The notes: a model not told the origin generated them from the sequence alone. A stretch of DNA of 28,662 bases from an uncultured Clostridia bacterium (GCA_905235885.1 CAJONM010000130.1:1-28662), one strand, 5' to 3'. Counted from the stretch's first letter, positions 1 to 28,662 are shown. Translations and numbers: made by a program.

Positions 1-1
1 C

Positions 2-661
2 CTTACGGATGAAATGCCGGCAATAATAAATCACTGGATAGACGAGGGGATAAAGGTCGATGCGGTATATACCGGATATATAGGCGATGCGCGCCAGTTC
101 GATATTGTCAAAGATATGAAGAAAAAGCTGCTGTCAGAGGGCGGAATACTTATAGTAGATCCGGCAATGGCGGATTACGGAAAGCTGTATCCGGCTCTTA
201 ATAACGATATAGTCGAGGGTATGAAAACGATAGTCCGCCAAGCGGATATGATTTTGCCAAACCTTACGGAAGCCGCATTTTTGCTGGGTGAGGAGTATAA
301 AGAGAATTATACTGAGGATGAGATAAAGGAAATGCTCTTAAAGCTTGCGGATATGGGGCCGGAGCTTACGGTGCTTACGGGTGTGTCGTATGAGGCGGAT
401 AAGCTCGGCGCGGTCGCATATAAGAGATCGACGGGCGAGATCATAGAGTATTTCACAGAGCATGTCCCGAAGCATTATCACGGTACGGGCGATATATTCT
501 CAAGCGTCGTTATAGCCGCATACCTGAACGGCAATTCAATATATGACTCTCTCAAGGAAGCTTGCGAATTTATCGTAAGCTGCATCAAGGAAACGATGTC
601 CGATCCAACGCATTGGTATGGAGTTAAATTTGAGGATATATTGAATAAAAACAGGAAGTAA
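2..661 (+). CDS. pdxK: Pyridoxal/pyridoxine kinase (ribokinase/PfkB superfamily), 5'-truncated by the window edge
   Basis: Motifs DAVYTGYIG, VDPAMAD-GKLY, LPNLTEAAFLL and anion-hole GTGDIFSS. The frame stays open upstream of the ATG at 14 (LTDEM...), so the true start lies outside the window. Confidence 0.85.
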   Translation, partial: LTDEMPAIINHWIDEGIKVDAVYTGYIGDARQFDIVKDMKKKLLSEGGILIVDPAMADYGKLYPALNNDIVEGMKTIVRQADMILPNLTEAAFLLGEEYKENYTEDEIKEMLLKLADMGPELTVLTGVSYEADKLGAVAYKRSTGEIIEYFTEHVPKHYHGTGDIFSSVVIAAYLNGNSIYDSLKEACEFIVSCIKETMSDPTHWYGVKFEDILNKNRK

Positions 662-669
662 TAAAAGAG

Positions 670-693
670 TGGGTTGCCGATATCGGCAACCCA
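670..693. terminator. Probable bidirectional intrinsic terminator between convergent pdxK and the ADH gene
   Basis: Perfect 24-bp palindrome TGGGTTGCCGATATCGGCAACCCA with T-rich flanks on both strands (TTATGTTT on +, CTCTTTTA on -). Confidence 0.8.
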
Positions 694-699
694 TTATGT

Positions 700-1842
700 T
701 TAGTCGTACATATGCTCCATCAGCAGCATTACCTCAGCCTTTGACGGTACGCGCGGATTTGTAGCGGTGCATGAGTCGGCGATCGCCTTTTCAGCCATTT
801 GCTCTACCGCGTTCATGTATTCGCTCTTTTCCACTCCGCATTGCGATATGGAAAGAGGGATATTCATTTCCTTGTTCATAAACTGTATCCATCCGACAAG
901 CGCGCGGATGGTCGTTATTTCGTTAAAGTTATTAACGCCTAAAAGCTTTGCCACATTGCAGTATTTTTCAACGCATTTCGGATATTCCTTTTTGCTTTTG
1001 GAATGCTTGTTTATTCCAGAATTAAATTCTATTACATACGGCAGCGCGATCGCGTTTGCTCTGCCGTGCGGAATATGGAACCGCGCGCCTATGGCGTGCG
1101 CGATACCGTGGTTCAATCCCAGCGATGAGCTGTTGAATGCAAGACCGGCAAGGCAGGACGCTATGTGCATCTTTTGTCGTGCGTGTCTGTCATTATTGTC
1201 CAGAAACGAGCGCAGCAGGAATGTTCCGCATATCTCTATTGCCTTCTCCGCAAGCGCGGCGGAAAACTCGTTGTTGTTTATACTTACATACGACTCAATG
1301 GCGTGCGTTAGAACATCCATGCCGGTATCGGCTGTGACTGATGCAGGGACGCTCTTTACAAGCTCCGCGTCCAGGATCGCTTCCGTAGGCAGCATCGACT
1401 CGCTTACAAGAGGATATTTTATGTTATTTTCCGTGTCCGTCACTACCGCGAAGCTTGTTACCTCCGAGCCTGTGCCTGATGTTGTGGGGATCGCGATAAG
1501 CGCGATATCCTTGCCGTTTGCGCGTGTGGCAAATTCGCGTATCGACTTTGCCTGGTCTATCGCGCTGCCTCCGCCGATAGCAATTACCGCGTCGGGGTTA
1601 TAGTCAAGAAGTGCCTTGACTCCGAGCTGTATTTTTTCAAGCGGCGGATCGGGAACGACATCAAGAAAAATCGAAAAGTCTATATATGCCTGCTGTAATC
1701 TGTCGGTTACATGATGCAAAAGCCCGTTCTTTTCTATAAACGGATCGGTTATGATCATTATCCGCTTATATGGTATATCTGTCAGCCTGTCAAGAGAGTT
1801 TTCACCGAAATATATTTTTGTACGAATATCAAAGCTTTTCAT
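700..1842 (-). CDS. Iron-containing alcohol dehydrogenase, PduQ/1-propanol dehydrogenase-like
   Basis: AIGGGSAID, AIPTTSGTGSEVT, DVLTHAIE, HGIAH and IPHG metal/NAD motifs. The N-terminus (TKIYFGENSL, VVPDPP) resembles PduQ. SD AGGAG at about 1852-1856. Confidence 0.85.
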   Translation of the reverse strand: MKSFDIRTKIYFGENSLDRLTDIPYKRIMIITDPFIEKNGLLHHVTDRLQQAYIDFSIFLDVVPDPPLEKIQLGVKALLDYNPDAVIAIGGGSAIDQAKSIREFATRANGKDIALIAIPTTSGTGSEVTSFAVVTDTENNIKYPLVSESMLPTEAILDAELVKSVPASVTADTGMDVLTHAIESYVSINNNEFSAALAEKAIEICGTFLLRSFLDNNDRHARQKMHIASCLAGLAFNSSSLGLNHGIAHAIGARFHIPHGRANAIALPYVIEFNSGINKHSKSKKEYPKCVEKYCNVAKLLGVNNFNEITTIRALVGWIQFMNKEMNIPLSISQCGVEKSEYMNAVEQMAEKAIADSCTATNPRVPSKAEVMLLMEHMYD

Positions 1843-2827
1843 TACCTAAAATCTCCTCTATTTTGTCCAGCTCCTCCGGCGTAAGCTCCGGCGCGTCGAG
1901 TGCCGCGACATTTTCCGTTATCTGCTGAGGTTTTGACGCGCCTATTATAACGCTCGTCATCTTGCCACCGCGCAGATCCCAAAGAAGAGCCATTTGCGCT
2001 AATGACATACCGCGATCAACGGCTATTTCGTTCAGAGCCGCGATCTTGGCTATGGGAGCGTTGTTGACTCTGTCCGCAGTAAGGAAAACAGAAGATTTCC
2101 CGGCGCGTGAGTCGGCGGGGATGCCGTTTAAGTATCTGTTTGTCAGAAGCCCCTGTGCGAGCGGACAGAATGCTATCGAGCCGATGCCCTCGCTTTCCCA
2201 TACTTTCTGCAAGCCGTTTTCGATGCCGCGTTCAAACATATTGTATCTTTGCTGATGTATCAGCAGGGGAGTGCCCATATCGCGCAACAGCTTTGATATC
2301 TTCAGCGTTGCCTCCTCGCCGTAGTTGGATATGCCCACATACAGCGCTCTGCCGCTTTTTACTATATAGTCAAGTGCGGCTGCCGTTTCCTCCAAAGGCG
2401 TTTCGGGATCGGGGCGATGATGATAGAATATATCGAAATATTCAAGACCGGTACGCTTGAGACTCTGATCGCAGCTGGAAACGAGATATTTTCTCGATCC
2501 CCATTCTCCGTAAGGGCCATCCCACATCCAGTAGCCCGCCTTTGAGGATATGATAAGCTCGTCGCGATACGGAGCGAGCGACCGCGTCATTATCTTGCCG
2601 AAATTTTCCTCGGCACTGCCGGGGTACGGACCGTAATTATTGGCAATATCAAAATGTGTGATGCCAAGATCGAATGCGGTTGTCACCATATCGGTCATAT
2701 TATCAAAGCTGTCGGAGCTACCGAAGTTATGCCATAATCCGAGCGAGAGTGCACTCAGCTTCAGACCGCTTCTGCCGCAGCGGTTATATTTCATTTTTTT
2801 GTATCTTTCTTTGTCTGCTATATACAT
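1829..2827 (-). CDS. Aldo-keto reductase, YghZ/Gpr-like (L-glyceraldehyde-3-phosphate/methylglyoxal reductase)
   Basis: GRSGLK, LGLWHNFG, HFDIANNYGP, ISSKAGY and DIFYHHRPDP motifs. Start moved from the ORF-track 2869 to the ATG at 2827 because GGAGG lies at 2835-2839. Overlaps the ADH start by 14 nt. Confidence 0.88.
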   Translation of the reverse strand: MYIADKERYKKMKYNRCGRSGLKLSALSLGLWHNFGSSDSFDNMTDMVTTAFDLGITHFDIANNYGPYPGSAEENFGKIMTRSLAPYRDELIISSKAGYWMWDGPYGEWGSRKYLVSSCDQSLKRTGLEYFDIFYHHRPDPETPLEETAAALDYIVKSGRALYVGISNYGEEATLKISKLLRDMGTPLLIHQQRYNMFERGIENGLQKVWESEGIGSIAFCPLAQGLLTNRYLNGIPADSRAGKSSVFLTADRVNNAPIAKIAALNEIAVDRGMSLAQMALLWDLRGGKMTSVIIGASKPQQITENVAALDAPELTPEELDKIEEILGNEKL

Positions 2828-2859
2828 AGTGTGTCCTCCGTAATAGGCAATATATGTAA

Positions 2860-2888
2860 AGTATAACACAAAACAGAAAAAAATTCCA
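2860..2888 (-). promoter_or_regulatory. Candidate extended -10 promoter for the AKR-ADH pair
   Basis: Minus strand TG-T-TATACT (2860-2868). The -35 position (TGGAAT) is a poor match. Confidence 0.45.
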
Positions 2889-2906
2889 TAGGAAATTAAA
2901 AAAAAC

Positions 2907-2935
2907 TTGCAATAATCAAATATATATGTTACAAT
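2907..2935 (+). promoter_or_regulatory. Sigma-A type promoter of the small hypothetical gene
   Basis: TTGCAA (2907-2912), 17-bp spacer, TACAAT (2930-2935) with TGn extension. Confidence 0.75.
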
Positions 2936-2975
2936 AACTCAAAAAGATGTGAAAAAGGGAGTAGGTGTATATACA

Positions 2976-3272
2976 ATGGCAGTCAAAAAGAAAAAAGTCT
3001 TGACATATAACGGCAAACCGCTTATCAGGGATGGAAACAGGATATATTACGGAGATCTCGGTGAGGATCTCATACTGGTTCTTGACATTTTAGAGTCTGA
3101 AAAATCGGGTGATCTGGATGTATCAAAAAAGATACTTGTACAGGTAATGGACAATACCGGCGAGCTGGGTAAAGGACAGGTATACAGGAAAGCGACGAGA
3201 GACAACATCTATAAGGCACTCGACATAGGCGAATGGTGGCTTCAGGATGCGCTCAAGCAAGCGGAAAATTAA
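2976..3272 (+). CDS. Small hypothetical cytoplasmic protein (98 aa), monocistronic
   Basis: Fills the gap between divergent and convergent neighbours and has its own promoter and terminator. A purine-rich SD (GGGAGTAGGTG) favours the ATG at 2976 over the GTG at 2949. No recognisable catalytic motif. Confidence 0.75.
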   Translation: MAVKKKKVLTYNGKPLIRDGNRIYYGDLGEDLILVLDILESEKSGDLDVSKKILVQVMDNTGELGKGQVYRKATRDNIYKALDIGEWWLQDALKQAEN

Positions 3273-3279
3273 AAAACAT

Positions 3280-3316
3280 AGGGGATGTAAAAAACAACCA
3301 AGTTTTTATATCCCCT
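3280..3316. terminator. Bidirectional intrinsic terminator
   Basis: Arms AGGGGATGTAAAAAAC and GTTTTTATATCCCCT pair with one G-U and one bulge. T-tracts follow on both strands, between convergent genes. Confidence 0.8.
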
Positions 3317-3321
3317 TATTT

Positions 3322-4554
3322 TTATTCGTCTTTCTTATCAAGGTTTTGTATATAATCGTCTATCGCGTCCGCGACAAGCTTTGAGTAGCGGACGGCTTCA
3401 ACTACCGTTTTTGCACCGCTTACTACATCGCCGGAGGCGAATATCCCATCGCGCGTCGTCTCCCCGAACGAGTTTGTTACGAGCAGACCGCGATCGGTAA
3501 CATTAAGTCCGTCTGTTTTTGCCACAAGCGCGTTGTCGGCACCCTGGCTTATGGCTATAATAGTGCTGTCGGCAGGCTCAAGCCTTTCGGTGCCGGGGAT
3601 CCTTGAAAGATGCCCCTTGCCGTCACATTCCAGATCGGCAAATATACAGCCTTCGTCAACTATTTCCACCGGCTCGACATGAACCTTGAAATCAACGCCC
3701 TCCAGCTTTGCGTAATTTATCTCATGTTCACTGGCGGCGAAATAATCATGGCGCGAAAATACGGTCACTTTCTGTACACCGTGGCGAAGTGCAGTTCTTG
3801 CCACATCCATTGCCGAGTTGCCGGCGCCTATGATGTTGAGAGTTTCTCCGAGATGATACACATCGGGGTTGGTGAGATAATTTATGGCATAATGCACATT
3901 GCCCAAGGACTCACCCTTTATGCGGAGCGTATTCGGACGCCATACGCCGATGCCGATAAACACCGCAAGATAACCGTCGCGGAACAGATCCTCGATCGTT
4001 ATGCCGCCGCCTATCATTGTGTTCGGGCGGATCTTCACGCCGAGCGAGAGCAGCTTTTCGTTATATTTATCAAGTATGCTTTTTGGCAATCGAAATTCGG
4101 GGATCCCGTAGCGCAAAACACCGCCTATCTGATCCTTGCCCTCAAAGATAGTTATATCATAACCTCTCTGTGCGAGAATTATCGCAATTGATATTCCTGC
4201 CGGACCGGAGCCGATAATTGCAACCTTTTTTCCGTTTTTTTCTATATTTTTGAATTTAAGACGGTCAAAATAATATGTGGATATGTAATTTTCTATTACA
4301 GACGCATGAACGGGAGCGCCCTTGTTGATCCTTACACAATGTCCCTCGCATTGGTTTTCATGATTGCACACGAGAGAACATATCATTGACAGCGGATTGT
4401 TCTCAAAAAGCATCTGACCCGCTTGGTCTATATCACCCTTTAAAAGTGACTGGATCATATCGGGGATGGGAGTGTTTATCGGGCAGCCCTGCCTGCACAT
4501 CGGTTTTTTGCAGTTAAGACACCGCCTTGCTTCATCAATCACATGATATGCCAT
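3322..4554 (-). CDS. NAD(P)-dependent Fe-S flavoprotein of the GltD/NfnB/SudA/PreT family
   Basis: N-terminal CLNCKKPMCRQGCP and CSLVCNHENQCEGHC clusters, Rossmann GSGPAG and GAGNSAMD, YGIPEFRLPK, and FASGD near the C-terminus. SD GGAGGT at about 4563-4568. Confidence 0.85.
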   Translation of the reverse strand: MAYHVIDEARRCLNCKKPMCRQGCPINTPIPDMIQSLLKGDIDQAGQMLFENNPLSMICSLVCNHENQCEGHCVRINKGAPVHASVIENYISTYYFDRLKFKNIEKNGKKVAIIGSGPAGISIAIILAQRGYDITIFEGKDQIGGVLRYGIPEFRLPKSILDKYNEKLLSLGVKIRPNTMIGGGITIEDLFRDGYLAVFIGIGVWRPNTLRIKGESLGNVHYAINYLTNPDVYHLGETLNIIGAGNSAMDVARTALRHGVQKVTVFSRHDYFAASEHEINYAKLEGVDFKVHVEPVEIVDEGCIFADLECDGKGHLSRIPGTERLEPADSTIIAISQGADNALVAKTDGLNVTDRGLLVTNSFGETTRDGIFASGDVVSGAKTVVEAVRYSKLVADAIDDYIQNLDKKDE

Positions 4555-4590
4555 ATATATTTACCTCCAAAAGTATTTTTATCGTTCCGA

Positions 4591-5082
4591 TCAATACGGG
4601 ATATTGCTCCTTAGCAGCTGAGAAAGCTCTGATGCCGCTATAGGCTTTATTTTTGACTTATCGACCACCGATACATTTTCGCGGTTATGATATATATACA
4701 AATAGTCCTGCGTTTCCTTGAGCTTATACATCGAGCTGTATAGAAACTCGTCGCGCGATGCGGTACCGATCTCGATAAATCCGTCCTCGTAAAATTCATA
4801 TTTTGTTGTTATCTTGTTATCCTTCGCGGCTCTGTACGGGCGGCTGTAGGCATAGCGCGGCTTTACTATCAGTACGACCCCTGCGGCAAGCGGGATCGCT
4901 GCATACAGTATCTGCATATGCGCCGCGAGCGCGTATAATCCGAATAATACCGCAATCGCGCCTATGAGCGTTGTCGCTATTACGACGCCGCGCGTTTTTT
5001 CCTTATAGTACATACGGAAAAACTCCCTGTACATTTGAGGGTTTGTAGTTGTTTTTGCCGTTGCGATGAGTTTATCCGTCAT
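4591..5082 (-). CDS. YcxB-like membrane protein
   Basis: Two hydrophobic helices followed by a soluble tail (YEFYEDGF...ETQDYLYIY...VVDKSKI) resembling YcxB-family C-termini. SD GGGAG at 5091-5095. Confidence 0.6.
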   Translation of the reverse strand: MTDKLIATAKTTTNPQMYREFFRMYYKEKTRGVVIATTLIGAIAVLFGLYALAAHMQILYAAIPLAAGVVLIVKPRYAYSRPYRAAKDNKITTKYEFYEDGFIEIGTASRDEFLYSSMYKLKETQDYLYIYHNRENVSVVDKSKIKPIAASELSQLLRSNIPY

Positions 5083-5097
5083 TTTATCGTCTCCCGG

Positions 5098-5562
5098 TCA
5101 TCTGAATATTCCCAGATGCTTTATAAACGCGCCCAAAAGATCACCTATAAATCCCATGATCCCATATGCGAAAAATGCCAGTGAAAACGATACGAGCGGA
5201 TAATACAACAATCCCTTTTCGGGATCAAATTCGCTTGAATAATACATAAGCATCGAGATTGACGATAATATCGTTGCAATAAGACACATTTTCAGACTCC
5301 ACCCTTCGCGCACACCGTATATCAACATAACCGCGAATACTATCATCGGATTGAGATATACGGACAGAAGATTATCCATTATCTGTATGCCTGTTTTTCC
5401 GCAAGCAAGCAGCAACAGGGGCATAATGTGAAAAAGAAGGATGAGCGCAAGCACATACCATTTTACCGTCTGTTGCGAAAAGACGGCGCGTGGTATTATC
5501 CTGTTGTCGTTGTCCTCCCACTCCTTTGAATACTTGAGCAGATCGCGCTGTTTTTTGTTCAT
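5098..5562 (-). CDS. Hypothetical integral membrane protein (about 4 TM helices)
   Basis: Four hydrophobic segments. SD AGGAG (5571-5575) lies inside the end of hisF. Fits the operon spacing. Confidence 0.65.
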   Translation of the reverse strand: MNKKQRDLLKYSKEWEDNDNRIIPRAVFSQQTVKWYVLALILLFHIMPLLLLACGKTGIQIMDNLLSVYLNPMIVFAVMLIYGVREGWSLKMCLIATILSSISMLMYYSSEFDPEKGLLYYPLVSFSLAFFAYGIMGFIGDLLGAFIKHLGIFR

Positions 5563-5566
5563 GGTG

Positions 5567-6325
5567 TTATCTCCTGATACTCTCTCCGTTATCGGCGAGA
5601 TATTTCTTTAGATCGGCTATTTCTATTTCGCGGAAATGGAAAAGGCTTGCGGCTAAGACCGCATCCGCCTTACCGTCGCGGAACGCGTCAAGGAAATGTT
5701 CCATCGTCCCTGCGCCGCCGGATGCTATAACGGGTATGCCGACGCTTTCGGATACTGCGCGTGTAAGCTCCAGATCGTAGCCTGACTTTGTTCCGTCGCG
5801 ATCCATGCTTGTGAGCAATATCTCGCCTGCGCCAAGCTCTGCGGCGCGTCGCGCCCACGCGAGCGCGTCAATTCCGGTGTTTACCCTGCCGCCGTTGAGA
5901 TATGTTTCCCAACCGCCTTCGGGCTTGCGCTTTGCGTCTATCGCGACGACAACGCATTGTGACCCGAACCGCTTCGCCGCGTTGCTGATAAGCTGCGGAT
6001 TTTTTATCGCCGCGCTGTTTACGCTCACCTTGTCCGCGCCGGCATTGAGTATTGTCCTGAAATCATCGACAGTCCGTATGCCACCGCCGACCGTAAATGG
6101 TATAAACACACGCTTAGCAACGGCTTTTACCATATTTACGACTGTGCTGCGAGCATCGCTTGACGCGGTAATATCAAGAAACACAAGCTCATCCGCGCCT
6201 GCCTTGTCATACATCGCCGCGCATTCTACCGGATCTCCTGCATCAACAAGATCAACAAAATTAACGCCCTTTACAACTCTGCCGCGATCTACATCGAGAC
6301 AGGGGATGATCCTTTTTGCGTACAT
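5567..6325 (-). CDS. hisF: Imidazole glycerol phosphate synthase cyclase subunit
   Basis: [50 protein letters not shown] and IASGGAG. The ATG at 6325 sits 7 nt from the AGGAG that overlaps the hisH stop; the ATG at 6331 is only 1 nt from it. Confidence 0.97.
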
Positions 6326-6335
6326 AGCCATTCTC

Positions 6336-6932
6336 CTACAATGCCAAAAATTTTTTCAGTATTCCCATGCCGACAACGCCGCTTTTTTCGGGGTGAAATT
6401 GCAGCGCGAACACATTGCCGTCCTCGACCGCTATATTGAGCCGTTCACCGTATTCGGTGTATGCCGAGACAATATCGCCGTCATGTGGCTGTATGTAATA
6501 CGAGTGAACGAAATATACGAATGAAGCGTCATCGGGCAGGATGCGGCTTTTTTTTGTAAGCATTATGCTGTTCCAGCCCATATGCGGTATCTTCAGCCCA
6601 TGCTCCGGTATTTTTTTGACGCTGCCCTTGAATATGCCGAGTCCTTCGGCGTTGGGACTTTCCTCGCTTCGCTCAAACAGAAGCTGCAAGCCCAGACATA
6701 TGCCTAAAAACGGCTTTGTGCCGTCCGCCGCACGGCGAACGACATCAATAAGCCCCTTTTCTTCAAGAGCCGCCATAGCATTGCCGAACGCTCCCACGCC
6801 CGGCAATATTATATGGCTTGCTGATAATATCTTATCCCTATCGCTCGTTATTTCCGATCTCGCGCCCAGATATTCGAGCGCGTTTGTGACGCTGTGCAGA
6901 TTTCCTGCGCCATAGTCTATTATCGCGACCAT
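6336..6932 (-). CDS. hisH: Imidazole glycerol phosphate synthase glutamine amidotransferase subunit
   Basis: [15 protein letters not shown], catalytic GICLG, PHMGWN, YFVHSY and QFHPEKS. Confidence 0.97.
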
Positions 6933-6957
6933 TTCCCGTGATGTCCCTTCATAAATA

Positions 6958-9900
6958 TTATTGTGCGCCTATGCAATTGATAAGCGGAGACATATTACCG
7001 TCCCACAGCATGAATTTGACCTTATCGCTGCTGTCAAATTCCGTATCTACATCTATCGAGCTGCCCGTACGGACACCGTCATAGATATGCGCCTTGCGAA
7101 GAACATTGTCTGCACCGTATACAGCCTCTATAAGAACGGTATCATCGCCCAACGCCGATGTGCCCTTTATATAGACCCTGCCGTTGCTGTAGGATATGCT
7201 CGTAGGCACACTCATTATCTTGGTCGTTACGGCAAAATCATCAAAATATACCTTGCAGTACAGTCCGTTTGTCGCAGTACCCCAGAATACGGGGAATGAG
7301 TTGTTATAGTCTGTAAATATCAATTCATCGTCAACATACATCGTTCTTGTAAATGTATCGTTGTCGTTTTCGATGGTTACCTTTACTTTTTTCCACTCTG
7401 ATGTTGACAGCTTATTTGTAAGCGAATTTGTTGCCTGCGTTGTTGTCGAGTCGCCGTAGAACAGCTGTGCCGTTGACGATCCGAGCTTGACCATAAACGA
7501 GCCTGTGAAGATGTAGCCGCTTGGCATAGCGGGATTGGTTATCTGCATCCTCGGTCCGCGGTTTGCGCTTACAAATTTTCCCGAATTGAGAACGAGAGTA
7601 TTCGTTCCGTTTACGCCCGATCCTGCTTCTATCCACCAGTTCGAAGTTGAGTCGTCGCCGTTGCCGCGCGTTCCGATATACAGGTCGGCACCGGGGTATG
7701 TTGTGTTTACAGGCTGATCGGTTGTCTGAATATACATAAATCTGCCCACGGGCGCATCGTCAAAGTTTGATGCTATATCGGTATCGGCATCCTCCTCCGG
7801 ATCCTGCTCGGCAATGCTGATGGAGGATGTATCCTTTTCTGTTGCAGCGTCGATAACGAATGATGACTCAGCTGCGTTCGTACCGTATGACATTCTTACC
7901 GTATTGCCGGAGACCGTCAGATACTTTTCGGGATCGGAAACGCTTTGGAATGATACGGTATCATCCTCGCCGTCAAGTCCCTTCATTGTCTTGAATGTCA
8001 TCTTATCGCCGTATGTGCCGGTGCTGTCCTGAGTAAGAGCTACAGATGTTCCCTCGCAGGAGATGTACAGACCCGGCTTATTTACCGATTGGATCGAAAC
8101 ATAATAATCGCTGTTCTCTCCGTCCGGCACGGATTTCGGCGCGGTAAGCTGCCATGCAGTGTTATAGCCATTCTCAGCTGATATTGCAGACAGGCTTACC
8201 GAGATCGGATAGCTTGCGTCCAAAAGTGAATTTTCAAATTCGCTGTGGCCTATGTATTTATCATCCGATGTCTTTATTACCTTCGCGCTTCCGGTAAGGC
8301 CTATCGATGTTTCCGTAAGCGGATATACATATCCGTCCTTATCAAATTCAAGCTCCTCTATACATACCGATCGTCTGAATCCCGAACCGAACGGTAGCGC
8401 GCCGTTATGGTAGATGAAGTATGTCTTTCCGTTAAAATCTATAACAGACGGATGGTTTGTGTTTGATGTGGCAGTAGGCGGCATGATTATCTGCTTGAAG
8501 TCGTATCTGCCCATCGGCGAGTCGCACATCGCATACGCCATTTCCTCGCGCCAGTTCATCGCATAGAACAAATAGTACTTTCCGTCGCGCTTATACAGCC
8601 ACGGCGCTTCTGTGTATGAGCCGCCGTTCATGCTCTTTATCGTGCGCTCTTTTATATCCCTGTTCATCGAGATGTTGCCGTCACCGTCTAGATCCTTTAT
8701 CGAGATCATATCCTCGTTAAGCTCGCAGATATAATACTTGCTGTTGCCCCATGCCAGATAGCGATGCTCCTCGCCGTATTCATCGGTGTCGATGAGTACG
8801 GTAGGATCAATATCGTTCCATGCCGAGCTTTCCGGAGCCGTCAATGTTCCGGCAACGAGCGGAGCGGACAGCGGATCGGTATACGGACCCTCCGGATTAT
8901 CCGCTACGGCAACGCCTATGGACTGCTTGCCGCTTGATGTATTATCCCATGTGCAGTAGTAGAAATAATATTTATTGTTATACTCTACCATTTGTCCTGC
9001 CCATGCGGATGTATCGCCTGTGCGCCACGATATGTCTGTCGCACTCATTATCGGACCTTTATACTCCCAGTTTTCCATATCCTTTGAGGTATAAAGCACC
9101 CATTCTCTCATTACATATTCTTCGCTTGATGCGGTGTCATGACCGACAATGAGATAGACGGTATCGCCGATCACCGTTGCCGCCGGATCGCCGCCGTAGA
9201 GGATATTTCCGCTTCCGTCAAAGCCAAGTACCGGGTTTCCTGCGCCGCCTCTTTCCAAGGCTACCGGTTCGGTCTCATCTGCTGTCATGGCAGGGGAGCT
9301 GTATACCGATGATACTATCTTCTTGCCGAATTGCGTAACATAGTTCTGATCAATACCCGTAAGCGCGATACAGGGCTGTTTTTCATCCTTATCATAGCCA
9401 TAGAGGGCATACATCGTCATTACATCGCCGGATTTATAATACTCGTCAAGCGATGTGTTGCCGTTCTTTGCAAAGCGGAGGGTGATCGTATGATCACCGT
9501 TAAAGTCCCATGTGCCCAGTCCGTCTGCCATCGTTCCGTCGGCGTTGAGCGTCACCTTTGATGAAAGAACGGGGAGGTCGTAGTTACGGTTTATGTATGT
9601 TCCCGATGTCGCTATGGAGCTCCCGTCCATTTTTGTTTTTCCCACGGATGCCAGATCATATGTACCCACAAGCATCTCTCTCGGAAGAGCCTGCTCGACC
9701 TCGCCGGCGTATGATACCGATGAAACGACCGGCCAACCGTTTATGTACATCATCTTGCGTACCTGAAGGAATGCCGCGCCTTCGACTGCGTCTTTTCTGA
9801 AATGCGAGCAGTAGAAGGACTCGCCGTTTGCGGCGGTTATCGCACTGTTATGACCTGAGCCGTAGTATATATGCGCGTCGCCGCTTTCATACGGCACATA

Positions 9901-11871
9901 ATAATCCTCCGCGTTTTCGTTTGTTACCGTCATTGATCCGTCACCGAGACGATAGGAGCCTATGAGCTTATATCCCGACGGCGACGATGTGCTGCCCTTG
10001 TCAAATTGTGTTCCGACTACAACATTCTTCGCGTCAACGAGCTGCGTACCCATATTCGTGCCGAAACTCTGTGAAAGAGCGCTTCGCGCTATACGGGTGT
10101 TATAGTTCGAGCCGAGCCAGCCGTATGATGTGAACATATAGCGGTAATTGCCGTTTTCGTACATCCACGCGCCCTCCGGACCTGCAACGCCGTTCTTTTG
10201 CGAGAATACGGTCGTGCCGAAATTATTTTTGCACGTGTTGAGAATAGTGGAGTCGCTTGTGTAGTCGATACCCTGTACAAATCCGTCATCTGTCAGAGGA
10301 GCCGCCTGTATGCCGCCCCAGAATGAGCCCCAGATAAAATATGCCTTGCCGTCGTTTGAATCGACATATATATTCGCGTCGATGGCATTTGTTTTGTATC
10401 CGCTCGTTTCCTTTGTCGCGAATACAACGCCGGCATCCTCTATGTCGGCATTCGGATCTGCCCAGAAGAGAGGACTGTCCGATTTCATAAGCGATATTGC
10501 CGAGTTTCTGCCGCCAAGACCGCATGAAAGGGAAATATACATCCAATACGGATGATCGTCATTCGGAACATATATGACATCCGGTGCCCAGTATGTGCCG
10601 TTCATGGTGGTGTTGGTGTAGTTGTTGGAGATAAACGCGTTCGTTACAGGTGATATCTGACTTGCGTTTATATTTGTGAAGTCGTACTTTGTCCAGTTTA
10701 TAAGATCGGTCGATGTAAAGATCAGGTGATGCGACGAATAAACATAATATGTATCGTCACCGTCAAATTTCACTATGGACGGATCGTGCGCACCGAATGT
10801 CGTCGCCGCCGAATCCGCCGGAGATGCTACGGGAGCCTTTATGCCGCCGTAAAGCGTTGTTGCCGGGTATGATTTATCATCGACATTAAGATTTACTACG
10901 ATCTTCTCCGCATTCGATGCGGGAATATTAAACGATACCGTTTCGCTTGAGAGCGAGGACAGCGTCACCGTATTGCTCGTGCCGAGCAAGGTCTCGTTGT
11001 CGCTGCTATCGACCGCATATGCCGACATCGACAGCGATCCGGTTTGGAGCGTGTCGTTTTCCAGCGTTGATGTTATAGTCATCGCCTTGCCGCCGTATGC
11101 GTACAGTTCATTGCCGTTCGTGTCATAAAAATGCGTGTCGCTTACAAAGCAGTTCTTATCGTAGACCTGCTCATACAGCTTGGCTGTATATGCCTCCGCC
11201 GCAAGCTCTCTTATTTCGTTCTCTGAGAGCGCGGAGGAGTATACCTTGAAATCATCTATCATTCCGTCAAAATACGGATCGGGCCACTGGGACTTGCCCA
11301 GATAGCACTGAGTAAATGTTGCAAGATCGCTGAAGTTATATGTTATGCCAGTTGAGGAGCCGACCTTGAAGCCGTCAATATACATCGTGGTCGTATTCCC
11401 CGAACGCGAAATAGACGCGTTGTGCCATTCGCCGACAGAGAATGAGGTATCCGAGTCCATACTCATCTCGCCCCCGTTCTTTATGGCAAATCGCGGATAT
11501 GCTCCGGCTGACACTGTAAGGAATGTATATACATCCATACCCGTACCGAGATCGAATACTCTTGCCCATACGCTTGTTGAATTGGGCTTGAGCCATACGC
11601 TTATCGTGAAATCACCCGTAAGCGTTTTCATTTCCGCTCCTGCGTTTATGGACGCATAGCCGCCGTCCGCGCCTGTAAGCGAAAGCGCGTTCCCGTCGCG
11701 TCCCTGTGCAAGCGAAGCGTTGCCGCTGAGCGTGTAGCTGTCGCCGCCCTGGTCAAATGTTACATTGATGATCGGCTCGACGGATGCCGCTTGTGCCGAA
11801 GTCATTATCGGACAACAGCCTATTGCGAGCGCTGCTGCGATAATAACCGATAGGATCCTCCTGAAATTCAT
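6958..11871 (-). CDS. Secreted multimodular glycoside hydrolase, 1637 aa: signal peptide, LamG, Ig-like, GH43 (arabinanase-like) with accessory C-domain, second GH43 (arabinofuranosidase/xylosidase-like), AbfB/CBM42-like, beta-sandwich, C-terminal module
   Basis: Signal peptide ending SAQA. LamG pattern (FTISVWLK, FDGMIDDFKVYSSALS). GH43-1 with HDP(D363), WAPD, NAID(D498), PEG(E566) and GHNS. GH43-2 with GDP(D895), WAGQ, DIDP(D1022), TEAPW(E1088) and NHPS. AbfB-like repeats (SIQSVNKPGLYI, SFQSVSDPEKYL). Confidence 0.9.
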   Translation of the reverse strand: MNFRRILSVIIAAALAIGCCPIMTSAQAASVEPIINVTFDQGGDSYTLSGNASLAQGRDGNALSLTGADGGYASINAGAEMKTLTGDFTISVWLKPNSTSVWARVFDLGTGMDVYTFLTVSAGAYPRFAIKNGGEMSMDSDTSFSVGEWHNASISRSGNTTTMYIDGFKVGSSTGITYNFSDLATFTQCYLGKSQWPDPYFDGMIDDFKVYSSALSENEIRELAAEAYTAKLYEQVYDKNCFVSDTHFYDTNGNELYAYGGKAMTITSTLENDTLQTGSLSMSAYAVDSSDNETLLGTSNTVTLSSLSSETVSFNIPASNAEKIVVNLNVDDKSYPATTLYGGIKAPVASPADSAATTFGAHDPSIVKFDGDDTYYVYSSHHLIFTSTDLINWTKYDFTNINASQISPVTNAFISNNYTNTTMNGTYWAPDVIYVPNDDHPYWMYISLSCGLGGRNSAISLMKSDSPLFWADPNADIEDAGVVFATKETSGYKTNAIDANIYVDSNDGKAYFIWGSFWGGIQAAPLTDDGFVQGIDYTSDSTILNTCKNNFGTTVFSQKNGVAGPEGAWMYENGNYRYMFTSYGWLGSNYNTRIARSALSQSFGTNMGTQLVDAKNVVVGTQFDKGSTSSPSGYKLIGSYRLGDGSMTVTNENAEDYYVPYESGDAHIYYGSGHNSAITAANGESFYCSHFRKDAVEGAAFLQVRKMMYINGWPVVSSVSYAGEVEQALPREMLVGTYDLASVGKTKMDGSSIATSGTYINRNYDLPVLSSKVTLNADGTMADGLGTWDFNGDHTITLRFAKNGNTSLDEYYKSGDVMTMYALYGYDKDEKQPCIALTGIDQNYVTQFGKKIVSSVYSSPAMTADETEPVALERGGAGNPVLGFDGSGNILYGGDPAATVIGDTVYLIVGHDTASSEEYVMREWVLYTSKDMENWEYKGPIMSATDISWRTGDTSAWAGQMVEYNNKYYFYYCTWDNTSSGKQSIGVAVADNPEGPYTDPLSAPLVAGTLTAPESSAWNDIDPTVLIDTDEYGEEHRYLAWGNSKYYICELNEDMISIKDLDGDGNISMNRDIKERTIKSMNGGSYTEAPWLYKRDGKYYLFYAMNWREEMAYAMCDSPMGRYDFKQIIMPPTATSNTNHPSVIDFNGKTYFIYHNGALPFGSGFRRSVCIEELEFDKDGYVYPLTETSIGLTGSAKVIKTSDDKYIGHSEFENSLLDASYPISVSLSAISAENGYNTAWQLTAPKSVPDGENSDYYVSIQSVNKPGLYISCEGTSVALTQDSTGTYGDKMTFKTMKGLDGEDDTVSFQSVSDPEKYLTVSGNTVRMSYGTNAAESSFVIDAATEKDTSSISIAEQDPEEDADTDIASNFDDAPVGRFMYIQTTDQPVNTTYPGADLYIGTRGNGDDSTSNWWIEAGSGVNGTNTLVLNSGKFVSANRGPRMQITNPAMPSGYIFTGSFMVKLGSSTAQLFYGDSTTTQATNSLTNKLSTSEWKKVKVTIENDNDTFTRTMYVDDELIFTDYNNSFPVFWGTATNGLYCKVYFDDFAVTTKIMSVPTSISYSNGRVYIKGTSALGDDTVLIEAVYGADNVLRKAHIYDGVRTGSSIDVDTEFDSSDKVKFMLWDGNMSPLINCIGAQ

Positions 11872-11948
11872 TTGTTAAGACACTTCCTTCCATGTTATAA
11901 TTTTCATTTCAGCATCAAATTCGATATCTCTCTATCATATATGCATAT

Positions 11949-11977
11949 ATTTTACCACATTTCATTAAATTAGTAAA
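11949..11977 (-). promoter_or_regulatory. Sigma-A type promoter of the GH43 gene
   Basis: Minus strand TTTACT (11972-11977), 17-bp spacer, TAAAAT (11949-11954) with TGn extension. Confidence 0.65.
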
Positions 11978-11988
11978 GAGTTTTTTGT

Positions 11989-12014
11989 TGAAATTTCAGC
12001 TGAAATTTCAGCTG
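11989..12014. repeat. Tandem direct repeat of TGAAATTTCAGC (2x plus TG) that is also a nested palindrome; candidate operator
   Basis: TGAAATTTCAGCTGAAATTTCAGCTG, containing the perfect 22-bp palindrome 11989-12010. It starts 11 bp upstream of the GH43 -35. Confidence 0.7.
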
Positions 12015-12137
12015 TTTTACATAATTTTACGGACTATCATAGCCGCGGCGCGGCGGCACTTGCGCCAAAACTGATGCGAAAAATCGGAGCGTATCGGCAT
12101 GCTTTTGTGAAAAAATGCGGAATTTTTGTAAAAAAAC

Positions 12138-12166
12138 TTGACAAATCGGGAAAAAGAATATATAAT
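12138..12166 (+). promoter_or_regulatory. Consensus sigma-A promoter of rpsB-tsf
   Basis: TTGACA (12138-12143), 17-bp spacer, TATAAT (12161-12166), with A/T tracts upstream. Confidence 0.9.
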
Positions 12167-12182
12167 GATGCGGTATGACAAA

Positions 12183-12260
12183 TACACACGCATAAAGCTT
12201 GCCGCTGTTGCCGTTTTGCCGCGGTTGGGGGCAAACAGAGCTTGTGCGGAGGAATAAAAA
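12183..12260 (+). ncRNA. rpsB 5' leader, t44/S2-type autoregulatory RNA element
   Basis: ACACACGC opening, GCAU(A)AAGCU/AGCUUGUGC stem and GGAGGAAUAA closing, the arrangement typical of t44 leaders. Lies between the promoter and the rpsB SD. Confidence 0.7.
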
Positions 12261-12275
12261 CAGGAGGATATTAAA

Positions 12276-13058
12276 ATGGCAAATGTAATTTCAATGAAGC
12301 AGCTTTTGGAAGCGGGTGTTCATTTCGGACACCAGACAAGAAGATGGAACCCGAAAATGGCTCCGTATATCTTCACAGAGAGGAACGGTATCTATATCAT
12401 CGATCTTCAGAAAACAGTTAAAAAGGTCGAGGAGGCATACTATTTCATTCGTGACATAGCCGCAGAGGGCAAGAGCGTTTTGTTCGTCGGAACAAAGAAG
12501 CAGGCTCAGGATTCGATAAAGGAAGAGGCTGAGCGCGTTGGTATGTACTATGTAAACAACAGATGGCTCGGCGGTATGCTTACGAACTTCAAGACGATCG
12601 AAAAGAGAATAGGCAGACTTGCTCAGATAAACAGCATGGAAGAGGACGGTACCTTTGACGCGCTTCCGAAAAAGGAAGTTATCATTCTCAGGAACCAGAG
12701 AGATAAGCTCGAAAAGAACCTGGGCGGCATAAAGGAAATGAAGGAACTGCCGGGCGCAATGTTCGTTGTAGATCCCAGAAAAGAAAAGATAGCGATAGCA
12801 GAGGCTAAGAAGCTTGGTATACCCGTTGTTGCGATCGTTGATACAAACTGCGATCCTGACGAGGTGGATTATGTTATCCCCGGTAATGATGACGCGATCC
12901 GTGCCGTTAAGCTCATCGCTTCGACAATGGCAAATGCGATAATTGAGGGCAGACAGGGCGAGGACGCTTTGGTTGAGTCGGCTGAAAAGGATGACGATAC
13001 CGAGGTTGAGTTCGAGGCAGCGGTCGAAGAGACGGCGGCGGAAGAGATCGAGGAATAA
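12276..13058 (+). CDS. rpsB: 30S ribosomal protein S2
   Basis: [46 protein letters not shown] and [18 protein letters not shown]. Confidence 0.99.
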
Positions 13059-13085
13059 TTCAAGGCATATTAGGAGGAAATTGAA

Positions 13086-14006
13086 ATGGCGGCATTTACG
13101 GCTAAAGATGTAAAAGAATTAAGAGAAATGACCGGTTGCGGTATGATGGACTGCAAGAAGGCTCTTTCGGAGGCGGACGGCGATAAGGATAAGGCTGTTG
13201 AGCTTTTGAGAGAAAAGGGACTTGCTACGGCTGCCAAGAAGTCGGGCAGAATAGCGTCTGAGGGTATAGTTAAATCATACATCGACGGCAAGATCGGCGT
13301 AGTTGTAGAGGTAAACTCCGAAACAGACTTCGTTGCAAAGAACGCGGAATTTCAGGAATTTGTATCCGATGTTGCAAAGACGGTGGCAGATACGAACCCG
13401 GCAGATGTAGAGGCTCTGAAGGCGACAGCTATCGCCGACACGACGGTAGGCGAGCTGCTTACGGCAAAGATCGCCAAGATAGGCGAAAATATGAATATCC
13501 GCCGTTTTGCGAGAGTGGAAACAACAGGTGTTGTTGTTGACTATATCCATGCGGCAGGAAAGATCGGCGTACTCGTTGAGGCGCAGGCACCGGATAATGA
13601 TGATGTAAGAGAAGCACTGAAAAATGTTGCGATGCAGGTCGCGGCATTGAACCCCAAATATCTTTCAAGCGAAGATGTTCCGCAGGACTACAAGGATCAT
13701 GAAATGGAGATCCTCGTTGCCCAGGCAAAGAACGATCCCAAGAACGCGTCAAAGCCGGATAATATCCTTGAGAAGATGGTAGTTGGCCGTCTTAACAAGG
13801 AGCTTAAAGAGGTCTGCTTGCTTGAGCAGCTCTATGTAAAGGCTGAGAACAAGGAATCGGTTGCAAAATATCTTGAAGCGGTAAGCAAGAAGATAGGCGC
13901 GGATATAACATTAAAGAGCTTTGTTCGTTTCGAGACGGGCGAGGGTCTTGAGAAGAAAGAGGACGATTTCGCGGCTGAGGTTGCTGCAATGACAGGCAAT
14001 AAATAA
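13086..14006 (+). CDS. tsf: Translation elongation factor Ts
   Basis: VKELREMTGCGMMDCKKAL, EVNSETDFVA, KIGENMNIRRF and FVRFETGEG. Directly downstream of rpsB. Confidence 0.99.
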   Translation: MAAFTAKDVKELREMTGCGMMDCKKALSEADGDKDKAVELLREKGLATAAKKSGRIASEGIVKSYIDGKIGVVVEVNSETDFVAKNAEFQEFVSDVAKTVADTNPADVEALKATAIADTTVGELLTAKIAKIGENMNIRRFARVETTGVVVDYIHAAGKIGVLVEAQAPDNDDVREALKNVAMQVAALNPKYLSSEDVPQDYKDHEMEILVAQAKNDPKNASKPDNILEKMVVGRLNKELKEVCLLEQLYVKAENKESVAKYLEAVSKKIGADITLKSFVRFETGEGLEKKEDDFAAEVAAMTGNK

Positions 14007-14018
14007 GTTGTGATCTGC

Positions 14019-14052
14019 AAATGGGGCTGTTGTGTATACAGCCCCATTTTTT
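14019..14052 (+). terminator. Intrinsic terminator after tsf
   Basis: 12-bp stem AAATGGGGCTGT / ACAGCCCCATTT with a 7-nt loop, running into a T-tract. Confidence 0.85.
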
Positions 14053-14065
14053 GAAATTTAGGAGT

Positions 14066-14956
14066 ATGCGAGAATTTACGATAAATAAAAACGACAGCGG
14101 ACAGCGGATAGATCGGTTCATAACAAAGCTTATGCCGGCGCTGCCGCAATCGATGCTTTATAAAGGGCTCAGGAAAAACTGCGTCAAACTCAACGGAAAG
14201 CATATAAAGGACGGCTCGGTCTTTGTAAAAGAAGGCGATGTTGTCAATTTATATTTCAGTGATGAATTTTTTGAAAGCAAGTCGTCATTCAATTATGTCA
14301 GAGCCGACATAGATGTGGTGTATGAGGACGATAATATAATTATCGTAAACAAGCCGTCGGGCGTTATCGCGCATTCGGACACAAAAAACGCGCAGACGAC
14401 GCTCATTGATATGATAAAAAGCTATTTGTATGATAACGGCGAATATGACGAAAAGGCTGAAAACTCGTTCAGCCCGTCGCTGTGCAACCGTCTCGACCGC
14501 AATACCGCCGGACTTGTGATAGCGGCAAAAAATGCCGCCGCGCTGCGCGATATGAACGCGCGTATAAGAAACAGAGAAGTACGCAAATTCTATACCGCCC
14601 AGGTCGAGGGAACACCGCCGCAAAGCGGACATCTGGAGGGCTATGCGGTACGCGATCGCATGGTCACAAGCATAACGGAAAAAAAGCAGGACGGAGCAAA
14701 GGCGGTATCGCTTGATTACAGAGTAACGGCGCGGCGATCGGGCGGCGCAACGCTTGAGATCGAGCTGCACACGGGCAGAACGCATCAGATACGGGCGCAG
14801 CTTGCCGCTGTGGGCTATCCGCTTGTCGGGGACACTAAATACGGTGGGCACGGCGCAAAATACAGACAAGCCTTGCGCGCGGTGCGGCTGGAATTTGATT
14901 TTTCCGATACGGACAGCATACTCGGATATTTAAGCGGAAAAAAGATAAAGCTATGA
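14066..14956 (+). CDS. RluA-family 23S rRNA pseudouridine synthase with N-terminal S4 domain (RluC/RluD-like)
   Basis: S4-like GQRIDRF start, VNKPSG, catalytic NRLDRNTAG, TGRTHQIR and PLVGDTKYG. Start set at MREFT (14066); the ORF-track start at 14021 lies inside the tsf terminator. Confidence 0.9.
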   Translation: MREFTINKNDSGQRIDRFITKLMPALPQSMLYKGLRKNCVKLNGKHIKDGSVFVKEGDVVNLYFSDEFFESKSSFNYVRADIDVVYEDDNIIIVNKPSGVIAHSDTKNAQTTLIDMIKSYLYDNGEYDEKAENSFSPSLCNRLDRNTAGLVIAAKNAAALRDMNARIRNREVRKFYTAQVEGTPPQSGHLEGYAVRDRMVTSITEKKQDGAKAVSLDYRVTARRSGGATLEIELHTGRTHQIRAQLAAVGYPLVGDTKYGGHGAKYRQALRAVRLEFDFSDTDSILGYLSGKKIKL

Positions 14957-14971
14957 GAAAGGGCAATTTGT

Positions 14972-15817
14972 ATGAGCTTCGTTTCACCGACCGATATAAA
15001 ACGGATCGCGGCAAAATATGATTTCAGGTTTAAAAAGGGACTCGGGCAGAATTTTCTCACATCACAGGAGGTGCTTGAGGATATTGCCGAGGCGGCAGAA
15101 ATAGACGGCGGAGGCGTGATAGAGATAGGCCCCGGCTTCGGTGTGCTTACAAATGAGCTTGCCAAGCGCGCCGACAAGGTCGTTGCGCTTGAGATAGACG
15201 ATCGGCTCATGCCTGTTCTTGCGGATACATTGTCGGAGTATGATAATGTAAAAATAATCAATCGGGATGTTATGAAAATGGACATTGCCGCGCTTATCGC
15301 GGAGGAATTTCCCGGCGAGCGCATAAGCATTGCGGCAAATCTGCCGTATTATATCACTACACCGATAATAACGACCATTATAGAGGCGCGTCTGAATATA
15401 AAAAACCTTGTTGTCATGGTACAAAAGGAGGTCGCGGATCGGATAACGGCGCAGCCGGGGACAAAGGATTACGGCGCGTTGTCGGTGCTGTGCGCATACT
15501 ATACGGAAGCCGAAACGATCCGCCGCGTCCCGGCAGAGCTTTTTGTTCCGCCGCCAAAGGTCGACAGCACAGTCGTAAGGATGCGGTTCAGAGAAGAAAA
15601 GGCTGTTTCGGTAAATGACGAAAAGCTGTTTTTCAAGGTGGTAAAGGCGGCATTTTCGCAAAGGCGAAAAACGCTTCTTAACTGCCTTGCCTCCGGCTTC
15701 AGCACCGACAAGGCGGAGACTGCAAAAATAATGGAAAGCGTCGGGATAGATCCTATGCGCCGAGGCGAAACGCTGAGTCTTTCGGAATTTGCAAATTTGG
15801 CAAATGCGATGTATTGA
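14972..15817 (+). CDS. rsmA: 16S rRNA m6,2A1518/1519 dimethyltransferase
   Basis: KKGLGQNFL, EIGPGFG, ANLPYYIT, MVQKEVADR, FVPPPKVDS and AFSQRRKTL. Confidence 0.96.
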   Translation: MSFVSPTDIKRIAAKYDFRFKKGLGQNFLTSQEVLEDIAEAAEIDGGGVIEIGPGFGVLTNELAKRADKVVALEIDDRLMPVLADTLSEYDNVKIINRDVMKMDIAALIAEEFPGERISIAANLPYYITTPIITTIIEARLNIKNLVVMVQKEVADRITAQPGTKDYGALSVLCAYYTEAETIRRVPAELFVPPPKVDSTVVRMRFREEKAVSVNDEKLFFKVVKAAFSQRRKTLLNCLASGFSTDKAETAKIMESVGIDPMRRGETLSLSEFANLANAMY

Positions 15818-15842
15818 CAAATCAGTGAAAATGTTATAAAAT
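15814..15842 (+). promoter_or_regulatory. Sigma-A type promoter of the topoisomerase operon
   Basis: TTGACA (15814-15819, overlapping the rsmA stop codon), 17-bp spacer, TAAAAT (15837-15842). Confidence 0.75.
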
Positions 15843-15876
15843 AACGAGGTATGTAACTATATGGAAGAGGTAGATC

Positions 15877-17898
15877 GTGATGCCAAACAAAGGCGAATAC
15901 AGTAATGAATCAATAGTAAAACTCAAGGATGAGGAGCGCGTCCGTCTGCGTCCTGCCGTCATATTCGGCTCGGACGGCTTGGAGGGCTGCGAGCACTCCT
16001 TTTTTGAGATACTTTCAAACTCAATAGACGAGGCGAGAGAGGGCTACGGCAACCTCATAGAGATCACAAGGTTTATGGACAAGTCCATAGAGGTCCGCGA
16101 CCATGGCAGAGGTATACCGCTTGATTATAACGATGCGGAGCAATGCTTTAACTGGGAGCTGGTATACTGCGAATTGTATGCCGGCGGCAAATACAATAAC
16201 AACGCCGGAGGTATGTATGAATACAGCCTCGGTCTGAACGGACTGGGCGCGTGCGCGACGCAGTATTCCTCGGAATATATGGATGTTGAGGTAATACGAG
16301 ACAAAACAAGATATACGCTCCATTTTGAAAAGGGCAAAAACATCGGCGGACTGACAAAAGAGCCGGTGCGATCCGTAAAAACCGGTACCGTCCAGACATG
16401 GCGGCCCGATACGGAGGTATTTAACGACATAGACATACCTCTTGAATATTACTGTGATATTCTGAACAAACAGGCTATGGTCAATGCAGGGCTGAGGTTT
16501 GTCCTCTATAACGAAACAGAGGACGGCATGCAGATGTTTGAATATTATTATGAGAACGGCATTGCCGACTATGTGGCGGAAACCGTCGGAGAGGACGCGA
16601 TGACGGCGGTCGAAACATGGGAATGCGAGCGGTCGGGGCGCGACCGTGAGGATAAGGATGAATACAAGATGAAAATGCAGGTATCGTTCTGCTTCTCAAA
16701 CCGCGTCAATCTGCTTGAGTATTACCACAATTCAAGCTATCTTGAGCATGGCGGCTCGCCTGACAGGGCGGTGAGAAATTCATTCGTTTACGCCATAGAC
16801 CAGTATATAAAGCAAAACGGCAAATACAATAAAAACGAATCGAAAATAACATTTAACGATGTTTCCGACTGTCTCGCGCTCGTTATAAACTCGTTCTCAA
16901 CAAGCACCAGCTATGAGAACCAAACGAAAAAGGCTATAAACAACAAATTCATACAGGACGCGATGACCGATTTTCTGCGCCATCAGCTTGAGGTATATTT
17001 CATAGAGAACAAGACGGACGCGGAAAAAATATCAAATCAGGTGCTTGTCAACAAGCGCAGCCGCGAGAATGCCGAAAAAGCTCGTGTTGATATAAAGAAG
17101 AAGCTCAGCGGCACAATGGATGTGACCACGCGCGTGGAGAAATTCGTTCCGTGCCGATCAAAGGACAAGACAAAGACGGAGCTTTTCATAGTCGAGGGTG
17201 ACTCGGCGCTCGGCTCGTGCAAGCTGGCGCGAGACGCATCATTTCAGGCGATAATGCCGATACGCGGCAAGATATTGAACTGCCTGAAAGCGGATTATCC
17301 CAAAATATTCAAAAGTGATATTATAGTGGATCTTCTGAAGGTGCTCGGCTGCGGTGTGGAGATAAAAACAAGCCACAACCATAAGCTCGACAGCTTCAGT
17401 CTTGACAATCTGCGGTGGGACAAGGTAATAATATGCACCGATGCCGATGTTGACGGATTTCAGATACGCACGCTTCTTTTGACGATGCTGTATCGACTGA
17501 CGCCGACGCTGATAGAGGTGGGAAAGGTATACATTGCCGAATCGCCTCTTTATGAGATAACGATCAACAAAAAGGGCAGCCGCAAGGGCGAAAAACTGTT
17601 CGCGTATACGGAGAGCGAAAAGGAGACTGTTATTTCAAAGCTGTCCGACGAAGGGTTTAGCAAGGGCAAGGACGATTATGACATCAAGCGGTCAAAGGGA
17701 CTGGGCGAAAACCAACCCGATATGATGAGTCTTACAACGATGCACCCGTCAACGCGTAAGCTCATTCGCGTAACGCCCGAAAACGCGGAACGCACAGCTA
17801 TGATGTTCGACATACTGCTGGGCGACAATCTTACGGACAGAAAGCAGTATATAGCAGACAACGGTTCGCAGTATATGGAGCTGGTGGATGTATCGTAA
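15877..17898 (+). CDS. Type IIA DNA topoisomerase B subunit, divergent GyrB/ParE-like
   Basis: GHKL motifs EILSNSIDE, DHGRGIP, AGGKY and GLNGLG. TOPRIM motifs EGDSA, PIRGKILN and TDADVDG; also KGLGE. Start is the GTG at 15877 or the ATG at 15880. Confidence 0.92.
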   Translation: MMPNKGEYSNESIVKLKDEERVRLRPAVIFGSDGLEGCEHSFFEILSNSIDEAREGYGNLIEITRFMDKSIEVRDHGRGIPLDYNDAEQCFNWELVYCELYAGGKYNNNAGGMYEYSLGLNGLGACATQYSSEYMDVEVIRDKTRYTLHFEKGKNIGGLTKEPVRSVKTGTVQTWRPDTEVFNDIDIPLEYYCDILNKQAMVNAGLRFVLYNETEDGMQMFEYYYENGIADYVAETVGEDAMTAVETWECERSGRDREDKDEYKMKMQVSFCFSNRVNLLEYYHNSSYLEHGGSPDRAVRNSFVYAIDQYIKQNGKYNKNESKITFNDVSDCLALVINSFSTSTSYENQTKKAINNKFIQDAMTDFLRHQLEVYFIENKTDAEKISNQVLVNKRSRENAEKARVDIKKKLSGTMDVTTRVEKFVPCRSKDKTKTELFIVEGDSALGSCKLARDASFQAIMPIRGKILNCLKADYPKIFKSDIIVDLLKVLGCGVEIKTSHNHKLDSFSLDNLRWDKVIICTDADVDGFQIRTLLLTMLYRLTPTLIEVGKVYIAESPLYEITINKKGSRKGEKLFAYTESEKETVISKLSDEGFSKGKDDYDIKRSKGLGENQPDMMSLTTMHPSTRKLIRVTPENAERTAMMFDILLGDNLTDRKQYIADNGSQYMELVDVS

Positions 17899-17934
17899 AT
17901 ACGGGCAGCTCAATCAATAGAAGAAGGTAATCAA

Positions 17935-20133
17935 ATGGCACGAAAAAAGAACACGGAGCAGGAAACAATATTGGCGCCGATCTCGCAGCAGGCAATAACG
18001 GAAACGCTTGAAACGAATTATATGCCGTATGCGATGAGCGTTATAATCTCGCGCGCGATCCCTGAGATAGACGGACTTAAACCGTCACACAGGAAGCTTT
18101 TATATACGATGTATAAAATGGGCTTATTGGGCGGCAAGTTCACGAAATCGGCAAATGTTGTCGGCTCGACAATGAAGCTCAATCCGCATGGCGACAGCGC
18201 GATATATGAGACCATGGTCCGCCTTACGCGCGGCAATGAGGCATTGCTGCATCCGCTCGTTGAGTCGCAGGGCAATTTCGGTAAAGCATATTCGCGCGAT
18301 ATGGCATACGCCGCGTCGCGCTATACCGAAGTGAGACTTGAGCCGATATGCGCCGAGCTTTTCGGGGATATAAACAAAAACACCGTTAAATTTGTCGATA
18401 ACTACGACGGAGAAATGAAGGAGCCGGTGCTTTTGCCGGCGGCGTATCCGTCAATATTGGTAAATCCCAATCAGGGTATAGCGGTGGGAATGGCGTCAAA
18501 TATATGCTCGTTCAATCTCGCGGAGGTATGCGAGGCAACGATAGAGTATATGAAGGATGACAGCGTGGATATAATGGAAATTATGCCTGCGCCGGATTTT
18601 TCGCTTGGAGCGAGCATAATATACAATAGGGATGAAATGCGCGAGATCTATGAAAGCGGCAGAGGCAGCTTCAAAATGCGCGCCGCATATACCTATGATA
18701 AGCGCAACAACTGCATTGAGATCACCGAGATCCCGTATTCGACTACATCCGAGCAGATAATCGGAAAGATCATGGAGCTTTTAAAGTCGAATAAGCTCAA
18801 GGAAATATCAGACGCGCGTGACGAGACAGATCTGAAGGGCTTTAAAATAGCCATAGACTTAAAGCGCGGCGTTGATCCGGACGAGCTTATGCTCAAGCTT
18901 TATAAGCTTACCTCACTTGAGGACAGCTTTGCGTGCAATTTTAACATACTGATAAATTCCGTACCGCGAGTTATGGGCATAAAAGAGATCCTTTCGGAGT
19001 GGATACAATTCCGTATGGGCTGCATCAGGAACGCGGCGCGGTTCGATATAGAGCAGAAAACGAAGCGGCTGCATCTTTTGATGGGTCTTAAAAAGATACT
19101 GCTCGATATTGATAAAGCAATTTCGATCATACGCCATACCGAGGCAGACAGCGAGGTCGTGCCTAATCTTATGACCGGCTTTAACATAGACAAGGCGCAG
19201 GCGGAGTATATAGCGGAAATAAAGCTGAGAAACCTTAACAAGGAATATCTGCTCAGGAACATAGACAATATAGATAAGCTTACAAAGGAGATCGCCGAGC
19301 TCAACAAGCTACTGTCAAGCGACAGAGTGGTCAAAACGCATATAGCAAAGCAGCTCCGAGAAATATCGAAAAAATACGGACAGGAGCGCAAAACAAAGCT
19401 TATTGACGCGGACGCACTTACCGAATATAAGGCGGAGGAGCATATAGAGGATTATGCCTGCACGATATTCTTTACGCGCGGTCAGTATCTGAAAAAAGTC
19501 CCGGCAATATCTCTTCGGTCAACGACATCGGAGCATAAGCTGCGCGAGGATGATGAGGTGATCGTCACCGCTGCGACAACAAATCTTTCGGAGCTGCTGT
19601 TTTTCTCGGACAGATGCAATGTATACAAGCTGCGAACAAATGATATTCCCGATTGCAAGGTAACTAATTTCGGTGAATACCTGCCGGGAATACTCGATAT
19701 GGAACAGGATGAAAAGATAATATATACCGTTGTGACATCCGATTACAGCGGCAGGATGCTCTATGCCTTTGAAAACGGGAAAATGGCAAAGGTGGAGCTT
19801 ATAAATTATCAAACAAAGACGAACAGGAAAAAGCTCATAAACGCATATTCGGATAAGTCTCCGATATGCGATATAAAATTATTGGAGTCGGACGCGGATG
19901 TGATGCTGTATACCGAAAACGGCAAGGGCGTTTGCATAAACACAAAGCTCGTTCCGCTCAAATCAACGAAAAATACTCAGGGCGTGCAGGTGATAAAGCA
20001 GCCCAAGAATCCCACCAAGCTCGTTGCGGTAAAAATGGCTCAGGAAAACGATGTAAACAATTACATTGCCAGAAAAATACCGGCATCGGCAAAAACAATG
20101 AGATCGGAAGATCTGCAAATAAGCCTGATATAG
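17935..20133 (+). CDS. Type IIA DNA topoisomerase A subunit, ParC-like (no GyrA-box)
   Basis: YAMSVI, RAIPEIDGLKPSHR, PHGDSAIYE, QGNFG, catalytic ASRYTE, GIAVGMA and PDF. The C-terminal pinwheel region lacks QRRGGKG. Confidence 0.92.
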   Translation: MARKKNTEQETILAPISQQAITETLETNYMPYAMSVIISRAIPEIDGLKPSHRKLLYTMYKMGLLGGKFTKSANVVGSTMKLNPHGDSAIYETMVRLTRGNEALLHPLVESQGNFGKAYSRDMAYAASRYTEVRLEPICAELFGDINKNTVKFVDNYDGEMKEPVLLPAAYPSILVNPNQGIAVGMASNICSFNLAEVCEATIEYMKDDSVDIMEIMPAPDFSLGASIIYNRDEMREIYESGRGSFKMRAAYTYDKRNNCIEITEIPYSTTSEQIIGKIMELLKSNKLKEISDARDETDLKGFKIAIDLKRGVDPDELMLKLYKLTSLEDSFACNFNILINSVPRVMGIKEILSEWIQFRMGCIRNAARFDIEQKTKRLHLLMGLKKILLDIDKAISIIRHTEADSEVVPNLMTGFNIDKAQAEYIAEIKLRNLNKEYLLRNIDNIDKLTKEIAELNKLLSSDRVVKTHIAKQLREISKKYGQERKTKLIDADALTEYKAEEHIEDYACTIFFTRGQYLKKVPAISLRSTTSEHKLREDDEVIVTAATTNLSELLFFSDRCNVYKLRTNDIPDCKVTNFGEYLPGILDMEQDEKIIYTVVTSDYSGRMLYAFENGKMAKVELINYQTKTNRKKLINAYSDKSPICDIKLLESDADVMLYTENGKGVCINTKLVPLKSTKNTQGVQVIKQPKNPTKLVAVKMAQENDVNNYIARKIPASAKTMRSEDLQISLI

Positions 20134-20147
20134 AAGGGGTGCAATAT

Positions 20148-21515
20148 ATGAATATCATGGACAAAGTAATAGCTAAAAAAAGGGAGCGCTTTTATCAGAG
20201 GGCAAACGATCTGTATCAGCCGTTCCCACAGGAGCTGTTTACTGAATACGGCGTAAAGCGCGGATTGCGAAACGAAGATGATACGGGCGTTATGGCAGGA
20301 CTTACGGCTGTCGGTCAGGTCTTGGGCTATCATATGGAAAACGGCAAAAAGATGCCAATGGAAGGGCATTTGAAATATCGCGGCTATGACCTGAATGATA
20401 TTGTGGAAAACTGCGAAAAGGAACGGCGATACGGTTTTGAGGAGGTAGTGTATCTGCTGCTTTTCGGCACGCTCCCGAACGCGGAGATGCTGGAGCGGTT
20501 TCGAGACCTCATTGGTGACTGCCGCTTTTTGCCCGACGGATTTACAGAGGATATGATCCTTAAAGCGCCGTCTGCGGACATAATGAATAAAATGGCAAGA
20601 AGCGTTCTTGCGATGTACTCGTATGACGATAATCCAGACGAGATCACCGTTATGAATATTTTAAGGCAGTCGATACAGCTTATAGCATGTCTGCCTGTTA
20701 TGGCGGCTGCCGGGTATCAGGCTAAGCGGCATTATCATGACGGAAAGAGTCTGTATCTTCATGTACCGCAAAAGAACTTGTCAACGGCGGAAAATCTGCT
20801 GTATATGCTTCGCTCCGACCATAAATTCTCCAAGGACGAGGCAAGGCTTCTTGATGTAATGCTCATGGTACATGCCGAGCATGGCGGCGGCAATAACTCC
20901 GCATTCGCTACAAGAGTCGTTTCATCATCGGGAACCGATACCTACAGCGCTATCGCCGCGGCGATAGGTTCGCTCAAAGGCCCCAAGCACGGCGGCGCGA
21001 ACGCAAAGGTCATGGCGATGATGGAAGATATTAAAAATAATGTCAGCGATTGGACAGACGAGGCTGAGGTCGCGGCATATCTGGAAAAGATACTGAGAAA
21101 AGAAGCGTTTGACGGGGCAGGACTTATATACGGCATGGGACACGCCATATACACATATTCCGATCCGCGATGCGTTCTGCTCAAAAAGCACGCGTCAAAG
21201 CTTGCATCAAAGCGTCTGGAATGGGGGAAGGAATTTAAGCTTTATGATCTCGTGGAGCGGCTCACGCCCGATTGCTTCTACAAGGTAAAGCAAAGTAAAA
21301 AGATCATGTGCGCCAATGTGGATATGTATTCGGGGTTCGTATATAAAATGCTCGGCATCGCGCCGGAGATGTATACGCCGCTGTTTGCCATAGCGCGTAT
21401 ACCGGGCTGGTGCGCGCACAGGCTTGAGGAAACGATTGGATGCTCGCGGATAATCCGTCCGGCATATCAGTCTATAGTAACGGAAAAGGAATACACGCCG
21501 TTAAGTGAGCGGTGA
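20148..21515 (+). CDS. Citrate synthase, Si-type fold (citrate/2-methylcitrate synthase family)
   Basis: LKYRGYD, HAEHGGGNNS, GPKHGGAN, GMGHAIY and NVDMYSG. SD AAGGGG at about 20134-20139 supports the ATG at 20148 rather than the ORF-track 19866. Confidence 0.92.
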   Translation: MNIMDKVIAKKRERFYQRANDLYQPFPQELFTEYGVKRGLRNEDDTGVMAGLTAVGQVLGYHMENGKKMPMEGHLKYRGYDLNDIVENCEKERRYGFEEVVYLLLFGTLPNAEMLERFRDLIGDCRFLPDGFTEDMILKAPSADIMNKMARSVLAMYSYDDNPDEITVMNILRQSIQLIACLPVMAAAGYQAKRHYHDGKSLYLHVPQKNLSTAENLLYMLRSDHKFSKDEARLLDVMLMVHAEHGGGNNSAFATRVVSSSGTDTYSAIAAAIGSLKGPKHGGANAKVMAMMEDIKNNVSDWTDEAEVAAYLEKILRKEAFDGAGLIYGMGHAIYTYSDPRCVLLKKHASKLASKRLEWGKEFKLYDLVERLTPDCFYKVKQSKKIMCANVDMYSGFVYKMLGIAPEMYTPLFAIARIPGWCAHRLEETIGCSRIIRPAYQSIVTEKEYTPLSER

Positions 21516-21532
21516 CAGGGGAGAAACGGATA

Positions 21533-22279
21533 ATGAGCGATAAAGTCAATATTCTCGGCATTAATGTTGATATGGCAGGTATAGAAGAAGCAGCCGACAG
21601 GATCATGGAGTTCTTTGACGAGGACAGACTGCATAAGGTATATACGCCCAATTCTGAGATCATTATGTCTGCATACAAGAATGAGGAGTTCAGAAATCTT
21701 CTAAATGATGCCGATCTGCTTACCGCTGACGGGATAGGCGTTGTATACGCATCAAAAATTCTCGGCAAGCCCATATCGGAGCGTGCCGCAGGCTTTGATA
21801 TTGCCTGTGATGTACTGGGCAGGATAACGAGGACGCCGCACAGCCTGTTTCTGTTCGGCGGCAAGCCGGGCGTAGCGGAAACGGCGAAGAAAAAGCTTGA
21901 GGAGAAATATATCGGTATCCATATCGTCGGAACGCATAACGGCTACTTCAAGCCGGAGGACGAGCAGGGGATAGCGGATGAAATAAACCGGTCGGGAGCG
22001 GATCTGCTGTTTGTGTGTCTGGGTGCGCCGAAGCAGGAGGAGTGGATAGCGAGAAATGCCGACAAGCTCCGCCATGTGCGCGTTGCCATGGGCATAGGCG
22101 GAAGCCTTGATGTGTTTGCCGGTACGGCGGAGCGTGCGCCTGAATTTTACTGTAAGCACGGGCTTGAATGGTTTTACAGACTAAAAAAAGAGCCGTGGCG
22201 TGCAAAACGCATGGCGGCTCTGCCAAAATTCGCGATGACGGTGATGCTCAAAGGAAGGAGTTTCCGTCAGGATCAGTGA
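21533..22279 (+). CDS. tagA: WecB/TagA/CpsF-family glycosyltransferase (N-acetylmannosaminyltransferase-like)
   Basis: YTPNSE, ADGIGVV, FLFGGKPGVA, HNGYF, LGAPKQE, GIGGSLD and GLEWFYRL. Start at the ATG 21533 after GGGGAG. Confidence 0.88.
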   Translation: MSDKVNILGINVDMAGIEEAADRIMEFFDEDRLHKVYTPNSEIIMSAYKNEEFRNLLNDADLLTADGIGVVYASKILGKPISERAAGFDIACDVLGRITRTPHSLFLFGGKPGVAETAKKKLEEKYIGIHIVGTHNGYFKPEDEQGIADEINRSGADLLFVCLGAPKQEEWIARNADKLRHVRVAMGIGGSLDVFAGTAERAPEFYCKHGLEWFYRLKKEPWRAKRMAALPKFAMTVMLKGRSFRQDQ

Positions 22280-22756
22280 TTATTTATGATATGCCGCGCC
22301 GGAATTGATCATGAAGGCGCGGTATATTTGTTCGGACAAGACAACGCGCATAAGCATATGCGGCAGCGTCATACGCCCGAATGACAGCATAAGATCCGCG
22401 CGGCGCTTGACAGCGTCCGAAAGACCGAGCGATCCGCCTATAATAAAGGTGACGCAGCCCGATCTCATATACGCCTCGCGCATCGTTTCGGCAAGCTCGA
22501 CGCTGTCTAAAAGCCTGCCCTCGATACAAAGTGCCGCAACATAGCTTTGGGGCTTTATTTTTGCAAGTATTTTCTCGCCCTCGCGCGATTTTATACGCTC
22601 AATATCCTTATCCGACGCGTTATCGGGTATCCGCTCATCCGCAAGCTCGATGATCTCAAGCTCAGCGAAACGGCTGATACGCTTTTTATATTCGTCTATT
22701 GCGTCGGAAAAAAATTTTTCCTTGATTTTGCCTACGGCAATTATCGAAACTTTCAT
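22280..22756 (-). CDS. rlmH: 23S rRNA m3Psi1915 methyltransferase (SPOUT family)
   Basis: IIAVGKIKEK, FIIGGSLG, LSFGRMTLPHMLMRVVLSEQIYRAF and C-terminal YHK. Confidence 0.96.
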   Translation of the reverse strand: MKVSIIAVGKIKEKFFSDAIDEYKKRISRFAELEIIELADERIPDNASDKDIERIKSREGEKILAKIKPQSYVAALCIEGRLLDSVELAETMREAYMRSGCVTFIIGGSLGLSDAVKRRADLMLSFGRMTLPHMLMRVVLSEQIYRAFMINSGAAYHK

Positions 22757-23535
22757 ATATCAAACGATGTTATATCATATCTCGCCGCGATCTGGAGCGT
22801 AACATCCTTTCCGACCCTTACGCCGTTATCGGTGAGATAGTTGTATGTTTCCATTTGCGCGATATGCGGCATATTGTTCTTTTCACTCAGGTGACCGAGC
22901 ATGATATGCTCCGTGCCTGTTTTCACAAGCTCAAGCGCCGCGTTTGCCGCGTCCTTGTTTGAAAGATGACCGCGATCACTGAGTATGCGCTGCTTGAGGA
23001 AGTAGTCGTAATCACCGAAACGCAGCATATCAACATCGTGGTTTGATTCGAGTATTATGCTCTTGCTCCCGATAATGCGCGATATAAGCGCGTCGGACAT
23101 ATATCCTATATCGGTCGCGACAGAGACCATGTCATCGCCGTCTGAGAGCGTGTAGCAGCAAGGCTCCGCCGCATCGTGCGGAATGGAAAAGGGTGTTACG
23201 GATATATCACCGATATCAAAGCTTACATCGGGCGATACTGTATGTATCAGTTCATCGGCAATGCTGCCGACCAACATTGCTGAGTGCGTGCCTGCGGTGG
23301 CATATACAGGTATTTTGAGTCGACGCGCAAGCACGCCGACGCCCTGTATATGATCGGAATGCTCATGGGTTACGAGCATTGCCGACACATCCTCCGGCGC
23401 TATGCCGATCTTGTCCAAAGCCGCCAAGGCGCGTTTGCCGGATGTGCCGCAGTCGATCAGAATATTCGTTTTTCCGTCTGTTACAACCGAGCAATTGCCC
23501 GATGAGCCGCTTATCAGCGAAAATAACCGTAACAT
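22753..23535 (-). CDS. walJ: MBL-fold metallo-hydrolase, YycJ/WalJ-like
   Basis: SGSSGN, LIDCG, THEHSDH, IPHDAAEP, ATDIG, LESNHD, GHLSN and HLSEKNN. Overlaps rlmH by 4 nt, echoing the yycJ-rlmH linkage known in Bacillota. Confidence 0.85.
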   Translation of the reverse strand: MLRLFSLISGSSGNCSVVTDGKTNILIDCGTSGKRALAALDKIGIAPEDVSAMLVTHEHSDHIQGVGVLARRLKIPVYATAGTHSAMLVGSIADELIHTVSPDVSFDIGDISVTPFSIPHDAAEPCCYTLSDGDDMVSVATDIGYMSDALISRIIGSKSIILESNHDVDMLRFGDYDYFLKQRILSDRGHLSNKDAANAALELVKTGTEHIMLGHLSEKNNMPHIAQMETYNYLTDNGVRVGKDVTLQIAARYDITSFDI

Positions 23536-23551
23536 CGTAAATTATCCCCTT

Positions 23552-24850
23552 TTAGTCGTGCAGACGACGGTTGTCTATAACTCTCTTTGCCTTGCCCTCG
23601 CTGCGCTCTATTGATTTCGGGCGAAGCAGATGCACCTTTGCGCCTATGCCCAGCTGAGCGCGGAGCTGCGTTTCAAGTTTTCTCTTTTCAGAGTCGACAT
23701 CACCGCGGAAGCGCGGACTAAGCTCTACATTTATATCAAAGGTGTCTGTGTTGTTCACTCTGTCAACAACTATCTGATAGTTAGGCGATACTTCTATACT
23801 GTTTCTGAGCAGTACCTCCTCGATCTGTGACGGGAATACATTCACGCCGCGGATGATGAGCATATCGTCTGTTCTTCCTGCCGGCTTTCTCATTCTCACA
23901 TGAGTTCTGCCGCAAGAGCAGGTCTCATAATCAAGACGGCACAGATCGCGCGTTCTGTAGCGGAGAAGCGGCTGTCCCTCTTTTGTGATCGTGCTGAACA
24001 CAAGCTCGCCAAACGAGCCTTCCGGCAGCACTTCGCCCGTTTCGGGGTCTATTATCTCTGCTATGAACATATCCTCGCATATGTGCATACCGCTCTGAGC
24101 CGCGCATTCGTACGATACGCCCGGACCCATGATCTCGGTCAGACCGTAAACATCATAAGCCTTTAGACCCAAAGCGTCCTGTATCTGCCGGCGCATCTCC
24201 TCTGTCCACGGCTCCGCGCCGAATATGCCTGCCTGAAGCTTGAGCTGGTTTTTAACGCCCATTTCCTTGACTGTCTCGCCCAGATACATAGCGTATGAAG
24301 GCGTGCAGCAAAGATGCGTTGTGCCCAGATCGCACATAAACCTTATCTGACGCTCCGTATTGCCGGATGATGTCGGGATCACCATAGCGCCTATTTTCTC
24401 CGCACCCTGATGTGCGCCAAGACCGCCTGTAAACAAGCCGTAGCCGTATGATACCTGAACAATGGATTTATTGCTTGCACCGGCGGCGATAAGCTGACGC
24501 GCGAAGCCGTTGCTCCACTGGTCAAGATCGTTTCTGGTGTAGCCGGCGACAATTTGCTTTCCGGTCGTTCCGGATGATGCCTGTATTCTTACGATGTCTT
24601 TTTTATGTACCGCCAACAGCTGGAACGGATAGTAATCTCTCAGATCCTGCTTTGTTGTGAACGGCAGCTTGGATATATCCGAAAGCTCCTTGATGTCATC
24701 GGGATGGACCCCCATATCCTGCATACGCTCGCGGTACATTGGAACATTTTCATAGACTCTTTCGACCTGCCATTTCAGCTTTTCAAGCTGATTGGCGCGG
24801 ATCTCGTCGCGTGACATGGTCTCGATCTCTTGCTGAAAATATCTTTCCAT
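23552..24850 (-). CDS. paaK: Phenylacetate-CoA ligase family (AMP-forming)
   Basis: SSGTTGK P-loop, GYGLFTGGLG, GAEPW, YGLTE, RYRTRDL, GRTDDMLIIRGVNVFP and GKAKRVID. Confidence 0.92.
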   Translation of the reverse strand: MERYFQQEIETMSRDEIRANQLEKLKWQVERVYENVPMYRERMQDMGVHPDDIKELSDISKLPFTTKQDLRDYYPFQLLAVHKKDIVRIQASSGTTGKQIVAGYTRNDLDQWSNGFARQLIAAGASNKSIVQVSYGYGLFTGGLGAHQGAEKIGAMVIPTSSGNTERQIRFMCDLGTTHLCCTPSYAMYLGETVKEMGVKNQLKLQAGIFGAEPWTEEMRRQIQDALGLKAYDVYGLTEIMGPGVSYECAAQSGMHICEDMFIAEIIDPETGEVLPEGSFGELVFSTITKEGQPLLRYRTRDLCRLDYETCSCGRTHVRMRKPAGRTDDMLIIRGVNVFPSQIEEVLLRNSIEVSPNYQIVVDRVNNTDTFDINVELSPRFRGDVDSEKRKLETQLRAQLGIGAKVHLLRPKSIERSEGKAKRVIDNRRLHD

Positions 24851-24874
24851 TTAAAACATCTCCTTTTATATTAT

Positions 24875-25435
24875 TTACATATTATATCCAAGCTCAAACG
24901 CCTTCAGGTTTATGTCTAAGAACCGTTCGGGTACGGTTTCTTTGATCGTATCTATCCAGCTTTGTTTGGTTATATTTGTGCTTTTTGCGAGGATGCCTAT
25001 AAGAACGACATTTACCGATTTTACATTCCCCGCTTCAATCGCTGCCGACAGCGCATCCACCGCCAAAAGGTCGATCTTCGCCGCAAGCTTTTCCTCAATA
25101 TCCTCAGGATATTTTGCCGCGCCTGTTATGACGGGCATAGGATTTATTTTTTGAGTATTTGCGATCATTCTGCCGCCTTTTTTAAGGAACGGCAGCGCGC
25201 GCATCGCCTCAAGCATCTCGAACGCGAGGATTATATCCGCTTCACCCTTGTCTATGATGGGCGAATATACCTTATCGGCATACTTGACATATGTTACGAC
25301 GCTTCCGCCGCGTTGGCTCATGCCATGCACCTCGCTGACCTTAACATCATATCCCTCTTTTATGGCGACCTTGCCGATTATACGGCTTGCAAGGAGAGTT
25401 CCCTGACCGCCTACGCCTACGATCATAATATTCAT
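24875..25435 (-). CDS. iorB: Indolepyruvate:ferredoxin oxidoreductase beta subunit
   Basis: GVGGQGTLLAS, SEVHGMSQRGGSV and NLKAFELG. Confidence 0.94.
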   Translation of the reverse strand: MNIMIVGVGGQGTLLASRIIGKVAIKEGYDVKVSEVHGMSQRGGSVVTYVKYADKVYSPIIDKGEADIILAFEMLEAMRALPFLKKGGRMIANTQKINPMPVITGAAKYPEDIEEKLAAKIDLLAVDALSAAIEAGNVKSVNVVLIGILAKSTNITKQSWIDTIKETVPERFLDINLKAFELGYNM

Positions 25436-25439
25436 AGTA

Positions 25440-27179
25440 TCAGTCCTCCCTCTCTATCGCATGGAACGGACAGACATTTGTGCAAAGTCCGCAGCCGTTG
25501 CATTGCGTTGTGTCTATTTTTACGGTGTCGCCCTCGACCGAGATCGCCGGACAGCCCAGCTTCATACAAACCTTGCATTTTTTGCATTTGTCGGTTATCT
25601 TGCAGCTTCCGGAATATTTTTTACGCATATTCGGCAGGAGCGCACAAGGTCTTTGCGCGATTATTACCGACGGTGCCTCTCTTTCGACCTCTTCCTTTAC
25701 GACCTTTTCAAAGTTCTTTACATCGAACGGATCCGCCACTACAACATTCTCAATGCCTATTGATTTGCAAAGGGTTATGAGATTGACCTGCTTTGTCGGC
25801 TCCTTGCGGATCGTATAGCCGGTGGTGGGGTTGTCCTGATGCCCCGTCATACCCGTTATTGAGTTATCAAGGATTATGACGGTATTGTTGCCCTTGTTAT
25901 ATACTATATCGACAAGTCCGGTAATGCCTGAATGCATAAATGTCGAGTCACCGATGACGGATACGAGCTTTTTATTAAACTCCGCGCCTCTTGCCTTTGC
26001 CATACCGTGCGCCGCCGATACGGATGCGCCCATACATATGGTTGTGTCAACACTTTGCAGCGGCGGCGTTGCGCCGAGCGTGTAGCAGCCGATGTCGCCG
26101 GACACGATAAGTCCGAGCTTTTTGAGAACATAGAATGTGCCTCTGTGCGGACAGCCGGCGCACATTACCGGCGGACGGACGGGCGCAGGCTCGTCCATTG
26201 TGTCAAATTCGGGCATATCTGTGCCTAAAACCGCTTTCTTTATCATTGACGGAGTATATTCGCCCAAAAGCGTAAATACATCCTTGCCGATGACCGTTGC
26301 TCCGACGCTCTTTGCAAATTCTTCAATTATCGGATCAAGCTCTTCTATTACATATACTTTATCATACTTTGCCGCAAATTCTTTTATCTTCTTCTCCGGC
26401 AGCGGATAAACCACGCCCAATTTCAGATAATCGACCTTGCTGCCGAGAGCTTCCTTTGCGTATATGTATGAGATACCCGCGGCGATAACGCCTATTTTTG
26501 AGCCGTTTTCCTCAATGGAGTTGAGATCGGTCGTCTCGACCATTTCCTTTAGCGCGGCAATGCGCTCCTCTACGACAACATGGCGTTTTATTGCGTTGCC
26601 GGGCATCATAACATATTTTTGAGGCGCTCTTTCATAGTCCTTGAGCGGTACATCCTGCCGCTCGTTTTCCTCTACAAGGCTTTGTGAGTGCGAAACTCTT
26701 GTTGAAAGCCTGATAAATACGGGCGTGTCGAACTGCTCCGACAGCTCGTAAGCTTTTTTTGTATAATCTCTGCATTCGCCGCTGTCGGACGGTTCAAGCA
26801 TAAGTATCTTTGCCGCCTTTGCGTAATGGCGCGAATCCTGTTCGTTCTGTGACGAATGCATTCCCGGATCGTCGGCGACGCACAGTACCAGACCGGCGTT
26901 TACGCCCGTATAGCTTACCGTAAATACAGGGTCAGCCATAACATTGAGCCCGACATGCTTCATACATGACATTGCCCTCGCGCCGGCGATGGAAGCGCCT
27001 ATAGCCACCTCGCACGCCACCTTTTCGTTAGGCGCCCACTCAACATAAATATCATCGTATTTTACGATCGATTCCGTTATCTCGGTACTCGGCGTACCGG
27101 GATATGACGAAACGACCTTAACGCCGGCTTCATATGCGCCGCGCGCTATCGCGTCGTTTCCAAGCATCAGCTTTTTCAT
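25440..27179 (-). CDS. iorA: Indolepyruvate:ferredoxin oxidoreductase alpha subunit
   Basis: GNDAIARG, YPGTPSTE, MKHVGLNV, CAGCPHR, GDIGCY, TPP motif GDSTFMHSG...DN, and C-terminal ferredoxin motifs CKKCKVC and CNGCGLCTNVCP. Confidence 0.95.
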   Translation of the reverse strand: MKKLMLGNDAIARGAYEAGVKVVSSYPGTPSTEITESIVKYDDIYVEWAPNEKVACEVAIGASIAGARAMSCMKHVGLNVMADPVFTVSYTGVNAGLVLCVADDPGMHSSQNEQDSRHYAKAAKILMLEPSDSGECRDYTKKAYELSEQFDTPVFIRLSTRVSHSQSLVEENERQDVPLKDYERAPQKYVMMPGNAIKRHVVVEERIAALKEMVETTDLNSIEENGSKIGVIAAGISYIYAKEALGSKVDYLKLGVVYPLPEKKIKEFAAKYDKVYVIEELDPIIEEFAKSVGATVIGKDVFTLLGEYTPSMIKKAVLGTDMPEFDTMDEPAPVRPPVMCAGCPHRGTFYVLKKLGLIVSGDIGCYTLGATPPLQSVDTTICMGASVSAAHGMAKARGAEFNKKLVSVIGDSTFMHSGITGLVDIVYNKGNNTVIILDNSITGMTGHQDNPTTGYTIRKEPTKQVNLITLCKSIGIENVVVADPFDVKNFEKVVKEEVEREAPSVIIAQRPCALLPNMRKKYSGSCKITDKCKKCKVCMKLGCPAISVEGDTVKIDTTQCNGCGLCTNVCPFHAIERED

Positions 27180-27198
27180 AATACACTCTCCTTAAAAA

Positions 27199-27234
27199 AA
27201 CACCTAAAAGGGGGATAGCCATCCCCCTCAAAGG
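27199..27234 (-). terminator. Terminator-like hairpin between murA and iorA
   Basis: Core AGGGGGAT-GGCT-ATCCCCCT (27209-27228) followed by TTT. The stem extends imperfectly, and a T7 tract follows just before the iorA SD. Confidence 0.6.
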
Positions 27235-27235
27235 C

Positions 27236-28516
27236 TTAAATATAATCATCTTCTATAACCGATATACGCTCTATATCGCCGCCGAGCGCTACAAATTTCG
27301 TTTCAAATGTCTCATAGCCGCGGTCTATATGGTATATATCGTATATTTCCGTAACGCCGTCCGCCATAAGACCTGCGATTATCATTGCCGCTCCGGCTCT
27401 GAGGTCGGTTGCATTTACTCTTGCGCCTGTGAGCTTCGGAACACCGTCAATGATCGCAAGCTTGCCCTCAACGCGAATATTTGCGCCCATGCGCTTGAGC
27501 TGACCGGTATATCTGAACCTGTCGTCCCATACGCCCTCGCGCGCTGTGCTTGTGCCGGCGATAGTCGTGAGGAATGTTACGAGCTGCGGCTGCATATCGG
27601 TCGGGTATCCGGGATACGGGAGCGCGATAAAATTAATCCTTCTAAGTACCGCGTTCTCACGGACATATACTCTGACCGAATCTATGCCGTATTCTACGCT
27701 TACGCCTGCCTCGATAAGCTTTGAGCCTATTATTTCAAGGTGACGGGGGATAACATTATGCAGCGTAACATCTCCGCGCGTGGCGGCAGCGGCTATCATA
27801 AATGTCCCTGCCTCTATCTGATCGGGGATAATGGCATATGTTCCGCCGCGAAGCTGAGGAACTCCGTGTATGCGTATCGTATCCGTACCGGCGCCGCGTA
27901 TCTTTGCGCCGCAGGCGTTTAGGAAATTGGCAAGATCGACTACATGAGGCTCCTTTGCCGCGCTTTCTATAACTGTCGTACCCTCCGCCAGCGTCGCCGC
28001 AAGAATGGCGTTTACTGTCGCTCCGACGGAGACAATGTCAAAAAATATCCGAGTACCGACAAGATTTTCCGCCTCGGCGGTGACCATTCCGTGCGATGTA
28101 TCCACCTCTGCACCCAGAAGCCCGAAGCTTTTTATGTGCATATCTATAGGCCGCGTGCCGAAATCGCATCCGCCGGGCGTGTCAACGACAAATTTGCCGA
28201 ATCTGCCAAGAAGCGCGCCCATAAGGTAGCTTGAGCCGCGCATACGGCGCGTAAGCTGACTCTGCGGCCGGTATGAATTAACATTTGTGCAGTCTATCTC
28301 AACCGTATTTTTATCTATATATCTGACCTCCGCGCCCAGCTCGCGCAATATTTTAAGGTACAGCTTTACATCATTTATGTCCGGCAGATTTTCGATGCGG
28401 CATAAGCCGTTGATCAGAAGACACGCCGGAAGTATTGCAACGGCGGCATTTTTTGCGCCGCTTATCGTGACATCTCCACAAAGCTTATTTCCGCCCTTTA
28501 TAAGCAGCTTTTCCAC
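27236..28516 (-). CDS. murA: UDP-N-acetylglucosamine 1-carboxyvinyltransferase
   Basis: SGAKNAA, active-site PGGCDFGTRPID (Cys retained), SVGAT, AAKEPHV, PDQIEAGT, PGYPTDMQ and DLRAGAA. GTG start with SD AAGGAGGTG. Confidence 0.97.
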   Translation of the reverse strand: MEKLLIKGGNKLCGDVTISGAKNAAVAILPACLLINGLCRIENLPDINDVKLYLKILRELGAEVRYIDKNTVEIDCTNVNSYRPQSQLTRRMRGSSYLMGALLGRFGKFVVDTPGGCDFGTRPIDMHIKSFGLLGAEVDTSHGMVTAEAENLVGTRIFFDIVSVGATVNAILAATLAEGTTVIESAAKEPHVVDLANFLNACGAKIRGAGTDTIRIHGVPQLRGGTYAIIPDQIEAGTFMIAAAATRGDVTLHNVIPRHLEIIGSKLIEAGVSVEYGIDSVRVYVRENAVLRRINFIALPYPGYPTDMQPQLVTFLTTIAGTSTAREGVWDDRFRYTGQLKRMGANIRVEGKLAIIDGVPKLTGARVNATDLRAGAAMIIAGLMADGVTEIYDIYHIDRGYETFETKFVALGGDIERISVIEDDYI

Positions 28517-28573
28517 CGTAACACCTCCTTGTGTGCAAAGTCCAAACTTATCGATTGCAATAAACCGACTATA

Positions 28574-28602
28574 AGTATAACATAAAACAACGAAAAAAGC
28601 AA
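28574..28602 (-). promoter_or_regulatory. Sigma-A type promoter of murA
   Basis: Minus strand TTGCTT (28597-28602), 17-bp spacer, TATACT (28574-28579) with TGn extension. Confidence 0.75.
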
Positions 28603-28626
28603 GATTTTTTCGATATGTATGTAAAA

Positions 28627-28643
28627 TGTAATATTATTGTAAC
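28627..28643 (+). promoter_or_regulatory. Candidate WalR (YycF)/OmpR-family direct-repeat binding site
   Basis: TGTAAT-ATTAT-TGTAAC matches TGTWAH-N5-TGTWAH exactly. An extra half-site TGTAAA lies at 28620-28625. Confidence 0.5.
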
Positions 28644-28662
28644 AGAAAAAACAGTCTGCCGC

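What the first reader, a model, noticed from the sequence alone, without database searches (positions are those of the whole stretch)
6958..7209. Unassigned ~80-aa C-terminal module (AVY...L...KVKFMLWDGNMSPL): candidate surface-sorting or docking tag
Seen: this large secreted enzyme has no LPxTG plus TM anchor, no SLH repeats, no clear lipobox and no dockerin duplicated Ca-loops. It ends instead in YSNGRVYIK...VLIEAVYGADNVLRK...DKVKFMLWDGNMSPLINCIGAQ. Inference from pattern recall, not verified: a similar 'AVY-x2-3-G/N-x-L ... K-x3-W-x2-4-M-x-PL' tail ends many unrelated secreted proteins of uncultured gut Clostridia (Monoglobales-like). If so, it could mark an undescribed cell-surface attachment, secretion or cellulosome-like assembly system.
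Basis: inference. Interest (0 to 1): 0.72.

Follow-up and report, generated by a model that had tools for sequence, protein, structure and literature searches.

The report
Unnamed terminal Ig-like module, gut Clostridia
The last ~85 residues of this secreted arabinan-degrading enzyme are one copy of a very abundant protein domain that Pfam, NCBIfam and the PDB do not describe; it ends many unrelated secreted proteins of S-layer-bearing gut Clostridia and probably holds them at the cell surface, though that function is untested.

Summary
The tail of the 1637-aa GH43 protein (window 6961-7203, minus strand) is an autonomous ~85-aa domain. AlphaFold2 gives a seven-strand beta-sandwich with pLDDT 87. 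Its signature is [VI]-x-A-x-Y-D-x-x-G-x-L ... K-x-[MF]-x-W-D ... M-x-P.

- A profile built only from other genomes finds it with E 2.5e-11, plus 12 further copies in this 72%-complete genome.
- Those copies sit on GH53, PL11, GH95, an S8 protease, a transglutaminase-like protein and others.
- About 2,000 protein clusters carry it worldwide, with up to ~70 matches per genome in the same genus (relatives are named Candidatus Ornithomonoglobus).
- Of 130 true hits, 114 are at the extreme C-terminus, 10 follow the signal peptide and 6 are internal.
- No Pfam, NCBIfam or PDB family covers it.

It is not a strict C-terminal sorting signal. It never shares a chain with SLH when terminal. All 115 genomes that have it also have SLH. 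It follows single cohesins, in the slot where LPXTG or SLH anchors normally sit.

Best reading (about 0.45): a non-covalent cell-surface retention module. Rivals are a ligand-binding adhesion module or a structural Ig-like cap. No binding partner was found.

The parts
6961..7203 (-). C-terminal module, residues ~1557-1637: a seven-strand beta-sandwich with the signature residues A1583, Y1585, K1619, W1623 and P1629 (A41, Y43, K77, W81, P87 of the 95-aa tail numbering).
   Evidence: Leave-own-genome-out profile E 2.5e-11. AF2 model pLDDT 86.9, strands at tail residues 15-94. Column conservation.
6958..6960 (-). Stop codon directly after the module.
   Evidence: Translation and ORF list.
7204..7851 (-). 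Preceding unassigned domain, residues ~1341-1556, ending in YFDDFAVTT. It is conserved in all orthologues and marks the point after which the tails diverge.
   Evidence: No Pfam hit for 1330-1637. Orthologue C-termini.
10837..11088 (-). Degenerate internal copy of the same module type, residues ~262-345 (SMSAYAVDSSDNETLL...KIVVNLNVDD). It has lost the W and the M-x-P motif.
   Evidence: Orthologues without the C-terminal module have a canonical copy here, E 5e-16 to 3e-9. The window copy is not significant.
11788..11871 (-). Signal peptide, residues 1-28, with a lipobox-like AIGC and an AQA|A cleavage site.
   Evidence: Sequence. Orthologue N-termini.
6958..11871 (-). Whole carrier gene: LamG, degenerate Ig-like module, GH43 arabinanase-like region, GH43_C, a second GH43, AbfB trefoil, unassigned domain, module.
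   Evidence: Pfam and NCBIfam.

Best explanation
The tail is one copy of an autonomous, frequently shuffled ~85-aa Ig-like beta-sandwich domain family that Pfam-A (2025), NCBIfam 20.0 and the PDB do not describe. The family is greatly expanded in Clostridia that carry S-layer-homology (SLH) proteins.

Proposed working (inferred, not shown):
1. The Sec pathway exports the enzyme through its N-terminal signal peptide.
2. The folded module stays on the mature protein.
3. The module binds non-covalently to a component of the cell envelope, either the S-layer, an SLH-anchored protein or a wall polysaccharide.
4. Large enzymes, proteases, LRR adhesins and single-cohesin proteins are thereby kept at the cell surface, as an alternative to carrying SLH repeats or an LPXTG signal.

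It works as a position-independent binding domain that is usually placed at a chain end. It is not a cleavable C-terminal secretion signal. That it is a real, recurrent, unannotated domain family is near certain. The anchoring function is the inferred part.
For: Family is real:
- Leave-out profile E 2.5e-11 for the window copy, and exactly 13 ORFs in this genome.
- 2,038 clusters worldwide.
- Confident seven-strand beta-sandwich model.

Carriers are unrelated exported proteins:
- GH43, GH53, two PL11, GH95 with a SASA esterase, S8 protease, transglutaminase-like.
- BspA-type LRR, Flg_new, Lectin_C, metallophosphoesterases, cohesins.
- Most of the full-length carriers whose N-termini were read start with a Sec-type signal peptide.

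Position and autonomy:
- 114 of 130 true hits lie within 15 residues of the C-terminus and 10 directly follow the signal peptide.
- Two unrelated proteins of this genome share only their last 90 aa, at 81% aa and 92% nt identity.

Relation to SLH:
- In this genome, 18 SLH ORFs and 12-13 module ORFs, none with both.
- Among 130 carriers elsewhere, only one has SLH, and its module is internal.
- All 115 module-positive genomes of 399 sampled Clostridia are among the 250 SLH-positive ones. The module was found in none of the SLH-negative genomes.

Anchor slot:
- Eight clusters are ~240-aa proteins built as signal peptide, one cohesin, then the module.
- LPXTG occupies that place in ScaE- and cSca5-type anchoring scaffoldins (PMC13463774, PMC12997984). 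From my own knowledge, SLH occupies it in the OlpA/SdbA type.
- In one conserved cluster an SLH-cohesin gene, a cohesin-module gene and a cohesin-dockerin-LRR gene lie side by side.

One good copy per orthologue:
- GH43 orthologues have either a canonical internal copy or a C-terminal one; in the three with the region sequenced (window, L015, L018) the other copy is weak or undetected.
Against: - No binding was shown and no partner was found. Neighbourhoods of the 13 genes share nothing.
- The SLH protein next to one module gene occurs in only 13 of 41 relatives.
- The stand-alone module gene beside a conserved 865-aa SLH protein in two genomes is missing from four other loci of that protein.
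- The module is acidic (median pI 4.5), which is unlike typical binders of anionic wall polymers.
- Orthologues do without it at the C-terminus, or carry a LamG-like domain there.
- The link with SLH genomes may be shared ancestry rather than function.
- The GH43 signal peptide has a lipobox-like AIGC that could give a different tether.
- The fold is a generic Ig-like sandwich. The best structural matches are Ig domains of GH2 enzymes, Z about 9.
Confidence: 0.45

Rival explanations
1. A ligand-binding adhesion module, CBM-like or lectin-like. It would target the carrier to an external surface such as dietary fibre, mucus or other cells, rather than to the bacterium's own envelope.
For: - Many carriers are glycan-degrading enzymes or adhesin-type LRR and Flg_new proteins.
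- In GH43 orthologues it is interchangeable with, or followed by, a LamG-like lectin-fold domain.
- A cohesin-module protein could be a mini-scaffoldin with a targeting module.
- The fold resembles Ig/CBM-like domains.
- An acidic pI is usual for CBMs.
Against: - It is also on proteases, phosphoesterases, a flavodoxin-domain protein and a tyrosine-phosphatase-family protein, which share no substrate.
- Near-complete exclusion from SLH-bearing chains is not expected of a CBM, since CBMs commonly share chains with SLH.
- No match to any CBM family in Pfam.
Confidence: 0.25
2. A structural Ig-like domain without a specific ligand: a terminal cap, spacer or folding and stability aid for large exported proteins.
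For: - Generic beta-sandwich fold with no functional match.
- Most conserved residues are hydrophobic or aromatic and could be core residues.
- It occurs internally as well.
- Orthologues can lack it.
Against: - Strong bias to chain ends.
- Recent domain-level copying onto unrelated genes.
- A one-good-copy-per-orthologue pattern.
- Stand-alone secreted copies.
- Exclusion from SLH chains.
- 91% conservation of a lysine.
- A ~240-aa cohesin-module protein needs no spacer.
Confidence: 0.2
3. A C-terminal secretion or sorting signal analogous to the T9SS C-terminal domain. A dedicated machine would recognise it and then remove it or swap it for an anchor.
For: - Size, fold and position resemble T9SS CTDs.
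- Weak Por_Secre_tail hits in 8 of 131 members, best E 0.006.
- T9SS CTD structures appear among fold matches: Z 7.8 and AFDB rows.
Against: - 10 of 130 copies are N-terminal and 6 internal.
- In orthologues it is followed by another domain or is internal only.
- The carriers whose N-termini were read mostly have ordinary Sec signal peptides.
- The Por_Secre_tail model finds nothing in this genome even at E<=10.
- The organisms are Clostridia.
Confidence: 0.05

Closest known systems
SLH (S-layer homology) domains, PF00395
   Same: A terminal module, at either end, on many unrelated exported enzymes and adhesins of the same organisms. Both are abundant in the same genomes. It takes the place of SLH next to single cohesins.
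   Different: No sequence or fold relation. One ~85-aa beta-sandwich rather than three ~55-aa helical repeats. Acidic. The ligand is unknown, whereas SLH binds pyruvylated wall polysaccharide (my own knowledge).
T9SS C-terminal sorting domain (Por_Secre_tail, PF18962 / TIGR04183)
   Same: A ~80-aa Ig-like beta-sandwich that ends many unrelated secreted proteins. Weak profile and fold echoes.
   Different: Not restricted to the C-terminus. No significant HMM match. The hosts are Clostridia with Sec signal peptides. No evidence of cleavage.
LPXTG sortase signal of ScaE/cSca5-type anchoring scaffoldins
   Same: Occupies the same slot after a single cohesin in small secreted proteins (PMC13463774, PMC12997984).
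   Different: A folded domain, not a motif plus a membrane helix. Any attachment would be non-covalent.
FxLYD domain (NCBIfam NF038353) and CARDB-type Ig-like domains
   Same: Shares the strand-turn-strand motif x-[LV]-Y-D-x-[DN]-G-x-[LVI]. 11 of 131 members give weak hits, best E 3e-7. hhalign probability 56% over 32 columns.
   Different: The FxLYD model misses all 13 copies of this genome. It is rare in Clostridia, 6 of 150 genomes with 1-2 copies each. It lacks the K-x-F-x-W-D ... M-x-P half.
Ig-like domains of GH2 glycosidases (e.g. CsxA 2vzo, BtMan2A 2je8)
   Same: Best structural matches: Z 9.0-9.7 and TM about 0.6.
   Different: 10-16% identity. Those are internal domains of one enzyme family. 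The scores lie in the range the tool calls common for unrelated beta-sandwiches.
Type I dockerin
   Same: A C-terminal add-on shared by many enzymes of one genome.
   Different: No Ca-binding repeats. It shares chains with dockerins and cohesins. This genome showed no cohesin or dockerin at 72% completeness.

Membership tests
The module family defined here (A-x-Y-D ... K-x-F-x-W-D ... M-x-P) | Significant match to a profile built without the window or its genome | tested here: met
   E 2.5e-11, residues 1554-1634 of the protein.
The module family defined here (A-x-Y-D ... K-x-F-x-W-D ... M-x-P) | The five positions conserved in at least 90% of members (A, Y, K, W, P) | tested here: met
   A41, Y43, K77, W81 and P87 are all present. 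D44 is G and G47 is N in this copy.
T9SS C-terminal sorting domain (PF18962 / TIGR04183) | HMM match at or above the curated cut-off | tested here: not met
   No hit at E<=10 in the genome. 8 of 131 members at E>=0.006. One member at 3e-4 in NCBIfam.
T9SS C-terminal sorting domain (PF18962 / TIGR04183) | Obligate extreme C-terminal position | tested here: not met
   10 N-terminal and 6 internal of 130. Penultimate or internal in orthologues.
T9SS C-terminal sorting domain (PF18962 / TIGR04183) | T9SS machinery (PorU/PorV/SprA) in the genome | not tested
   Not searched. The relatives are Clostridia MAGs.
SLH domain (PF00395) | HMM match in the protein | tested here: not met
   Absent from P0002. 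None of the 37 SLH matches in the genome lies in a module ORF.
Dockerin type I (PF00404) | HMM match or duplicated Ca-binding loops | tested here: not met
   No hit in P0002 or in the genome.
LPXTG sortase substrate | LPXTG motif, then a hydrophobic helix and a basic tail at the C-terminus | tested here: not met
   The protein ends ...WDGNMSPLINCIGAQ with no such motif. One sortase gene is present in the genome.
FxLYD domain (NF038353) | HMM match over the 23-bit cut-off | tested here: not met
   No hit on any of the 13 modules. The only genome hit (19 bits) is a different region of contig C55.
FxLYD domain (NF038353) | Profile-profile homology | tested here: inconclusive
   hhalign probability 56%, 32 aligned columns.
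Known Ig/CBM/FN3 Pfam families (Big_x, CARDB, fn3, Mannosidase_ig) | HMM match | tested here: not met
   No family at E<=1 for the window copy. No family matches more than 8 of 131 members.
Immunoglobulin-like beta-sandwich fold | Seven-strand two-sheet sandwich of ~85 aa | tested here: met
   AF2 pLDDT 86.9. Z 8-9.7 against many Ig-like domains.

The most novel reading that the evidence does not exclude
The module defines a third, undescribed route of protein display on the surface of S-layer-bearing gut Clostridia, beside SLH repeats and sortase. In this reading a single folded beta-sandwich docks dozens of enzymes, adhesins and even cohesin proteins per genome onto a conserved envelope receptor, either an S-layer protein or a wall glycan. 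Genes gain and lose it as a mobile cassette.
Probability: 0.35. Interest if true: 0.8.

Novelty: new variant of a known kind. Interest (0 to 1): 0.6.

Why it matters
Monoglobales and Oscillospirales-type Clostridia are major fibre and pectin degraders of animal and human guts, and most are uncultured. How their large enzymes stay at the cell surface is only known for SLH, sortase and cohesin-dockerin systems. Here one unannotated domain sits on up to ~70 proteins per genome and on about 2,000 protein clusters.

If it is a surface-retention device, three things follow:
- It explains the localisation of a large share of these secretomes.
- It gives a sequence marker for surface-exposed proteins in metagenomes.
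- It offers a small display tag for engineering.

Even if it proves to be only a structural domain, it deserves a family entry so that thousands of protein tails stop being unannotated.

Tried and rejected
- **Complex prediction.** I sent the stand-alone module of genome G032 with the non-SLH part of its neighbouring 867-aa SLH protein, both as alignments (after two busy errors).
- **Search for a receptor by synteny.**
  - The SLH gene that overlaps the module gene on contig C78 has homologues in only 13 of 41 relatives.
  - The SLH-protein plus stand-alone-module pairing of G032 and G040 is missing from four other loci of that conserved protein.
  - The neighbourhoods of the 13 module genes share no gene.
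- **The search for related loci with the module alignment.** It failed for lack of a conserved 7-10-column stretch.
- **Literature.** Four word searches on Monoglobus and SLH and one on FxLYD gave nothing usable. Two cellulosome papers describe LPXTG- or membrane-anchored cohesins but not this module.
- **Names of carrier proteins.** None is on record for the ten looked up.
- **ESM Atlas feature search.** Only unnamed Bacillota clusters below the 0.9 threshold.
- **Multi-stretch hits in the global search.** 20 of the best 150 are taken as false positives: they match only a short part of the profile several times. The same short motif matches designed Kelch-type repeat proteins in the PDB.
- **Foldseek against the PDB.** No match at E<=1e-3.

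Full report
**What is at the coordinates**

The minus-strand ORF 6958-11871 encodes a 1637-aa protein with a Sec-type signal peptide. Pfam and NCBIfam place a Laminin_G_3 domain (69-220), an arabinanase-like GH43 region (~360-800), GH43_C (720-849), a second GH43 (895-1181) and an AbfB trefoil (1254-1332). Nothing is assigned after residue ~1340, and there is no SLH, dockerin or LPXTG anchor. The quoted C-terminal sequence is exact.

**The tail is a real, recurrent domain**

- A single-sequence search of the source genome (1.35 Mb, 201 contigs, 72% complete, 47.7% GC) already gave weak hits, nearly all at C-termini.
- Iterated profiles converged on 13 ORFs.
- The clean test is a profile of 122 sequences from other genomes only. 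It recovers the window tail at E 2.5e-11 and exactly the same 13 ORFs, with nothing else at E<=0.01.
- The 13 carriers are: this GH43, a GH53, two PL11 rhamnogalacturonan lyases, a GH95 with a SASA esterase, an S8/PA protease, a transglutaminase-like protein, a Flg_new repeat protein and several proteins with no Pfam family.
- Ten carry the module at the extreme C-terminus. One has it right after the signal peptide (C165). One has it internally, ahead of a CUB-like domain (C55). One is a 129-aa ORF at a contig end.
- Against 1.84 billion representative proteins the family profile gave 2,038 clusters at E<=1e-3.
- Of the best 150, 20 match only a short stretch several times; the same stretch matches designed Kelch-type repeat proteins, so I count them as false positives. 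Of the other 130, 114 have the module within 15 residues of the C-terminus, 10 directly after a signal peptide and 6 internally.
- Most full-length carriers start with typical signal peptides.

**Anatomy**

The core is ~84 aa and acidic, with median pI 4.5. At least 90% of members keep A41, Y43, K77, W81 and P87 (numbering of the 95-aa tail). The signature is [VLI]-[IY]-x-A-x-Y-D-x-[ND]-G-x-L ... [VI]-K-x-[MF]-x-W-[DN] ... M-x-P. AlphaFold2 with a 131-sequence alignment gives a seven-strand beta-sandwich, pLDDT 86.9 and pTM 0.75.

**Comparison with known families**

| Library or test | Result |
|---|---|
| Pfam, window copy | No family at E<=1 |
| Pfam, 131 members | Most frequent are Por_Secre_tail (8 members, best E 0.006) and Mannosidase_ig (6) |
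| NCBIfam, 131 members | FxLYD_dom in 11 members, best E 3e-7 |
| FxLYD model on this genome | Misses all 13 copies |
| FxLYD model on Clostridia | 6 of 150 genomes |
| Profile-profile, module vs FxLYD | 56% probability over 32 columns |
| PDB by sequence | No relative |
| Foldseek vs PDB | Nothing at E<=1e-3 |
| Exhaustive structural alignment | GH2 Ig-like domains on top (Z 9.0-9.7), a T9SS CTD at Z 7.8 |
| AFDB clusters, ESM Atlas | Same fold at the ends of unnamed Bacillota proteins bearing LRR, cohesin, S8 or beta-helix domains |

The structural scores lie in the range the tool calls common. The fold is a generic Ig-like sandwich. By sequence the family is undescribed in these libraries, with at most a remote link to FxLYD/CARDB-type domains.

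**Who has it**

- All 41 genomes sampled from the order have the module, and genomes of the same genus have up to 70 matches.
- In an even sample of the class, 115 of 399 genomes have it. The pattern follows families: some are 13/13, others 0/16.
- SLH is present in 250 of the same 399 genomes. By inspection of the two tables, all 115 module-positive genomes are SLH-positive; one of them (G310) has a single weak SLH hit. The module was found in none of the SLH-negative genomes.
- Related genomes are not independent, so this is descriptive, not a statistical test.

**Architecture evidence on function**

1. *Exclusion from SLH chains.* This genome has 18 SLH ORFs and 12-13 module ORFs, none with both. 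Among the 130 carriers elsewhere only P0103 has SLH, and its module is internal.
2. *The anchor slot.* Eight clusters in the top 150 are 239-259-aa proteins built as signal peptide, one cohesin (Pfam E 3e-8 to 4e-16), then the module. Single-cohesin proteins that end in LPXTG are the accepted cell-wall anchors of ruminococcal cellulosomes and of the Limousia mucinolysome (PMC13463774, PMC12997984). In two contigs an SLH-cohesin gene, a cohesin-module gene and a cohesin-dockerin-LRR gene lie in a row.
3. *It is not a dockerin substitute.* Three of ten N-terminal-module proteins also carry dockerins, one of them with a cohesin as well. This genome showed no cohesin or dockerin.
4. *Mobility.* The 1366-aa Flg_new protein and the 810-aa GH53 share only their last 90 aa, at 81% aa identity and 92% nt identity over 223 nt.
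5. *Orthologues of this very enzyme differ in the tail*:
   - The window, L015, L020 and L027 end in the module.
   - L018, L021 and L026 have the module followed by a LamG-like domain.
   - L017, L019, L023, L024 and L025 have the LamG-like domain only (L016 reads the same but runs off its contig).
   - L022 stops after the preceding domain.
6. *One good copy per protein.* Those without a C-terminal copy have a canonical copy between the N-terminal LamG and the first GH43 (E 5e-16 to 3e-9). In the window, L015 and L018 that internal domain is weak or undetected; the window and L015 sequences have lost the W and the M-x-P motif. This suggests a position-independent function.
7. *Stand-alone copies.* In two low-copy genomes of the order, the only copy is a 136-aa protein of signal peptide plus module, directly downstream of an 875-aa N-terminal-SLH protein.

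**Interpretation**

The positional data and the ordinary signal peptides argue strongly against a T9SS-like C-terminal secretion signal. Several features are easiest to explain by a domain that keeps exported proteins at the cell envelope by non-covalent binding:
- the diversity of carriers, including proteases and phosphoesterases;
- the exclusion from SLH chains;
- the restriction to SLH-bearing lineages;
- the cohesin-module proteins.

I give that reading about 0.45.

Nothing shows binding, no receptor emerged, the domain is acidic, and orthologues can lack it. An outward-directed adhesion or CBM-like role (0.25) and a purely structural role (0.2) therefore stay open.

The receptor searches failed:
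- The SLH protein next to the C78 module gene occurs in only 13 of 41 relatives.
- The SLH-protein plus stand-alone-module synteny is not conserved at four other loci.
- The window's own neighbours are housekeeping genes: hisH/hisF, rpsB, tsf, a pseudouridine synthase and ksgA.

**Novelty and score**

The family appears undescribed in Pfam-A 2025, NCBIfam 20.0 and the PDB, despite about 2,000 clusters and dozens of copies per genome. The kind of thing is familiar: a terminal Ig-like module on surface proteins. I therefore rate it a new variant of a known kind, with interest 0.6. If a dedicated envelope receptor exists, it would be a third display system of Gram-positive gut anaerobes.

Noticed in passing
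window 11815-11826 (-), residues 16-19 of the GH43: The signal peptide holds a lipobox-like A-I-G-C upstream of an AQA|A site. Orthologues L015 (LSGC) and L020 (FAGC) have similar motifs, while L019, L021, L023 and L024 have no Cys there. The enzyme might be a lipoprotein in some lineages.
   Followed up: partly
window 7204-7851 (-), residues ~1341-1556: A ~215-aa domain with no Pfam match, ending in YFDD[FL]-x-[IV]-x-T-[TK]. It is conserved in all orthologues and lies immediately before the variable tail. It looks like a jelly-roll or CBM-like domain, but it was neither folded nor searched.
   Followed up: no
window 10837-11088 (-), residues ~262-345: The internal Ig-like domain is a degenerate member of the same module family. 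It is canonical (E down to 5e-16) in the orthologues that lack the C-terminal copy.
   Followed up: yes
L011 (contig C129) 7789-8178 (-): A 129-aa ORF at a contig end holds a module copy that is the closest paralogue of the window tail (34% identity). It loses the M-x-P end and runs into an odd hydrophobic tail. This is probably a frameshift, a truncated gene or an assembly edge.
   Followed up: no
L082 1586-7830 and L083 5496-10120: A three-gene cluster: SLH x3 with a cohesin (412 aa), a cohesin with the module (248 aa), and a cohesin-dockerin-Flg_new/LRR protein (1409 aa), downstream of a phage-type integrase. It looks like a small cohesin-dockerin adhesin system with two differently tailed single-cohesin proteins.
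   Followed up: partly
L065 64-498 (-) and 604-3228 (-); L062 1411-1821 (+): In two low-copy genomes of the same order, the only module copy is a 136-aa secreted stand-alone protein. It lies between an N-terminal-SLH protein (875 aa stop-to-stop, 867 aa called) and nrdD. That SLH protein has more than 900 full-length homologues, but four other loci of it lack the small gene.
   Followed up: yes
L004 (contig C55) 439-609 (+) and 898-1209 (+): One carrier has, in order, a sub-threshold FxLYD-like Ig domain, an internal module copy and a C-terminal CUB-like domain. It is an example of the module in a non-terminal position.
   Followed up: partly
L008 (contig C78) 9508-12311 (-): A module gene (373 aa, no Pfam family) overlaps by about 12 nt the start of a 564-aa protein that carries a PT linker and three C-terminal SLH repeats. 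The SLH protein's N-terminal domain occurs in only 13 of 41 relatives.
   Followed up: yes
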